64,000 nt of DNA, taken from assembly GCA_023389745.1 (NCBI GenBank), contig JAEWED010000197.1, forward strand, positions 1,212-65,211, in the 5' to 3' direction. Position numbers and translations under genes: made by a program. Shown piece by piece: positions 1-64,000 of the stretch. The stretch comes from Actinomycetes bacterium (GTDB lineage: Bacteria; Actinomycetota; Acidimicrobiia; Acidimicrobiales; Microtrichaceae). Every line of letters starts with the position of its first letter. The first letter of the stretch is position 1. The notes under the pieces were generated by a model. That model did not search any database and was not told the DNA's origin. It saw nothing but the letters and a program-made list of their open reading frames with translations.

Positions 1-1553
1 TCGATGAGCAGCTTGTCGAGAGTGTCGGCGTCGATGCCGGTATCCACCGCGAGCACCTCGGCCGCTGCGGCCGAAGGTGCGACACCGAAGCACGGTCGCC
101 CCTCGGCGTGGAGTCGAGCGACGGCCGGGCGCATTGCACTGGTCTTACCGGTGCCGGCAGGTCCGACGACGAGGACCAGGCGTCGCTCTCCTGCGACAGC
201 CCCCGCTGCGTGGTTCTGCACGGCGGTCAGCTCGCCGTCGTGGTCGAGGTCCTGGGCGTCACTCCCACCTTCGGCGGCGCATCGTCGGGTGAGGTCGAGG
301 ATGTGCTCCTCCTCATCCAGGATCGCCCTCGTGGTGAGGATCCGGTCGAGCGCTCCTTCGGTGACCGGCCGCCCGTCCTGGCGAAGCGGGACCTGGTCGG
401 GCAGGGGTCGGGAGATGTCGAGGGTGAGCGCGTCCTCGACGTGCGACGCGAGCCGCTGCGCCCGTTCGACGACCTCGGCAGCGGTGCCGCCGAGGCGGGT
501 GGGCAGCGCGGCGGCGATCTCGCGGGTGATCTCGGCAGGTCGCCACACCGACTGGGTGTCTCGCAGCGAGGACAAGGCGTCGAGGACCGTGTCGCGTTCG
601 GTGATCGCGTCGGCTTCGATCGGGCGGGTGCGCCCGGTGACCAGGTCGAGGTAGCGGTCGGGGCTGAAGCCGAGGGCTTGGAGCTGGCCGATCCACTGCT
701 CGTGGAGGAACTGGGCGTCCTCGCTGGTCTTGGACGGGCGGCTGTCGATGGCGGCCTCACGCTCGATGCGCCACCGCTCCCGGGGCGTGGGTCGCCGGCC
801 AAGGCTCTCGACGAACCGCTCGGTCTTCTCATCGAGGCGACGGGCCATCTGGCGCGTGCGCTGGGAGAAGGCGTCGAGGACCTCGTCAGGAGCGTCGACG
901 ATCTCGGCCTGACCGTTCACGACCTCGTTCCAGCGAACGCCGAGCCGGGAGGTCAGCTCGGCCCGCAGCCCGGCCGCGTAGAGCGCGGAGATGGTGCGCG
1001 GGTCGTGCTTGAGGGTGCGGGCATCGAGGGCCAGCCACCGGCCGTCGGGGGCCATGACCCGGTTCGGGATGACGAGGTGGGTGTGGACCTGCGGGTCGTG
1101 CGCTCGGCTGGTGTGCTGGCGAAACGCGGCGGCGACCAGGCCGCGGGCGTCGACAGTCCACACCTCGCCGTCGACCCGGTAGCGGCAGTGGGCGTGGTCC
1201 TCGATCCACCCGAACGCCGCCGCCACCGCCGCGTCATGTGCTTCGAGGACGTCCTTGCGGACCCGGTCGTCGCCGATGGCGAACAGGACCGACACCGACT
1301 TCGGTGCCGAACAGGTGACGTCGAACCCGCGCACCGTGCGCTCGTGGTGGCTCGTTCCCAGCAGCTCGCCGGTGGCCGGGTCCCGGCCGTCCATCAGCGA
1401 GTGGAAGTCGTCGTCGTCCACCTCCCCGGCGAGACCGAGGGAGACGGCGCCGCGGCCGAGCCACCGGCCGGGCGGCTCGTCGCCATCCAGGTAGTACCGG
1501 CCAGGGCCGTCGACGTAGTAGGCGCCGGCGTCGGGGCCCTTGAGCGTGGTCAC
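1..1553 (-). CDS. MobF/TrwC-type conjugative relaxase fused to a P-loop helicase (N-terminal part only; gene runs off the left edge)
   Basis: Absent from the ORF track because it has no stop in the window; the minus frame is open from nt 1 to ~1650. My translation from GTG 1553 reads VTTLKGPDAGAYYVDGPGRYYLDGDEPPGRWLG...FDVTCSAPKSVSVLFA...HTSRAHDPQVHTHLVIPN (relaxase His-triad region). LVLVVGPAGTGKT (Walker A) lies at nt 141-179. Alternative in-frame GTG starts are at 1565, 1577 and 1592. Confidence 0.8.
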   Translation of the reverse strand, partial: MTTLKGPDAGAYYVDGPGRYYLDGDEPPGRWLGRGAVSLGLAGEVDDDDFHSLMDGRDPATGELLGTSHHERTVRGFDVTCSAPKSVSVLFAIGDDRVRKDVLEAHDAAVAAAFGWIEDHAHCRYRVDGEVWTVDARGLVAAAFRQHTSRAHDPQVHTHLVIPNRVMAPDGRWLALDARTLKHDPRTISALYAAGLRAELTSRLGVRWNEVVNGQAEIVDAPDEVLDAFSQRTRQMARRLDEKTERFVESLGRRPTPRERWRIEREAAIDSRPSKTSEDAQFLHEQWIGQLQALGFSPDRYLDLVTGRTRPIEADAITERDTVLDALSSLRDTQSVWRPAEITREIAAALPTRLGGTAAEVVERAQRLASHVEDALTLDISRPLPDQVPLRQDGRPVTEGALDRILTTRAILDEEEHILDLTRRCAAEGGSDAQDLDHDGELTAVQNHAAGAVAGERRLVLVVGPAGTGKTSAMRPAVARLHAEGRPCFGVAPSAAAAEVLAVDTGIDADTLDKLLI

Positions 1554-1650
1554 CCGGGCGGTCACGAGCGACTCCCGCACGAGCTCGTGCACTCGTCTGT
1601 CGATCGTTGCGACGCTTGCGCTCGAGTCGGTCCGGTCACGGGTCGCTCCT

Positions 1651-2100
1651 TCAGCGGGAGGGGTGGGTGACGGTGATGCCGGTGCCGTCGAGGTGGACCA
1701 CGTAGGTGGGCGGCTCCATCGGTCCGGTCGACGGCAGGACTTCGAGGACACCGGCCCGGCGGAGCTGGCGCAGCCGCCGATGCGCGCTGTCCTTGGACAG
1801 GAACCCGAGCCGCTCGGCCACACCCCGGGTGCTCGCCGCCACCACCAACCGACCGTCGACCAGCTCGGCCTGGGCGACGAGCACATGCAGCACCGCCACC
1901 GCGTCCGGCCCGTGTTCACGCATGAAGTCGAGCGCCTCGGGGTAGCGATGCTCGATCAGCACCTCCCCCGCCGCCAGCTCCGTCGACCCGGCCGCTGTCG
2001 CAGGCTCGGCAGGAACGGCACGACGCGCCCGCGGGCGCGTCGGCCCTCTGGCGGGGGCCTCGGGAGCGAGGTCCAGGAACGTCAGTTGCTCGGCTGCCAT
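1651..2100 (-). CDS. winged-helix DNA-binding protein of the mobile element (function unknown; regulator or replication/transfer accessory)
   Basis: 149-aa ORF directly upstream of the relaxase on the same strand. The segment STRGVAERLGFLSKDSAHRRLRQLRRAGVLEV reads as an HTH plus wing (MarR/ArsR-like). Confidence 0.6.
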   Translation of the reverse strand: MAAEQLTFLDLAPEAPARGPTRPRARRAVPAEPATAAGSTELAAGEVLIEHRYPEALDFMREHGPDAVAVLHVLVAQAELVDGRLVVAASTRGVAERLGFLSKDSAHRRLRQLRRAGVLEVLPSTGPMEPPTYVVHLDGTGITVTHPSR

Positions 2101-2380
2101 ATCGACCTCCGGACGGGCGCGGAGATCCCGTCACCTAGGTAGGCCGATTTCGAGGCCGAATCTCGACAAGAAATCCGCGATTCCTCGCGACTTCTTGTCC
2201 CCGATGTGCGACACAGCTACGGGTCGGGCGTGGGACTGGTCAGGTCGGCCGTGCCGTGCGACGATGACAAGCGATCCCGCCCGGACCGGTCCGGTCCCTG
2301 CAGGCCCCTCGTGACGGTGGGAATCCGTCGCCTTCCAAACCGCTCCGACCACGCGTCGGACGTGTCCTCAGGAGAAGGCG

Positions 2381-3754
2381 ATGACCACCGGCCGCAACAA
2401 CATCCGCAAGCGCGGATCGACCTGGACCTACCGCCTCTACGTCACCGAGGGCGACGGCACCCGCCGCCAGACCTCCAAGGGCGGCTTCGCCACCCGCAAG
2501 GAGGCCGAGACCGCCCGGGCCGAGGCCCTCACCGCGATGGCCACCGGGAGCTGGGTGAAGCCCGACCGGCTCACCGTGGCCGAGTTCCTCACCGACGAGT
2601 GGCTACCGACCCAGCTACCGCCGACCCTCGAGGAGAGCACCTACGTCAGCTACGCCCGCAACCTCCGGCTCCACGTCGCGCCCTACATCGGCGGCATCCG
2701 GCTCCAAGAGCTGACCCCGATGGACCTCAACGCCCTGTACCGCAAGCTCCTCGACTCCGGTCGACGGCCACCCGGTACGCCGGCCCGCCAGCACGACCAG
2801 GCCGTGCTCGACCTCATCGCCGACCTCAAGGGCGAAGGCAACACATGGCAACAGGTCGCCGACGCCGTCGGTGAGGCGTTCCCCGCCGAGGCCGGGATCA
2901 CCCGGGATGCCGTGGCCGCGGCGCACCGACGAGCACAGCGGCCGGCTCCGCTGGCGAAGGACCCGGGGCTGAGCAACCGGACGGTCCGCTACGTCCACAC
3001 GATCATCCACGCCGCGCTGCGCGACGCGATGCGCTGGAACCGCGTCACGCGCAACGTCGCCTCCTCTGCGACTCCCCCACCCCAGTCCTCGACCCGGAAG
3101 AAGCGGCGCACCACCTGGACCGCCGAGCAACTCGTCCAGTTCCTCGACTTCGTCGCCGACAGCCCCTACCTCCCGGCCTGGATCTACCTCGCCACCTCCG
3201 GCTCACGCCGCGGCGAGGTCCTCGGCCTCAAGTGGGAGGACATCAACTTCGACGGGCACGAGGCGCTCATGTCCCGCCAGCTCTGCATGGTCGGCCACCG
3301 CATCGTGATCAAGGACCTCCCCAAGACCAAGACAGGCCACCTGATCGCCCTCGACCCCGGCACCGTGCAGATGCTCCGCGACCTCCAGACCCGCCAGGCC
3401 GAACTCAAGCGCATGCTCGGCGCCGGCTACCACGACGAAGACTGGATCTTCTGCCGGGCCGACGGCGTGCCGCTCCACCCCGAGCGCTTCAGCCGGGAGT
3501 TCCTCCGCAAGCAGGAGGCCTACAACAAGGCCCACGCCGACGAGCCACTACCGAGGCTGAAGCTCCACGGCCTCCGCCACACGTGGGCGACGCTCGCTCT
3601 GGAGGAGGGCATCGACATCCACGTCGTCAGCGACCGCCTCGACCACAGCAGCACCCACATCACCAGCGAGATCTACACCCACGTCCGCCGCCCCCTGCAG
3701 TCCGACGCCGCCGACCGCGTAGCGGCGAGGATCTTCGGCAATGGCCATGGATGA
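2381..3754 (+). CDS. int: tyrosine recombinase / phage-type integrase
   Basis: 457 aa. It has SGSRRGEVLGLKWEDI (first catalytic Arg) and LKLHGLRHTWATLALEEGIDIHVVSDRLDHSSTHITSEIYTHV (HxxR...H...Y catalytic box). An AGGAGAAGG Shine-Dalgarno sits before the ATG. Confidence 0.95.
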   Translation: MTTGRNNIRKRGSTWTYRLYVTEGDGTRRQTSKGGFATRKEAETARAEALTAMATGSWVKPDRLTVAEFLTDEWLPTQLPPTLEESTYVSYARNLRLHVAPYIGGIRLQELTPMDLNALYRKLLDSGRRPPGTPARQHDQAVLDLIADLKGEGNTWQQVADAVGEAFPAEAGITRDAVAAAHRRAQRPAPLAKDPGLSNRTVRYVHTIIHAALRDAMRWNRVTRNVASSATPPPQSSTRKKRRTTWTAEQLVQFLDFVADSPYLPAWIYLATSGSRRGEVLGLKWEDINFDGHEALMSRQLCMVGHRIVIKDLPKTKTGHLIALDPGTVQMLRDLQTRQAELKRMLGAGYHDEDWIFCRADGVPLHPERFSREFLRKQEAYNKAHADEPLPRLKLHGLRHTWATLALEEGIDIHVVSDRLDHSSTHITSEIYTHVRRPLQSDAADRVAARIFGNGHG

Positions 3755-4056
3755 CGGGCCCGGCGACTCCCCCGGGCCCGGCGGTAGGCGCTCCATGCTC
3801 CCGCCGGCTCAGCACGGGTGGGTTCCACTGGATCGGGAACCGGCGGGGCGCCGCGAGGCCCCTCCGGATTCCGCCGATGCTCGTACTGCCCGTCGCCTGC
3901 ACCTCGATCGATCGAGTCCGGTCACGAAGGCGGTCGCAAAGACCGTTCTTGACCGCCCGGCTGAATACCATAACGGTTGACGTAGCAATTGCGAGATACA
4001 GTACCGAGATACAGACAGTCGCGCTCGGAGATGCGTCATTGTGTACGGAGGTTGAG

Positions 4057-4584
4057 ATGCCGGTTCCGGAGATTGAAGCGATGGGTCAGGTTGCCGAAGC
4101 GCTGGAACGCCTCGAGCCTGAGGAGCGGAGCCGCGTCATACGGTGGGCGGCGGAGCGCTACGGCGTGACGCTTGGGAAGAGCCCGACGAAGGGTCGCGAG
4201 GATCCCCTCGACGAAGTCGACATCGACGAGGAGGACGAGGTTGGCGGAGGGCGTGACAATCCGGCTAGCAGCGGCGAATTCGAGCACTTTGCGGACCTCT
4301 ACGCCGCGGTCGACCCCAGCACCGACAAGGAGCGCGTCCTCGTGGCTGCGTACTGGGTCCAGGTGATCGAGGGCGACGACACGTTCGGCTCGACGGTGCT
4401 GAACAAGATGCTGAAGGATCTCGGGCACAGCGTTGCGGCCATCAACAAGGCGATGAGCCGGAACATGAACGAGAAGCCGCAGCTGATTCTGCAGGTGAAG
4501 CGTGGGGGAAACTCTCAGCAGTCACGGAAGGTTTACAAGCTGACCGCCGCCGGCGTCGCCTGGGTGAAGGGGCAGTTGGGCTGA
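4057..4584 (+). CDS. island cargo protein A: helical N-terminus, acidic linker, C-terminal wHTH-like domain (hypothetical)
   Basis: I take the internal ATG 4057 of track ORF 3232-4584, because ACGGAGG lies 7 nt upstream and the A/T-richer patch begins ~3960. The protein (175 aa) contains DPLDEVDIDEEDEVGGG and ends ...SQQSRKVYKLTAAGVAWVKGQLG. Its stop TGA (4582-4584) is 1 nt from the ATG of the next gene. Confidence 0.7.
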   Translation: MPVPEIEAMGQVAEALERLEPEERSRVIRWAAERYGVTLGKSPTKGREDPLDEVDIDEEDEVGGGRDNPASSGEFEHFADLYAAVDPSTDKERVLVAAYWVQVIEGDDTFGSTVLNKMLKDLGHSVAAINKAMSRNMNEKPQLILQVKRGGNSQQSRKVYKLTAAGVAWVKGQLG

Positions 4585-4585
4585 G

Positions 4586-5347
4586 ATGACGCTGTCGCCC
4601 GGTGCCGCCTTTGCCGACCTGCCGACCGGACTGCGAGACGACTTAGTCGACGCCTACAACGACGTCGTGAGGAACTATGCCGAGCGGAGATGGGGGCCGT
4701 CCGAACTCGACGGCGGAAAGCTCTGCGAAGCCGTCTACACGGTGATCCGCGGAATGGCCGACGGAACGATGGCGGCTCGGGCGTCGAAGCCCCGTGACAT
4801 GGTGAGCGCGTGCCGCAACATGGAGCAGGAGACCGCTCAGTCTCGGTCTGTGAGGATCCAGATTCCGCGGATGATCGTGGGCCTGTACGAGATCCGCAAC
4901 AACCGTGGTGTGGGCCATGCTGGTGGTGACGTAGACCCCAACGAGATGGACGCGACAGCGGTCCTCTACATGAGCAAGTGGTTGCTGGCCGAGCTCGTAC
5001 GGGTCCGGCACACGCTGACGACATCCGAGGCCGAAGTTCTTGTCGAGTCGCTGGTGGAGAGACAGGTACCGGTCGTGTGGACCGGGGAGGACAAGAAGCG
5101 AGTCCTTCGACCAGGCCTGACCTGGAAGCAGAACACACTTCTGTTGCTGCTCTCGGAGGCGGGCGAGGTGGCTGAGGCGGACCTGTATGGCTGGCTCGAG
5201 CATCCCTCCCTGAAGAACTTCCGAGGCGCGGTACTTCGCCCGGGGCACAAGGAACGACTGTGGGAGTACAACGAGGACAGACGGACTGTGACACTCCTGC
5301 CGCCCGGCGTCGAGGCTGGCGAGGAGCTTGCCCGGGCGTTGTCCTAG
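4586..5347 (+). CDS. island cargo protein B: HEPN-motif (RN..H) protein with C-terminal wHTH-like region, abortive-infection-like (hypothetical)
   Basis: 253 aa, translationally coupled to A. The central motif is LYEIRNNRGVGHAGGDVDPNEMDA (R104-H111, nt 4895-4918), which fits the HEPN R-x4-6-H signature with Asn after Arg. The family assignment is from memory of Abi_C/HEPN families, not from a search. Confidence 0.7.
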   Translation: MTLSPGAAFADLPTGLRDDLVDAYNDVVRNYAERRWGPSELDGGKLCEAVYTVIRGMADGTMAARASKPRDMVSACRNMEQETAQSRSVRIQIPRMIVGLYEIRNNRGVGHAGGDVDPNEMDATAVLYMSKWLLAELVRVRHTLTTSEAEVLVESLVERQVPVVWTGEDKKRVLRPGLTWKQNTLLLLLSEAGEVAEADLYGWLEHPSLKNFRGAVLRPGHKERLWEYNEDRRTVTLLPPGVEAGEELARALS

Positions 5348-5403
5348 TCGGCAGCTGACACTCACCCGCTCCCGCAGATCGAACAAAGAGCCCCGGCCAG
5401 CAC

Positions 5404-5417
5404 CCGGAGTTCCGCAG
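5404..5417. repeat. IS left terminal inverted repeat (CCGGAGTTCCGCAG), preceded by target duplication AGCAC at 5399-5403
   Basis: Read directly from the sequence. Confidence 0.85.
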
Positions 5418-5516
5418 TTGGGGTGGTGGTCTAGGTTCCCGAAATGCCCAGTGACCTGCGAGAACGCGTTGATGGGCGCGGGAGTGCCGTGTATCTATGC
5501 GGGGCGTGACCGCTGG

Positions 5517-7184
5517 TCAGGCTGCAGGCGCGGCGGCGGGTCGGAGTTCGGTGAACTCTCGGGGCTCCGCGATGCCGAGGGCGTTGAAGATGCGGGCTTG
5601 GGCTTGGGTGGTTGTGGTGCGGCGCTTGACGGTGCCGGCCGGTCCGGTGAAGACGCCGAGGTGCATCTGGTCGAGCTCGTGGCGCAGGTTCCGCCAGGTG
5701 TCGCCGGTGGTGATCTCGGCGACGCGGATGAGCAACAGCGCGAGCCAGCACAGCACGACATGGGCGCGGATGCGGTTCTCCAACCGGTGGTAGACGGGTC
5801 GCAGCTCGAGGGTGGACTTCATGTCGCGCCAGCCGCGTTCGACTTCGAGGAGTTGCTTGTAGCCAAGCGCGATGTCTTCGACCGACAGGGTCGGATCCGC
5901 GCTGCGCAGCAGGAACTTGCCGTCGAGGCGTTCTTCGGTGGTGACCGCGGAGCGGTCGATGCGCAACAGCCAGGCCGGTGTGGTGCGCAGGAACCGGCGC
6001 AGCCCGGCGGGCAGAGACCCGGCCAGTTCGGCCCGCTTGGCCGCTGGGAGCTTGTCGGTGTCGTCGATGGCGTCGGCGAGCTGAGCGAGGAGCTGCTCGC
6101 GCACGGCCCGATCGCGGGTTGCTTGTTCGGGGTTGCGGCAGATCACGAACCGGTCCCGCATGACGCCGTCGTCGAGCACGACCTCCTTGACCTCCAAGTT
6201 GCCCGAGATGGTGTGGTAGCGGCCTTGGCGGGCGAGCGCGGCGTCGGCTTCTGGGGTGCCGCCACGGAGCTTCTCGCCCAAGATGTAGCTGCCCCCGGCG
6301 CGCTGGAGGTAGCGACGGTTCTCCGCGGATGCGAAGCCTCGATCCGCGACCCACACCACCCGGCCCAGCTTCCAGGCGTGGAGGTCGTCTTTGACCTGGC
6401 GGATCAGCGCGGAGTCGTTCGTGTTGCCGGGCCAGGACCACACCCGAATCGGGATGCCGGTGCGGGTGACCGCCATCCCGATGATCACCTGGGGCAGATC
6501 CGGGCGGTGGTCCTTGGAGTGGCCGTGGGTGCGGAACCCGACCGTCTCCCCCTCGGCTGGATCGTCGGCGGTCTCGATCTCGAAGTAGGTCGAGGTCGTG
6601 TCGAAGAACAACGGGTCGACCTCGAGGTTCAACAGGTCCGCAGTGGCCCAGTAGACGGCCTCAGCGAGGGGTTCTTCGATCTCCAACAGCCAGTCCATCG
6701 CCCGGTAGCACGCGTCGGCGTCGACGTCGTCGAGCCCGTCGATGTGGACCCGGTCGCGAACCCAGCTGGTCGCAGCCAGCTTCGAGGACGGATCGATCGC
6801 CCGGTTCGCCACGAGCGCGAACAGCACCCGCTCCACCTCCGAAGCGCGCTTGGTGCCCGAGACGAGCTTGCGCAACGTCTTGTCGATCCCCAAGCGACGC
6901 CACAGCGCATCGAGCACGTAGGCAGCGCCCATCGGCCGTGACTCGCTGAACTCCAGATCGCCACCCACCCCGGTCGACAGGGCCTGCTGCGGTGGAAGCG
7001 CACGCGACAACGAACCGATCAACCGGGCGATGGCGTCACGGTCCAGCTCGTCCTCGCGGCCGAAGTTGTAGATGACCTGCACCCGCGACTGACCGGCCTC
7101 GGCGTCCCAGTCGTTGTGGGCCAACTGCAAGTACCGGACCTCGCTGCCGTCCTTGCGACGCCGTTTCGTCGTTCGCAGATACAT
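5517..7184 (-). CDS. IS1634-family DDE transposase
   Basis: 555 aa. The N-terminus MYLRTTKRRRKDGSEVRYLQLAHNDWDAEAGQSRVQVIYNFGREDELDRDAI is the hallmark start of IS1634-family transposases as I remember them. Confidence 0.9.
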   Translation of the reverse strand: MYLRTTKRRRKDGSEVRYLQLAHNDWDAEAGQSRVQVIYNFGREDELDRDAIARLIGSLSRALPPQQALSTGVGGDLEFSESRPMGAAYVLDALWRRLGIDKTLRKLVSGTKRASEVERVLFALVANRAIDPSSKLAATSWVRDRVHIDGLDDVDADACYRAMDWLLEIEEPLAEAVYWATADLLNLEVDPLFFDTTSTYFEIETADDPAEGETVGFRTHGHSKDHRPDLPQVIIGMAVTRTGIPIRVWSWPGNTNDSALIRQVKDDLHAWKLGRVVWVADRGFASAENRRYLQRAGGSYILGEKLRGGTPEADAALARQGRYHTISGNLEVKEVVLDDGVMRDRFVICRNPEQATRDRAVREQLLAQLADAIDDTDKLPAAKRAELAGSLPAGLRRFLRTTPAWLLRIDRSAVTTEERLDGKFLLRSADPTLSVEDIALGYKQLLEVERGWRDMKSTLELRPVYHRLENRIRAHVVLCWLALLLIRVAEITTGDTWRNLRHELDQMHLGVFTGPAGTVKRRTTTTQAQARIFNALGIAEPREFTELRPAAAPAA

Positions 7185-7328
7185 GTATCCAGCACGATAC
7201 CCGAAGTACCAAGTCCAGTCGAGCTACAACCACCAAAGCGTGTATCTAGGCGGTTCGGGCTCTCAGAGCACCCCGCAATCCTGTGACCAGCACGTTCGCG
7301 TTCGCGTGTACCCAGAAACGGCCTTCAG

Positions 7329-7342
7329 CTGCGGAACTCCGG
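7329..7342. repeat. IS right terminal inverted repeat (CTGCGGAACTCCGG), followed by target duplication AGCAC at 7343-7347
   Basis: Exact reverse complement of 5404-5417. Confidence 0.85.
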
Positions 7343-7421
7343 AGCACGTCGCAGAATGCTGTGATGACAAAACAATGACAAGCGGCCGATTCAGGGCGAC
7401 GCACCTCGCCCGAAAACGGCG

Positions 7422-7447
7422 CTGACCAGGGCGTTTGCCCTGGTCAG
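7422..7447 (-). terminator. hairpin (11-bp stem, 4-nt loop) immediately 3' of tRNA-Leu
   Basis: CTGACCAGGGC-GTTT-GCCCTGGTCAG. On the minus strand it is followed by CGCCGTTTTCGGG (a short T run). Confidence 0.6.
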
Positions 7448-7448
7448 G

Positions 7449-7535
7449 TGGTGTCGGAGGGGGGACTTGAACCCCCACGCCCTTGCGGGCACTAGCCCCT
7501 CAAGCTAGCGCGTCTGCCAATTCCGCCACTCCGAC
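7449..7535 (-). tRNA. tRNA-Leu(GAG), CCA encoded
   Basis: The reverse complement folds as GTCGGAG-TG-GCGGAATTGGCAGACGC-G-CTAGC-TTGAGGG-GCTAG-(15-nt variable arm)-GGGGG-TTCAAGT-CCCCC-CTCCGAC-A-CCA. Confidence 0.9.
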
Positions 7536-7676
7536 GTGGCCTCCGCATCTCTGCGAAGCGAGGCGTCACTGTAGCGCACCCGCGCCCAGGACTCGAAACA
7601 CGATCCCCGACACGCCGCACGCCACGCCGGGCAAGCTTGCAGCACGCACCATCACCCCCTGGAAGGGATCGCACCG

Positions 7677-8225
7677 ATGAGCAACTACGACACGTTCGTC
7701 CTGTTCGCCGCCGAGTACAGCAACGTCGAAGACGCCGAGCTCGACTACGAAGCGGTCAAGGCCCTCTACTACGACCTCGACCTGGTCGACACCTTCGACG
7801 CGGCGGTCATCGAGCGCAAGGACCACGGCAAGGTCAAGATCGTCAAGAAGCACGAACAACCGACCCGCAAGGGTGCGTGGATCGGTGGCGGACTGGGACT
7901 CGCGGCAGGCGCCGTGCTGCTCGTGTTCCCCGCCGCGGCCATCGGCGCGGGGGTGCTGGCCGGCACCACCGCCGGCGGCGCGGGCGTCGGCGCGCTCGCC
8001 GGGCACGTCGCCCGTGGCATGTCACGCCACGACCTCAAGGAGCTCGGCGAGTCGCTCGACGAAGGCGACGCCGGTCTGGTGGTCATCGCGGCGGTCGACC
8101 TCGAGGGCCGCATCGCCGACGCGGTCGCCCGCGCCGACAAGATCCTGCGCAAGCAGATCAAGGCCGACCGCAAGGAGCTCGAGAAGGAGCTGAAGGACGC
8201 CGAGAAGGAGGCCGAGAAGGCCTGA
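7677..8225 (+). CDS. DUF1269-like membrane protein (Gly-rich TM segment, C-terminal KE-rich coiled tail)
   Basis: 182 aa: MSNYDTFVLFAAEYSNVEDAELDYEAVKALY... followed by GAWIGGGLGLAAGAVLLVFPAAAIGAGVLAG. Confidence 0.65.
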   Translation: MSNYDTFVLFAAEYSNVEDAELDYEAVKALYYDLDLVDTFDAAVIERKDHGKVKIVKKHEQPTRKGAWIGGGLGLAAGAVLLVFPAAAIGAGVLAGTTAGGAGVGALAGHVARGMSRHDLKELGESLDEGDAGLVVIAAVDLEGRIADAVARADKILRKQIKADRKELEKELKDAEKEAEKA

Positions 8226-8239
8226 GCCGCTCCGCCCGA

Positions 8240-9058
8240 TCAGCCGCCGCGGCCGAGCAGGTGCGCGGCGTGCTGCACGACCATCGGGTCGGGCTCGTGT
8301 GCGACCTTGTCGTGCTTGTGCTTGTAGTCGAGCGAGTGGAGCACGTGACGCATCGACTCGAGTCGCGCCCGCTTCTTGTCGTTCGAGTTCACGACCGTCC
8401 ACGGCGCGGCGTCGCTGTCGGACTGCGCCAGCATCTCGTCACGCGCCGCGGTGTACTGGTCCCAGCGCTTCTGGGCCTCTTCGTCCATCGGCGAGAACTT
8501 CCACTGCTTCAGCGGGTCCTTCAGCCGGTCAGCGAAGCGCTTCGCCTGGTTCTCGCGTGACACTGTGAACCACAGCTTGAACAAGCTGATGCCCGATTCG
8601 ACGAGCGCCCGTTCGTACGCCGGCACCTGACGGAAGAACTCGCCGTACTCCTTGGGCGTGCAGAACCCCATCACCCGCTCGACGCCGGCCCGGTTGTACC
8701 AGGACCGGTCGAACAGGACGAGCTCGCCGGCGGTCGGCAGGTGGTTCACGTAGCGCTGGAAGTACCACTGGCCCTGCTCGGTCTCGTTCGGCTTGGGCAG
8801 CGCGACGACGCGCGCGCTGCGGGGGTTCATGTTCTGCACGAACCGCGAGATCGAGCCGCCCTTGCCCGCAGCATCACGTCCCTCGAAGAGGATGACGACC
8901 TTCCCGCCGGACTCGTTGACGTGCTTCTGGAGCTTCAGCAGCTCGATCTGCAGGTCCCGGAGCTGCGCCTCGTAGACGTCGTTGGCGAGCTTGTCGGGGT
9001 ACGGCGGCTCGTCCTCCATCTGGAGCAACGACGGTGCGGGATGCTTCGAATTGCCCAC
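8240..9058 (-). CDS. ppk2: polyphosphate kinase 2 family protein
   Basis: VVILFEGRDAAGKGGSISRFVQNMNPRSARVVALPKPNETEQGQWYFQRYVNHLPTAGELVLFDRSWYNRAGVERVMGF is the PPK2 core including the Walker A. Confidence 0.9.
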   Translation of the reverse strand: MGNSKHPAPSLLQMEDEPPYPDKLANDVYEAQLRDLQIELLKLQKHVNESGGKVVILFEGRDAAGKGGSISRFVQNMNPRSARVVALPKPNETEQGQWYFQRYVNHLPTAGELVLFDRSWYNRAGVERVMGFCTPKEYGEFFRQVPAYERALVESGISLFKLWFTVSRENQAKRFADRLKDPLKQWKFSPMDEEAQKRWDQYTAARDEMLAQSDSDAAPWTVVNSNDKKRARLESMRHVLHSLDYKHKHDKVAHEPDPMVVQHAAHLLGRGG

Positions 9059-9156
9059 GGGTCCTCCGGTGGATCGACGTCCGTGACGGACGCTCGGTCG
9101 GCTGAATGCAGGCTATCGACTGCCCTGTGTGCCGCGTCCGCCGACCGGGGCTCGTC

Positions 9157-10506
9157 TCACACCGGCGGGCGACCGGTCGCGACGCTCCACAGTCGACGCA
9201 CGGTGCGCAACGTCAACGGCGCACGCTTCGCGCCGGGCGACACTCCGGCGACGTCGCGCGGCATGCGGATGCGCAGCGCCAGGTGCCGCAGCTCGAACTC
9301 GACCGGGCTGTCCAGATCGACGTACTCGCCGTCGATGCCGCTGGCGACCGTCGAGCCGGACTCGATGCGGAACGACGGCGTCTGCCACTGCGAGATCAGC
9401 GGCGGTCCGGCCTCGCCGGCCTGGGTCACGGCGACCACGCCGAGCTCTCCGTCGACCAGGCTCGGCCGGCTCGAGAACCCCAACCGCGGCGAGAGCACAT
9501 AGGAGTTGTTCGACACGTGCACGATCACCGCGGACTCGTGGCGGTTGCCGTCGCCGTCGACGAAGTGCAGGTCGAGGGGCTCGGCGTCGGGACCGATCAG
9601 GTCCGGGATCTTGTCGAGCGCGACGCCGATCTTGTTCTCGCGGTACTCCTCGGAGGCGACGATCTCGCCGTACGCACCGATCGACACGTTGTTCAGGAAC
9701 ATGCGGCCGTTCACGGTGGCGACGTCGATGCGCCGCTGCACGGCCTCGCCGAAGGAGTCGAGCGCGGCGAGCGGGTCGGTGCGGTCGAGCCCCAGGTCGA
9801 GCGCGAAGTGGTTCCTGGTCCCCGCCGGCACGCACACGAAGGGGATCCGGTTGTCGGTCGCGATGCTCGCGATCAACGCCAGGCTGCCGTCGCCGCCCGC
9901 CATGCCCAGGCAGTCGCAGCCCTCGCGGACGGCCGCTCGGGCGAGCTCGGGCAGGTCGTCGTCGGGACCGAGCTCGACGACCCGGATGCCCCGCTGTCGA
10001 GCCGCCTCGCTCAGTCCGGCGCGCTCGGCTGCGCCGTCACCGGAGCGGGGGTTCACGATCAGCACCGGGCGCTTCGCAGCGCGCACCAGGTGGCCCGAGG
10101 GCTGATGGATCCACTGCAGGGCGGAGCCGCCGAACGCGGCGGCGACCAGGGCGAGCAGCGCCGCGATCAGGATCGACGGGAAGTCCGCGATGGTCCATGC
10201 GACGGTGCCGACGACGCCGAGCACGGCGACGCCGCAGCCGACCGCCAACACGACGCGCAGCGCGCCACGGCGGCGCAACGCCTGCCAGCCCAGGTAGGCG
10301 GCGAGGCCACCGAACACCAACGGGAACAGCACCTGGGGCAGGCTGCGGACGACCCCGATCACCAGGAACACCAGGGCCGCGGCCAGGGCGATCAGCGCGA
10401 CGGCTGCCTCGACCCGATGCCGACGCCGCAGCTGGGGTCCCAGCGGCAGTCCGGGCTGCGGCGCGTCCGAAGGGGTCGGTTCTGACGCTTCACCGGTGTG
10501 CGACAC
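9157..10506 (-). CDS. diacylglycerol/lipid kinase catalytic-domain protein with N-terminal transmembrane region
   Basis: VLIVNPRSGDGAAE...CLGMAGGDGSLALIA...VCVPAGTRNHFALDLG (DAGK_cat motifs), preceded by about 4 hydrophobic helices. The start is uncertain: the track ORF extends to 10707, and I chose GTG 10506 (VSHTGE...). Confidence 0.8.
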   Translation of the reverse strand: MSHTGEASEPTPSDAPQPGLPLGPQLRRRHRVEAAVALIALAAALVFLVIGVVRSLPQVLFPLVFGGLAAYLGWQALRRRGALRVVLAVGCGVAVLGVVGTVAWTIADFPSILIAALLALVAAAFGGSALQWIHQPSGHLVRAAKRPVLIVNPRSGDGAAERAGLSEAARQRGIRVVELGPDDDLPELARAAVREGCDCLGMAGGDGSLALIASIATDNRIPFVCVPAGTRNHFALDLGLDRTDPLAALDSFGEAVQRRIDVATVNGRMFLNNVSIGAYGEIVASEEYRENKIGVALDKIPDLIGPDAEPLDLHFVDGDGNRHESAVIVHVSNNSYVLSPRLGFSSRPSLVDGELGVVAVTQAGEAGPPLISQWQTPSFRIESGSTVASGIDGEYVDLDSPVEFELRHLALRIRMPRDVAGVSPGAKRAPLTLRTVRRLWSVATGRPPV

Positions 10507-11269
10507 TCGACGGATGACCTCCTCGGGGACCGACGAACGGCCGACCGGCAACCTATCGGACGAGCCGGAGCCCGCAGAGGTCTTCCTCGAGCACGGCCTC
10601 CCCACCTCCGACGGGATCGCGCCCGACGGTTCGGGCGCGCCGTCACGGGAGCCCGACGAGCTGCTGCCTCGCGTCGTGTCCGAGATGGGCAACGTCGACC
10701 GCAACATCTACCGGGCGGTCGCCGCGACCCCCACACCGACCCTCGACGACGCGTTCCGGAAGCTGTCGCTGTTCGCGGACCACGGCAAGCTCTGGTTCAC
10801 CGTCGCCGGCGTCACCGCGCTGGTCGGGGGCAAGCGAGGCCGCCAGGCGGCGATCGACGGGATCCTCGCCCTGGGGCTCAGCTCGGCGGTGGTCAACCAG
10901 GGCCTGAAGGCGGCGCTGCCGAGGCCACGACCCGACCGTGAGCACTACCAGGTGATCGTCGCCCGCCACGTGCCGCTGCCGACCTCGACGTCGTTCCCGT
11001 CGGGCCACTCGGCCTCGGCGTTCGCGTTCGCCAACGGCGCCAGCGGGGCGATGCCCGAACTGGCCGTGCCGTTGCACGTGCTCGCCGCGGCCGTGGCGTG
11101 GTCCCGGGTGCACACCGGGGTGCACTACCCCGCCGACGTGCTCGTCGGCTCGCTCGTCGGAGGGTCGGTCGGCCAGATCGTCGGAGGGCTGCACCGACGA
11201 CGCAGCCTGCGACGCCTGACCCACGGGCTCGCCCGACGGTCACAGTCCGGACGCGGCGACGGCGACTGA
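10496..11269 (+). CDS. PAP2-family (type 2 phosphatidic acid) phosphatase
   Basis: It carries KAALPRPRP, FPSGHSASAFAFA and SRVHTGVHYPADVLVG, which are the three PAP2 motifs (KxxxxxxRP, PSGH, SRxxxxxHxxxD). The start is uncertain; alternatives are ATG 10514 and ATG 10685. It is divergent from the lipid kinase gene. Confidence 0.85.
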   Translation: MCDTRRMTSSGTDERPTGNLSDEPEPAEVFLEHGLPTSDGIAPDGSGAPSREPDELLPRVVSEMGNVDRNIYRAVAATPTPTLDDAFRKLSLFADHGKLWFTVAGVTALVGGKRGRQAAIDGILALGLSSAVVNQGLKAALPRPRPDREHYQVIVARHVPLPTSTSFPSGHSASAFAFANGASGAMPELAVPLHVLAAAVAWSRVHTGVHYPADVLVGSLVGGSVGQIVGGLHRRRSLRRLTHGLARRSQSGRGDGD

Positions 11270-11290
11270 GCGTTCGCTCCGTCGCCGTCG
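11257..11290 (+). terminator. hairpin spanning the PAP2 stop codon (10-bp stem CGACGGCGAC/GTCGCCGTCG, 14-nt loop)
   Basis: Read from the sequence. There is no clear T tract, so this is structure only. Confidence 0.4.
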
Positions 11291-11350
11291 AGAGGTGCAA
11301 CCGGTTCAGGCGGACCGCCCGTTCAGCGGCCGGCCGTCGAAGGGCCGGGA

Positions 11351-11599
11351 TCAGGTGTCGAGCACCATCGCCATGATCAGCGTGTTGAACACGAACAGCA
11401 GAGCGACCACCACGGTGATCCGGTCGAGGTTCTTCTCCATGACCGTGGAGCCCGCCGCCGAAGCGCCCAGGCCGCCACCGAACATGTCGGACAGGCCGCC
11501 GCCGCGCCCGCTGTGCACGAGCACGAGCGTGATCAGCGCGATTCCGAGGCCGAACTGGAGTACCCACAGGATGGTCGTGACGATTCCCACGGCCGACAC
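11351..11599 (-). CDS. secG: preprotein translocase subunit SecG
   Basis: VSAVGIVTTILWVLQFGLGIALITLVLVHSGRGGGLSDMFGGG... sits downstream of tpiA as in many bacteria. I chose the GTG 11599 start; the track ORF reaches 11638. Confidence 0.8.
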   Translation of the reverse strand: MSAVGIVTTILWVLQFGLGIALITLVLVHSGRGGGLSDMFGGGLGASAAGSTVMEKNLDRITVVVALLFVFNTLIMAMVLDT

Positions 11600-11671
11600 A
11601 GTATCCGACGACGGCGCCCGACCTGAACCTCGCAGCACCCGGCGACGAGGTTCCCGGCGGGCACCGGCCGA

Positions 11672-11758
11672 TCAGTGGTTCCGGTACTGGACGATCGCCG
11701 CGGTCACACCGGGCGTCGGCCGCACCTCAGTGGTTGCGGTACTGGACGATCGCCGCGA
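11672..11758. repeat. direct duplication of the tpiA 3' end including the stop codon (31 nt, 1 mismatch, 55-bp offset)
   Basis: TCAGTGGTTcCGGTACTGGACGATCGCCGCG at 11672-11702 matches TCAGTGGTTgCGGTACTGGACGATCGCCGCG at 11727-11757, which is the real gene end. Confidence 0.9.
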
Positions 11759-12500
11759 ACTCGTCGGGATCGAGGCTCGCGCCGCCGACGAGGGCGCCGT
11801 CGATGTCGGGCTGGCCCATCAGCTCGGCGATGTTGCCGGGCTTCACGGAACCGCCGTACTGGATGCGCACGTTCGCGGCGGGCTCGGCACCGAACTCGGC
11901 CTCGACGACGCGGCGGATGTGGGCGCACATGTTCTGGGCGTCCTCCGAGGTGGCGGTGCGGCCGGTGCCGATCGCCCAGATCGGCTCGTACGCGATGACG
12001 AGCGAGCCGACGTGCTCGGGGGTGACGCCGTTGAGCCCGAGGCGGATCTGACCCTCGACCTTGGCCTCGGCCTGGCCGCCCTCGCGCTCCTCGAGCGTCT
12101 CGCCGCAGCACACGATCGGGGTCATGCCGTTGCCCAGCACGGCCTTGGCCTTCTTGTTGACCGTCTCGTCGGTCTCACCGAAGTACTCGCGGCGCTCGGA
12201 GTGACCGACGATCACGTGGGTGACGTTCAGCTTGGCGAGCATCGGCGGGGCGACCTCGCCGGTGAAGGCACCCTTGTCCTCCCAGTGGCAGTTCTGCGCA
12301 CCGATGAGGATCTTCATGTTGTCGGACTCGATCACCGTCTGGATCGAGCGGATGTCGGTGAACGGCGGGTGCACCGACACGTCGACGGCGGCGTAGTCGT
12401 CGTTGTCGAGGCGGTAGCTCAGCTTCTGCACCGCCTGGATCGCCTCGAAGTGGTTGTGGTGCATCTTCCAGTTGCCGCTGATGATCGGCTTGCGTGCCAT
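11727..12500 (-). CDS. tpiA: triose-phosphate isomerase
   Basis: MARKPIISGNWKMHHNHFEAIQ...AYEPIWAIGTG...QYGGSV. Confidence 0.95.
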   Translation of the reverse strand: MARKPIISGNWKMHHNHFEAIQAVQKLSYRLDNDDYAAVDVSVHPPFTDIRSIQTVIESDNMKILIGAQNCHWEDKGAFTGEVAPPMLAKLNVTHVIVGHSERREYFGETDETVNKKAKAVLGNGMTPIVCCGETLEEREGGQAEAKVEGQIRLGLNGVTPEHVGSLVIAYEPIWAIGTGRTATSEDAQNMCAHIRRVVEAEFGAEPAANVRIQYGGSVKPGNIAELMGQPDIDGALVGGASLDPDEFAAIVQYRNH

Positions 12501-12625
12501 GAGGCGCTCCCTGTCGTTCCTGGTGCTGTCGCGGTCGTTCGTGGTGCTGTTGCGCTGGTTGTCGAGCGCTGAGTCTGGTGCCCTGGTTGCTGGGCCCGGG
12601 TGTCGGACCCTGGGTGTCGGGCGGG

Positions 12626-13759
12626 TCAGGCGTTGGAGGCGCCGCGCAGGGCCTCGAGGCCCGGCAGGTCGCCCTGCTCGATCAGCTCGAGCGAGGCGCC
12701 GCCACCGGTCGAGATGTGCGACACCTGGTCGGCGAGCCCGAACTGGGCGACCGCCGCGGCGGAGTCGCCGCCACCGATGACCGAGAAGCCGCGGCTCTCG
12801 GCGACGGCCAGTGCGACGGCACGGGTGCCGGCTTCGAAGCGGGGGTCCTCGAACACGCCCATCGGGCCGTTCCAGAGGATGGTGCGGGCCTCGGCGATGA
12901 TGTCGCCGAACTCGGCCGCGGAGCCCGGGCCGATGTCGAGGCCCATCCAGCCGTCGGGCAGCGAGCGACCGAAGTTGCGCACCTCTCCCCCGGCGGACGG
13001 ATCGCCGATCTTGCCGCCGGGGCCCAGGCCGACGACGTCGCTGGGCAGGTGCAGGCGGTCACCGTGCTCGTCGAGCAGGCGCTTGCAGGTGTCGATCTGG
13101 TCGGGCTCGCACAGCGAGTTGCCGATCTGGTGGCCCATCGCGGCGAAGAACGTGAAGCACATCCCGCCGCCGATGATGATCGAGTCAGCGATGTCGAGCA
13201 GTGCGGTGAGCACGCCGAGCTTGTCCGACACCTTGGAGCCGCCGGTGATCGCGACGAAGGGCCGCTTGGGGTCCTCGCGCAGGCCGAGCAGGACCTCGAC
13301 CTCCTTGGCCAGCAGTCGACCGGCCGCCGAGGGCAGCCTGGTCGGCGGGCCGACGATCGAGGCGTGGGCCCGGTGCGACGCGCCGAACGCGTCGTTGACG
13401 TACAGGTCGTGACCCTCGACGAGACGGTCGACGAACGCGGGGTCGTTCGACGTCTCGCCCGGGTCGAAGCGGAGGTTGTCCAGCAGACGCACGCCCGGAG
13501 CGAGCTCGGACAGACGTGCGCGTACCGGATCCACGGAGTACTTGGGGTCCGGAGCGCCCTTGGGGCGACCCAGATGGGTGCACGCGGTGACGGTGGCGCC
13601 GTGCTCGATCAGCCATTCGATCGTGGGCAGCGCCGCCCGGATGCGGAGGTCGTCGGTGATGACGCCGTCCTTCAGCGGGACGTTGAAGTCGGCGCGCAGC
13701 AGCACCGACTTCCCGTCCACGTCACCCAGGTCTTCCAACTCCGGCACACCGAACTTCAT
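12626..13759 (-). CDS. pgk: phosphoglycerate kinase
   Basis: GKSVLLRADFNVPLKDGVITDDLRIRAALPTIEWL...GGGDSAAAV...STGGGASLELIEG-like C-terminus. Confidence 0.95.
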   Translation of the reverse strand: MKFGVPELEDLGDVDGKSVLLRADFNVPLKDGVITDDLRIRAALPTIEWLIEHGATVTACTHLGRPKGAPDPKYSVDPVRARLSELAPGVRLLDNLRFDPGETSNDPAFVDRLVEGHDLYVNDAFGASHRAHASIVGPPTRLPSAAGRLLAKEVEVLLGLREDPKRPFVAITGGSKVSDKLGVLTALLDIADSIIIGGGMCFTFFAAMGHQIGNSLCEPDQIDTCKRLLDEHGDRLHLPSDVVGLGPGGKIGDPSAGGEVRNFGRSLPDGWMGLDIGPGSAAEFGDIIAEARTILWNGPMGVFEDPRFEAGTRAVALAVAESRGFSVIGGGDSAAAVAQFGLADQVSHISTGGGASLELIEQGDLPGLEALRGASNA

Positions 13760-13788
13760 GGAACTCCCTCGTACTCGTTCCGACCCGT

Positions 13789-13840
13789 CGGTCCCGTGCG
13801 ATCGGCGCGCCCGTCAGGGGGCGCCCACCGCACGGGACCG
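13789..13840 (-). other. nested stem-loop in the gap-pgk intercistronic spacer
   Basis: The outer stem is CGGTCCCGTGCG (13789-13800) paired with CGCACGGGACCG (13829-13840). The inner stem is GCGCCC/GGGCGC around 13807-13824. Confidence 0.6.
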
Positions 13841-13848
13841 CGGACGAC

Positions 13849-14859
13849 TCACTTGTTGGCGGCGCCGACGATCTTGGCCAGGTCGACCAGACGGTTGGAG
13901 TAGCCCGACTCGTTGTCGTACCAGGACAGGACCTTGACCAGGTTGCCCATGGCCATGGTGAGGCCCGAATCGAAGATGGAGCTGGCGGGCGAGCCGACGA
14001 TGTCGGAGCTGACGATGGGCTCGTCGGTGTACTCAAGGATGCCCTTGAGGCGACCCTCGGACGCGGCGGCCTTGAACGCCTCGTTGACCTGCTCGACGGT
14101 GACCTCGGTCTTGAGCTGGCCGGTGAAGTCGGTGATCGAGCCGGTCGGGATCGGCACACGCAGCGACGTGCCGTCGAGCTTGCCCTTCATCGACTCGAGC
14201 ACGAGCGAGGTGGCGCGGGCCGCGCCGGTCGACGTCGGCACGATGTTGATCGCAGCGGCACGGGCACGACGCAGGTCGCTGTGGGGGCCGTCGACGAGCG
14301 ACTGGTCGCCGGTGTAGGCGTGGATGGTGTTCATCAGGCCCTTCTCGACACCGAACGCGTCGTCGAGGACCTTGATGAGGGGCACGAAGCAGTTGGTCGT
14401 GCACGAGGCGTTCGAGACCACGAAGTGCTGCTCGGGGTCGAAGGTGTCGTCGTTGACGCCGACCACGAACGTCGCGTCCGCCTCGGTCGCAGGTGCGGAC
14501 ACGATCACACGCGGCGCACCGGCCTCGAGGTGGGCAGCGGCCTTCTCACGGCTCGTGAAGAAGCCGGTCGACTCGATCACGACGTCGACGCCGAGGTCAC
14601 CCCACGGGATGTCCTTGGGGTCGCGGTGCGAGACGACCTTGAGCACGTCGCCGTCGACGTCGATGCCGCCCTCGACCGCGGTGATCACGCCCGGGTAGGT
14701 GCCGGCCACCGAGTCGCGCTTGAGCAGGTGGGCCATGGTCGGCAGCGAGCCGAGGTCGTTCACGGCCACGAAGTCGATGTCGGCGCCCTGCGCCTTCGCG
14801 GCGCGGAAGAAGTTGCGCCCGATGCGACCGAAGCCGTTGATGCCAACACGAATCGTCAT
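13849..14859 (-). CDS. gap: type I glyceraldehyde-3-phosphate dehydrogenase
   Basis: MTIRVGINGFGRIGRNF...SNASCTTNC...WYDNESGYSNR. I chose the start at internal ATG 14859 of the track ORF. Confidence 0.95.
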   Translation of the reverse strand: MTIRVGINGFGRIGRNFFRAAKAQGADIDFVAVNDLGSLPTMAHLLKRDSVAGTYPGVITAVEGGIDVDGDVLKVVSHRDPKDIPWGDLGVDVVIESTGFFTSREKAAAHLEAGAPRVIVSAPATEADATFVVGVNDDTFDPEQHFVVSNASCTTNCFVPLIKVLDDAFGVEKGLMNTIHAYTGDQSLVDGPHSDLRRARAAAINIVPTSTGAARATSLVLESMKGKLDGTSLRVPIPTGSITDFTGQLKTEVTVEQVNEAFKAAASEGRLKGILEYTDEPIVSSDIVGSPASSIFDSGLTMAMGNLVKVLSWYDNESGYSNRLVDLAKIVGAANK

Positions 14860-14966
14860 GTGATTCCCCTGGGAAGTAGGTCGGTGGATCCCCAACCCTC
14901 TCACAGCCGGGGACAAGCCCTATGCGAGCAGATGGCCGACACCGCCGCAAAAGGGCGTCGCATCGA

Positions 14967-15977
14967 TCAGCCCAACAGGCCTTCGAGCGCCTTGCCGAGC
15001 AGTTCGGGATCGTGTGCGAGCCCCGACGGGCGCGCCAGCGGCGCGGCGACCGCCCGGGGCACGTCGTGGGCCACGCCGATGGCATCGGGGTCGTAGAGCA
15101 CGACATCCGGATGCAGTCCGTGCCGCTCCAGCGCGGCCACGTGCGCCGCGACGTCGTAGCCATCGGTCTCGGGCACCTGCGGGCGCAGGTTGCAGACGTA
15201 CACCAGGGTGCCCGTCGACGCCGCGATCGCGTCGGCGATGCCTCCCGCAGCGGTCGCGGCGAGCACGCTGGTGAACAACGACCCGGGGCCGAGCACGATC
15301 TGGTCGGCGGCGGCGATCGCGGCGAGCGCCTCGGCCGGCGCCGGTGCGGCCGGCTCCAGGTGCACCGTGCCGATGTCGCGACACGCGCTGACCGACACCT
15401 GCCCCTCGACCTGCTCACCCGTGCCCCTCGAGGCGTGCAGGGCGACGGTGTGGGTGGTGCTCGGCAGCACCCTGCCGACGGCGCCGAGCAGCGCCCCGAT
15501 CTCGTCGAGCGCGGCGACCAGGTCACCGCCGCTCTCGTCGAGGGCCACGATCAACAGGTTGCCGAAGGCGTGGCCCTCGAGCTCGCCCGCGTCGAAGCGG
15601 TGCTCCATCGCCGTGGCGAGCCGGGAGCCGGGCTCGGCGAGCGCCACCAGGCACTTGCGCAGGTCACCCGGCGCGGGCCGGTCCGCGGCGGCGCGCAACC
15701 GACCCGTCGAGCCGCCGTCGTCCGCGACCGACACGACCGCGGTGATGTCGCCCGCGTACGTGCGCAGGGCACGCAGGCTCGCCGCCAGGCCGTGACCGCC
15801 GCCGACCGCGACGACGCGCGGCCCGTCGGCCGAGCCGGTTGCTGCGGCCGCGGCCTCGGTGGCCGTGCCCTCGGTGGCCGTGCCCTCGGCGGCCGTGCCG
15901 GCCGATTCGCCCGGGCGGCTCACTTGGCGACGTCCCGGTGACGGATGCGCGGCTCGGTGCCGCGCTCGCGCAGCCAA
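14967..15977 (-). CDS. yvcK: YvcK/CofD-family gluconeogenesis factor
   Basis: VVAVGGGHGLAASLRALR...VVSVADDGGSTGRLR...PGDLRKCLVAL. The start is uncertain: the low-complexity N-terminus overlaps the rapZ end. Confidence 0.85.
   Translation of the reverse strand: MAARARHRAAHPSPGRRQVSRPGESAGTAAEGTATEGTATEAAAAATGSADGPRVVAVGGGHGLAASLRALRTYAGDITAVVSVADDGGSTGRLRAAADRPAPGDLRKCLVALAEPGSRLATAMEHRFDAGELEGHAFGNLLIVALDESGGDLVAALDEIGALLGAVGRVLPSTTHTVALHASRGTGEQVEGQVSVSACRDIGTVHLEPAAPAPAEALAAIAAADQIVLGPGSLFTSVLAATAAGGIADAIAASTGTLVYVCNLRPQVPETDGYDVAAHVAALERHGLHPDVVLYDPDAIGVAHDVPRAVAAPLARPSGLAHDPELLGKALEGLLG
15855..15899. repeat. 15-bp tandem repeat x3 (CTCGGTGGCCGTGCC), in frame (EGTAT repeats) in the yvcK 5' region
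   Basis: Read from the sequence; position cross-checked against track ORF 15839. Confidence 0.85.
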
Positions 15978-16774
15978 CCCGCGAGGCGTTCGGTGATCGA
16001 CACCGAGCGGTGACGACCGCCGGTGCAGCCGAACGCGATGGTGAGCACCGACTTGCCCTCGTTCACGTACGCGGGCAGCAGCAGGTCGAGCAGGGACTCG
16101 AGCCGGTCGAGGAACTCGCCGGTCAGCTCGAACGACGCGACGTAGTCCTGCACCTCGGGGTCGAGCCCGGTCATCGGACGCAGGTCCTCGACCCAGTGCG
16201 GGTTCGGCAGGAACCGGCAGTCGATCACGACGTCCGCGTCGGGTGGCAGGCCGTGCTTGTACCCGAACGACATGAGGGTGACCTGGGTGGTCTCGTTGCC
16301 GGTGTACTCGCCGAACTGGTCGACGACGCGGCGTCGGAGGTCGTGCACGTTCAGGTCGGTGGTGTCGATGACGACGTCGGACGCCCCGCGCACGGGCTCG
16401 AGCCGGCGCCGCTCCTCTTCGATGGCCCCCTCGACCGTGCCGACGTCGCCGAGCAGCGGGTGGCGCCGTTTGGTGTCGCCGTAGCGGCGCACCAGGTTCG
16501 GGGTCGACGCGTCCAGGAAGACGGTCATCACGCTGGCCCCCGAGCTGCGCAGCTCCTCGAGCGCCGGGCCGACCTCGTCCAGGTCGGAGCCGGAGCCGAC
16601 CACGAGCGCGACCGGAGTCGTCGACCCGGACTGGAACCGTGCCAGCTCGGCGACCTTGGGGATCAGCTCCGAGGGCAGGTTGTCGATGACGAACCAGCCC
16701 AGGTCCTCGAGGGTGTTGCCCACCTGGGTCCGTCCCGCGCCCGACAGGCCGGTGACGATCACGAACTGCACCAT
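15920..16774 (-). CDS. rapZ: RNase adapter protein RapZ
   Basis: MVQFVIVTGLSGAGRTQVGNTLEDLGWFVIDNLP...FGCTGGRHRSV. Confidence 0.9.
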   Translation of the reverse strand: MVQFVIVTGLSGAGRTQVGNTLEDLGWFVIDNLPSELIPKVAELARFQSGSTTPVALVVGSGSDLDEVGPALEELRSSGASVMTVFLDASTPNLVRRYGDTKRRHPLLGDVGTVEGAIEEERRRLEPVRGASDVVIDTTDLNVHDLRRRVVDQFGEYTGNETTQVTLMSFGYKHGLPPDADVVIDCRFLPNPHWVEDLRPMTGLDPEVQDYVASFELTGEFLDRLESLLDLLLPAYVNEGKSVLTIAFGCTGGRHRSVSITERLAGWLRERGTEPRIRHRDVAK

Positions 16775-16908
16775 GCCGTCAGGCTACGACCACGCCGGCG
16801 CATCCAGAACCGCGCTGTCGGTGCATCCGGTTGCGGATCGCGTGCGAAGAGGCAGACGAGACCACTCACCGACGTCGCCCGACGCGACGCTCACGAAAGA
16901 GGAACCCG

Positions 16909-17493
16909 ATGCCCAAGAAGATGCTCCTGATCCCCCTGGCGCTGCTGGCGAGCTTCACCCTGGTCGCTGCCAGCTGCTCGAGCGACGACGACGCCGGTTC
17001 GGAGGACGCCACCACGACCACCGCCGCCGAGGACATGGAGACCACGACCACCGCGGAGACGGCGACCCAGGGCGAGACGATCGTCGACATCGCGGCATCG
17101 AACCCGGACTTCTCGACGTTGGTCGATCTGGTCACCCAGGCCGGGCTCGTCGAGACGCTCTCGGGCGACGGTCCCTTCACCGTGTTCGCACCCACCAACG
17201 ACGCGTTCGCCAAGGTCGACCCGGCCACGGTGTCGGCGCTCACCGCGGATCCCCAGGGCGCGCTGACCGACGTCCTCAAGCTGCACGTCATCTCCGGTGA
17301 GGTCACGGCGGCCGACGCCACCGCGGCGGCCGGCACCTGCGTCGACACCCTCGGCGGCAAGGTCAAGGTCGAGCAGTCCGGTGACAACCTCACGATCGGT
17401 GGCGCGACCATCGTCGACACCGACATCGAGGCCTCCAACGGCGTCATCCACGTGCTCGACGGCGTCATCACCGCCCCGTCGACGGACTGCTGA
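16909..17493 (+). CDS. fasciclin-domain lipoprotein
   Basis: MPKKMLLIPLALLASFTLVAASCSS is a lipobox signal. It also has TVFAPTNDAFAK and NGVIHVLDGVI (FAS1 motifs). GAAAGAGGA lies before the ATG. Confidence 0.85.
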   Translation: MPKKMLLIPLALLASFTLVAASCSSDDDAGSEDATTTTAAEDMETTTTAETATQGETIVDIAASNPDFSTLVDLVTQAGLVETLSGDGPFTVFAPTNDAFAKVDPATVSALTADPQGALTDVLKLHVISGEVTAADATAAAGTCVDTLGGKVKVEQSGDNLTIGGATIVDTDIEASNGVIHVLDGVITAPSTDC

Positions 17494-17557
17494 TGCGGCG
17501 CTGCTGATCAGCTGACCGGGGCTCCGCTCCCCCACCCCCCGTACGAGCCCCGCGTCA

Positions 17558-17591
17558 CGACGGGACGGCACACCGTGGTGCCGTCCCGTCG
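17558..17591. terminator. bidirectional hairpin (14-bp stem, 6-nt loop) between convergent genes
   Basis: CGACGGGACGGCAC-ACCGTG-GTGCCGTCCCGTCG. Confidence 0.6.
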
Positions 17592-17596
17592 GCGCG

Positions 17597-18319
17597 TTAG
17601 GCCCGCCGTTCGAAGCGCAGGAACAACAGGCGGGGCACCGACGCCGCGTCCTCGTACTCCTGGGCTCGTGCCAGGAAGCCGGGGGGCGGCGCCGGTTCCT
17701 CCATGCGGACCAGCGACAGGCCCAGGTCCGCGGCGGTGTTCAGGTAGCGCGACAGCGGTCGGTGGAAGAACCGGATGAACACGCCGCGTTCGACCTCTTC
17801 GAGGGTGTCGGTCTCGGCCAGGTACGGCCCGATGCGCCAGTACTGCTCGGGCGGGTCGAGCACCTGGTCGTCGATCCACCCGGAGCCGGGGGTCTGCAGC
17901 AGCGGATGGTTCAACAGGAACAGGAAGGTGCCGCCCGGGCGCAGCACCCTGGCCACCTCGGCGAGCGCCGTGTCCAGGTCCTCGATGTGCTCGAACACCA
18001 GGCAGGCGACCACGACGTCGGCCGAGGCGTCCGCCTCGGGCAGTGCGGTCGCCGAGCCCTGCAGGTAGGTGGGTCCGCCACCCCGCTGCTCGGCGATCTC
18101 GATCTGCGCCATGGCCGGGTCGACACCCAGCACGTCCAGGCCCTGTGCGGCGGCTAGCCGGGCGACCTGGCCCTCGCCGCAGCCGACGTCGATCATGCGG
18201 CCCTGGTCGGGCAGGTGCTCGGCGATCAGCGGGAGGATCTGCTCGGTGTACTCCGGGTCGGCGCCGTCGGTGAACTCCCGCTGCCACCACTGCGCGTGCT
18301 CGTCCCACGGGTCTGACAT
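17597..18319 (-). CDS. class I SAM-dependent methyltransferase
   Basis: MIDVGCGEGQVARLAA (motif I), VVVACLVFEHIEDL and LRPGGTFLF. I chose the start at internal ATG 18319. Confidence 0.85.
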   Translation of the reverse strand: MSDPWDEHAQWWQREFTDGADPEYTEQILPLIAEHLPDQGRMIDVGCGEGQVARLAAAQGLDVLGVDPAMAQIEIAEQRGGGPTYLQGSATALPEADASADVVVACLVFEHIEDLDTALAEVARVLRPGGTFLFLLNHPLLQTPGSGWIDDQVLDPPEQYWRIGPYLAETDTLEEVERGVFIRFFHRPLSRYLNTAADLGLSLVRMEEPAPPPGFLARAQEYEDAASVPRLLFLRFERRA

Positions 18320-18387
18320 GTGCGTGCTCCTGAGTCGGGGGGAGGGCGGGACGCTACTTCCGCTGAGCGACCGGTTCCCCTTCGCGC

Positions 18388-20250
18388 TCAGCTCCCGTCG
18401 ACGCGGTGGAGGTGCTCGTGCACCGCGATACCGACCGCGTCGGGCAGCCACGGCAGCTCGAGCAGGTCCGACAGCTCGGCGGCTCGCACGTTGCGGATGC
18501 CGCCGAACTCCTTGACCAGCCGGGCCTTGCGCTTGGCGCCCAGGCCGGGGATGTCGTCGAGCACCGAGGCGGTCATGCGCTTGTCGCGCCGCTCACGGTG
18601 GAAGGTGATCGCGAAGCGGTGGGACTCGTCGCGGATGCGCTGCAGCATGAACAGCGCCTCGGAGCCACGCGGCACGTTGACCGGCTCGGAGCGTCCCGGC
18701 AGGTAGACCTCTTCGAACTGCTTGGCGAGCGAGGCGACGGGGATCTCGTCGGTCAGGCCGAGCCGTTCGAGCACCGCCACCGCGACGCCGAGCTGGCCCT
18801 TGCCGCCGTCGACCAGCAGGAGCTGCGGCGGGTAGGCGAAGCGGCCGCGCTCGGCCACGGGCTTGCGACGATCGGCCAGGTAGGCGGTGAACCGGCGGGT
18901 GAGGACCTCGTCCATGGCGGCGAAGTCGTCGTTCTTGGGGATGTTGACCTTGAAGCGCCGGTACTCGGACTTGCGGGGAAGGCCGTCCTCGAGCACCACC
19001 ATCGAGCCGACGTAGTCGGTGCCCTGGAGGTGGCTCATGTCGTAGCACTCGATGCGCAGCGGGGCCTCGGGCAGCTCGAGGGTCTCCTTCAGCTCGTTGA
19101 GCGCCTTGGCCCGGCTGTTGTGGTCCGACGCGCGGCGCAGGCGGTGACGGGTGAAGGCCTCGGTCGCGTTCTGGGTGACCGTCGCGGCGAGCTCGCGCTT
19201 GGAGCCACGCTGCGGCACCCGGATCTGCACCTTGGAGCCGCGCTGCTCGCTGAGCCACTCCTCGTAGACGTCGCCGTCCTCGGGCAGCGTCGGCACGAGC
19301 ACCGCCTTGGGGTAGCCCACCGCCGGCGGGTCGCCGTAGACCTGCTCGAGCACCGCGGCCATGGTCTGGTCCGGGGACAGGTCCATCACCTTGTCGAGGA
19401 TGAAGCCCAGCCGGCCGACCACACGTCCGCGACGGATGAAGAAGACCTGCGCGGCGGCCTCGAGGTCGTCCTCGTGCACGCCGAAGATGTCGACGTCCTC
19501 GTTCTTGTCGCCGACCATCTGCTGACGTTCGACCGCCCGTCGGACCGTGGCGAGGCGGTCACGCACCCTGGCGGCCTGCTCGAACTCCATGTCGGCCGCG
19601 GCCGCGCGCATCTCGGCGTCGAGTCGGTCGAGCACCGGTTCGAAGTCGCCGTCGAGGAAGTCCATGAGCTCGGTGACGAGCGCGTCGTAGTCGGGCTTCG
19701 AGATCTCGCCGACGCACGGCCCGGAGCACTTCTCGATGTGGAACATCAAGCAGGGTTTGCCGAGCCGTTCGTGGCGGCGCAGCTTCGCGTCGGAGCACGT
19801 GCGGATCGGGAAGGTGCGCAGCAGCTCGTCGAGGGTGTCGCGGATGGCGTAGGCGTGCGCGTAGGGACCGAAGTAGCGGGTTCCCTTGCGGCGCCGGCCC
19901 CGCATGACCGTTGCCCGGGGCCACTCGTCGGCCAGGGTCACGGCCAGGAACGGGTAGCTCTTGTCGTCGACGAGCCGGACGTTGAACCGCGGCCGGTGGG
20001 TCTTGATGAGGTTGTACTCCAGCATCAAGGCCTCGACCTCGTTGCGGACCTGGATCCACTCCACCGTCTCGGCCGTCGCCACCATCTGCGCGGTGCGCGG
20101 GTGCAGGTTGCGGGGGTTCTGGAAGTAGTTCGACAGGCGCTGGCGCAGCGACTTGGCCTTGCCCACGTAGATGACCCGGCCGTCGGCGTCCTTGAACTGG
20201 TAGCTGCCCGGGGTGTCGGGGATCGTGCCTGCGGGTGGACGTTGGACCAT
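18388..20250 (-). CDS. uvrC: excinuclease ABC subunit C
   Basis: PGSYQFKDADGRVIYVGKAKSLRQRLSNYF (GIY-YIG domain), a UVR domain (EFEQAARVRD), and a C-terminal HhH (LDDIPGLGAKRKARLVKEFG). Confidence 0.95.
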   Translation of the reverse strand: MVQRPPAGTIPDTPGSYQFKDADGRVIYVGKAKSLRQRLSNYFQNPRNLHPRTAQMVATAETVEWIQVRNEVEALMLEYNLIKTHRPRFNVRLVDDKSYPFLAVTLADEWPRATVMRGRRRKGTRYFGPYAHAYAIRDTLDELLRTFPIRTCSDAKLRRHERLGKPCLMFHIEKCSGPCVGEISKPDYDALVTELMDFLDGDFEPVLDRLDAEMRAAAADMEFEQAARVRDRLATVRRAVERQQMVGDKNEDVDIFGVHEDDLEAAAQVFFIRRGRVVGRLGFILDKVMDLSPDQTMAAVLEQVYGDPPAVGYPKAVLVPTLPEDGDVYEEWLSEQRGSKVQIRVPQRGSKRELAATVTQNATEAFTRHRLRRASDHNSRAKALNELKETLELPEAPLRIECYDMSHLQGTDYVGSMVVLEDGLPRKSEYRRFKVNIPKNDDFAAMDEVLTRRFTAYLADRRKPVAERGRFAYPPQLLLVDGGKGQLGVAVAVLERLGLTDEIPVASLAKQFEEVYLPGRSEPVNVPRGSEALFMLQRIRDESHRFAITFHRERRDKRMTASVLDDIPGLGAKRKARLVKEFGGIRNVRAAELSDLLELPWLPDAVGIAVHEHLHRVDGS

Positions 20251-20357
20251 CGCCCTCCACGCTACCGGCGCCCTGTGACGCGCTCGGTCGGCCACGGTGG
20301 GGTCCTCAGCTGCCGGGAGCGGTCCCGCAACCCAGGCCGAGGCGACCGACCGTCAGC

Positions 20358-21380
20358 TCAGCGCGTCCCGGGCGGTGCGGGGCAGGGGCGCGGGTTGTAC
20401 GGGAAGTCGCACTCGACGATGGCGATCGGGCCCAGGTCGGCCGGGTCGTGCGACACGATCGCCTGTTGCACCGGTCGACCGTCGGGCCAGGTGCCCATGT
20501 CGCCCAGGTCGACGTCGCACCACTCCCCGTCGAGCGCGCAGCGGCCCGTCGCGTCGGCGACGCGCCAGTCGGCCCAGCGGTGCAGGTGGTCGACCGACAG
20601 CTGGCCGAGCCACGGCAGCGTGAAGCCGACCGGTCCGAAGTGGTCGGCCCACAGCACCTCAGGACCGGAGTGGTCGGTGCGCACCATGACGTGCACCTTC
20701 TGGTCGGCCGGCAGGTCGGTGGCCTGCATGAGCTCGATCGCGATCCGGTTGTCGATCAGCGGGTCGTCCTCGTAGCCGACGACCGCGACCCGCGTGTGCG
20801 ACGGCACCTCGATCGGCCCCGGCGGCAGCTGGTAGGCGAACGCGGCGGCGTAGAGAACGGTCCACAGCGCCTCGCTGCCCCAGCCACGGGCCGCGGCGAG
20901 CTGCACCATGCGCAGCGCCATGCCGCCACCCATCGAGTGGCCCAGCACCCCGACCCGGGTGGTGTCGATGCGGGGCTCGTGCGCTGCGGCGGTGACGAAC
21001 CCGGTGTCGACGATGTCGTACCAGTGGTCCGGGTCGAACGGGATGGGCCACGCCGGGAACACGACGACGAACCCGTTGCTGACCAGGTGGTCGATCATCC
21101 CGCCGTACGCGGCCGACAGCGAGCCGAAGTAGCCGTGCGCGAGCAGCACCACCGGACGCGAGTCGTCGCCGCAGGTCCCGCCGGTCCAGGGCGAGCCGCT
21201 GCCGGTCGGCGAGGCGATCCGCAGCTCCATGGCCGAGTCCGCCGGGTTGACGACGTGCTCGTCGGCGACGCCGCAGGGCCCGTCGGCGCCGGGCGCACCG
21301 ACGCTGGGTGGGTCGCCGATCGGCACGGGCGTGCACGCGGCCGCCACGAGCGCAGCTGCAGCCATGAGCACGCTCGTCAT
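20358..21380 (-). CDS. secreted/lipoprotein alpha/beta hydrolase (dienelactone hydrolase / PAF-acetylhydrolase-like)
   Basis: MTSVLMAAAALVAAACTP is a lipobox signal. VVLLAHGY and VGVLGHSMGGGMA (GxSxG) are present. I chose the start at internal ATG 21380. Confidence 0.7.
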   Translation of the reverse strand: MTSVLMAAAALVAAACTPVPIGDPPSVGAPGADGPCGVADEHVVNPADSAMELRIASPTGSGSPWTGGTCGDDSRPVVLLAHGYFGSLSAAYGGMIDHLVSNGFVVVFPAWPIPFDPDHWYDIVDTGFVTAAAHEPRIDTTRVGVLGHSMGGGMALRMVQLAAARGWGSEALWTVLYAAAFAYQLPPGPIEVPSHTRVAVVGYEDDPLIDNRIAIELMQATDLPADQKVHVMVRTDHSGPEVLWADHFGPVGFTLPWLGQLSVDHLHRWADWRVADATGRCALDGEWCDVDLGDMGTWPDGRPVQQAIVSHDPADLGPIAIVECDFPYNPRPCPAPPGTR

Positions 21381-21540
21381 CGCTCCCCACCGTCGCCGAC
21401 CGCCGCCGATCCGCCCGTCGTGCACTGCCCCCATCGGCCCGCCTCCCCGCGTCGCCCCGAGATCATGTCCGATCCGGCGCCCCGCACGCCACGAGCCCGA
21501 TCGCGCCATGGTCCGCTGCATACCTCGTCCCGTCGTCCGG

Positions 21541-21660
21541 CCTTCGCGAACGGCACCGCCCGTCTGCACGGCCGGCTCCTTCGCGAAGGCTGCGATCAGC
21601 GCCGGCCACTTCCTTCGCGAACGCGACCGACCGCCCGCACGGCCCTCGCCGTCGCGAAGG
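21541..21660. repeat. four spaced copies of CC(T/G)TCGCGAA(C/G)G, each with a TCGCGA palindromic core (TTCGCGAA in three)
   Basis: Copies lie at 21541-21552, 21578-21589, 21612-21623 and 21649-21660 (spacings 37/34/37). Together they amount to a ~71-bp unit duplicated in tandem. Confidence 0.85.
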
Positions 21661-21903
21661 ATCCGGGACACCTGACGATTCGCCCATCAACGGGTGTCGC
21701 ACACGGGAATCGGCGGTGAACGAACGGTGCTGTCCTGGTGAGCGCGCACTGTGTACGCTCACCCTGCCGGCCTGGTATCCGGCACCATCAACTTCTGAGG
21801 CCGACATCCCCGTGGCGTGGCGACCAGGCTGTCCCCACCGGCTGAATCTCAGAGGTCTTCATGGTCGAGTGGCGAGAGCCGCCCGGCAGGAGGTCCCGAC
21901 AAC

Positions 21904-23013
21904 ATGCTGCGTCTCCAGTCCAGACTCCCGGACGAGTACACCGACGCCTCGGCGGAGGAGCTCGCCGATCGGATCGCCGCGGCGAAGGCCACGCTCGGCG
22001 AGCGTCTCTTCATCCTCGGTCACCACTACCAGCGCGACGAGGTCATGCGCTGGGCCGACGCCCGCGGCGACTCGTTCCGCCTGTCGGTGCTCGCCAAGGA
22101 GCGCCCGCAGGCCGACTACATCGTCTTCTGCGGCGTGCACTTCATGGCCGAGGCCGCCGACATCCTGACCGGTCCGCACCAGCAGGTCGTGCTGCCGGAT
22201 CTGAACGCCGGCTGCTCGATGGCCGACATGGCCGACATCGACTCCGTCGAAGAGGCCTGGGAGTCGATCGCCGAGATCACCGACATCGAGCGGGTCGTGC
22301 CGATCACCTACATGAACTCCGCCGCGAACCTGAAGGCGTTCGTCGGCAGCCACGGCGGCGCGGTCTGCACCTCGACCAACGCCCGGGCGGTCCTCGAATG
22401 GGCCCTCGAGCGCGAGGACGGCCCCCGTGGCCGGCAGGTGCTGTTCTTCCCGGACCAGCACCTGGGCCGCAACACCGGCTACCAGATGGGCTTCGACGAG
22501 TCCGACATGGCGGTGTGGAACCCGCGCCTCGACCTGGGCGGCCTGGACGAGGGCACGATCAAGGAGCGGACCTTCCTGCTGTGGAAGGGCCACTGCTCGG
22601 TGCACCAGCGCTTCCGGCCCGAGCACGTCGAGGCGTTCCGTGCCGAGCATCCCGACGGGATCGTCGTGGCGCACCCCGAGTGCGCCCACGAGGTGTGCTC
22701 GATCGCCGACATCGTCGGCTCGACCGACCGGATCATCCGGGCCGTCGCCGAGGCGCCCAGCGGATCGACCATCGGGGTCGGTACAGAGATCCACCTGGTC
22801 CAACGGCTGGACGCGGAGACCCCCGACAAGACGATCGTCTCGCTCGATCCGCTCGTCTGCCCGTGCTCCACGATGTTCCGCATCGACGGCCCGCACCTGG
22901 CCTGGACGCTCGAGAGCCTGGTCGACGGCCGGGTCCCCAATCGGATCACCGTCGACGAGGACACCGCCCACTGGGCCCGCGTCGCGCTGGAGCGCATGCT
23001 CGACATCACCTGA
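21904..23013 (+). CDS. nadA: quinolinate synthase
   Basis: LFILGHHYQRDEV...VFCGVHFMAEAADIL...TYMNSAANLKAF...VAHPEC...VGTEIHLV...CSTMFRI. I chose the start at internal ATG 21904. Confidence 0.9.
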   Translation: MLRLQSRLPDEYTDASAEELADRIAAAKATLGERLFILGHHYQRDEVMRWADARGDSFRLSVLAKERPQADYIVFCGVHFMAEAADILTGPHQQVVLPDLNAGCSMADMADIDSVEEAWESIAEITDIERVVPITYMNSAANLKAFVGSHGGAVCTSTNARAVLEWALEREDGPRGRQVLFFPDQHLGRNTGYQMGFDESDMAVWNPRLDLGGLDEGTIKERTFLLWKGHCSVHQRFRPEHVEAFRAEHPDGIVVAHPECAHEVCSIADIVGSTDRIIRAVAEAPSGSTIGVGTEIHLVQRLDAETPDKTIVSLDPLVCPCSTMFRIDGPHLAWTLESLVDGRVPNRITVDEDTAHWARVALERMLDIT

Positions 23014-23081
23014 GCACCGGCTCTCCAGCGCGATCGCCAGCAGTAGAGCGCGCTGGAGCGCATGCTCGCCATCACCTGAGC
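22983..23081. repeat. direct duplication of the nadA 3' end including the stop codon (33 nt, 1 mismatch, 66-bp offset), with an inverted copy of its first 10 nt in between
   Basis: CGCGCTGGAGCGCATGCTCGaCATCACCTGAGC at 22983-23015 matches ...CGcCATCACCTGAGC at 23049-23081. CTCCAGCGCG at 23023-32 can pair with either copy. Confidence 0.9.
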
Positions 23082-23250
23082 GGTGCTTGACCGCCGCCCA
23101 GGCGGCGGATCAGCACACAGCTGGTTCGCCGAGAGACCTGAGCGGTGCGGGAACGCCGCCCAGGCGGCGGATCAGCACACAGCTGGTTCACCGAGAGACC
23201 TGAGCGGTGCGGGAACGCCGCCCGGGCGGCGGGGTGACACACCTCACTGG
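23075..23250. repeat. 62-bp tandem repeat, about 2.7 copies, each with a GCCGCCCAGGCGGCGG dyad
   Basis: Units start at 23075, 23137 and 23199 (CCTGAGCGGTGC...). The first two full units are near-identical and the third decays. Confidence 0.85.
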
Positions 23251-23482
23251 ATCAGCGGGTTCTGGGCGGGAACGCCCATGTACTCCAACGGGTTGGACTC
23301 GTTACGGTCGACCACGGAGGTGAGTCGGACCGGCCCGTCGGGACCTTGAGTGACATGCAGCACTGCGCTGAGCCGCCGCTCAACGGCACCCTTGACAGAC
23401 CCCCGTATCATGGACTTTCGGTCGTCCCCATGGCGTTGACGTACTACGGCGTTCTCTGAGCGCCGGACCGCCCCGAGCGGTC

Positions 23483-24478
23483 GTGAAGTACTGCCGGACA
23501 GGACGAGCGTTCGGCCCCAGCACGAAGAAGGTGTTCCACTTGGCGAAGCAGCGAGCAGAACGCGACGAGGAAGACCTCGTTCGTATGTATCTGAGCGACA
23601 TCGGCCAATATCCCCTGTTGACCAAGGACGACGAGGCCCGTCTCGCTCAGGCCATCGAGGCCGGCGCCGCCGCGGCGAAGGAGCTCGAGGAGGGTGGCCG
23701 CAGCGTCTCCCCCGCTCGCAAGCGTGAGCTCCGTCGTGCCATCCGTGCCGGCGAGGACGCCGAGCGCACGTTCGTGCAGTCGAACCTCCGTCTGGTGGTC
23801 TCGATCGCGAAGAAGTACCAGGCCTCGGGCCTGCCCCTGCTGGACCTGATCCAGGAGGGCAACCTGGGCCTGATGCACGCGGTCGAGAAGTTCGACTGGC
23901 GCAAGGGCTTCAAGTTCTCGACCTACGCGACCTGGTGGATCCGCCAGGCCCTCACCCGAGGCATCGCGAACACGGGTCGGACCATCCGTCTCCCCGTGCA
24001 CGCCGGTGACACGCTCTCGCGTCTCCAGAAGGCCCGTGTGCGCCTCGAGACCTCGCTGGGTCGCCCGCCGACCCTGGCCGAGCTGTCCGCGGATCTCGAG
24101 ATGCCCGAGGCCAAGGTCACCGAGACCCTGCGCTTCGCCGCCGACACGCTGTCGCTCTCCACGCCGCTGCGTGAGGACGGCGACGCCGAGCTCGGCGACA
24201 TGGTCGAGGACCGCACGGCGGAGTCCCCCTTCGAGTCGGCAGCCATCTCGCTGCTGCCCGACGAGATCGGCCGTCTCCTCTCCCCGCTCGACGAGCGTGA
24301 GCGCGAGATCCTGCGCCTGCGCTTCGGCCTGGACCGCGGCGAGCCGCGGACCCTCGAAGAGGTCGGCGAGCACTTCAACCTGACCCGTGAGCGCATCCGC
24401 CAGATCGAGGCACGCGCCATGTCCAAGCTGCGTCACCCCAGCGCGGACACCGGGGCGAAGGACCTGCTCAGCGTCTGA
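23483..24478 (+). CDS. RpoD/SigA-family sigma-70 factor lacking region 1.1 (SigB-like)
   Basis: DLVRMYLSDIGQYPLL (region 1.2), NLRLVVSIAKKY..LDLIQEGNLGLMHAVEKFD..GFKFSTYATWWIRQA (region 2), and LTRERIRQIEARAMSKLRH (region 4.2). The start is uncertain; a TTG near 23540 is also possible. Confidence 0.9.
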   Translation: MKYCRTGRAFGPSTKKVFHLAKQRAERDEEDLVRMYLSDIGQYPLLTKDDEARLAQAIEAGAAAAKELEEGGRSVSPARKRELRRAIRAGEDAERTFVQSNLRLVVSIAKKYQASGLPLLDLIQEGNLGLMHAVEKFDWRKGFKFSTYATWWIRQALTRGIANTGRTIRLPVHAGDTLSRLQKARVRLETSLGRPPTLAELSADLEMPEAKVTETLRFAADTLSLSTPLREDGDAELGDMVEDRTAESPFESAAISLLPDEIGRLLSPLDEREREILRLRFGLDRGEPRTLEEVGEHFNLTRERIRQIEARAMSKLRHPSADTGAKDLLSV

Positions 24479-24501
24479 GCGTCCTGACATCTGAACACCG
24501 C

Positions 24502-24535
24502 ACTCGGGCCGGTTCCTTCGGGAGCCGGCCCGAGT
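24502..24535. terminator. bidirectional hairpin with TTCG tetraloop between the convergent sigma and uvrA genes
   Basis: ACTCGGGCCGGTTCC-TTCG-GGAGCCGGCCCGAGT, a ~15-bp stem with one G.U pair. Confidence 0.65.
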
Positions 24536-24546
24536 CGCGTCCGGGA

Positions 24547-27456
24547 TCAGGCGGTGGCGGGCTCGGGTTCGAGCTCGAGCGCTTCCATGCCCAGCAGCGG
24601 GGCCAGGAAGCGGCCCGTGTGGCCGGACGCGGTCGAGGCGATCAGCTCCGGCGGGCCCTCGGCGACGACCGAGCCGCCGCCGGCGCCGCCCTCGGGTCCC
24701 AGGTCGACCACCCAGTCGGCGGTCTTGATCACGTCGAGGTTGTGCTCGATCACGAGCACCGTGTTGCCCTGGTCGACCAGACGGGACAGCACCGTCATCA
24801 GCTTGGCGATGTCCTCGAAGTGCAGGCCGGTGGTCGGCTCGTCGAGCAGGTAGATCGTGTGGCCCGTCGAGCGCTTGGCGAGCTCCGAGGCGAGCTTCAC
24901 CCGCTGCGCCTCGCCGCCGGACAACGTCGTGGCGGGCTGACCGAGGCGTACGTAACCCAGGCCGACGTCGACCAGGGTCTGCATGTGCCGGGCGATCGTC
25001 GGCTGGTTCGAGAAGAAGTCGAGCGCCTCTTCGATCGGCAGGTTCAGCACCTCGGAGATGTTGAGCCCCTTGAAGGTGACCTCGAGGGTGTCGCGGTTGT
25101 ACCTGGCACCCTTGCAGACCTCGCACGGCACGTAGACGTCGGGCAGGAAGTGCATCTCGATCTTGATGGTGCCGTCGCCCGAGCACGCCTCGCAGCGGCC
25201 GCCCTTGACGTTGAAGCTGAAGCGGCCCGGCATGTAGCCGCGCACCTTGGCCTCGTTGGTCTGGGCGAACAGCTTGCGGATGTGGTCGAACACACCGGTG
25301 TAGGTGGCGGGGTTCGAGCGGGGCGTGCGGCCGATCGGCGACTGGTCGATGTCGATGACCTTGTCGAGCTGGTCGAGGCCCTGGATCCGCTTGTGCAGGC
25401 CCGGCGGCACCTTCGAGCCGTAGATGTGCTGCATCAGCGAGCGCATGAGGATGTCGTTGATCAGCGTCTACTTGCCCGAGCCGGACACGCCGGTGACGGC
25501 CACGAAGCAGCCGAGGGGGATGTCGACGTCGATGTTGCGCAAGTTGTGCTCACGGGCACCCTTGATGCGCAGCCACTCGTCGTTGGGGGCGCGGCGCTGC
25601 TGGGGCACCGGGATGCTGCGCTTGCCGGCCAGGTACTGCCCGGTGATCGAGTCCTTCGCCTTGAGCAGCGACTTGTAGCTGCCCGAGTGCACGATGCGGC
25701 CGCCGTGCTCACCGGCGCCGGGTCCGACGTCGACGACGTGGTCGGCGATGCGGATGGTGTCCTCGTCGTGTTCGACGACGAGCACCGTGTTGCCCAGGTC
25801 GCGCAGACGCAGCAGCGTCTCGATCAGTCGGTGGTTGTCACGCTGGTGCAGGCCGATCGACGGCTCGTCGAGCACGTACAGCACGCCGACCAGGCCCGAG
25901 CCGATCTGCGAGGCGAGCCGGATGCGCTGCGCCTCGCCACCCGAGAGCGTCGCCGCGGATCGCGACAGCGAGAGGTAGTCGAGCCCGACGTCGCACAGGA
26001 AGCGAAGCCGGACGTTGATCTCCTTGAGGATCGACTCGGCGATGACGGCCTGACGGTCGTCGAGCACCAGGTCACGCAGCCGATCGGTCGCCTCGGCGAT
26101 CGACAGGCTGCACAGCTCGAAGATGTTCAGCTCGTCGATCGTGACGGCGAGCGCCAGCGGGTTGAGCCGCGCACCCTTGCAGGTCGCGCACGGCACGAGG
26201 CGCATGTAGCCCTCGATCGCGTCGCGGGCCGCGTCGGACTCGGCCTCGGCGTGGCGGCGCTTGAGGTACGGGATGACGCCCTCGTACTTGGCGGAGTAGT
26301 TCCGGGTGCGGCCGTAGCGGTTCTTGAACTTCACCGCGATCCGCTCGGAGTCGCCGATGCCGTAGAGCAGCAGCTTGCGCTCCTTCTTCGCCAGCTTGGC
26401 GAACGGGACCGAGTCGTCGATGTCGTACTCCTCGCACACCGACTCGAGCAGGCGGTGGAAGTACTTGGCGTGGCCGGACGCCCACGGGGCGAGCGCACCC
26501 TCGGCCACCGAGAGCTCGTCGTCGGGCACGACCAGCTCCGGGTCGACCTCGAAGATCGTGCCGAGGCCGTCGCAGGCGGGGCAGGCGCCGTAGGGGGTGT
26601 TGAACGAGAAGTTGCGGGGTGCGAGCTCCTCGAAGGACTTGCCGTCGGAGGGACGGGCGAGCTTCTCGGAGAAGGTGAGCAGCTCGCTCTCGGTGCCCTC
26701 GGGCGCGTCCTTGGCCGGCATCAGCTCGATCTGGGCGACGCCCTCGGCCAGGCGCAGCGCGGTCTCCATCGAGTCGGTGAGTCGACGGTCGATGCCCTCT
26801 CGCAGGACGAGACGGTCGACGATGACCTCGATGGTGTGCTGCTCGTAGCGGGCGAGCTCGAGCTGCACCGGCAGGTCGTAGGTCTCGCCGTCGACACGGA
26901 CGCGGCCGAAGCCCTGACCGGCCAGGTCGGTGAAGACCTGCTCGTAGGTGCCCTTGCGGCCCCGCACGATCGGGGCGATGACCTGGAACCGGGTGCCCTC
27001 GTCGAGCTGCAGGATCCGGTCGACGATCTGCTGGGGTGTCTGGCGGACCAGCGCCTCGCCCGTCTCGGGGTCGTGCGGCGTGCCGGCACGCGCGTAGAGC
27101 AGCCGCAGGAAGTCGTAGATCTCGGTGACGGTGCCGACCGTCGAGCGCGGGTTGCGCGACGCGGACTTCTGGTCGATCGAGATGGCCGGCGAGAGGCCTT
27201 CGATCACGTCGACGTCGGGCTTGTCGACCTGGCCGAGGAACTGGCGTGCGTACGACGACAGCGACTCGACGTAACGCCGCTGACCCTCGGCGTAGATGGT
27301 GTCGAACGCCAGGGAGGACTTGCCGGATCCCGACAGTCCCGTGAACACCACGAGCTGGTCGCGCGGGAGGTCCAGCGAGACGTCGCACAGGTTGTGCTCG
27401 CGTGCTCCCTGGATGACGATCCGGTCCGAGGGGTGGTGCGTCTTCGGTCGTGGCAT
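24547..27456 (-). pseudogene. uvrA: excinuclease ABC subunit A interrupted by one in-frame TAG
   Basis: Track ORFs 25468-27456 (662 aa) and 24547-25446 (299 aa) are in the same frame. The junction reads ...[27 protein letters not shown]. The stop (25468-25470) therefore replaces the Ser of the second Walker A, GSGKS(T). Everything else looks intact. Confidence 0.9.
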
Positions 27457-27536
27457 CGAGCGGAAACACTACCGTTCGAACAGGTGTTCGTCAGGTCGCT
27501 CGGCTGGTTCCGCCGCCGGCGATCGGGTGCATTCCG

Positions 27537-29609
27537 TCACTCCGCCGGGCGGTCCTCCTGGACCAGCTCGACGTGACGCCAGGCCTGTCCGGGGCGCAGG
27601 TGGTCCCGCTCGATGCGCCACTCCCCCAGCACCTGTTCGCCGAGGTCCTCGTCAGGGTGCACCGCGAGCACCACCGCGCCGGCGTCCGCCGCGGCGAGTC
27701 GGTCGAGCAGACCGCCGAGCTGGCCGGCCTCGGGCATGCGCAGGATGCGCACCTCGTCGAGGTGGTCCCACGAGACACGGCCCAGCCCACGGGAGTCGGT
27801 GACCACGATCGGAGGTCCGCCGTCACTCGGCGTCGTCGAGGCCGCAGCGATGCCGAGCATGCGGTCGACGACCCGTTCGGTGTCGTGACGCATCTCGATC
27901 CCGGTGCGCACGCACAGCACCGACATCGACACCACGGCGACGAGCACCGCGGCGGTCAGCACCCGAGCGGTCCGGCGACCGTCGCGGTCCCGCGCCGAGG
28001 CCTCCACCTCCTCGAATTCCGTCTCGGATTCGGTGCCACCACCCCGAATCGGAGCCGGAATTCGAGAGGGACCGCCGACATCCGTCTCGGATTCGGTGTC
28101 ACCACCCCGAATCGGAGACGGAATTCGAGAGAGACCATCGAGCGCGTTGACGGCGCCGATGACGACGAGGGGCACGAGCAGCGGCAACAGCACGTGGTAG
28201 AAGCGACCGCCCCACTCCGCGGCACCGCCGATGGCGTAGCTGGTGGCGAGCACGAGCGACGCGGCGACCGCCGAGGCGATCAGGCAGATCCGCGCGGTCA
28301 GCGAGGCGACGTCGGCCCGTCGCAGTTGGACCAGGCCCATGACCAGCAGCGGGAACGCGGCGACCAGGCCGGTGACGTGACCGAGGGGCAGGAACTGACG
28401 CACCACGGTCAACGCCGCGCCGGCGACGATCAGCTGCATGGCGAGGCCGCGGCGAGCCGGCGAGCGGCGAAGCAGCACCGCGCCGCCGATCAGACAGGCC
28501 GTCGCGACGAAGAGGACCATCGCTCCGGTGCCGAGTCTCGGGTCTCCGGAACGCAGCACGCTGGCCCAGAGCGCCTGCAGGCGACCTTCGACGAAGCCGA
28601 CCTCCTGGGCGCCGATCACGAAGTTGCTGATGCCCTCGTCGCCCTGGATCGCGGCCGCCAGGCGCCCGTCGACCAGGTACGAGGCGATGCCGAGCCCCGC
28701 GAGCACCACGGCGGTCACCACGCGGGGCAGGTCGAGTCGCAACGGACGCAGCGATCGCAGCGAGCACACGCCGACCGCGGCGGCGATGCCGGCGACGACG
28801 AAGAGCCCCTCGCTGCGCAGCAGCACCAGCGGCACGGCGAGCAGCATGGCGACGAGCACGAGCGGGACTCGGCGGCGGGCCGGAACTCCGTCGGCGAGGC
28901 CGGTGACGAGTGCGAGCACCACCGCCCCGGTGAGCGCCGCGGCGATCGAGTGCGCCATGACGGTCGTCGCCCCGAACAGCAGCGGGCTGCCGAGCCCGAG
29001 CAGCCAGAGCGTCGCCAGGCCCCAGTTCTCGGTGTGACGGTTCTCGGTGTGACGGTTCTCGGTGTGACGGTCCTCGGTGTGACGATCCTCGCGGCGGCTC
29101 ACGCCGACAGGTGGTGTGCCCGGGGCCGGTGCCCGGTCGTGCACGAGGCGGCGGGTCAGGAACATGCCGATCAGCGCGGCTGCCCACGTGCCCAGCGCCG
29201 ACGCGACGAGCAGGCCGAGGTGCCCGCCGAGTGTCCAGAACGGGATCAGCAGCACCGGGTAGGCGGGGTGCTTCGCGTACGGGCGGTAGGTCGCGGCGAC
29301 GACGTCGGAGTTCTCCATGGTGACGAACTCGCCGTCGGGGTCGACGCTCGGCAGCGGCAGGTCGATCGCCCAGGAGCCGTCGGCGACAGCGGCGACCTGT
29401 GCGATCACGGCGCCCTCGTCGGTGATGGCCGACGAGCCGTTGTCGACGACCACGACGATCGCGAGCAACGCGACCAGCAGCGCTGCGGCGTGCAGGGCGA
29501 GCCGGCGAGGGCCGCCGGGGGCGCGCCCGATCGGGCGGCCGTCGCGGCCGTCGGGCACCGATCCGGGCGCCGCGGAGCCCTCGGGGGCGTTCCGTCGGTC
29601 GGTCAGCAT
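27537..29609 (-). CDS. large polytopic membrane protein with C-terminal soluble domain (possibly glycosyltransferase-like; function unknown)
   Basis: This is the part of track ORF 27537-30731 downstream of ATG 29609 ([11 protein letters not shown]...). It has more than 10 hydrophobic segments and two internal repeat tracts (listed as repeats). Confidence 0.65.
28012..28137. repeat. 63-bp tandem duplication, each unit an imperfect palindrome, in frame inside the membrane-protein gene
   Basis: TCCGTCTCGGATTCGGTG(c/t)CACCACCCCGAATCGGAG(c/a)CGGAATTCGAGAG(g/a)GACC occurs at 28018 and 28081. Within a unit, TCCGTCTCGGATTCGG pairs with CCGAATCGGAGACGGA. It encodes SRIP(S/A)PIRGG(D/G)TESET(D/E). Confidence 0.85.
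29026..29090. repeat. 15-bp tandem repeat, about 4.3 copies (TTCTCGGTGTGACGG), in frame; encodes (E/D)(D/N)RHT repeats
   Basis: The protein reads [25 protein letters not shown]. Position cross-checked against track ORF 28438-29037. Confidence 0.85.
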
Positions 29610-29678
29610 CTCCAGATCTCTTCGGCACCCTGGAACCGATGCGTGAGCCATTCCGGGCCGCTGGCATACTTGGCGGCC

Positions 29679-30761
29679 ATGGGTTCCAGCAGCGGCCGCC
29701 TGTTCCGCATCACGACCTTCGGCGAGTCGCACGGCCCCGGAGTGGGTGTGGTGATCGACGGGTGCCCGCCGCGGCTGCCGCTGTCCGAGGCCGACATCCA
29801 GCCCGATCTGGACCGCCGGCGCCCCGGTCAGAGCCGTCTGGTCACCCAGCGCAACGAGGCCGACGGCGTCGAGATCCTCTCGGGTGTGTACGACGGGCTG
29901 ACGCTCGGGTCGCCGATCGCGCTGCTCGTGCGCAACGCCGACCAGCGCTCGGGCGCGTACAGCGAGATGACCGACCTGTACCGGCCGTCGCACGCGGACT
30001 GGTCGACCGAGGCCAAGTACGGGATCCGTGCGGTGGCCGGCGGGGGTCGGGCGTCGGCCCGTGAGACGATCGGCCGCGTCGCCGCCGCGGCGGTCGCCCG
30101 CAAGCTGCTGGCGACACACGTCGGGGTCGAGGTGCTCGGTTGGGTCAGCAGCATCCACGACATCTCGGGTCGCATCGACCCGACGAAGGTGCAGCTCGAG
30201 CACGTCGAGGCGTCGCCGACGCGCTGCCCCGACCCCGAAGCTGCCGAGGAGATGGTCGCGGCGATCGAGCAGGCGCGGCGCGACGGCGACTCGCTCGGCG
30301 GTGTGGTGACGTGCGTGGCGCGAGGTGTGCCGGCGGGTTGGGGCGAGCCGGTGTTCGACAAGCTCGAGGCCGACCTGGCGAAGGCGACGATGTCGCTGCC
30401 GGCGTCGAAGGGCTTCGAGATCGGCTCGGGCTTCTCGTCGGCCGGCATGACGGGCCGGGAGCACAACGACGAGTTCATCCCCGGTCCCGACGGTCGTCCG
30501 GCGACCGCGACGAACCGCTCCGGCGGTGTGCAGGGCGGCATCTCGAACGGCCAGGAGATCGACATCCGGGTGGCGTTCAAGCCGACGGCGACGATCTCGT
30601 CGCCGCAGAACACGGTCAACCGGGACAACGAGCCGGTCGTGCTGGCCGCCAAGGGCCGCCACGACCCGTGCGTGCTGCCACGAGCGGTGCCGCTGGTCGA
30701 AGCGGCGGTGCTGCTGGTGCTGGCCGACCACTGGCTGCGCCAGCGGGCGATCGAGCTCTAG
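29679..30761 (+). CDS. aroC: chorismate synthase
   Basis: [31 protein letters not shown]...RPSHADW...[16 protein letters not shown]...GRHDPCV. I chose the start at internal ATG 29679 of the 1103-aa track ORF. Confidence 0.95.
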
Positions 30762-31786
30762 GCACCTTCGGCGGCGTCCGCCGGACCTGCGGTCGAGATG
30801 TCGTCGTCGTGCACCAGTGCAGCGGGCCGCCTCGCCAGCACGCTCGGGTCGTAGATCAGCTCGGTGAGCCTGGTGGCCGACATGGAGCGACCGGTCAGGA
30901 GCAGCCTGATCCGAGCCTGGTCGTCGTTCGCCAGCTCTCCGGCGATCAGCTCGTGCAGGAGGGGCACTTCGATCGTCCCCTTCTCGGCGGTCATCAGCGC
31001 CGTCGCCAGGGCCTCCTCCACTGGCCGGACGGGCATGCCGGCGACGCAGAGGTCATCGAGCTCCGGGTCCCGGACATGGTGGAGCCGGGCAGCCGGAGAA
31101 CGGCGACTCTCGACGTCGGGCACCGTCCGGCGGCGGTCGGTTCGCCAGTCCGGGTGCGGACCCACCACGAGATGCACGGTGGCGTGCGGTCCGACGGTCG
31201 TGCGACCGAGGACCTCGAGCGCACTCCATGAAGTGAGCGCGGCACCTGGTCCGGCCCAGAGCAACCAGGCCCGGAGGTGCTCGAACGGGTCGGCCGGCCA
31301 GTGGGAGAACCGGAAGACCGACGGCGCCGCGGTGCGTCGCCAGTTGCCGTACGACAGGTGGTGGTAGCGAGCTCGCCGGTCGAGACCGACCGAGCGGGCC
31401 TGCGCGACGGTGAAGCAGCCTTCCTGCGAGGATGCGATCGCCATGAGACGGCGTCGTCGACCGACCCTGGTGCCCAGACCCGGATGCTCGGGAGTCGGCA
31501 CCGGCAGGTCCGGATCGGACGGGTGGGCCGAAGGGAAGTTGGCGCTGGCGAGGACCGCTTCGACATCGAGGGCGTCGAGGTCCTCTCCGTCGTGATGCTC
31601 CTCACGAAGTTCGTCAGACCGTCCCGATGTACTGGACGGTCCTGGGCGGTCCCCCTCGAACCGTCCCGTTTTTCTGGACGGTCGAGCGGGGGTGGGGTCG
31701 GACCGTCCCGTTTTTCGGGACGGTTCGGCGAAGTTGGGGGCGGAAGTCTCCGCACGCAGTGCTGGATCCGGGGCGGCATCGGACAT
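30758..31786 (-). CDS. AbiEi-antitoxin-like wHTH domain protein with repeat-containing N-terminal extension (hypothetical)
   Basis: [29 protein letters not shown] resembles the AbiEi_4-type N-terminal wHTH. GAGGAG lies 6 nt before ATG 31786. An alternative start is ATG 31444. Its stop overlaps the aroC stop by 4 nt (CTAG, convergent). Confidence 0.5.
31618..31743. repeat. 42-bp tandem repeat x3, each unit beginning with a 7-9 bp hairpin (ACCGTCC..GGACGGT)
   Basis: Units start at 31618, 31660 and 31702. Copy 3 is the perfect ACCGTCCCG-TTTTT-CGGGACGGT. In the minus frame the units encode 14-aa repeats (PSRKTGR...). Confidence 0.85.
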
Positions 31787-31882
31787 GGGGCTCTCCTCGT
31801 GACGTGAGGAGACCCGTGTGACCGGGGGATCTCGACCCCTGGTGCCCGGCGCTCGAAAGCACCCGAACGGCCAGCAGCGCCG

Positions 31883-31920
31883 CTCAGAGCACGCTGCGCA
31901 ACTCAGAGCACGCTGCGCAG
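31883..31920. repeat. perfect 19-bp tandem duplication of the uvrB 3' end including the stop codon
   Basis: CTCAGAGCACGCTGCGCA occurs at 31883-31900 and 31902-31919; the uvrB stop is at 31903-31905. Confidence 0.9.
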
Positions 31921-34008
31921 CTCGCGCTTGAGCTCCTTGATCTCGTCGCGCAGGCGGGCGGCCTCTTCGAAGCGCAGGTCGGCCGACGCCTGGTTCATCT
32001 CGTCCTCGAGCAGCTCGATGACCTTGCCGAGCTCCTCGGGTGGCACATCCGCGAACTGCTCGGCCCGTGCGCGCTCGCCCGGCCGCTGCTTGCGTCGGCC
32101 GGCACCCGGACGGGGCGCCTCGGCGCTGGTTCCGCGCAGGTCGGCCAGGATGTCGGTGACCGCCTTGGTGATGGTCTTCGGGTCGATGCCGTGCTCCTCG
32201 TTGTGTGCCTGCTGCACACCGCGGCGACGGTTCGTCTCGGAGATCGCCTTGGTCATGGAGTCCGTGACCCGGTCGGCGTACATGATCACCTGGCCGTTCA
32301 CGTTCCTGGCGGAGCGCCCGATCATCTGGATCAGCGAACGCTCGGAGCGCAGGAAGCCCTCCTTGTCGGCGTCGAGGATCGCGACCAGCGAGACCTCGGG
32401 GATGTCGAGGCCCTCTCGCAGCAGGTTGATCCCGACCAGCACGTCGTACTCACCGAGGCGCAGGTCACGGACCAGCTCGATGCGCTGGAGCGTGTCGACC
32501 TCTGAGTGCAGGTACCGCACCCGGACACCCATCTCGAGCAGGTAGTCGGTCAGGTCCTCGGCCATCTTCTTGGTGAGGGTGGTGACCAGCACGCGGTCGC
32601 CGCGTTCGGTCCGGTCGTTGATCTGCGCGAGCAGGTCGTCGATCTGCCCCTTGGTCGGCTTGATGACGACCTCTGGGTCGAGCAGGCCGGTCGGGCGCAC
32701 GATCTGCTCGACGACGTTGGTCGAGTGCTCGAGCTCCCAGTCGCCGGGCGTCGCCGACAAGAAGATGGTCTGTCCCGCCTTCTGCACCCACTCCTCGAAG
32801 CGCAGCGGCCGGTTGTCGGCGGCGGAGGGCAGCCGGAACCCGTGCTCGATCAGGGTCTCCTTGCGGGAGCGGTCCCCCTCGTACTGCCCGTGCAGCTGCG
32901 GGATCGTGACGTGGGACTCGTCGATGATCGTGAGGTAGTCGTCGGGGAAGAAGTCGAGCAGCGTGTTCGGCGTCTCGCCCGGTCCGCGACCGTCGAGCGG
33001 CGCCGAGTAGTTCTCGATGCCGTTGCAGAACCCCATCTCCTGCATCATCTCGAGGTCGTACTCGGTGCGCATGCGCAGCCGCTGCGCCTCGAGCAGCTTG
33101 CCCTGCGACTCGAACAGCGCCAGCCGCTCCTGCAGCTCCTGCTCGATCCGACCGATCGCCGCACCCAGGCGCTCGTCGGAGGTGGCGTAGTGCGTGTTCG
33201 GGAAGATCACGACGTCGTCGAGCGAGCGGAACTTCTCGCCGGTGAGCGGATCGACCTGCGAGATCGACTCGATCTCGTCGCCGAAGAACTCGATGCGGAC
33301 CGTCGACTCCTCGTAGGCGGGATGCACCTCGAGGATGTCGCCACGAACCCGGAACGCGCCGCGCACCAGGTTCATGTCGTTGCGCTCGTACTGCAGGTCG
33401 ACCAGACGGCGCAGCAACGCCCGCTGGTCGACCGACTCGCCGACCCGGGCGGTGAAGAGGCGTGACGAGTACTCCTCGGGCGAACCGAGGCCGTAGATGC
33501 ACGACACCGAGGCGACGACGATGACGTCGCGCCGGGTGAGCAGCGCCGAGGTCGCCGCGTGGCGCAGGCGGTCGATCTCGTCGTTGACCGAGGAGTCCTT
33601 CTCGATGAAGGTGTCGCTCGACGCGATGTACGCCTCTGGCTGGTAGTAGTCGTAGTACGAGACGAAGTACTCGACGCGGTTGTCGGGGAAGAACTCCCGG
33701 AACTCGTTGGCCAGCTGCGCGGCGAGGCTCTTGTTCGGAGCGAGCACCAGCGTGGGGCGCTGCACCTGCTCGATCGTCCAGGCGATGGTCGCCGACTTTC
33801 CCGATCCGGTGATGCCCAGCAGCGTCTGGAAGCGCTGACCGACGTTGACGCCCTCTGCCAGGGCCTCGATCGCCTTGGGCTGGTCACCCGCCGGCTGGAA
33901 GTCGGAGACGACCTTGAACGGCCGTACCGCCACCGGCTGGATGCGGTTCGACGAGGTGGTCGACGTGGAGGAGCTCACGTCGGGAAGCGTAGTGACGGGC
34001 TGTGACAC
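31903..34008 (-). CDS. uvrB: excinuclease ABC subunit B
   Basis: [14 protein letters not shown] (Walker A), DESH, helicase motifs and the C-terminal UVR domain ([13 protein letters not shown]). GTG start. Confidence 0.95.
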
Positions 34009-34082
34009 TGTCGCCGCAGGCGGCCCGAACGCCTGTCGCCGCAGGCGGCCCGAACGCCCGGCGCCGCAGGCGGCCCGAGGCC
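34008..34082. repeat. 25-bp tandem repeat x3 with a GCCGCAGGCGGC dyad, in the coaE-uvrB spacer
   Basis: Units start at 34008, 34033 and 34058 (CTGTCGCCGCAGGCGGCCCGAACGC). The first nucleotide of the tract is the first nucleotide of the uvrB GTG start codon. Confidence 0.85.
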
Positions 34083-34086
34083 AGCG

Positions 34087-34680
34087 TCAGCGCAGGGTGG
34101 CGATCCAGTCCCAGGCTCGGTCGATCTCGGCGGCGAGGTCGTCGGGGTCGCCGTGGTTGTCGATCACCAAGTCGGCCTTCTCGAGCCGTTCGAAGCGGCT
34201 GACCTGCTTGGCGATGCGGTTGCGGGCGTCGTCCTCGGAGAAGCCGCGGTGCTCGACCAGGCGCTGCACGGCGACGTCGGGGTCGAGGTCGACCACGATC
34301 ATCGCCGCCATGTCGTCGCGGCCGGACTCGACCAGCAGCGGCACGTCGAGGATGACCACCCGATCGGTCTCGGCGAGCTCGGCGAGGCGCCGCTCGATCT
34401 CCTCGTGCACCCTCGGGTGCACGATCATCGACAGGTCCGCCAGGGCCTGGGAGTCGGTGAAGACCACCTCGGCCACCGCTGCGCGGTCGAGCCCACCGTC
34501 CTCGGCGACGATGCCGGGTCCGAAGCGAGCCACCATCTCGTCGAAGACCACGGTGCCGGGCTGCTGCAGCTCCTTGACGATCGCGTCGGCGTCGATCACC
34601 GCCGCGCCCCGCTCGGCCAGACCGGCCGAGACCGACGACTTGCCCGCACCGATTCCCCCGGTGAGCCCGATCAACAGCAT
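34087..34680 (-). CDS. coaE: dephospho-CoA kinase
   Basis: MLLIGLTGGIGAGKSSVSAGLAERGAAVIDADAI... I chose the start at internal ATG 34680. Confidence 0.9.
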   Translation of the reverse strand: MLLIGLTGGIGAGKSSVSAGLAERGAAVIDADAIVKELQQPGTVVFDEMVARFGPGIVAEDGGLDRAAVAEVVFTDSQALADLSMIVHPRVHEEIERRLAELAETDRVVILDVPLLVESGRDDMAAMIVVDLDPDVAVQRLVEHRGFSEDDARNRIAKQVSRFERLEKADLVIDNHGDPDDLAAEIDRAWDWIATLR

Positions 34681-34869
34681 CGTTCCGCCTCCTGCACGGG
34701 CGCCGACGCTACCGCGACGGCCCTCGCAGGGGGCGATCCCCGGGGTCGGTCCCGCGAAATATCTCACCCAATTCTGTAGGTCGCACGGCCCAGCTGCCGA
34801 TACGCACTGCAGACCCTCGCCCACCGTCGATCGACGACCTCGATCGACGCACCTGCACACAGGACTCCG

Positions 34870-36996
34870 ATGACGCCATCACACGACGCAGACGGCCAGC
34901 TGCACCCAGCCGACGTCGACGAGATGGCCGGTGGCGATCTCGGCGCAGGCGACCAGGGGCAGGACCACGCCGCTTCGCCACCTGGCACGGGCCGCTCCGA
35001 CACAGGCAGCTCTGGCACCGGCAGCTCTGGCACAGGCAGCTCGGCGAAACCCGGGCTCGGGGCGCGACTGCGCTCCCGGGTGTCCGCCGACCTGCGGAGC
35101 GCGCTGGTCGACCCCTCCCAGGAGCCCACCGGGGACTTCGACATCGTCGTGCAGCAGCCGGGACGAGCAGGTGACCGCGTCGCCACGTTCGCCGGGCTCA
35201 TCACGGCGATGCGCCTGGCGACCACGGCGATCTCGCTGCTGCTGGTGTCGACGTCGACCGACGACTCGGTGTCGCTGCGTGTCTGGACCGCCCTGGTCGT
35301 CGGCTACGCGATCTTCAGGGCGTTCCGCCCGATCCGCTACACCGACGACGTCGGCTCGCTGATCAAGGTCGTCGCCGAGGTCGGGGTGCACGTGGTCGCC
35401 GTGGTGGCAACCGGCGGCTGGGAGTCCCCGCTCATCTTCACGCTGCTGACGGCGGTGACCGTCGCCGGTCTGGCCCGTGGGTTCGGCTTCTCGCTGCGCG
35501 TCGCGATCGCCACGATCCTGGCGGTCTCGTTCCCCTTCATCGACCAGGCCGTCGACCGCCGAGAAGCGCTGCTGCGCTCCGCCTCGTGGGCCGGCATCGT
35601 GCTGCTGGTGGCGATCGTCGCCGGCTACGCACGCCGGATCTCCGGTGAGGCCGACCGCGAGCGGGAGCTCGCCATGGACCGCCTCGGCCGGCTGGCCGAC
35701 GCGAACGCACTGCTCTTCTCGCTGCACCGCGTCACCCAGACGCTGCCGGCGTCGCTCGACCTGGGCGACGTGCTCGACTCCACCCTGAGCCGCATGAAGT
35801 CGCTCGTCGCCTACGACAGCGTCGCCGTGCTGCTCTTCGACGAGACCGACGCCCACTGGGACGTGGTCCGCCACCAGGGCCTGCACGCCCCCACCCGCCT
35901 CGGCCCGACCGAGCTGCCCGCCGGGCTGCGCCAGGCGATCGCCCAGAACCGCCAGGTGCACCTGCCGGACCTGTCGACCCAGATCGGCGGGGGCCTCTCG
36001 AACCGTGCCGGTTCAGGCATCTACTCGGTGCTCGTCGCCCGCGGCGCCATCATCGGCCTGCTCGCCATCGAGCACAGCGACTTCAACCACTTCTCGCCCC
36101 GCGACCTGGAGCTCGTCGAGGGCTTCGTCGCTCCGGCCGCCCTGGCCCTGGACAACGCCCGCTGGTTCGCCCGACTGCGCACCGTCGGTGCGGACGAGGA
36201 GCGGACCCGCATCGCCCGTGATCTGCACGATCGCATCGGCCAGTCCCTCGCCTACCTCGGCTTCGAGCTCGACCGCCTCGTCGACAAGGAGGAGTCGGGC
36301 CAGACCATCACCGAGGACATCCGGCTGCTGCGCGACGACCTGCGCGGCGTGGTGCGAGAGGTGCGCGACACCCTCTACGACCTGCGAACCGACGTCTCCG
36401 ACGAGCAGAGTCTGGCGGACGTGCTCGAGCAGTTCGTCGTGCGCGTCGCCGAGCGCAGCGAGCTCCAGATCCAGATCGAGGCCGACCGTGGTGCCCGTCT
36501 GCCGATGCTCCAGGAGCGCGAGATGTGGCGTGTCGCCCAGGAGGCGCTCGCCAACATCGAGCGGCACTCCCAGGCGACCGCAGTGCGCGTCGTGTGGCGC
36601 TGCGACGGCCGCCGTGCCCTGATCGACATCACCGACAACGGCGTGGGCTTCGACCAGTCCCGAGCCGGCCGCATCGACTCCTACGGCGTGCTGGGCATGC
36701 GCGAACGCGCGGCCAGCATCGGCGCGGCGCTCGAGATCGTCAGCGCCCCGGGCCGCGGCACACGCGTGCGCTGCACGCTCACCCCCGAGACCACCGAGGC
36801 ACGCGACACCGGCGCCTCGCTGGCCCCAGAGACACCTGCGGAACGCAGCACCGCACCGTTCGAGCACGCCGAGGTGCCCTCGGGTCGCTCGGTGACCACC
36901 AACGACGGCGGCACGACCCGCCTCGCGCCGCTCGCTCCGGCTCCGCCGGACGCCTCGACCGCACACACATCATCCGAACCATGGAAGGGGAGGTAG
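34870..36996 (+). CDS. membrane sensor histidine kinase with GAF domain (HisKA_3/NarL-partner type)
   Basis: There are about 5 TM segments and a GAF-like region (LDLGDVLDSTL...VAVLLFDE...). EERTRIARDLHDRIGQSLAYL is the H-box, and DNGVGF...GVLGMRERA belongs to the HATPase domain. The start is uncertain. Confidence 0.85.
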   Translation: MTPSHDADGQLHPADVDEMAGGDLGAGDQGQDHAASPPGTGRSDTGSSGTGSSGTGSSAKPGLGARLRSRVSADLRSALVDPSQEPTGDFDIVVQQPGRAGDRVATFAGLITAMRLATTAISLLLVSTSTDDSVSLRVWTALVVGYAIFRAFRPIRYTDDVGSLIKVVAEVGVHVVAVVATGGWESPLIFTLLTAVTVAGLARGFGFSLRVAIATILAVSFPFIDQAVDRREALLRSASWAGIVLLVAIVAGYARRISGEADRERELAMDRLGRLADANALLFSLHRVTQTLPASLDLGDVLDSTLSRMKSLVAYDSVAVLLFDETDAHWDVVRHQGLHAPTRLGPTELPAGLRQAIAQNRQVHLPDLSTQIGGGLSNRAGSGIYSVLVARGAIIGLLAIEHSDFNHFSPRDLELVEGFVAPAALALDNARWFARLRTVGADEERTRIARDLHDRIGQSLAYLGFELDRLVDKEESGQTITEDIRLLRDDLRGVVREVRDTLYDLRTDVSDEQSLADVLEQFVVRVAERSELQIQIEADRGARLPMLQEREMWRVAQEALANIERHSQATAVRVVWRCDGRRALIDITDNGVGFDQSRAGRIDSYGVLGMRERAASIGAALEIVSAPGRGTRVRCTLTPETTEARDTGASLAPETPAERSTAPFEHAEVPSGRSVTTNDGGTTRLAPLAPAPPDASTAHTSSEPWKGR
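35002..35046. repeat. 15-bp tandem repeat x3 (ACMGGCAGCTCTGGC), in frame (TGSSG repeats) in the kinase 5' region
   Basis: The protein reads DTGSSGTGSSGTGSSAK; position computed from the ORF start. Confidence 0.85.
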
Positions 36997-36999
36997 GAG

Positions 37000-37647
37000 A
37001 TGTCGATCCGCCTCATGCTGGCCGACGACCATCGAATGCTCAGGGAGGGCCTCCGGCGGTCGATGACCGACGCCGGGTTCGATGTGATCGGAGAAGCCGG
37101 CGACGGCGTCGAAGCCGTGTCCCTCGCGGGTCAGCTGCAACCCGACGTCATCCTCATGGACGTGACGATGCCGAACTGCGACGGCGTCGAGGCGTGCCGG
37201 CAGCTCAAGGCGATCGGCACCGACTCGCGGATCGTCATGTTGACGATGCACGCCGACCAGGAGGTCCTCACCAACGCCATCCGGGCGGGGGCGATCGGCT
37301 ACCTGACCAAGGACTGCTCGACCCGTGAGATCGCCGAGGCGGTGCGCATGGCCGCCGAGGGCGACACCGTGCTGTCACCGCAGCTCGCCCGGTCGATGCT
37401 CGCCGAGGTGCGCAAGCTCGACGAGCCTCGCACGCCGGAGGACGACCGCGTCGTCACCAAGCGCGAGGAGGAGGTCCTGCAGCTCATCGCGGACGGCTGC
37501 TCGACCCCCGAGGTCGCGGAGCGCCTCTACATCTCGCAGAAGACCGTCAAGAACCACCTCGCGTCGATCTACCAGAAGCTCGACGCCAGGGATCGCACGC
37601 AGGCCGTCCTCCAGGCGGTCCGGATGGGCATCGTGAGCCTGCACTGA
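37000..37647 (+). CDS. NarL/LuxR-family response regulator
   Basis: IRLMLADDHRMLREGL...PDVILMDVTMP is the receiver domain, and LTKREEEVLQLIADGCSTPEVAERLYISQKTVKNHLASIYQKL is the LuxR HTH. The gene starts 4 nt after the kinase stop. Confidence 0.9.
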   Translation: MSIRLMLADDHRMLREGLRRSMTDAGFDVIGEAGDGVEAVSLAGQLQPDVILMDVTMPNCDGVEACRQLKAIGTDSRIVMLTMHADQEVLTNAIRAGAIGYLTKDCSTREIAEAVRMAAEGDTVLSPQLARSMLAEVRKLDEPRTPEDDRVVTKREEEVLQLIADGCSTPEVAERLYISQKTVKNHLASIYQKLDARDRTQAVLQAVRMGIVSLH

Positions 37648-37836
37648 GGCTCGCCCATCGAGGCGACATGGTCCCCGTGACCCTTGGGGGTTGGGTCACC
37701 GGAACCACGTTGGGCCATACGACCTATCAAGGGTGGGTCGTAGGCGCCGATACAACTTTCACGGATCCCGGCGGACGGGGTTCGGAACCCCAGGTAACAC
37801 CCGAAACCCGAAGCACCAAACGGACGGAGCACAACA

Positions 37837-38034
37837 ATGATCACCCAGTTCAACTTCCTCAAGGCATGGCTGCTGGCTCAGGCCAAGACCGAGCGTGGCG
37901 CCTCGCTCGTGGAGTACGCACTCCTCGTGGCGCTCATCGCCGTCGTCGTCATCGGCGCCATCACCCTCCTCGGCCGCAGCGCCTCCGAGACCTTCTCGGA
38001 CGTCTCGGACGAGCTGAACACCGCCACCCCCTGA
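37837..38034 (+). CDS. flp: Flp-family type IVb pilin
   Basis: 65 aa: ...AKTERG/ASLVEYALLVALIAVVVIGAI carries the Flp G/xxxxEY processing motif and a hydrophobic helix. GGAG lies 7 nt before the ATG. Confidence 0.8.
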   Translation: MITQFNFLKAWLLAQAKTERGASLVEYALLVALIAVVVIGAITLLGRSASETFSDVSDELNTATP

Positions 38035-38063
38035 TCCCCCGGATCAGCGGACAGGTACTGAGC

Positions 38064-38093
38064 GAGGGCGGGCCCGACTCCGGGTCCGCCCTC
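38064..38093 (+). terminator. hairpin after flp (13-bp stem, ACTC loop)
   Basis: GAGGGCGGGCCCG-ACTC-CGGGTCCGCCCTC, followed by GTCCCTTCTCC. Confidence 0.55.
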
Positions 38094-38160
38094 GTCCCTT
38101 CTCCGAGACGCGACGGGCAGATCCACAACGACGTCGATCAGCTACCGGAGTGGAGAGTGA

Positions 38161-38185
38161 CGACGGGGCCCGAGGGGCCCCGTCG
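38161..38185 (-). terminator. hairpin downstream of the GntR-family gene (11-bp stem, 3-nt loop)
   Basis: CGACGGGGCCC-GAG-GGGCCCCGTCG. Confidence 0.45.
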
Positions 38186-38217
38186 CCGCGTCCGGGGACA
38201 GGTGAGCGTCCGGTGCG

Positions 38218-38949
38218 TCAGTCGACCAGTCGGAGACCGGTCGGGGTGAGCGAGCCGTCGTCGACGGCCAGCTCGACCGAGAAGCGGGTGCGGTGCGCGG
38301 GGAACACGTGCTCGCTGACCAGCACCGGTTGCCCCTCGGCGCTGCGGGTCACCCGCTCGACCACCAACGCCGGGGACGACACCGGCACACCGAGCAGCGC
38401 CGCATCGGCGTCGTCGATGAGCTCGGCGCCGATCGTCTGGCTCGCACCGCCGAGCGCCACGGGCAGCTGTTCGAGGAACGACGATCGCTCGACGTCGTCG
38501 CGGCTGAGCGCCGAGCCGAGCTCCTCACGGCACCACACCGTCACCCTGGCGAACGGCTGACCGTCGGCCAGGCTGAGGCGACGCACCTCGAGCACGGTGC
38601 GCTCGCCGAGCACCTCACGCACCCGCGGCGGCGAGGGCACGAACCCGAACGACAGGATCCGACGTGCGGAGCGCAGACCTGCGGCCGAGAGCTGGGCGTC
38701 GATGGTGCCGAGGTGGCTCAGGTCCTGCTGCAGCGGTTCGCCGGCGATCGTCCAGCCGAAGCCCTGCCGGCTCTCGAGCAGCCCCTCGCCTCGCAGCACC
38801 TCGAGCGCCCGGCGAACGGTGACCCTGCTGGCCCCGTAGTGTGCGGACAGCTCCGACTCCGACGGCAGGACCCGCGTCGCGTCGAACTCGGCCTCCCGCA
38901 GCCGCCGACGCAGATCGTCGGCGATGACCTGGTAGCGGATGGTCCTCAC
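38218..38949 (-). CDS. GntR/HutC-family transcriptional regulator (wHTH + UTRA)
   Basis: YQVIADDLRRRLREAEF...LPSESELSAHYGASRVTVRRALEVLRGEGLLESRQGFGWTI. I chose the GTG 38949 start; the track ORF reaches 39045 and would overlap acn. Confidence 0.85.
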   Translation of the reverse strand: MRTIRYQVIADDLRRRLREAEFDATRVLPSESELSAHYGASRVTVRRALEVLRGEGLLESRQGFGWTIAGEPLQQDLSHLGTIDAQLSAAGLRSARRILSFGFVPSPPRVREVLGERTVLEVRRLSLADGQPFARVTVWCREELGSALSRDDVERSSFLEQLPVALGGASQTIGAELIDDADAALLGVPVSSPALVVERVTRSAEGQPVLVSEHVFPAHRTRFSVELAVDDGSLTPTGLRLVD

Positions 38950-38951
38950 GA

Positions 38952-38969
38952 ACTTGTAGTGTACTTGTA
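38952..38969. promoter_or_regulatory. candidate operator/promoter element: two ACTTGTA direct repeats 11 bp apart in the GntR-acn divergent spacer
   Basis: AACTTGTAGTGTACTTGTATTC is the only A/T-rich patch in the 70-bp spacer. The function is inferred only. Confidence 0.3.
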
Positions 38970-39019
38970 TTCCCGCCGGTTCGACCGCCTGACCCGGGTA
39001 CCGCCACGAGGAGACCGCC

Positions 39020-41290
39020 ATGGCCGCTGTTGCATCCACTCCCATCGAGCTCGTGAAGGGCGCCTACGCCCGTTTCGAGGCCCATGTCGACGTCGCCCGG
39101 ACCCGACTCGGTCGACCCCTCACCCTCGCCGAGAAGATCCTGATCGCCCACCTCGACGACCCCTCGGCGTACTTCGAGCGCGGCATCACCTACAACGACC
39201 TGCGCCCCGACCGTGTGGCCATGCAGGACGCGACCGCGCAGATGGCGCTGCTGCAGTTCATGACCGCCGGACTCGACCAGGTCGCCGTGCCGTCGACGGT
39301 CCACTGCGACCACCTGATCCAGGCCAAGGAGAACGGCAAGGTCGACCTGCTCGCCGCCGAGCAGAACAACGCCGAGGTCTACGACTTCCTCGAGTCGGTC
39401 TCGGCCAAGTACGACATCGGCTTCTGGGGCCCGGGCTCGGGCATCATCCACCAGGTCGTGCTCGAGCAGTACGCCTTCCCGGGCGGGATGATGGTCGGCA
39501 CCGACAGCCACACCCCGAACGCCGGCGGCCTGGGCATGATCGCGATCGGCGTGGGCGGCGCCGACGCTGTCGACGTGATGACCGGGTTCCCGTTCAACGT
39601 GCGCTGGCCGAAGCTGATCGGCGTGCACCTGACCGGTGAGCTCAACGGCTGGTCGGCCCCGAAGGACGTCATCCTGAAGGTCGCCGAGATCCTCACCGTC
39701 AAGGGCGGCACCGGCGCCATCGTCGAGTACTTCGGTCCCGGCGCCAACTCGATCTCGTGCACCGGCAAGGCGACGATCTGCAACATGGGCGCCGAGATCG
39801 GCGCGACCACCTCGCTGTTCGCCTACGACGACGCGATGGCCCGCTACCTCAAGGCGACCGGCCGCGAGGAGATCGCCGACGCGGCGAACGGCGTGGCGCA
39901 CCACCTGCGCGCCGATGACGAGGTGCTCGCGGATCCGGTGCAGTACTTCGACCAGGTCATCGAGATCGACCTGTCGACCTTGCGTCCGCACATCAACGGC
40001 CCCCACACCCCCGACCTGGCCCGAGAGGTGTCCAAGCTCGGCGACGAGGCCCGCGAGCAGGGCTGGCCGCTCGAGATCAGCTCCGCGCTCGTCGGCTCGT
40101 GCACCAACTCGTCCTACGAGGACATCACCCGAGCCGCCTCGATCCTGCGCTTCGCCGCGGCCAACGGCCTCTCGGTGAAGACGCCGCTGATGATCACCCC
40201 CGGCTCGGAGCAGGTCCGGGCGACGATCGAGCGCGACGACCTGCTCGGCACCTTCGAAGCCGCCGGCGCCACCGTGCTCGCCAACGCGTGCGGCCCGTGC
40301 ATCGGCCAGTGGGCCCGCCCGGCCGAGGACATCGACCATCCGAACACGATCGTCACGAGCTACAACCGCAACTTCCCCAAGCGCAACGACGGGTCGGTCA
40401 ACACCCTCGCCTTCGTGACCTCACCCGAGACGGTCGTCGCGCTGGCGCTGGCCGGCACGCTCGACTTCGACCCGCTCTCCGACACGCTCACCAACGCCTC
40501 GGGCGAACAGGTCAGCCTGCCCGAGCCGGTCGGCGAGGAGCTGCCGGCGCTCGGCTTCACCCCGGGCGAGAACACCTTCGTCGCACCGCCCGAGGACCGC
40601 TCCTCGGTCGAGGTCAAGGTCTCCCCCACCTCGGACCGGCTCCAGCTGCTGGAGCCGTTCGCGCCCTGGGACGGCAACGACTACCTCGACCTGCCGATCC
40701 TGGTGAAGGCCAAGGGCAAGTGCACCACCGACCACATCTCGATGGCCGGTCCGTGGCTCAAGTACCGCGGTCACCTCGAGAACATCTCGGGCAACCTCTT
40801 CCTCGGGGCCATCAACGCCTTCACGGGCGAGGCCGGCGAGGGCAAGGACCAGCTCGACGGCACGACGAAGTCGTACCCGGACATCGCGAAGCACTACCAC
40901 GAGGTCGGTCAGCCCTGGGTCGCCGTCGGTGACGAGAACTGGGGCGAGGGCTCCTCTCGTGAGCACGCGGCGATGGAGCCCCGGTTCCGTGGCGCCAAGG
41001 CGATCATCGTGCGCAGCTTCGCCCGCATCCACGAGGCGAACCTGAAGAAGCAGGGCGTGCTCGCCCTGACCTTCGCCGAGCCGGAGATCTACGACGTCAT
41101 CGGCGAGGACGACCGCATCAGCATCCTCGGCCTCGCGAACCTCGCTCCCGGCGAGCCCGTCGAGTGCCGCCTCACCAAGCCCGACGGCACCTCGATCACG
41201 TTCTGGGGCAACCAGACGATGAGCGAGGAGCACATCGAGTGGTTCAAGGCGGGCTCGGCCCTCAACATCATCCGGGCTCGTACTGCCTGA
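39020..41290 (+). CDS. acn: aconitate hydratase (about 750-aa, mitochondrial-type length)
   Basis: [12 protein letters not shown]...[15 protein letters not shown]...HCDHLI...[14 protein letters not shown]...CTNSSYEDI...[11 protein letters not shown]...[12 protein letters not shown]...[10 protein letters not shown]. Confidence 0.9.
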
Positions 41291-41305
41291 CGGTCTTTCT
41301 TGCTC

Positions 41306-41377
41306 GAAGGGCGGTGGCTCGCCCGGAAACCTGTCGGCGCTTCGCTGGAAACGGTTTCCGGGCGACCACCGCCCTTC
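41306..41377. repeat. long imperfect inverted repeat (about 25-bp arms, 21-nt loop) right after the acn stop
   Basis: GAAGGGCGGTGGCTCGCCCGGAAACC (41306-41331) pairs with GGTTTCCGGGCGACCACCGCCCTTC (41353-41377), with one bulge. Confidence 0.8.
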
Positions 41378-41558
41378 TCGCGTTCAGCGGGTGCCAAGCA
41401 GCACGGCAAACGGATGCCGTCACGCCAGCCCTTGTTCTTTGCAGGGTCGGCGCTTCGCTGGAAACGGTTTCCGGGCGACCACCGCCCTTCTCGCGTTCAG
41501 CGGGCGCCAAGCAGCACGGCAGACGGATACCGTCACGCCGGCCCTTGTTCTTTGCAGG
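41333..41558. repeat. 113-bp tandem duplication (2 copies, few mismatches) between convergent genes
   Basis: Units span 41333-41445 and 41446-41558 (GTCGGCGCTTCGCTGGAAACGGTTTCCGGGCGACCACCGCCCTTCTCGCG...CTTGTTCTTTGCAGG). Confidence 0.9.
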
Positions 41559-41564
41559 AGAGCG

Positions 41565-43013
41565 TCAGTCGGTGCCGGGGCGGCGGTGGGACTCGTGGTC
41601 GGCGTCGTCCTCGTCGGGGATGACGCCGCCCGGGTAGGTGAGCGCCAGCTCGTCGCGTGAGGGCGTGTAGGGCTGCGACGCCTCGGGCGGCAGCAGGTCG
41701 GAGATCGCCGACATCATCGTGGCGGTGTCCTCGTCGAGGTCCTCGCCGGCCAGCTCGATCGGTTCGCCGACGCGGATCGTCACCCTGGGCGGCGTCAGCA
41801 CGTTGGTGACGTCCGGGAGCTTCGAGCTGCGTGGCCAGACCTCTTCGGTGCCCCACAGCCCCATCGGGATGACCGGGACGCCGGCGCCGGTCGCCAGCTT
41901 CGCCGCTCCCCAGCGCCCCTTGAGCTCGGGTTCGAAGAAGGCAGGACCCCGCGGGATCGTGCCCTGGGGCATGATCGCCACCAGCTCGCCGGCGGCGAGG
42001 GCCATCTCGGCGGCGCGCAGCGGCTCGTCGGATCCGGTGCCACGGTCCACCCTGATGCCGCCCAGGGCGGTGACGACGTCGCCCACGACGGGGGCGTCGA
42101 ACACCTCCTTCTTGCCGAGGAACCGCACGGGTCGACCCCGGCGAGCCAGCACGAAGCCGATGGCCAGCGGGTCGAAGTACGAGCGGTGGTTGGCGACCAG
42201 CACCGCCGGTCCGTGCGCCGGGATGTTGTCGATGCCCTCGATGTCGAAGCGCACCCAGGGGAAGAGCTGCGGCTGGGCGAGCATGAGCAGCACGCGCTGG
42301 GGCTCGAGGCCGGCGAACTTCGGCACACCGGCGGGCACGTCGAAGTAGACGACCGGCCAACGGCGCAGCGTCGCGACGCCCAGCATGCGCGGGTCGGGGT
42401 TCACGGCGTGGGGGTGCCCGACGATCGACAGCAGGGGGACGTCGTAGTAGCTGTCGGAGTAGGCGTAGCTGGTGTCGAGGTCGATCGAGTGGCGGAACGC
42501 CCATTCGGCGACGGCACGGGCCTTGCCCTTGCCCCACACGAAGTCGCCGTCGATCGTGCCGTCGAAGCGACCGTCGTGACGGCCGTAGCGGGTGGCCACC
42601 ACGTCGTCGAAGCCCAGCCGCTGGGCCAGCGGCTCGATCAGGTCGATCGGCGTGGTCGTGGCCATCACCAGGCGCCGCCCGGCGTCTCGGTGCGCGTCGA
42701 TCATCTGCTTCGCGTAGGGCAGCACGGCCTCGGCGAGCGGATCGGCGGCCCGCTCCGCGGCGGCACGCACCAGGTCGACCGACCAGCCGCGTGAGGCGCG
42801 TGCACCCTGACGGCTCAGGAACATCGACGGCCACGTCTCGCCGACCAGGTTGAAGAACCCGAAGGCGATCGCCTCGAAGGGTCCGGTGGCCCCCGTGAGC
42901 AGTCCGACGTGCCGGAGGGACTCACTGATGATCGGACCGCTTGCTCCAGACAGCAGTGTGCGATCCAGGTCGAAGAAGGCGGCGCCCCGGGTGCCCGTGC
43001 CGGATGAGGTCAT
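41565..43013 (-). CDS. HAD-IB hydrolase / 1-acyl-sn-glycerol-3-phosphate acyltransferase (PlsC-like) fusion protein
   Basis: AAFFDLDRTLL is HAD motif I. LVANHRSYFDPLAI (HX4D) and GGIRVDRG belong to the acyltransferase domain. Confidence 0.8.
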   Translation of the reverse strand: MTSSGTGTRGAAFFDLDRTLLSGASGPIISESLRHVGLLTGATGPFEAIAFGFFNLVGETWPSMFLSRQGARASRGWSVDLVRAAAERAADPLAEAVLPYAKQMIDAHRDAGRRLVMATTTPIDLIEPLAQRLGFDDVVATRYGRHDGRFDGTIDGDFVWGKGKARAVAEWAFRHSIDLDTSYAYSDSYYDVPLLSIVGHPHAVNPDPRMLGVATLRRWPVVYFDVPAGVPKFAGLEPQRVLLMLAQPQLFPWVRFDIEGIDNIPAHGPAVLVANHRSYFDPLAIGFVLARRGRPVRFLGKKEVFDAPVVGDVVTALGGIRVDRGTGSDEPLRAAEMALAAGELVAIMPQGTIPRGPAFFEPELKGRWGAAKLATGAGVPVIPMGLWGTEEVWPRSSKLPDVTNVLTPPRVTIRVGEPIELAGEDLDEDTATMMSAISDLLPPEASQPYTPSRDELALTYPGGVIPDEDDADHESHRRPGTD

Positions 43014-43384
43014 GGCCCGGACGCTACTTCCGATGGTCCTCGGCCTGCAGCGCCGACGGGCGCCGGATGCGCCAGCCCGCTGCAGGGCCTACGATCGCCA
43101 CTCGAAAACGGCCGAAGGACTGGCGGGGGGAGCCAGTCCTTCAGCAGGTTGCGTCACCGGTTCGGGGGGGGGTTGACCCGGTGACGCTGGCTCGAGGGGG
43201 ACATGGGGGGACGTCCACACCCTCGGCGTTTGTTGGATATCAAGATAGCCTGGAGCAAGCAATCTGACAAGCAAATTGTAGAGATACTCGCTATCGTCCT
43301 GAGAGATGGCTTCTCCACCCTGCCGAGCAGGTTCTCGACGCCTCGCCACCCGCGGCCCCGCCGTGTCCGAACGGGGACGCAGCG

Positions 43385-44311
43385 ATGGATAGGAAGCAGC
43401 TGCGGGCGCTGCTCGCCGTCGCCGATCACCGGTCGTTCTCGGCGGCAGCGAGGTCGCTCGACACCGTGCAGTCCAACGTGTCGTCACACGTCGCCCGTCT
43501 CGAGCGCGAGCTCGGCGTGACCCTGATCGACCGTGCCAGCAACGAGCCCACCCACGAGGGCCGGGCGGTGATCGACCGGGCACGCCGCATCGAGACCGAG
43601 TTCGACGCCCTCGACTCCGACGTGGCGTCGCTGCGCGACGTGATCACCGGCTCGGTGCGCCTCGGGGTGATCGGCACCACGGCCCGCTGGCTCGTGCCGC
43701 CGCTGCTGGGCCACCTCAGCGAGCGCTGCCCAGAGGTGTCCGTCGTGGTGCTCGACGCCACGACGAGCTCCCTGGTGCTGAACCTGGTCTCGGGGGCGGT
43801 CGACCTGGCCGTGGTCAACCTGCCCGTCGACGACACCGAGCTCACCGTCGAGGCGCTGTTCGACGAGGACCGGGTGCTGGTGGTCCCCGCCGGTCACCCG
43901 CTGCACGACCGTGACGTCGTCTCGCTCGACGAGGCGATCGAGCACGAGCTGCTGCTCGAGGCACCCGGCACGGCGTTCCGGGAGTCCCTGGAGCGGCACG
44001 CGGCGAGTCGGGGGCTGCGCCTGCGCCCCAAGGCAGAGTTCGACGGCATGCGGCTGCTCGCGTCGCTGGCCTTCGGCGGCTTCGGTGCCGGGATCGTCCC
44101 GGCGTCGGCGGCGCCTGCCGGTGTGGCCGGCGACTTCCGCCGCATCCCGATCGAGGGGGTGTCGGGGCGTTCGGTGGGCCTCGCTCGCCGTCGCCGCAGC
44201 ATGCTCTCCCCCGCCCAGCGGGTCGTCGCCGAGGCGATCACCCAGGTCGTCGCCGCCGAGGCGGGCGACCACTCGGGGGTCTATCCCGCCCCGATCCGTC
44301 CCAGAGTGTGA
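43385..44311 (+). CDS. LysR-family transcriptional regulator
   Basis: MDRKQLRALLAVADHRSFSAAARSLDTVQSNVSSHVARLERELGVTLIDR. Confidence 0.9.
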   Translation: MDRKQLRALLAVADHRSFSAAARSLDTVQSNVSSHVARLERELGVTLIDRASNEPTHEGRAVIDRARRIETEFDALDSDVASLRDVITGSVRLGVIGTTARWLVPPLLGHLSERCPEVSVVVLDATTSSLVLNLVSGAVDLAVVNLPVDDTELTVEALFDEDRVLVVPAGHPLHDRDVVSLDEAIEHELLLEAPGTAFRESLERHAASRGLRLRPKAEFDGMRLLASLAFGGFGAGIVPASAAPAGVAGDFRRIPIEGVSGRSVGLARRRRSMLSPAQRVVAEAITQVVAAEAGDHSGVYPAPIRPRV

Positions 44312-44408
44312 ACTCCAGACGAACTCCACCACGATCCGCAGGGCGTGGGTTCGTGGGGGTCCTGAGAGGCCGTAGGATGATCATGGATCGCACATCGGGA
44401 GTAGACAG

Positions 44409-45677
44409 TTGGCCGACAGCATCACCATCACCGACAACCGCACCGGGGAGTCCGTAGAGATCCCCATCCTGGACGGCGGGGTGGACGCCAAGCCCTGGTC
44501 GAAGCTCCTTCCGGGGGTCTGGTTCCACGACCCGTCGTTCGGCACCACGTCGGGCGTCGCCTCCGCCATCACCGAGCTCGACGGCGAGGCCGGCATCCTC
44601 CGCTACCGCGGCTATCCGATCGAGCAGCTCGCGGAGCAGTCCAGCTACCTCGAGGTCGCCTACCTGCTGATCAACGGCGACCTGCCGACGCCGGAGCAGT
44701 TCGAGGACTGGCGCTACGAGATCACCCACCACACGTTCATCCACGAGAACGTGCGCAAGCGCTTCATGGAGGGCTTCCACCACGACGCCCACCCCATGGG
44801 CATGCTCGTGTCGACCATCGCCGCGCTGTCGACCTTCTACCCCGAGGCGAAGCAGATCGACGACCCCGACATCCTGATGAAGCAGGTCGTGCGGCTCATC
44901 GCCAAGATGCCGACGCTCGCCGCGGGTGCCTACCGCCATTCCGCCGGCATGCCCTTCGTCTACCCGGACAACAGCCTCGACTTCGCGGCGAACTTCCTGT
45001 CGATGATGTGGAAGACCGCGGAGCCCCGCTACGACGCCAACCCGGTGCTCGCCCGTGCGCTCGACGTGCTGTTCATCCTGCACGCGGACCACGAGCAGAA
45101 CTGCTCGACCACCGCGATGCGCACCGTCGGTTCCTCGCACGCCGATCCGTACATCTCCACCGCGGCGGCCACCGCCGGCCTGTACGGCCCGCGCCACGGC
45201 GGCGCGAACGAGGCCGTCATCCGCATGCTCACCGAGATCGGCTCGATCGACAACGTCGAGGCCTACGTCGAGGCCGTGAAGCGTGGCGAGACCCGTCTGC
45301 AGGGCTTCGGTCACCGCGTCTACAAGAACTACGACCCCCGTGCCCGCATCATCAAGAAGACGGCGGACGAGGTCTTCGAGGTCACCGGCAAGAACCCGCT
45401 GCTCGACATCGCGCTGAAGCTCGAAGAGGTCGCCCTGAGCGACGACTACTTCGTGAGCCGCAAGCTGTACCCGAACGTCGACTTCTACTCGGGCCTGATC
45501 TACCAGGCGATGGGCTTCCCGATGGACATGTTCACCGTGCTGTTCGCGATCCCGCGCACCGCCGGTTGGCTCGCCCACTACATCGAGCTGCTCGACCAGG
45601 ACTCGCGGATCTACCGCCCGCGTCAGCTCTACGTCGGCCAGCCCGAGCGCGACTACCGCCCGATCGAGACCCGCTGA
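44409..45677 (+). CDS. gltA: citrate synthase (type II)
   Basis: ILRYRGYPIEQLAE...LHADHEQNCSTT...GPRHGGANE...GFGHRVYKNYDPRA...NVDFYSG. TTG start per the track. Confidence 0.95.
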   Translation: MADSITITDNRTGESVEIPILDGGVDAKPWSKLLPGVWFHDPSFGTTSGVASAITELDGEAGILRYRGYPIEQLAEQSSYLEVAYLLINGDLPTPEQFEDWRYEITHHTFIHENVRKRFMEGFHHDAHPMGMLVSTIAALSTFYPEAKQIDDPDILMKQVVRLIAKMPTLAAGAYRHSAGMPFVYPDNSLDFAANFLSMMWKTAEPRYDANPVLARALDVLFILHADHEQNCSTTAMRTVGSSHADPYISTAAATAGLYGPRHGGANEAVIRMLTEIGSIDNVEAYVEAVKRGETRLQGFGHRVYKNYDPRARIIKKTADEVFEVTGKNPLLDIALKLEEVALSDDYFVSRKLYPNVDFYSGLIYQAMGFPMDMFTVLFAIPRTAGWLAHYIELLDQDSRIYRPRQLYVGQPERDYRPIETR

Positions 45678-45691
45678 GCCCAGGGCCCAGC

Positions 45692-45763
45692 CCAGCTCGC
45701 CCGATCTGGCCAGCTCGAACGATCAGGCCAGCTCGCCCGATCAGCCCAGCTCGAACGAGCCCA
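45692..45763. repeat. 36-bp unit x2 (18-bp sub-period CCAGCTCG...) duplicating the 3' end and stop codon of the downstream minus-strand gene
   Basis: CCAGCTCG recurs at 45692, 45710, 45728 and 45746. The copy at 45728-45763 contains the real stop (45741-45743). Confidence 0.8.
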
Positions 45764-46640
45764 CGAGCCGGTCGTGCATGGCACGCAGGTCGTCCTCGCT
45801 CTCGACCGGACCCAGGACGTTGAGCTCATAGAGGTCGCTGCCGCCGATCACCACGCGGCTCAAGAGGATGCTCTCGCGGCCGTCGACGGTTCCCCGGAGC
45901 TCCATCGCCATGGCGGCGCCGTCGGTGCCCTCGACGACGTGGTGCGACGTGAGCTCGGCGCCCACCAGGCCCATGTCCTCGACGCCCTGGGCCGCGGCGG
46001 ACGGCGAGAAGGGAATGGTGTCGAAGTTCGCGCCCGGCGGCACGATCTCCGGGGTGCGAGCCACGGTCACCAGGAAGTTCGGGTTCTCGACCACGGCGCT
46101 CTCGAGGGCGCCCGGCGCGCCGTAGACGTCGGGCATCTCGACGTCGTGCTCGTCGGCGATGCCCGGCATGAGGACGGAGTAGCGGCCCTCGGGCTCGTCG
46201 TAGGTGGTCCAGAAGAGCTCCTCTGCCACGAGCTCGGACTCGGTGGTCGTGCCGAGCAGCGTGATGATCGCGACCAGCCCGATGACGGGGACCAGGCACA
46301 GCGCTCCGACGATGACCAGCACCTTCGCCGTGGACGTGCCACGCTTCGGCGGCGGCCCGACGTGGCCGGGCGCCCCCGGGGATGCCGTGCCCGGGAACGC
46401 CGTGCCTGGGAACGCCGTGCCCGGGAACGGCGGCGGCATCGACGGCACCGGTTGGCCGCTCGGGGCCGCGGTGAACGGCGCGGACGTGGCCGCGTCCACC
46501 GCCGCACCCTGGCCGGGCGCGACGAACGCCGCGCCACCCGCAGGGGCGACCGCCCGCGGCGCCGGGAGCTCCGCCGAGCAGATGGAGCAGGTCGTGGCGT
46601 CGGGATCCACGAGGAATCGGCAGTGCGGGCAGGTCTTCAC
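45741..46640 (-). CDS. zinc-ribbon, single-pass membrane protein with Pro/Gly-rich linker (hypothetical)
   Basis: VKTCPHCRFLVDPDATTCSICSAEL is CxxC...CxxC. The TM segment is VLVIVGALCLVPVIGLVAIITLL. GTG 46640 has GAGGTG upstream. Confidence 0.6.
   Translation of the reverse strand: MKTCPHCRFLVDPDATTCSICSAELPAPRAVAPAGGAAFVAPGQGAAVDAATSAPFTAAPSGQPVPSMPPPFPGTAFPGTAFPGTASPGAPGHVGPPPKRGTSTAKVLVIVGALCLVPVIGLVAIITLLGTTTESELVAEELFWTTYDEPEGRYSVLMPGIADEHDVEMPDVYGAPGALESAVVENPNFLVTVARTPEIVPPGANFDTIPFSPSAAAQGVEDMGLVGAELTSHHVVEGTDGAAMAMELRGTVDGRESILLSRVVIGGSDLYELNVLGPVESEDDLRAMHDRLVGSFELG
46384..46428. repeat. 15-bp tandem repeat x3 (GCCGTGCCCGGGAAC), in frame (FPGTA repeats)
   Basis: Position cross-checked against track ORF 46204. 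Confidence 0.85.
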
Positions 46641-46771
46641 GTGGACACCTCGAGGTCTCTGCACCAACCGGTGCGTCGGCGCGCGCTCATGACCGAGCAT
46701 CGACAGGTTGTGCGCTCAACCTGAACCATGGGTGGCCACACCGGGGTGCCGAGTGATGACACCATGCACGG

Positions 46772-47134
46772 ATGCCCGACTCCCCCTCCCCGCGTGGACC
46801 CGAGGTCCGCGACGTCGTCGTCGACCGTCCGACGATGCAGCTGCGCCTCACCTTCGACGACGGCGTGAGCGGATCGATCCCACTCGTCGAGCTGCGACTC
46901 GCCTGCCCGTGCGCCACCTGTCGGGCAGCCCGGCAGGCCGGCCGGGACGTCTGGCCGACCGCCCCGGGGGCGCAGACGCTCGAGCTCACCGGCGCACAGC
47001 TGGTGGGCGCGTGGGGTCTCGGGGTCGCGTGGAACGACGGGCACGCGACGGGCATCTACCCCTTCGAGTCGCTGCACGAGTGGATCCTGGCGGGACACCC
47101 GGTCTTCCATCCCGACTCGGGCCTGGGGGCCTGA
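46772..47134 (+). CDS. DUF971-like protein (gamma-butyrobetaine hydroxylase N-terminal-like)
   Basis: LRLACPCATC...LVGAWGLGVAWNDGHATGIYPFESL. Confidence 0.6.
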   Translation: MPDSPSPRGPEVRDVVVDRPTMQLRLTFDDGVSGSIPLVELRLACPCATCRAARQAGRDVWPTAPGAQTLELTGAQLVGAWGLGVAWNDGHATGIYPFESLHEWILAGHPVFHPDSGLGA

Positions 47135-47137
47135 CGC

Positions 47138-48280
47138 ATGGACTTCGAGCTCGACCCGCACCTTCAGGAGCTGTCGGAAGAGGCACACGAGGTGGGTCGC
47201 GCGGCCGCCCTGCGTCTGGAGCCCGAGGCCGGCGGGCCACCCGACGAGGCGGTCACCGAGGACACGTGGCTCGCGTCGACCTCCCGCGAGTTCTCACGCG
47301 AGCTGGCCGAGCGGGGCTGGCTGGGCATGACCTGGCCCGTCGAGGCGGGCGGCGGCGGACGCAGCGCGATCGAACGCGTCGTCGTGGTCGAGGCGCTGAT
47401 CTCCGAGGGCGCGCCGCTGGCGACGTCGTGGTTCGCCGACCGCCAGATCGGTCCGACCCTGTTGCAGTTCGGCAGCGAGGACCAGCAACGACGCTGGCTG
47501 CCCGACATCGTGGGCGGCACCTCGGCGTGGTGCATCGGCATGAGCGAACCGGACGCCGGGTCCGACGTGGCGTCGCTGCGGACCAGCGCGGTGCGCCGCG
47601 GCGACGACTGGGTCGTCAACGGCCAGAAGATCTGGACCTCGGGAGCCTGGGATGCGGATTGGTGCTATCTGATCGCCCGCACCGATCCGACGGCTCCGGC
47701 CCACGCAGGGCTGTCGGAGTTCGTGGTCGACATGTCCTCGCCGGGCATCGAGGTGCGACGCATCGTGGACGCGACCGGCAACGCGCACTTCTGCGAGGTC
47801 TACTTCGACGACGTGGTCGTCCCCGGCGACCACCTCGTCGGCACGCTCAACGACAGCTTCCGACAGGTGATGCGCCAGATGGAGCACGAGCGCGGCGGCA
47901 TCGACCGGCTCGTGTCGAACCGTCGTCTCTACCTCGACGCCGTCGCCGAGGCCGATCTGCACGACCCGCTGCTGCGCGACGAGTGGGCCCGGCTCGAGTC
48001 GGAGTTCACGATCGGACGGATGCTCGTCCTCCGAGAGGTGCTGCGTCAGGCCCCGCCGGGTTTCTCGGCGGCGACCAAGACGTTCTGCACCGAGTTCGAG
48101 CAGCGCGTGGCGGAGTTCTGCGTGCGAGCCGCCGGAGCCCGGGCGATGCAGTGGAACCGGGTGTCGCGCAACATCGTCTACGCGCCCGCCTACACGATCA
48201 TGGGCGGCACCTCGAACATCCTGCGCAACATCATCGGCGAACGCCTGCTCGGCCTGCCCCGGGAGCCGCGCCCGAGCTGA
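47138..48280 (+). CDS. acyl-CoA dehydrogenase family protein
   Basis: 380 aa: GLSEPDAGSD-like segment (IGMSEPDAGSDVASL), KIWTSGA and a typical C-terminal helical domain. The gene starts 3 nt after the DUF971 stop. Confidence 0.85.
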   Translation: MDFELDPHLQELSEEAHEVGRAAALRLEPEAGGPPDEAVTEDTWLASTSREFSRELAERGWLGMTWPVEAGGGGRSAIERVVVVEALISEGAPLATSWFADRQIGPTLLQFGSEDQQRRWLPDIVGGTSAWCIGMSEPDAGSDVASLRTSAVRRGDDWVVNGQKIWTSGAWDADWCYLIARTDPTAPAHAGLSEFVVDMSSPGIEVRRIVDATGNAHFCEVYFDDVVVPGDHLVGTLNDSFRQVMRQMEHERGGIDRLVSNRRLYLDAVAEADLHDPLLRDEWARLESEFTIGRMLVLREVLRQAPPGFSAATKTFCTEFEQRVAEFCVRAAGARAMQWNRVSRNIVYAPAYTIMGGTSNILRNIIGERLLGLPREPRPS

Positions 48281-48304
48281 CGCCCGAGTCGCTCGCTGAC
48301 CTGC

Positions 48305-49327
48305 TCAGCCCGTGAAGCGGATCGCTGCACCGGTGCCCGGTGCCGCCGAGGGGGTGGGCGCCGGATCTCCGGACGCCGGGGTCGCCCGCGGACCGATCTG
48401 CACGCACGGCTCGTCGAGGCTCCACGTCCAGCTGATGGCTCCGCCCCGGTTGCTGTTCGTGATCGTGAGGTAGCGGACCCCGTTGCGTTCGGACGCCGAC
48501 ACCCCGCCGACGCTCCTGTTGTCGGGCTGGTACTCGTCGGGCACCGTCGTGAACTCGATCGACCGGGTGCCGTCGTCGCTGCGCACCCGCTCCCCCTGTC
48601 CGTCGGCCTCCGCCGAGGCGGTCACGACCTCGTTCCCCGAACCGAAGCGGGCGACGGCACCCGCCACGCCCTCGACGCGGCGGAGTTCGGCGCCGCTCGA
48701 CGCGTCACCGCCGGGTCCGGCCGCCACGAGATCGGCGCCGGAGAGGATCACCGTGGTGCCCGACCGCATCGACGGTTCGGTGTCGGTCACGATGAACAGG
48801 TCCGGCACGGCGTCGCCGTCCCAGGTCGTCGCCCCGACCGACACCCCTGCGGGCGCTCGGGTCCCCACCGTCGCCACGTCGTGCGCCCCGGGTGCGGTGC
48901 CGGACCACACGACGTACCCCGCCAGCAGGGTCCTGAGATCCGGCGAGGCCTCGAACACCCAGACCTCGTCCTCGCCGTCGCCGTCGAGGTCGCCGGCGCT
49001 CGACCCGAACAGCGTCGCGCCAGCACGCGAGAGCTCCAGGTCGCCGGACGGTCGGATGACCACCAGGGTGGGGCCTGCAGGCCGTCCGTAGTCGACCCGG
49101 GCGGTGCCCGCGTCGTCGAGCTCCGGTGTGGACTCGAGCTGATCCACGGTCACCTCGGTGCCTGGCACGGCCGGGGAACCGTCGAACCCGAGTCGCTGCG
49201 ATGCGACCGGCGGGTAGGGCGCAGCACAACCCGGTCCCGACTGACCCGAGGCGGATCCGGTGACGGCGAACGTCGCAGCCGCCACCATCGTCCCCGCCGT
49301 CGCGATCACCGCTGATCGTCGCCTCAT
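48305..49327 (-). CDS. secreted protein with FG-GAP/VCBS-like Asp-rich motif (hypothetical)
   Basis: MRRRSAVIATAGTMVAAATFAVTGSASG is a signal peptide, and GDLDGDGEDEVWV is present. The start is internal codon 137 of track ORF 48305-49735. Confidence 0.55.
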   Translation of the reverse strand: MRRRSAVIATAGTMVAAATFAVTGSASGQSGPGCAAPYPPVASQRLGFDGSPAVPGTEVTVDQLESTPELDDAGTARVDYGRPAGPTLVVIRPSGDLELSRAGATLFGSSAGDLDGDGEDEVWVFEASPDLRTLLAGYVVWSGTAPGAHDVATVGTRAPAGVSVGATTWDGDAVPDLFIVTDTEPSMRSGTTVILSGADLVAAGPGGDASSGAELRRVEGVAGAVARFGSGNEVVTASAEADGQGERVRSDDGTRSIEFTTVPDEYQPDNRSVGGVSASERNGVRYLTITNSNRGGAISWTWSLDEPCVQIGPRATPASGDPAPTPSAAPGTGAAIRFTG

Positions 49328-49460
49328 ACCGCGCCTCCCCCCGTCGCCGCTGGCGCACACGCTAGCGGCGCACGCACCGGATCGTTCGGACCGCAAGCGC
49401 CGCAGAGGTCCACGGAGCCGCCGATCGACGGGTTCGGGGTCGCCGTCACGGCGTGGCGCG

Positions 49461-52127
49461 TCAGTCGAGGCGACGGACGTCGAAGTCGTCGGGTGGGCGA
49501 CCGACGAGCACCTCGACGTCGGCGACGAGCGCCTCGGACGGCGAGCACACGACCGGGTCGACACGCAGCGAGCGGATGCTCTCGTTGTCGACCACCAGCG
49601 ACGCCAGGTTGTGGACCAGCTCGACCACGGCGACACGATCCAGTGGATCGGTGAGCACCCGCCCCACGGGCGAGGACGCCACCAGGCTCGAGGCGTCGGA
49701 CAACGTGAGCGGCAGCACACCCAGCACCTCGTCACGGGCGATCGAGGCCGGGCCGCCGAGCCCGACGCGCACGGTGCCGGACCCGCCGGGATCGCGCCGG
49801 ACGCTCACGGCGACGTCGATGCCCTGGGGGACGAACCGCTGCACCACCGCCGGGGTCAGGCCGTCGCCCCAGGCGGCGTGCAGACGGTTCCATGCGTCGC
49901 GGACCTGCTCGCCCCCTGTCAGGTCGAGCACGACGCCGCTGGCAGCGGAGCGTGCCGTCCGATCACGGCGCCGAGCCTTGAGGACCACCGCGGCGTCCAT
50001 CGCCTCGGCCGCTGCGACCGCAGCGTCGACGTCGTCGACCTCGACCCGTTCGAGCACCTCGACGTGGTAGGCGGCGAGCAGGTCGGACTGCTGCACGATC
50101 GACAGGGGCACCTCGACGCCGTCATCGAGCTCGCCGACGGCGTCGAGGACCGCCCGGGCGACGTTCTGCTCCGCGACGCGCTCCTCGGACTCGCCCGCGG
50201 AGTCGACCGACGCACGCCAGGACCGGTAGTCGGCGAGACGGCCGATCGCGCGGGCGGCGTCCTCGGGGAACCGGAAGATCGGCAGCGCCGCGCCGTCGCG
50301 CTCCAGGCGGCCCCGGCCGGCGGCGCCGAGCATGGTCGCTGCGAACGTGATGTCGGGGGACGCGCTCGTCGCGTCGAGCACCACGTCGACGAAGTCGTCG
50401 TCGAGCTCCAGGTGCGGCGGCGTGTGGATGACCATCACCGAGTGCACCCTGGGATCGTCACGCACCCACTCGATGGCCGTGCGGTACGCGGCTGCGTCGG
50501 CGAGGTGGGTCAGGTCGATCGGGTTGGGCAGGTCGACGCCGTCGACCTGGAAGGGCACCAGCTCGAGTCCGGCGGCCACGCAGGCGTTGGCCGCCAGGGT
50601 CACGGCGCCGTCGGAGTTGCCGAGCACCACCACGCCGTGGCCCCGCGGCACCGGCTGATCCGCGACCAGGCGTCCGATGTCGAAGAGCTGCTCCAGGGTG
50701 TCGACGCCGATCACGCCCGTCTGGCGGAACATCGCCTGGGCGCGCGCCAGATCGTCACCGGCGGCGTCGTCGCGGCCCGGCGCGGTCATCGACGTCTGCA
50801 GCGCAGCGACGGGCATCTCCGACGACGCGGCGCGGGCGGCGCGCACGAACCGGGGCTGCAGGTCGTGTGCGGCGAGGTAGAGCAGGACGCCTGCGGTGGC
50901 GTCGTCCTCGCACCAGTAGCTCAACAGGTCGCTGACCGAGATGTCGGCGCGATTGCCCGCGGCGACGAGCGTCGAGATGCCCAGGTCCATGCGCACGGCG
51001 TGCTCGATGATCGCCGCGGCCAGGGTTCCGGACTCGGCGAGCATGGCGGTCCGCCCCCTCGGCGGCACGCTCGGGGCGATCGTGGCGTCGAGCCGGATCT
51101 CGGGGTCGGTGTTGACCACACCCAGGCAGTTGGGTCCGAGCAGCCGGATGCCGTGGTGGCGTGCCGCCTCGACCGCCGCTGCCTCGAGCGCCGCGCCCTC
51201 GGGCCCGGACTCGGAGAACCCCGCCGACATCACCACGACCCCGCCGACGCCGTGCTCGCCGCACTCGTCGACGATGGCGGGCACCGCCGCCGCTGGTGTG
51301 GCGATCACCACCAGGTCGACCGGGCCGGGCAGCTCCGCCACCGAGCGGAACATCGCCACCCCGTCGATCGTGCCGCCGCCAGGGTTCACCGCGTGCAACG
51401 GCCCCTGGAAGCCGTTCGCCGCCAGGTTGCGGAAGACATCCGCCCCGATGCCGGTGCCGCCCCGGCCGACGCCGACCACGGCGACCGACCGAGGGGCGAG
51501 CAGGCGTCGCACCGACGCGGCTTCGGCACGTCGCTCACGACGGTCGACCGCTGCGAGCGACGCGGCGGTCGGGTCGATGTCGAAGGCCACCTCGACCACG
51601 CCGTCGTCGATGCGCGACGACACCTGGTACCCGGCCGCGGCGAACACCCGGAGCATCCCTCGGTTGTGCGGCAGCGTCGTCGCGGCGAAACGACGCACCC
51701 CACGCTCGAGGCCGGCAGCGGCGAGGTACTCGAGCAGCAGCGTCGCGAGGCCCCGGCCGTGGTGGGCGTCGTCGACGAAGAAGGCGACCTCGGCGGTGTC
51801 CGAGCCGCGATAGCGCTCGTAGCGGGCCACGGCGATCAGCTCGTCACCGGCCAGCGCGACGAACGCGACGCGGTCGTGGTGGTCGACGTGGGTGAAGCGG
51901 TGCAGGTCGCGCTCGGACAGCTGCGGTCGCGGCGAGAAGTAGCGGAAGTAGATCGATTCCGGCGACTGGCGCGAGTGGAATCGGCCCAGCCGCTCGGCGT
52001 CGTCGGGCACGATGGGCCGGACGTGGACGGTCTGCCCGTCACTCAGGACGACATCGGTCTCCCAGGAGGCTGGGTACGCTCCGGTCTCGTCGGAGTCCAC
52101 GCGCAGCAGCGTACCCAAAGGAGCCAC
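49461..52127 (-). CDS. GNAT acetyltransferase fused to an ADP-forming acyl-CoA synthetase-like (CoA-binding/ATP-grasp) region, Pat-type protein acetyltransferase architecture
   Basis: The N-terminal GNAT has VAFFVDDAHHGRGLATLLLEYL. SVAVVGVGRGGTGIGADVFRNL...GPLHAVNP is the CoA-binding region, and the C-terminal region is long. The GTG start abuts the divergent DUF885 GTG (shared CACGTG at 52125-52130). Confidence 0.8.
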   Translation of the reverse strand: MAPLGTLLRVDSDETGAYPASWETDVVLSDGQTVHVRPIVPDDAERLGRFHSRQSPESIYFRYFSPRPQLSERDLHRFTHVDHHDRVAFVALAGDELIAVARYERYRGSDTAEVAFFVDDAHHGRGLATLLLEYLAAAGLERGVRRFAATTLPHNRGMLRVFAAAGYQVSSRIDDGVVEVAFDIDPTAASLAAVDRRERRAEAASVRRLLAPRSVAVVGVGRGGTGIGADVFRNLAANGFQGPLHAVNPGGGTIDGVAMFRSVAELPGPVDLVVIATPAAAVPAIVDECGEHGVGGVVVMSAGFSESGPEGAALEAAAVEAARHHGIRLLGPNCLGVVNTDPEIRLDATIAPSVPPRGRTAMLAESGTLAAAIIEHAVRMDLGISTLVAAGNRADISVSDLLSYWCEDDATAGVLLYLAAHDLQPRFVRAARAASSEMPVAALQTSMTAPGRDDAAGDDLARAQAMFRQTGVIGVDTLEQLFDIGRLVADQPVPRGHGVVVLGNSDGAVTLAANACVAAGLELVPFQVDGVDLPNPIDLTHLADAAAYRTAIEWVRDDPRVHSVMVIHTPPHLELDDDFVDVVLDATSASPDITFAATMLGAAGRGRLERDGAALPIFRFPEDAARAIGRLADYRSWRASVDSAGESEERVAEQNVARAVLDAVGELDDGVEVPLSIVQQSDLLAAYHVEVLERVEVDDVDAAVAAAEAMDAAVVLKARRRDRTARSAASGVVLDLTGGEQVRDAWNRLHAAWGDGLTPAVVQRFVPQGIDVAVSVRRDPGGSGTVRVGLGGPASIARDEVLGVLPLTLSDASSLVASSPVGRVLTDPLDRVAVVELVHNLASLVVDNESIRSLRVDPVVCSPSEALVADVEVLVGRPPDDFDVRRLD

Positions 52128-53897
52128 GTGACCGAGGACAGCACCTCTCCCCGTCCCGACGCCGGTCCGGCCACCCTCGACGCGACCGGTGCGCTGGCGG
52201 ACCTGGCGCAGCGCTACTGGGACGCGCAGCTCGAGGCGTCACCGCTGACCGCCTCGCTGCTGGGCATGCACCACTACGACGACCGCATCGACGACCTGTC
52301 CGAAGCCGCCGAGGACACCCGACGAGCGCAGCTCGAAGCGTTCGCCGCGGAGCTCCGCCGGATCGACCACCACGCGCTGGACCCTGCCGGACGGGTGACC
52401 GCCGCGCTGCTCGGCCACCAGATCGACGCCGGGATCGAGGCGGCGGTGCTGCGACTCGCGGAGCTCGCCTCGGACCACCTCGACGGTCCCCACGCCGCGC
52501 TGCTCATGATCGCGCCGCAGCTGTCGTACCCCGATCCGTCGCTCGCGGCGAAGGCCCTGGTGCGCTACTCGCAGGTGCCGGGCTTCCTCGGACAGGCGCT
52601 CGACCGGTTCCGTTCGGGACTGCTCAGGGGCCGAACCCCTGCCGCGGCCGTGATCGCCCGGTCGGTCAACTCACTCGACGGCTACCTGGCCAGCGACGTC
52701 GACCAGGATCCCTTCCTGTCGCCGCAGCTCCCCTCGGAGTGGGCAGACGACGGCGACGAGGCGAGCGCCTGGCGAGCCGAGGCGCTCGAGCTCGTGACGA
52801 CCAGGATCCGACCCTCGTTCGCCAGGTACCGCGACGCGCTGCGCGACGAGCTCGGCGCCGTCGCCCGCAGCGACGAGCACGCCGGCTGGTCCTGGTTGCC
52901 CGACGGCGACCGCCTCTACTCGGCGTTGGTCCGCTCCCACACCACCGTCGAGCTGTCCCCCGCCGAGATCCACGAGCTGGGTCGGCGTCTCTGCGAGGTC
53001 GACCTGCCCGCGGAGTTCGTCTCGATCGGCGCCACCGTCTTCGGCGACGGCAGCGACGGCGCCGCGATGGACCTCGCCGCCGTGTTCGACCGGTTGCGAC
53101 AGGACCCGTCGCTCCGACACCGTGATGCGGATGAGGTCGTCGAGATCGCCGAGCGGTCGGTCCAGCGGGCCACCGAGGCGGCGTCGGCCTGGTTCGGCCG
53201 ACTGCCGGTCGCCGGATGCGAGGTCGCGCCGATCCCCGACTTCCTCGCCGCGGACGCTCCCTACGCGTACTACTTCCCACCTGCGATCGACGGCAGCCGA
53301 CCGGGCACGTACTTCATCAACACCGCCGACCCCGAAGGCGCCTCACGCACCGAGGCGGAGTCGATCGCGTTCCACGAGGCGATCCCCGGCCACCACCTGC
53401 AGATCACCATCAGCCAGGAGATCGACGACCTCCCAGAGTTCCAGCGACACGACGGGACGACCTCGTACGTCGAGGGTTGGGGGCTCTACGCCGAGCGTCT
53501 CGCCGACGAAATGGGCCTCTACAGCGGTGAGCTCGACCGCCTCGGCATGGTCACCGCCGATGCTTGGCGCTCCGCTCGCCTCGTCGTCGACACCGGCCTG
53601 CACGCCCTCGGCTGGTCGCGCCAGCAGGCGATCGACTACTTCGTCGAGCACACCCCGGTGCCGATCGACCAGATCGCACCCGAGGTCGACCGCTACCTCG
53701 CGATCCCGGGTCAGGCGCTGTCGTACAAGATCGGCCAGCACGAGATCCAACGGCTCCGGGCGCACGCCACCGACGCGCTCGGTGACCGCTTCGACGTCGC
53801 CGGCTTCCACGACGTCGTGCTCGGCTCCGGCGCGGTGACCCTGCCGGTGCTCGCCGGCATCGTCGACGCATGGATCGAGGAACGCAGCGCGGCCTGA
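52128..53897 (+). CDS. DUF885-family protein
   Basis: AFHEAIPGHHLQ and VDRYLAIPGQALSYKIG are characteristic. AAAGGAG lies 4 nt before GTG 52128. The upstream part of the 1545-aa track ORF is antisense to the preceding gene. Confidence 0.75.
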   Translation: MTEDSTSPRPDAGPATLDATGALADLAQRYWDAQLEASPLTASLLGMHHYDDRIDDLSEAAEDTRRAQLEAFAAELRRIDHHALDPAGRVTAALLGHQIDAGIEAAVLRLAELASDHLDGPHAALLMIAPQLSYPDPSLAAKALVRYSQVPGFLGQALDRFRSGLLRGRTPAAAVIARSVNSLDGYLASDVDQDPFLSPQLPSEWADDGDEASAWRAEALELVTTRIRPSFARYRDALRDELGAVARSDEHAGWSWLPDGDRLYSALVRSHTTVELSPAEIHELGRRLCEVDLPAEFVSIGATVFGDGSDGAAMDLAAVFDRLRQDPSLRHRDADEVVEIAERSVQRATEAASAWFGRLPVAGCEVAPIPDFLAADAPYAYYFPPAIDGSRPGTYFINTADPEGASRTEAESIAFHEAIPGHHLQITISQEIDDLPEFQRHDGTTSYVEGWGLYAERLADEMGLYSGELDRLGMVTADAWRSARLVVDTGLHALGWSRQQAIDYFVEHTPVPIDQIAPEVDRYLAIPGQALSYKIGQHEIQRLRAHATDALGDRFDVAGFHDVVLGSGAVTLPVLAGIVDAWIEERSAA

Positions 53898-53967
53898 CCG
53901 GCAGCGCTCGGTGCCGCTCACGATGACCCGGCCCGTAGCGAGGGCTGTCCGCGACCTCCGACGTCGC

Positions 53968-54001
53968 TGCCAGCCCTGAGTTGGTGCCAGCCCTGAGTTG
54001 G
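53968..54001. repeat. perfect 17-bp tandem duplication (TGCCAGCCCTGAGTTGG x2), intergenic
   Basis: Read from the sequence; cross-checked with track ORF 53998. Confidence 0.9.
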
Positions 54002-54027
54002 TGCCGCGGCGCGACCGGCGATTCGCC

Positions 54028-54987
54028 TCAGCCGGCGTCGAGCTCGTCGCGCAGCAACGCCGCGAGGCGGATCGGCTGATCGCCCTGGATCGAGTGCCCT
54101 GCGTCCTCGACGAGGGTCACGACGGCATCGGGCTGCAGCCGGCGCAGCTCGGCCTCGTCCGCGTCGTCGACGACCGGACTGAGCGCACCGCGCAGCAGGT
54201 GGTACGGCGCGCGGACCGCGGCGACGTCCTCCCACAGGTCGACCGAGATCGGCGACGGGTCACCGGGGTCCGCGAGGTGGCGGCGGTCGTAGTTCCACTC
54301 CCACTCGCCGGAGTCGAGTCGGTGGGCGTTGTGCAGGATGCCGCGACGCAGCGACTCGTGCGAGCGCGTCGGGTTGAACTCGACGGTCCGGGAGAAGATC
54401 TCGGCGAAGTCGGGGAAGGTCTGGGGCCCCTCGATGAAGGCGTGCACGTCGGAGGCCTTGTCACGGGTCACCCCGGGCGTCACGTCGACGACCACGAGTC
54501 GGCGCACCAGCGCGGGATGGCGTGACGCCACCGCGGTCGCGGTCAGTCCGCCGAGCGACATGCCGACGAGGACGACCGGCCCGTCGGCGAGCTCGGCGAT
54601 CATGTCGGCGACGTCGTCGGCCGAGTGCCGGGGGTCGTACCCGCCGTCGTCGCGCCAGTCCGAGTGGCCGTGCCCCGGCAGATCGACCGCGAGGATCGGC
54701 GTCGGGGCGAGGGCCAGGGCGACGGTGTCCCACGTGTGGGCGTTCTGCGCGCCGCCGTGCACGAGCACGAGCTCCGGAGCGGCCTCGCCCCAGCGCAGCG
54801 CGGACAGGCGGCGCCCGTCGGCGAGCGCGTGCGACACCCTGGCCACCGACCGGATCGCAGCGGCGGCCGGACCGTCGGGGTCGATGTCGTACTCGGCGCA
54901 GTTCTCACCGAAGTAGGACATCTCGTCGTACACGAAGCCGGGGGCGTCCGGATCTCCTCCGGGAACGGGGATCGACATGGCCGTCAT
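54028..54987 (-). CDS. alpha/beta hydrolase
   Basis: LVLVHGGAQNAHTWD, VLVGMSLGGLTA (GxSxG) and AGHSIQGDQP. Confidence 0.8.
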   Translation of the reverse strand: MTAMSIPVPGGDPDAPGFVYDEMSYFGENCAEYDIDPDGPAAAAIRSVARVSHALADGRRLSALRWGEAAPELVLVHGGAQNAHTWDTVALALAPTPILAVDLPGHGHSDWRDDGGYDPRHSADDVADMIAELADGPVVLVGMSLGGLTATAVASRHPALVRRLVVVDVTPGVTRDKASDVHAFIEGPQTFPDFAEIFSRTVEFNPTRSHESLRRGILHNAHRLDSGEWEWNYDRRHLADPGDPSPISVDLWEDVAAVRAPYHLLRGALSPVVDDADEAELRRLQPDAVVTLVEDAGHSIQGDQPIRLAALLRDELDAG

Positions 54988-55053
54988 CTTCGCACGACGG
55001 GCCGGTGACCAACGGACGCATCAGGATCGCGGCGCAGATGCCGATGAGAGACC

Positions 55054-55602
55054 ATGGCCCCTTCCGCCGCCGAGTCGCCGATCTGGCTCTCGCACCACTG
55101 GCCCGACCACTACGACCGCTGCGTGCGCGTGGGACGCCAGCACGTCTGTCGACGTTGCCTGGTGCTGTACCCGGCGATCGTCGTCACCGCGGTGCTGGCC
55201 ACCGTGCTCGACGTCGGCGACACGGCGTGGTGGGCGCCCTGGCTGCTGCCGCTGCCGCTCGCGATCGACTGGACCGGCGAGCACCTCGGCCTGCTGCGCC
55301 ACTCAGCGTGGCGCCAGGTCTGCTCGACGCTGCTCGCCGCCGTCGGGTTCGGGGTCGCCCTGTCGGTGCACCTCGACGATCCGTTCGCTCCCCGAGCGAT
55401 CGCACCGGTGCTGACCTACGTCGTCGTGCTCGGCGCGGTCGCCGTCGTGACCCGAGGCCGTACGAAGGTCGACGTGGACGGCTGGGAGGCCACCCTCGAG
55501 CAGGACGAGGAGCGCCGCAAGCAGGAGCTCCATCGGTTGCTCGAGGCCGCGGATGCCTCGATGGCGCAGGACCCGGGCGTCGATCACGGGTCGCAGCGAT
55601 GA
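55054..55602 (+). CDS. small polytopic membrane protein with CxxC (DUF2085-like)
   Basis: VCRRCLVLYPAIVV plus about 4 hydrophobic segments. Confidence 0.5.
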   Translation: MAPSAAESPIWLSHHWPDHYDRCVRVGRQHVCRRCLVLYPAIVVTAVLATVLDVGDTAWWAPWLLPLPLAIDWTGEHLGLLRHSAWRQVCSTLLAAVGFGVALSVHLDDPFAPRAIAPVLTYVVVLGAVAVVTRGRTKVDVDGWEATLEQDEERRKQELHRLLEAADASMAQDPGVDHGSQR

Positions 55603-55677
55603 AGGGCTAGTGTCGCCCCATCTACGCTGAACTTGGTTCAGCCACGGGTCGACGACCCGTGAACGAGGGGGAGTTCC

Positions 55678-58098
55678 ATGCCAGATCGTCTGCTCCGACG
55701 TCGTGTTGCGCGTCGTGTGCCGCTCCGCTTCGCCGCGGTGTGCGCGGCGCTCGTGCTGGTCGGATCCGCGTGCACCGACGACGCCGAGTCGGGGGCCGGG
55801 GACGACACAGGGCTGACCGAGGTGGCGACGCTCGCCGCGTCGACACCCGAGGATCCGGACCTGGCCGTGCGGGGCAGCGTCGAACAGGTCTCGGTGACGG
55901 GCGCGGAGCCCGACACCGAGCTCGCCCTGTACGACGCCGACGGCGACGCGGTCGACCTGGGCACCTCTGATTCGCAGGGCTCGCTGCTGTTCCGACTGGT
56001 CGAGCCCGCCGAGGGCTACCGGGTCGCGACGACCGACGACGAACCGTCCGCCTCCGCCGCGGTCGACGTCGTCGCCGCCGAGGACTCACTGCCGGACCAG
56101 GACTTCTACGACGGCCAGACCCTGGAGCCGGGGTTCAACTACATCGAGACCCGTGACGGCACGACGTTGTCGGCCATGGTGTACCTGCCCGGACCGGTCG
56201 AGGACGGTCCCTACCCGACCGTGGTCGAGTACTCCGGCTACAGCCCCTCGAAGCCCGCGACGAACCTCATCGCGGACCGCTGGGATGACCTGAAGAAGTC
56301 GCTGCCCGAGGGGCTGACGATCGAGGCGGTGTGCGCGCTGGCGCCGTTCGCCTGCGAGGCGCCCGACCAGCCCGCATCGCTGATCGCACACGCGCTCGGC
56401 TACGCCGTGGTCAGCGTGAACATGCGGGGCACCGGCTGCTCCGGCGGCGCCTACGACTACTTCGAGCCGCTGCAGGTGCTCGACGGCTACGACGTCGTCG
56501 AGACCGCGGCGGCCCAGGACTGGGTGAAGGGCAACAAGGTCGGGATGGTCGGGTTGTCGTACCCCGCCATCTCCCAGCTGTTCGTCGCGTCGACCCAGCC
56601 GCCGGGTCTGGCGGCCATCACCCCGTTGTCGGTCTTCGACGACACCGCCCGGGGCGTGTTGGCCCCCGGCGGCATCTTCAACGAGGGCTTCGCCCTCACC
56701 TGGGCCGACGAGGTGCTCTCGAGCGCCGAGCCCTACGGGCAGGGCTGGGAGCAGGCCGTCGTGGACGCCGGCGACCAGACCTGCGCCCAGAACCAGCTGC
56801 TGCGCGGCCAGAACGTCGATGCCACCGAGAAGGCGAAGCGCTACCCGTTCTACGACCCCGAGGTCGCCGACCCGCTCAACCCGGCGCTGTTCGTCGACGA
56901 CATCGAGGTGCCCGTGTTCCTCACCGGTGCGTTCCAGGACGAGCAGACCGGTGGCCGGTTCGCGCTGCTCATGGACGACTTCGACTCGGCGCCCGTCACC
57001 CGCTTCACGGCGTGGAACGGTGCGCACGCCGATGGCTTCCAGCCGGGGAACCTGAACGAGTGGAAGACCTTCCTCGACTTCTACGTCGCCGGGGAGCTGA
57101 CGGAGAGGGCGCTGCCGGCGGAGATCTTCCTGCCCGTGATCATGGGCGAGGTCTTCGGCGTCGAGCAGCCCGTCCCGAAGCAGCGCATGTTCGGGGAGTA
57201 CGGCTCCTTCGAGGAGCAGCGCGCCGCATACGAGGCCGAGGACCCGGTCCGACTGCTCTTCGAGAGCGGGGCGGGTGACCCCGAGCTCCCGGGCTTCCCG
57301 GTGCCGACCCTCGACGTCCGCGTCGCCTCGTGGCCGCTGCCGAACACGACCGCACGGACCTGGTTCCTCGAGCCCGACGGCACGCTGGGAGCCGACGAGC
57401 CCGACGAGGACGGCGGCGCCTCGGTGTTCCGCGTCGATCCCGAGCTGGCGAAGCTGCGGACCTTCGAGGGCGACAACGCCAACGACCTGTTCCGCGCGGA
57501 TGTGACCTACGACTGGCGTCAGGAGCCCGACGGCGCCGCGGCGGTGTTCGTGTCGGAACCGCTGACCGAGGACCTGGTGCTCGCCGGATCGGCCAGCGCG
57601 GATCTGTGGGTCAGCACCGACGCCGGTGAGGCCGACCTGGGCGTAACGCTCTCCGAGGTCCGCCCCGACGGTTCGGAGACCTACATCCAGTCCGGCCAGC
57701 TCCGCGCCTCCCAGCGTGCGCTGGCCGAGGGCTCGACCGACCTGCTGCCGTTGCACACCCACTTCGAGGCCGACGCCGAGCCGCTGCCCGACGACGAGTT
57801 CGTCGAGGCACGCGTCGAGATCTTCCCGTTCGCGCACATCGTGCGAGCCGGGTCACGCATCCGGCTGTCGGTGCACACCCCCGGCGGCGACCGGGCCCGC
57901 TGGAGCTTCATCCTGGCGAAGGGCACCGAGGACTCCAGCGTCGAGGTCGGCCACTCGGCCGAGACCCCGTCGAAGCTGGTGCTCCCGGTCGTGTCGGGCA
58001 TCACCGGCTACCCGGCGTCGGTGCCGACCAACTGCCATGCGCTGCGCGCCCAGCCGTGCCGCGACTTCGTGGAGTACGCCAACACCGCGGCGGAGTAG
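55678..58098 (+). CDS. CocE/NonD-family (S15 X-Pro dipeptidyl-peptidase-like) hydrolase, lipoprotein
   Basis: AAVCAALVLVGSACTDD is a lipobox. TRDGTTLSAMVYLPGP, VNMRGTGCSGG and MVGLSYPAISQ (GxSYxG) are present. Confidence 0.75.
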   Translation: MPDRLLRRRVARRVPLRFAAVCAALVLVGSACTDDAESGAGDDTGLTEVATLAASTPEDPDLAVRGSVEQVSVTGAEPDTELALYDADGDAVDLGTSDSQGSLLFRLVEPAEGYRVATTDDEPSASAAVDVVAAEDSLPDQDFYDGQTLEPGFNYIETRDGTTLSAMVYLPGPVEDGPYPTVVEYSGYSPSKPATNLIADRWDDLKKSLPEGLTIEAVCALAPFACEAPDQPASLIAHALGYAVVSVNMRGTGCSGGAYDYFEPLQVLDGYDVVETAAAQDWVKGNKVGMVGLSYPAISQLFVASTQPPGLAAITPLSVFDDTARGVLAPGGIFNEGFALTWADEVLSSAEPYGQGWEQAVVDAGDQTCAQNQLLRGQNVDATEKAKRYPFYDPEVADPLNPALFVDDIEVPVFLTGAFQDEQTGGRFALLMDDFDSAPVTRFTAWNGAHADGFQPGNLNEWKTFLDFYVAGELTERALPAEIFLPVIMGEVFGVEQPVPKQRMFGEYGSFEEQRAAYEAEDPVRLLFESGAGDPELPGFPVPTLDVRVASWPLPNTTARTWFLEPDGTLGADEPDEDGGASVFRVDPELAKLRTFEGDNANDLFRADVTYDWRQEPDGAAAVFVSEPLTEDLVLAGSASADLWVSTDAGEADLGVTLSEVRPDGSETYIQSGQLRASQRALAEGSTDLLPLHTHFEADAEPLPDDEFVEARVEIFPFAHIVRAGSRIRLSVHTPGGDRARWSFILAKGTEDSSVEVGHSAETPSKLVLPVVSGITGYPASVPTNCHALRAQPCRDFVEYANTAAE

Positions 58099-58156
58099 CC
58101 GCTGCTCTGGTCCGCCTGGGCCGGTCCGCCTGCTCTGGTCCGACTGCTCTTGGCCG

Positions 58157-58612
58157 TCAGGACCGCAGCAGCGGCTCGAAGCAGACGATGTAGTCGACGA
58201 GCCGGTCGGCGATGTCGAGCACCAGCTCGTCGTCGCCGAGATCCGGGTCGGGCCACGTCTCCGACGCGCGTCGCCATTGGTCGCCGCGTCCCAGGAACGG
58301 TCCGACGACGACCGGGTCACCGAGCACCGCCCGCCAGGACTGCTCGCCGACGGTCAGCCTGGCGAGCGCGTCGTCGTTGTCGGCGACATCCGGGTGTTCG
58401 GCGTGGAAGCCGATCTCGAGCGCGAGGACCGTGGCCTCGTCGACGTACTTCGCGCCGACGACCTGGGCCTCGTAGTGCTCGCGGCCCGGGCGTTCGGTGT
58501 CGAACCAGATCTTGGTGCCGTAGCGGTGCGAGCGGACGCGCAGCTCGCCCAGGTCCGGCGGGACGATCGTGCGGCACGCCTCGGCGACGGCGTCGAACAG
58601 CAGCAGCTCCAC
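58157..58612 (-). CDS. hypothetical protein (151 aa), 3 nt downstream of the LigD-Pol gene
   Basis: The ORF has coding-like GC3. I recognise no family. Confidence 0.5.
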   Translation of the reverse strand: MELLLFDAVAEACRTIVPPDLGELRVRSHRYGTKIWFDTERPGREHYEAQVVGAKYVDEATVLALEIGFHAEHPDVADNDDALARLTVGEQSWRAVLGDPVVVGPFLGRGDQWRRASETWPDPDLGDDELVLDIADRLVDYIVCFEPLLRS

Positions 58613-58615
58613 CGC

Positions 58616-59581
58616 TCAGCCCTGCTCCCGACGGGCCTTGGCCCGCCGCTTTCCCTCGTGCATCGCCTGCACGCGGCCACCGTCGATGCCCCGGCCCTCC
58701 TCGACGACGTCGGCCGGCAGGGCCTGCGGGGCCGGCATGAGCTCACGCCACGGGTCCGAGGAGCCCAGGTGGCCGAGCGCCGTGTGGATCGTGAAGTCCG
58801 ACGGCGACACGTCACCGAGGGCGTCCCACGGCACCGGCATCGAGACCGTCGCGCCGGGACGTGCCCGTGGGCTGTACGCCGCGACGACGGTCGCGGCGCC
58901 GACGCGGGTCGCATCGACGAAGACGCGGTCGCCGCGGTCGTCCTTCACGAACTCGGTCGTGGCGATCGTCGGGTCGAGCGCCGCGGCTCGGGCGGCGATC
59001 GACCGTGTCGCCGCGGCGGCGTCGGCCAGGTCGACCCCTGCCTCGACCGGCACGTAGATGTGCACGCCCTTCGCGCCGCTGAGCTTCACCGCGCCGTCCA
59101 GGCCGATGTCGTCGAGCACGGCGCGCACCAGTCCCGCGACCCGCACCGCCGCAGCGAACCCGTCGCCCTCGGGCGGGTCCAGGTCGAGCACCAGGTGCGT
59201 GGGATGGTCGGGGGCGGTGACGGTGACGAGCGTCGGGTGGTACTCGACGGCGCGTTGGTTGGCGAACCACAGCAGCGTCCTGCGGTCGTCGCAGACGGCA
59301 TAGGCGACGTCGCGGTGCGACGTCTGCGCCCAGTACGTCACGGTCCTCACGTAGTCGGGTGTGTACTTCGGGACGTTCTTCTGCATGAACGGCTGCTGGT
59401 CCCGGTGCACCCGGATGACCGACAGCGGCCGGTCGGCCAGAACAGGGACGAAGCGGTCCGACACCGCATCGAGGTAGTCGACCAGGTCGCGCTTGGTGGC
59501 GTCCGCGCCGTCGAAGAGCTGCTGGTCGAGGTTCGTGAGCGACACCCCGTCGCGTGACTCCCCCGCCCCCTTGGTGGCCAT
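58616..59581 (-). CDS. stand-alone LigD polymerase/primase domain protein (NHEJ PolDom)
   Basis: HLVLDLDPPEG (DxD metal site), KLSGAKGVHIYV, FVDATRVG and AAYSPRARPGATVS. I chose ATG 59581; the track GTG is at 59605. Confidence 0.8.
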   Translation of the reverse strand: MATKGAGESRDGVSLTNLDQQLFDGADATKRDLVDYLDAVSDRFVPVLADRPLSVIRVHRDQQPFMQKNVPKYTPDYVRTVTYWAQTSHRDVAYAVCDDRRTLLWFANQRAVEYHPTLVTVTAPDHPTHLVLDLDPPEGDGFAAAVRVAGLVRAVLDDIGLDGAVKLSGAKGVHIYVPVEAGVDLADAAAATRSIAARAAALDPTIATTEFVKDDRGDRVFVDATRVGAATVVAAYSPRARPGATVSMPVPWDALGDVSPSDFTIHTALGHLGSSDPWRELMPAPQALPADVVEEGRGIDGGRVQAMHEGKRRAKARREQG

Positions 59582-59652
59582 GTCCCGAACGCTATCGGCC
59601 GCCACGCCGTCCCGGCGCGGACGTTCGGGCCCGGCTCTGCTCCCAGAACGGC

Positions 59653-59678
59653 GAAACCCCCGCCGTGGCGGGGGTTTC
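59653..59678 (-). terminator. hairpin immediately 3' of tRNA-Val
   Basis: GAAACCCCCGCC/GGCGGGGGTTTC, an 11-12 bp stem. On the minus strand it is followed by GCCGTTCTGGG. Confidence 0.55.
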
Positions 59679-59685
59679 GGTGCGG

Positions 59686-59759
59686 TGGGCGTACACGGAC
59701 TTGAACCGTGGACCTCTTCCGTGTCGAGGAAGCGCTCTAGCCAACTGAGCTATACGCCC
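59686..59759 (-). tRNA. tRNA-Val(GAC) with an unusual C at position 33; CCA not encoded
   Basis: GGGCGTA-TA-GCTC-AGTTGGCTA-GAGC-G-CTTCC-TCGACAC-GGAAG-AGGTC-CACGG-TTCAAGT-CCGTG-TACGCCC-A. Confidence 0.85.
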
Positions 59760-59922
59760 GAGCGGCGGACAATCTAGCAGGGACTCGGACCGTCGCCGAC
59801 ATCCCCGCCGGTGACGTCGGTCCAGCCGCCCTGACGTCGGCCCGCCCGACCCCATTTCCGTTCCCGTTTCGCTGCCCTGGCACCGAAACGGAGACCGATT
59901 TCCGGGCGGGGGCGTCGGACAC

Positions 59923-60468
59923 TCAGTCGTCGAAGGGGCCGAGTGCGCCGACCATCACGATGACGAACACCCCGACGGCCAGGTCGATCCACAGACCGAT
60001 CCCCGGACCGCTGCGGGCGTCGCCCGCACCCAGGCCCCACTCGAGGATCGAGGCCAGCACCAGCGCCGAGCCGGACAGCACGCCGAGCACACGGCCCGCC
60101 TTCGGTCGACCTGCGGCGATGAGCACACCCGACACGGCGATCGACACCGCGATCACCATGACCACCCAGCCACGACCGATCGACTCGCCGAGGCCGTCCC
60201 AGCCGGTCTCGACGGCGGTGTTGCCGAAGCGCTGGCCGTAGTCACGCCACGGCATCAGCGTCGTGGCGCCCGCGACCAGCGACGCGACCAGCAGCGACGC
60301 GGTCAGCACGAGCTCCTTGCGGTCGGAGCGGTGCTCGACCACGGGCGGAAGGGGCGCCGCTCCACCCAACGGCGGTGCGTCGCTGTAGACCACGGGCGCG
60401 GCAGCGTCGTCGGCCGGGCTGACGGCGTTCGGATCGGAGGGGGTCCACGGTGACGGGGGCGCGCTCAC
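59923..60468 (-). CDS. membrane protein (4 predicted TM segments, Pro/Ala-rich N-terminus), hypothetical
   Basis: 181 aa with LVLTASLLVASLVAGATTL and WVVMVIAVSIAVSGVLIAAG among the hydrophobic segments. Confidence 0.55.
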   Translation of the reverse strand: MSAPPSPWTPSDPNAVSPADDAAAPVVYSDAPPLGGAAPLPPVVEHRSDRKELVLTASLLVASLVAGATTLMPWRDYGQRFGNTAVETGWDGLGESIGRGWVVMVIAVSIAVSGVLIAAGRPKAGRVLGVLSGSALVLASILEWGLGAGDARSGPGIGLWIDLAVGVFVIVMVGALGPFDD

Positions 60469-60635
60469 GCCTCCAGCTTGCCCCAGTCGGCACTCGGACC
60501 AGCTCCGTCGCCGGAGGATTTCTCAGCGGGATCAGCCCGCTGGCGACCGGGCTGCAGCGCGGATCGCGACCGGCGCCGGAACGACAGGACCCCCGACCGG
60601 AGCCGGGGGTCCTGCGATGTCCGTGACATCCACGG

Positions 60636-60706
60636 AGGCGACGAGGGGAATCGAACCCCTGTGCAAGGCTTTGCAGGCCTCTGCCTCACCACTCGGCCAC
60701 GTCGCC
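60636..60706 (-). tRNA. tRNA-Cys(GCA); CCA not encoded
   Basis: GGCGACG-TG-GCCGAGTGGTGAGGC-A-GAGGC-CTGCAAA-GCCTT-GCAC-AGGGG-TTCGATT-CCCCT-CGTCGCC-T (U73 discriminator). Confidence 0.9.
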
Positions 60707-60760
60707 ATGGCGTCCGGACACCTTAGCGGCACCGTGGGCGACTCCCCGACCCGGCGCCCC

Positions 60761-60793
60761 TCAGACGCCCTTGTACCGTCAGACGCCCTTGTA
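60761..60793. repeat. perfect 15-bp duplication (18-bp offset, in frame) of the rtcB 3' end including the stop codon
   Basis: TCAGACGCCCTTGTA occurs at 60761-60775 and at 60779-60793 (the real end). The minus strand reads YKGV*-R-YKGV*. Confidence 0.9.
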
Positions 60794-61936
60794 GTTGAGC
60801 ACCTGCGACAGCTCGTGGCGGATCGTGACCAGGTCGCGCTGGTCCTCCATGACCTGGTCGATGTCCTTGTAGGCCCGAGGGTCCTCGTCGATCAGCCGAG
60901 CGGCGTCCGCCTCGTTCCAGGCCCGGCCACGCATCCGGTGGCGCAGCCCCTCGACGTCGAGCTGACGGCGTGCCGCACCCCGGGACATGCGACGGCCTGC
61001 GCCGTGGCTGCACGAGCTGTACGACGCCGCGGCGCCGAGCCCGTCGACGATGTAGCTGCGGGTGCCCATCGAGCCCGGGATCACACCGGCGTCGCCGACA
61101 CGGGCTCGGATGGCGCCCTTGCGGGTGATCCACAGGTTGCGCCCGTGATGGTGCTCGCGCTCGGTGAAGTTGTGGTGACAGTTGATGCGCTGCTCCTCGA
61201 CCACCTCCCGATCGAGGTGCGCCGCGAGCTGACCGATCACGGCGTCCATCATGACCTCGCGGTTGGCGAGCGCGTAGTCCTGGGCCCACAGCATGTGGCG
61301 CACGTAGGCGTCGAACTCGCCGGTGCCCTCGACCAGGTATGCCAGGTCCTCGTCGGGCAGGTCGATGAAGTACCGGCGCATGAGGCCCTTCGCGTCCTCG
61401 ATGTGCTGCTGTGCCAGCTGGTTGCCGACGCCTCGCGACCCCGAGTGCAGCACGACCCACACCCGGTCCGCTTCGTCGAGGCAGATCTCGACGAAGTGGT
61501 TGCCGGAGCCGAGCGAGCCGAGCTGCTTGGCGGCGGTGCCGGCCTGACGTCCGCTCAGGTCCGCGGCACGGTCGTCGCCCAGCAGGTCCGCAGCGGCCGC
61601 CTGGGCGTCGTCGTGGCCACGACCGAGGCCGGCGGGCACGACACGCTCGATGCGGCCGTGCAACGCGGAGAGGTCGTCACCGAGCGCGTCGGAGTGCAGC
61701 GGCAGCCGGGCGGCGATCATGCCGCAGCCGATGTCGACGCCGACCGCGGCCGGGATGATGGCGCCGTCGGTCGGGATGACCGAACCGATGGTGGCGCCCA
61801 TGCCGAGGTGCGCGTCGGGCATGAGCGCGACGTGGCCCGCGACGAACGGCAGCGAGGCCGTCCGCTCGGCCTGGTGCAGCGCGTTGGGATCGAGGTCCGA
61901 CGCCCAGTTGAGGACGTCACCGTGTCGGGTGGGCAT
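60779..61936 (-). CDS. rtcB: RtcB-family RNA 3'-phosphate ligase
   Basis: VALMPDAHLGMGATIGSVIPTDGAIIPAAVGVDIGCGM...GSGNHF...HSGSRGVGN...NCHHN...PGSMG...SCSHGAGR. I chose ATG 61936. The track ORF (TTG 62098) would overlap tRNA-Gly. Confidence 0.9.
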   Translation of the reverse strand: MPTRHGDVLNWASDLDPNALHQAERTASLPFVAGHVALMPDAHLGMGATIGSVIPTDGAIIPAAVGVDIGCGMIAARLPLHSDALGDDLSALHGRIERVVPAGLGRGHDDAQAAAADLLGDDRAADLSGRQAGTAAKQLGSLGSGNHFVEICLDEADRVWVVLHSGSRGVGNQLAQQHIEDAKGLMRRYFIDLPDEDLAYLVEGTGEFDAYVRHMLWAQDYALANREVMMDAVIGQLAAHLDREVVEEQRINCHHNFTEREHHHGRNLWITRKGAIRARVGDAGVIPGSMGTRSYIVDGLGAAASYSSCSHGAGRRMSRGAARRQLDVEGLRHRMRGRAWNEADAARLIDEDPRAYKDIDQVMEDQRDLVTIRHELSQVLNYKGV

Positions 61937-62053
61937 GCGCACCAGGGTGCGCACGACGCTCCCCCGCTGTCGTTCGAGTTCTGCGACTCCGGCCCTGAAC
62001 GACGCTGAGCGGCGAGTGAACGACGAAGCCCCCACCGTGGTGGGGGCTTCTCC

Positions 62054-62129
62054 TGGAGCGGACGACCGGGTTCGAACCGGCGACCTCAACCTTGGCAAGG
62101 TTGCGCTCTACCAACTGAGCTACGTCCGC
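62054..62129 (-). tRNA. tRNA-Gly(GCC), CCA encoded
   Basis: GCGGACG-TA-GCTCAGTTGGTAGAGC-G-CAACC-TTGCCAA-GGTTG-AGGTC-GCCGG-TTCGAAC-CCGGT-CGTCCGC-T-CCA. Confidence 0.9.
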
Positions 62130-62198
62130 AGGGACGGTCACCATAGCAGAGCCACCGCAGGCTTCAAATCGAGCCCTCGGCGCTGCGCGACGGCGGCG

Positions 62199-63443
62199 TC
62201 AGTCGAGCGGTTCGCTGTCCCGGATCCGCTCTGCGAGCTCGATCGCGAGCTCCACCTCGGTGATGCCGTCGATCATCGACAGACGTGTCATGTCGGCGAA
62301 GCTGAGCGCCGCGACCTGCCGGTCGTGACGGCCGCGGACCACGAGCTTCGAGTCGATCCGGTAGACGTCCACCAGCGGCTGCCAGCGACGGTCGTTGGCG
62401 ATGATCACTCGTCGGTCGGTCACCGCGACCGCTGCCGGGCGACCCAGCATCTGGCCCGTGACCACACCGGCGACCAGCTCGTCGGGTTCGAGCAGTGCGC
62501 CGCACACGGCGATCGCCACAGCCGCGCGCTCCTGGTCGGCGACGGCGAGGCGTGCGACCGCTGCCTCGAGGCCGTGCGGGTCCGAGATCGGCTCGTGCGC
62601 CGGCGCCACGGGCTCCGCCGTGCGCTCCGCCCAGCCGGGCGGCACGTGGGCGGACGGCGGGGTGTCCTGGGTCCGTGCGCCGTGGGTCGCCGACGATGCG
62701 CTGCGCTCAGGACGCACCGAGGTGACCTCGGAGTCGTCCCACTCGTCGGAGAGCATGGTCCAGGGGCTGTCGTCGGTCCGGGGCGGTGTCGCCCGGGCTG
62801 CGGCGCCACTGGAGAACACCGAGCCCGAACCGGTCGAAGGGTTCCACGCCGAGACGTCGTCGTGCAGCGGGTCGAACAGGTCGCCCGCGTCGATGACGTC
62901 GTCGTCACGGCTGACGGGTTCGGCGCTGAAGGGGCCCTCGTCGACGATGTCGGCCCGGTCCCACAGCGGGCGCGCCTGCTCGCGGTGCCCGTTGCCCTGA
63001 TTCCCGTTGCCCTGATGCCCGTTGCCCTGGTTCCCGTTGCCCTGGTGCCCGTTGCCCTGGTGCCCGCTGCCCTCGGTGAACTCGTCGCCGTCGAAGCGGT
63101 GCGTGTCGTCATGGTGCGCGCTGCGGCCCTCGCTCGAGGTCCAGCCGTCGGTCGGGTGCGTCTCGCCCGTGCCGAACGCCGACCCGTGGCGGGGCTCGTC
63201 GTCGGCCGCTGGCGGTGCCGAGGGCGCCTCGGTGCTCCACATGGATTCCGGGCCTCGGGGCGCCGTGGGAGGCACGACCTCGGCGTTGTCGGACGCTGCC
63301 GTGGAGAACAGTGCCCCGAGCGGGGGCTTCCCGCCGATGTCGTCCACCTCTGTCACAGTCGTCGCCTCCGCCCACCTAAGGCTCTGCAGGGTCTCCAGCG
63401 TAGGGGATGGATCCCCGAATTCGATCCTCGACCGGGTCGCCAC
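62199..63443 (-). CDS. hypothetical protein, largely disordered, with GHQGN repeats and a C-terminal globular (PH-like?) domain
   Basis: 414 aa with a GTG start. The C-terminal segment is VVTGQMLGRPAAVAVTDRRVIIANDRRWQPLVDVYRI... Confidence 0.55.
   Translation of the reverse strand: MATRSRIEFGDPSPTLETLQSLRWAEATTVTEVDDIGGKPPLGALFSTAASDNAEVVPPTAPRGPESMWSTEAPSAPPAADDEPRHGSAFGTGETHPTDGWTSSEGRSAHHDDTHRFDGDEFTEGSGHQGNGHQGNGNQGNGHQGNGNQGNGHREQARPLWDRADIVDEGPFSAEPVSRDDDVIDAGDLFDPLHDDVSAWNPSTGSGSVFSSGAAARATPPRTDDSPWTMLSDEWDDSEVTSVRPERSASSATHGARTQDTPPSAHVPPGWAERTAEPVAPAHEPISDPHGLEAAVARLAVADQERAAVAIAVCGALLEPDELVAGVVTGQMLGRPAAVAVTDRRVIIANDRRWQPLVDVYRIDSKLVVRGRHDRQVAALSFADMTRLSMIDGITEVELAIELAERIRDSEPLD
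62991..63075. repeat. 15-bp tandem repeat, about 5.5 copies (GTTGCCCTGRTKCCC), in frame; encodes G(H/N)QGN repeats
   Basis: The protein reads GHQGNGHQGNGNQGNGHQGNGNQGNGH; position cross-checked with track ORF 63022. Confidence 0.9.
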
Positions 63444-63455
63444 CCCGGGATCCCC

Positions 63456-64000
63456 TCAGCCAGTGGCCTGCGCCTTACCCAGCATCTCTCGTCCCCAATC
63501 ATCGAGGGGAAGGTTTTTCGCCGCGGCAACTCCCTTGGCCGAGAGCTTCGGGAGCGTCTTGGCGAGCACCGCGACCGTCTCGGCCTCGCCGAGGCGACCC
63601 GCGACGTCGTCGAGCTGGGTCGCCAGGAACACCAGGCAGAGCGCGTCCTCGTGGGTCTGGACCGCCGGATCCGAGGCGAGGCCCTCCTTTCGGACGATCG
63701 CGCCGACGCGGTCGATCTCGTCGTCGGAGTAGCCGAGCGGACGCAGCAGCCCGGCGACCTCTTCCGCGTGGAAGCGCTTGGCCGCGGCCCGCCACCGCAG
63801 GTAGCCGGCGCGGCCCTCGGGGTAGTCGCCGCGGGGTCGCGTCCAGCGCCGCAGGTGGTGGGCCCGTGCCGCGATCAACTGCAGCTCGTCGGCATCCGGG
63901 TCGAGCTGCTGGACCCACTCGCTCATCATCTCTGCGTGCAGCAGCTCCTTGACGTGCTGCTCGCCGCGCCAGGTGATCCGGTTCGGGTCCTCGGAGTTCG
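63456..64000 (-). CDS. DUF4202-like protein (5' end beyond the right edge)
   Basis: LIAARAHHLRRWTRPRGDYPEGRAGYLRWRAAAKRFHAE. The frame stays open upstream of the track's ATG 63929 to nt 64000 (...NSEDPNRITWRGEQHVKELLHAEMMSEW). Confidence 0.6.
   Translation of the reverse strand, partial: NSEDPNRITWRGEQHVKELLHAEMMSEWVQQLDPDADELQLIAARAHHLRRWTRPRGDYPEGRAGYLRWRAAAKRFHAEEVAGLLRPLGYSDDEIDRVGAIVRKEGLASDPAVQTHEDALCLVFLATQLDDVAGRLGEAETVAVLAKTLPKLSAKGVAAAKNLPLDDWGREMLGKAQATG

Follow-up and report, generated by a model that had tools for sequence, protein, structure and literature searches.

Two abutting genes, referred to here as A and B, are located between an integrase gene and an IS element of the window, by which we mean the whole stretch of 64,000 nucleotides that was analysed. 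The initial annotation had described this cassette, and its coordinates, motifs and open reading frames could all be located in the sequence (Table 1). This applies as well to the leader region with its TTGACG hexamer, two copies of GAGATACAG (3993-4001 and 4006-4014) and a Shine-Dalgarno-like ACGGAGG, and to the TGA-G-ATG junction, which is compatible with translational coupling of A and B. The assigned start of A matches the N-termini of its homologues.

Table 1. Features of the A/B locus and of the adjacent part of the host element. Positions refer to the window.
Feature	Position	Strand	Remarks
Tyrosine integrase of the host element	2381..3754	+	Pfam Phage_integrase 5.6e-21, Arm-DNA-bind_4, Phage_int_SAM_3
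Second hexamer, TTGACC	3949-3954	+	upstream of TTGACG
TTGACG hexamer, possible -35	3977..3982	+	read from sequence
Exact 10-nt direct repeat pair CGAGATACAG, candidate operator	3992-4001, 4005-4014 (span 3992..4014)	+	13-nt spacing
Shine-Dalgarno-like ACGGAGG	4045..4051	+	5 nt upstream of ATG 4057 of A
Gene A, 175 aa	4057..4584	+	ORF
A/B junction TGA-G-ATG	4582..4588	+	1-nt gap
Gene B, 253 aa	4586..5347	+	ORF
E48 codon, acidic residue of helix 2 in the HEPN-type domain of B	4727..4729	+	conserved in 79/79
R104-H111 motif of B, RNNRGVGH	4895..4918	+	R104 78/79, N105 73/79, R107 79/79, H111 78/79
C-terminal winged helix of B (aa 160-253)	5063..5344	+	secondary structure and Foldseek
IS element, between B and the tRNA gene	5404..7344	-	DDE transposase 5517-7184, Pfam DDE_Tnp_1
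tRNA-Leu(GAG)	7449..7535	-	ARAGORN; Rfam tRNA 52.9 bits

The lower G+C content that had been noticed for this region is found over positions 3800-5400 (0.63-0.645, compared to 0.68-0.72 in the flanks). It extends to third codon positions, where GC3 is 0.83 for A and 0.795 for B, while eight genes of the neighbourhood have values of 0.86-0.96. Open reading frames say little by themselves at 70% G+C, but the cassette exceeds chance expectation because both proteins have many homologues.

The host element carries TrwC besides the integrase. Its integration site is probably the tRNA-Leu(GAG) gene, which is the sole Rfam match over positions 1-9000. As a second att copy of the tRNA 3' end was not found within 5.4 kb upstream of the window, the left end of the element should be located beyond that distance. 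The terminal inverted repeats of the IS element have a length of 14 nt (CCGGAGTTCCGCAG, at 5404-5417 and 7331-7344), and AGCAC is read on either side of the element.

A consensus scan of the leader called no sigma-70-like promoter, so that TTGACG is a candidate -35 element only. The 10-nt repeat exceeds what is found in mononucleotide shuffles (p about 0.01). In the nearest relative, locus L091 (98% identical), both copies are unbroken although neighbouring bases vary. One function of such repeats would be that of an operator in a classical type II toxin-antitoxin pair which stabilises the integrative element, with B as constitutively toxic RNase, A as labile antitoxin which binds to B and acts as repressor at the leader repeats, and no dedicated anti-phage role. 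However, of 35 A-type loci only 3 have comparable repeats. They are not a trait of the family, and a family-wide operator was dropped from consideration.

Domain architecture of proteins B and A

Protein B consists of an N-terminal HEPN-type helical domain (residues 1-157), followed by a C-terminal winged helix (residues 160-253). Its AF2 model (pLDDT 88) has a topology compatible with a HEPN domain in front of the winged helix. Published hallmarks of HEPN domains are an Rx4-6H motif, a polar residue (N, D or H) directly after the Arg, and an acidic residue in helix 2, typically as Ex3[KR] (PMC3710099). Further criteria are a core of four helices running up and down, with an insertion between the second and the third, a statistically significant match to a HEPN family in profile or fold searches, and RNase activity that does not depend on metal (Anantharaman et al. 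2013, PMC3710099).

The sequence hallmarks are all seen in B, which contains LYEIRNNRGVGH with R104 (codon 4895-4897) and H111 (codon 4916-4918). The initial annotation had singled out this residue pair, and its conservation is borne out by an alignment of 79 diverse relatives with 26-47% identity, to which the counts in Table 1 refer. R104-x6-H111 is conserved throughout the family, and the polar N105 is replaced by Ser or Thr in the few relatives that lack it. The acidic residue of helix 2, E48, is located in helix 44-59; the extended Ex3R form, with Arg at position 52, occurs in 44 of the 79, while the protein from the window has Thr at this position. When genomic copies of B are considered, 80 of 81 match Y..R..R...H and the remaining one deviates only at the Tyr. 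In the AF2 model, R104-N105 form the end of helix 87-105, loop 106-117 holds H111 and the next helix covers residues 118-142, which is the published placement of the motif at a helix end and loop (PMC3710099). An insert separates helices 2 and 3, and the topology fits the four-helix up-down core.

The best PDB match of B in a Foldseek search, apart from wHTH proteins, is the HEPN protein 2hsb (prob 0.91, TM 0.54, E 0.69). The C-terminal domain, which had been described as wHTH-like, matches the winged helices of MarR, HpaR, TubR and FOXN (prob 0.95-1.0, with about 1.0 for the MarR type). The top two Foldseek matches of B are the Fic proteins 7cb8 and 4rgl, but a Fic reading was rejected on their poor superposition (rmsd 17-18 Å, TM 0.16-0.26, prob 0.30-0.47) and on the absence of the HxFx(D/E)GNGRxxR motif. 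As homologues of B give weak matches to the Pfam wHTH family Fic-like_C, it is probably the C-terminal wHTH that causes the resemblance. Sequence searches of the PDB with two profiles and a Foldseek search against viral structures returned nothing relevant.

At the level of sequence families, no HEPN match of B reaches significance in any database, and the protein from the window has no Pfam match even at E<=10. The best Pfam match within the family is Abi_C, which is the commonest weak match among the 79 diverse relatives (10 of 79, best E 0.02). Abi_C also ranks first for the consensus of one clade (E 0.0015), where it runs from helix 3 across the motif to helix 4, with 19 bits compared to a gathering threshold of 24. 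Taken together, the published hallmarks of sequence and topology, accompanied by these sub-threshold matches, support the assignment of B as a predicted HEPN-type RNase.

Protein A, for which 106 homologues were collected, is composed of a helical hairpin (residues 4-35), an acidic disordered linker (residues ~40-75) and a winged helix (residues 78-175), and its sequence includes DPLDEVDIDEEDEVGGG and RKVYKLTAAGVAWV. Residues R26, V27, R29, W30 and E33 of the hairpin are invariant in the alignment of homologues. The AF2 model (pLDDT 83) is disordered at residues 43-67. A winged helix had been proposed for the C-terminus of A, and Foldseek returns the winged-helix domains of ORC4, PadR and MarR (prob 0.99-1.0).

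No Pfam, NCBIfam or PHROGs family was found for A. With PADLOC-DB v2.0.0, B had no match and A a single weak one, to JetB (E 0.0056). We considered whether A could be the JetB/MukE component of a Wadjet system, but this match, together with a MukBEF chain among the fold matches, is attributed to generic winged-helix similarity. JetA, JetC and JetD are neither found near A and B nor conserved across loci, and the Wadjet reading of A was rejected.

Winged helices in both proteins, the likeness of the one in A to domains of the ORC, MukE and JetB type, and the sub-threshold HEPN homology of B would also fit a non-catalytic pair. In such a pair, both proteins would serve mobile elements as factors for transcription or of the partition type, and a ligand or protein would be bound by the helical domain of B. 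Certain HEPN domains are indeed non-catalytic binders (PMC3710099). However, these have lost the Rx4-6H motif (PMC3710099), while R104, N105, H111 and E48 are kept in 92-100% of the B relatives down to 26% identity. Partition genes, like the Jet genes, were not found nearby, and the pair moves independently among unrelated contexts. We therefore regard a purely regulatory function as improbable.

Pairing, partner variation and genomic contexts

The B family is large, with 2,498 clusters at 90% identity and about 1,177 at 50%, and its members come from at least eight phyla. A small co-oriented gene abuts B in 71 of 81 genomic loci; the median position of its stop is +1 nt, counted from the projected start of B. 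The reverse look-up found B downstream in all three A homologues checked. Co-occurrence of A-like and B-like genes, which the initial annotation had suggested as a check, is thus evident from both sides, and the partner gene is the sole conserved neighbour across B loci.

While its position is constant, the partner is modular. At least 10 C-terminal classes and several N-terminal modules were distinguished, and the linkers are acidic or basic, changing along with the class. We count this diversification in favour of a conflict module, because sensors and antitoxins tend to be modular and to diversify. A fusion of partner and B (P0318, 381 aa) was considered as a Rosetta stone but appears to result from a read-through or a frameshift and has a scrambled C-terminus.

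The partner is missing, out of place, truncated or frameshifted at six loci (L011, L028, L051, L053, L054 and L061), yet each of them has a full-length B with an unbroken motif. Some of these disruptions may be assembly errors. An intact B beside a disrupted partner fits a latent effector, and these cases speak against A as an indispensable antitoxin.

Integrative elements and restriction-modification islands are frequent settings of B. One is an island with a type I restriction-modification system and Fic, another is a serine-recombinase element, and a third is an island with a type II restriction-modification system, DUF3800 and Prim-Pol; in L095, the pair is found near an integrase and a methylase. 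Two contexts of B are devoid of obvious mobile or defence neighbours. B has no match in phage genomes, and among 72,556 plasmids there is one weak, partial archaeal match only, which lacks an abutting partner.

These contexts bear on the type II addiction pair outlined above. Like generic type II systems, A and B are small, abutting, co-oriented genes with the protein of DNA-binding fold encoded first. Both are associated with mobile elements, with the pair adjoining an integrase here and an integrase nearby in L095, and the modular partner recalls antitoxin shuffling. The leader repeats of the window are a further point in its favour. On the other hand, near absence from plasmids is not typical of addiction modules, and B stays intact at the partner-disrupted loci listed above, some of which may however be misassembled. 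Several loci are found inside restriction-modification islands rather than at element ends, B has a wHTH domain of its own, and a conserved autoregulatory operator is lacking. On balance we judge an addiction pair unlikely. All refuting conditions named in the initial annotation were checked (fold of B, conservation of the R/H pair, co-occurrence, match to a described system), and its reading of B as HEPN-type effector or toxin and of A as its partner was refuted by none of them. The addiction part of the initial proposal is disfavoured by the virtual absence of B from plasmids.

The contexts also bear on a possible housekeeping role, namely that of an RNA-processing enzyme with an accessory factor which is found in mobile DNA by coincidence. 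Las1 and Ire1 are HEPN RNases that process RNA (PMC3710099), and the two contexts free of mobile and defence genes would agree with such a role. However, the pair is patchy across phyla and has no shared synteny, and no neighbour except the hypervariable partner is conserved. In the window, its GC3 is atypical and it has an integrase on one side and a tRNA att site on the other. A housekeeping function is considered extremely improbable.

Comparison with known systems

The pair had not been recognised as a named system initially, and this view is unchanged: neither A nor B has a significant match in Pfam, NCBIfam, PADLOC or PHROGs, and no paper describing the pair was found. For the 79 diverse relatives of B, PADLOC gave weak matches only, the best being CARF3--CARF_TM (4.7e-05, 6 members). 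These are taken as wHTH or helical noise, as there is no CARF or CRISPR context.

The closest resemblance of B is to AbiJ and Abi_C (PF14355). B shares with them the R-polar-x5-H motif, which reads RNNRGVGH in B and RNEYGDAH in SadR from S. aureus (PMC13590631), as well as the setting in defence loci or mobile elements. The five-residue spacer is the commonest one in Abi_C, and in the Abi_C RNase SadR the equally spaced motif is needed for RNase activity and for phage defence (PMC13590631). There are also differences. In AbiJ, the HEPN domain is C-terminal, preceded by AbiJ-NTD or by no other domain (PMC3710099, PMC13590631), while it is N-terminal in B and followed by a winged helix. Furthermore, AbiJ and SadR are single-gene systems, whereas B is nearly always paired.

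Type IX retrons (Retron-Kva2) combine a HEPN RNase with a separate winged-helix protein, as proposed here for B and A. In Kva2, the winged-helix protein and DNA form a ring around the active site of the HEPN nuclease, which they hold inactive until a phage attacks (bioRxiv 10.64898/2026.07.14.738597). This complex provides a working precedent for the gating that we propose. However, type IX retrons have a reverse transcriptase and msr/msd RNA, neither of which is found near A and B, where the neighbours are the integrase and the IS element; nor is a reverse transcriptase conserved near B across the 81 loci. The gene order is reversed, with the HEPN gene followed by an overlapping winged-helix gene in type IX (PMC7736814) and A preceding B here. 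The retron HEPN protein is devoid of the canonical His that B keeps (type IX features, PMC7736814), and the retron winged-helix protein, with 245 aa and two alpha/beta HEPN-binding domains, is unlike A. No PADLOC retron model was matched by A or B. Membership in the retrons was rejected because of the missing reverse transcriptase and msr/msd, the reversed order and the canonical His of B.

HepT-MntA (HEPN/MNT, type VII toxin-antitoxin) is likewise a two-gene system, the toxin of which is a HEPN RNase with an Rx4-6H motif, and the HepT structure 6m6u is among the fold matches of B (prob 0.35). Its partner is a minimal nucleotidyltransferase, in contrast to the hairpin, disordered linker and winged helix of A, and B carries an additional wHTH domain. 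B did not match HepT or the HEPN families of Pfam.

Proposed mechanism and significance

HEPN RNases are recurrent effectors in bacterial immunity and toxin systems. We consider it fairly probable that the A/B pair is a conflict module of the abortive-infection or toxin type which is self-contained and moves horizontally, and in which the predicted RNase B is gated by A. B would be the effector, a metal-independent HEPN-type RNase which seems closest to the Abi_C/AbiJ/SadR branch. Its putative active site is built from R104, N105 and H111, with E48 assisting, and B is probably dimeric like other HEPN RNases. The C-terminal winged helix of B may bind nucleic acid or the partner. A would be a co-translated regulator or sensor, the winged helix of which binds nucleic acid, while its hairpin and charged linker may touch B and hold the RNase latent. 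Upon recognition of a cue derived from an invader, B would be freed and cut RNA, and the infected cell would stop growing.

It is conceivable that the pair even founds a widespread, unnamed defence family, in which a rapidly diversifying, modular winged-helix sensor recognises invader nucleic acid and thereby directly gates an Abi_C-like HEPN RNase that has a winged helix of its own, with a masking like that in type IX retrons but independent of reverse transcriptase and msDNA. We put forward this wider reading tentatively and with some doubt.

If the proposal is true, it would add to these effectors a large family, with about 1,200 clusters at 50% identity from at least eight phyla, which current annotation and defence-finding libraries miss entirely. 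Thousands of "hypothetical proteins" would then be named and have an active site that can be tested. With its constant position and its swappable N-terminal, linker and winged-helix modules, the partner represents a natural experiment on how sensors or regulators are matched to a fixed RNase. The recently solved complex of the type IX retron leads to a concrete structural hypothesis, according to which a winged-helix protein together with DNA masks the HEPN site. For actinobacteria such as Streptomyces, Mycolicibacterium, Nocardia and Microbacterium, the pair would be a candidate barrier to phages and mobile DNA that is itself borne by integrative elements.

Predicted fold and active site of protein B

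Window B did not return any family from Pfam, NCBIfam, PADLOC or PHROGs. In the AlphaFold2 model, computed from a 40-sequence alignment (pLDDT 88), residues 1-157 are wholly helical (helices 14-32, 44-59, a short 72-79, 87-105, 118-142 and 146-156) and residues 160-253 form a winged helix. The latter had been anticipated by the initial annotation, and the C-terminal 75-80 residues, approximately, matched winged helices of MarR, HpaR, TubR and FOXN in Foldseek (prob 0.95-1.0). With both domains as query, Foldseek found no match in the PDB at E<=1e-3. The top non-wHTH match, which is sub-threshold, is the HEPN protein AF0298 (2hsb; prob 0.91, TM 0.54, 144 columns), and HepT (6m6u) matched more weakly (prob 0.35).

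The features tested are those by which the superfamily has been defined: an Rx4-6H motif, a polar residue after the arginine, an acidic residue in helix 2, often as Ex3[KR], and an insert between helices 2 and 3 (PMC3710099). In B, the motif is R104-x6-H111, with the motif helix ending at 105 and H111 located in the loop 106-117. N105 is the polar residue, E48 in helix 44-59 is the acidic one, and residues 60-86 constitute the insert. Position 52 is Arg in 44 of 79 relatives and Thr in window B. In an alignment of 79 full-length representatives (26-47% identity), E48, R107, D122 and W132 are found in all sequences, R104 and H111 in 78 each, and N105 in 73. The pattern Y..R..R...H is matched by 80 of 81 genomic copies, the remaining one deviating at the Tyr only.

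Among weak Pfam matches of the 79 relatives, Abi_C recurs most often (in 10 of them, with E 0.02 at best), and it falls on the motif region. The consensus of a divergent clade also has Abi_C as its top match (E 0.0015, 19 bits, threshold 24). Membership of B in Abi_C was rejected because of the sub-threshold score, the different domain order and the two-gene organization. The proposal that B is a HEPN protein is supported by motif, topology and conservation, while database matches to HEPN families stay below threshold. These hallmarks and matches make it very probable that B begins with a HEPN domain capable of catalysis, which lies closest to Abi_C yet outside of it.

The pair and its modular partner

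B has homologues in 2,498 clusters at 90% identity and 1,177 clusters at 50% identity (E<=1e-3), A in 106 clusters. Searching one genome per species yielded 80 loci with B, which are spread over Actinomycetota, Pseudomonadota, Chloroflexota, Acidobacteriota, Patescibacteria, Bacteroidota, Cyanobacteriota, Deinococcota and others; pair counts are given over 81 loci. An A-profile match lies directly 5' of B in 46 of the 81 loci (35 strong, 11 weak, the weak ones coming via the N-terminal region). When homology is disregarded, B is abutted in 71 loci by an ORF in the same orientation (100 aa or longer), the stop of which is at a median of +1 nt relative to the projected start of B. In most of the other ten loci, the partner survives as a truncated, frameshifted or displaced remnant, or an IS has inserted. 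Conversely, each of the three A homologues looked up has a B homologue abutting it downstream. The two genes co-occur, and clustering of all ORFs within 6 kb found the partner to be the only conserved neighbour of B, bar one family of about 206 aa.

For A, the AlphaFold2 model (pLDDT 83) starts with a hairpin of helices (4-35), continues with an acidic stretch that is disordered (residues 43-67 have a pLDDT below 50) and ends in a winged helix (78-175), which is the architecture initially read from the sequence. Foldseek matched it to winged helices of ORC4, MCM8, PadR and MarR and to a MukBEF chain (prob 0.99-1.0, E 0.006-0.1). Invariant residues occur in the hairpin (R26, V27, R29, W30, E33) and in the winged helix. 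The libraries assigned A to no family; their single match, a weak one to PADLOC JetB (E 0.0056), was attributed to generic winged-helix similarity and rejected.

The C-terminal 100 residues or so of the partner fall into at least 10 sequence classes. Class 1, which is A-like, accounts for 33 loci and class 2 for 23, the others being small. By hhalign, classes 1 and 2 have homologous winged helices (prob 95.8%, E 8e-9), and an N-terminal hairpin 'RVLxWAxxKY' is common to some class 1, 2 and 3 partners, other partners having different N-termini. Judged from these comparisons, the partner of B is modular.

The charge of the linker was measured on the 40 aa preceding the partner C-terminal domain throughout the 81 loci. 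Class 1 linkers are all acidic (net -2 to -10, median -6) and adjoin a basic winged helix (median +6). In class 2, every linker is basic (+3 to +15, median +7) and adjoins a near-neutral winged helix (median +1). This class-linked charge switch suggests that the linker has a function, in which it may mimic or bind nucleic acid, and is no passive tether.

The family of about 206 aa occurs in 15 of the 81 loci, usually just 5' of the partner (e.g. L018:6837-7457), so that some versions of the module are three-gene operons. At locus L002 (7228-7995) it abuts B itself. Its members have an N-terminus like 'LKNAWAAVQEAGLPEAMHEVAFREAVRLL', a low-complexity linker and a C-terminal globular domain. The family matches no Pfam family and is absent from the window.

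Coding region, leader and mobile context

The A/T-richer patch, the leader motifs and repeats, the Shine-Dalgarno-like sequence, the gene junction and both ORFs were all found where they had been annotated. G+C is 0.63-0.645 in the patch versus 0.68-0.72 around it, and GC3 is 0.83 for A and 0.795 for B, compared to 0.86-0.96 for eight neighbouring genes. Several long shadow ORFs run across B on the opposite strand. As ORFs are cheap in DNA of 70% G+C, the coding status of A and B was judged by their homologues.

Features of the A-B region in the window
Feature	Position	Strand	Evidence or remark
Tyrosine integrase	2381-3754	+	Pfam Phage_integrase 5.6e-21; upstream of A
TTGACG	3977-3982	+	sequence
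CGAGATACAG, exact direct repeat (10 nt), two copies	3992-4001 and 4005-4014	+	start-to-start spacing 13 nt
GAGATACAG, two copies	3993-4001 and 4006-4014	+	sequence
ACGGAGG	4045-4051	+	5 nt 5' of ATG 4057
ORF A, 175 aa	4057-4584	+	sequence, homologues
Junction TGA-G-ATG	4582-4588	+	sequence
ORF B, 253 aa	4586-5347	+	sequence, homologues
IS with DDE transposase	5404-7344	-	downstream of B; terminal inverted repeats of 14 nt (CCGGAGTTCCGCAG) at 5404-5417 and 7331-7344
AGCAC, directly outside both IS ends	5399-5403 and 7345-7349		probably the 5-bp target duplication of the IS
tRNA-Leu(GAG)	7449-7535	-	probable att site of the element

A consensus promoter scan called no sigma-70-type promoter, and the promoter role of TTGACG is putative. 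The leader repeat (p about 0.01) is unchanged in the nearest relative, a locus 98% identical, although adjacent bases differ. It is a plausible candidate operator for the window locus alone and no family trait, as just 3 of 35 loci have a comparable repeat. Upstream of a B homologue with 80% identity, the leader (L087:3040-3226) carries other repeats, namely two copies of CGACTTACGG and the inverted repeat GGGATAC...GTATCC, which have only a GATAC core in common with those of the window. This comparison by eye hints at locus-specific operators. An Rfam match to 'COG3860 RNA', antisense over the A/B junction (4525-4628, minus strand; 21.1 bits versus a gathering threshold of 42.5, E 0.27), is most likely due to chance.

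The window belongs to a metagenomic actinobacterial scaffold of 131 kb. Farther upstream of the integrase are genes for a small HTH protein, a TrwC relaxase of 1,103 aa, an N6_Mtase/Eco57I protein and RlaP. By this gene content, the host of A-B is an integrative mobilizable element. The IS has broken up the original spacer between B and the tRNA gene and is therefore a more recent arrival than the element; before it, A-B lay directly between integrase and probable att site, as initially placed. A second att repeat of the tRNA was found neither in the window nor in positions 1-5415 of the upstream DNA; with the far repeat outside the DNA searched, the element exceeds 12 kb.

Elsewhere, the pair occurs with a type I RM operon and Fic in Agromyces, beside a TrwC remnant and smpB in Nocardia, near an integrase and an N6_N4_Mtase in Mycolicibacterium, and at one locus in a serine-recombinase element with DUF2637. 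In Microbacterium sp. CIAB417 (L094:9389-13727) it heads a row of YaaC, DNA_methylase and RE_XamI, DUF3800 and Prim-Pol/AAA_25, a compact defence island within what looks like an integrated element. Two contexts, one in Streptomyces and a DUF6197/DUF6308 neighbourhood, have no mobile genes. None of 50,697 phage records contains B, and among 72,556 plasmids there is a single weak, partial match. This is archaeal, a hypothetical protein of 290 aa on Natronomonas pharaonis plasmid PL131 (3435-4307) with 30% identity over B residues 20-140, which adjoins an ISH6-family transposase and has no abutting partner; the HEPN-type domain thus extends into Archaea.

Proposed function and relation to known systems

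Taken together, the analysis of sequences and models has shown a mobile, self-contained operon for a predicted winged-helix protein and a predicted HEPN-wHTH protein in which the set of residues typical of a HEPN active site is conserved. We propose that B would be a latent RNase effector, probably dimeric as HEPN RNases are. A, presumably made from the same transcript, would bind B and nucleic acid and set the off state, and an invader cue would free B, resulting in RNA cleavage and cell arrest. At several loci with a partner that is absent or seems disrupted, B retains its full length and its motif (assembly errors in MAGs may account for some of these), and the module is scarce on plasmids. 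For both reasons we prefer A as a regulator or sensor over a classical antitoxin.

By its presumed mode of action, the module comes nearest to HEPN abortive-infection proteins of the Abi_C/AbiJ/SadR type and to HEPN toxin modules. SadR is a recently characterised Abi_C RNase with the motif RNEYGDAH, in which mutation of the R, N or H abolishes both RNase activity and phage defence; B (RNNRGVGH) shares its R-polar-x5-H spacing (PMC13590631). A precedent for the proposed gating is the type IX retron, in the solved structure of which a winged-helix protein and DNA encircle the active site of the HEPN protein, a state that lasts until the DNA is removed by a phage nuclease (bioRxiv 10.64898/2026.07.14.738597). 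In the sense tested, the two systems are not homologous, and A-B is not considered a retron: the latter depends on an RT and msDNA, its genes are in the reverse order, its HEPN is non-canonical and its winged-helix protein is unlike A. In the membership test for HepT-MntA, the pair fell outside that system as well. The pair matches no PADLOC v2 system and literature searches found no description of a winged-helix protein paired with a HEPN-wHTH protein, in line with the initial reading, which did not recognise the pair as a named system.

We regard B as representing a large, previously unnamed putative HEPN family with a new predicted architecture, the partner of which is likewise new and is modular. 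Many candidate HEPN defence modules exist, and what A-B does is wholly inferred. Set against this, the size and breadth of the family, its total lack of annotation and its swappable partner make it a worthwhile target.
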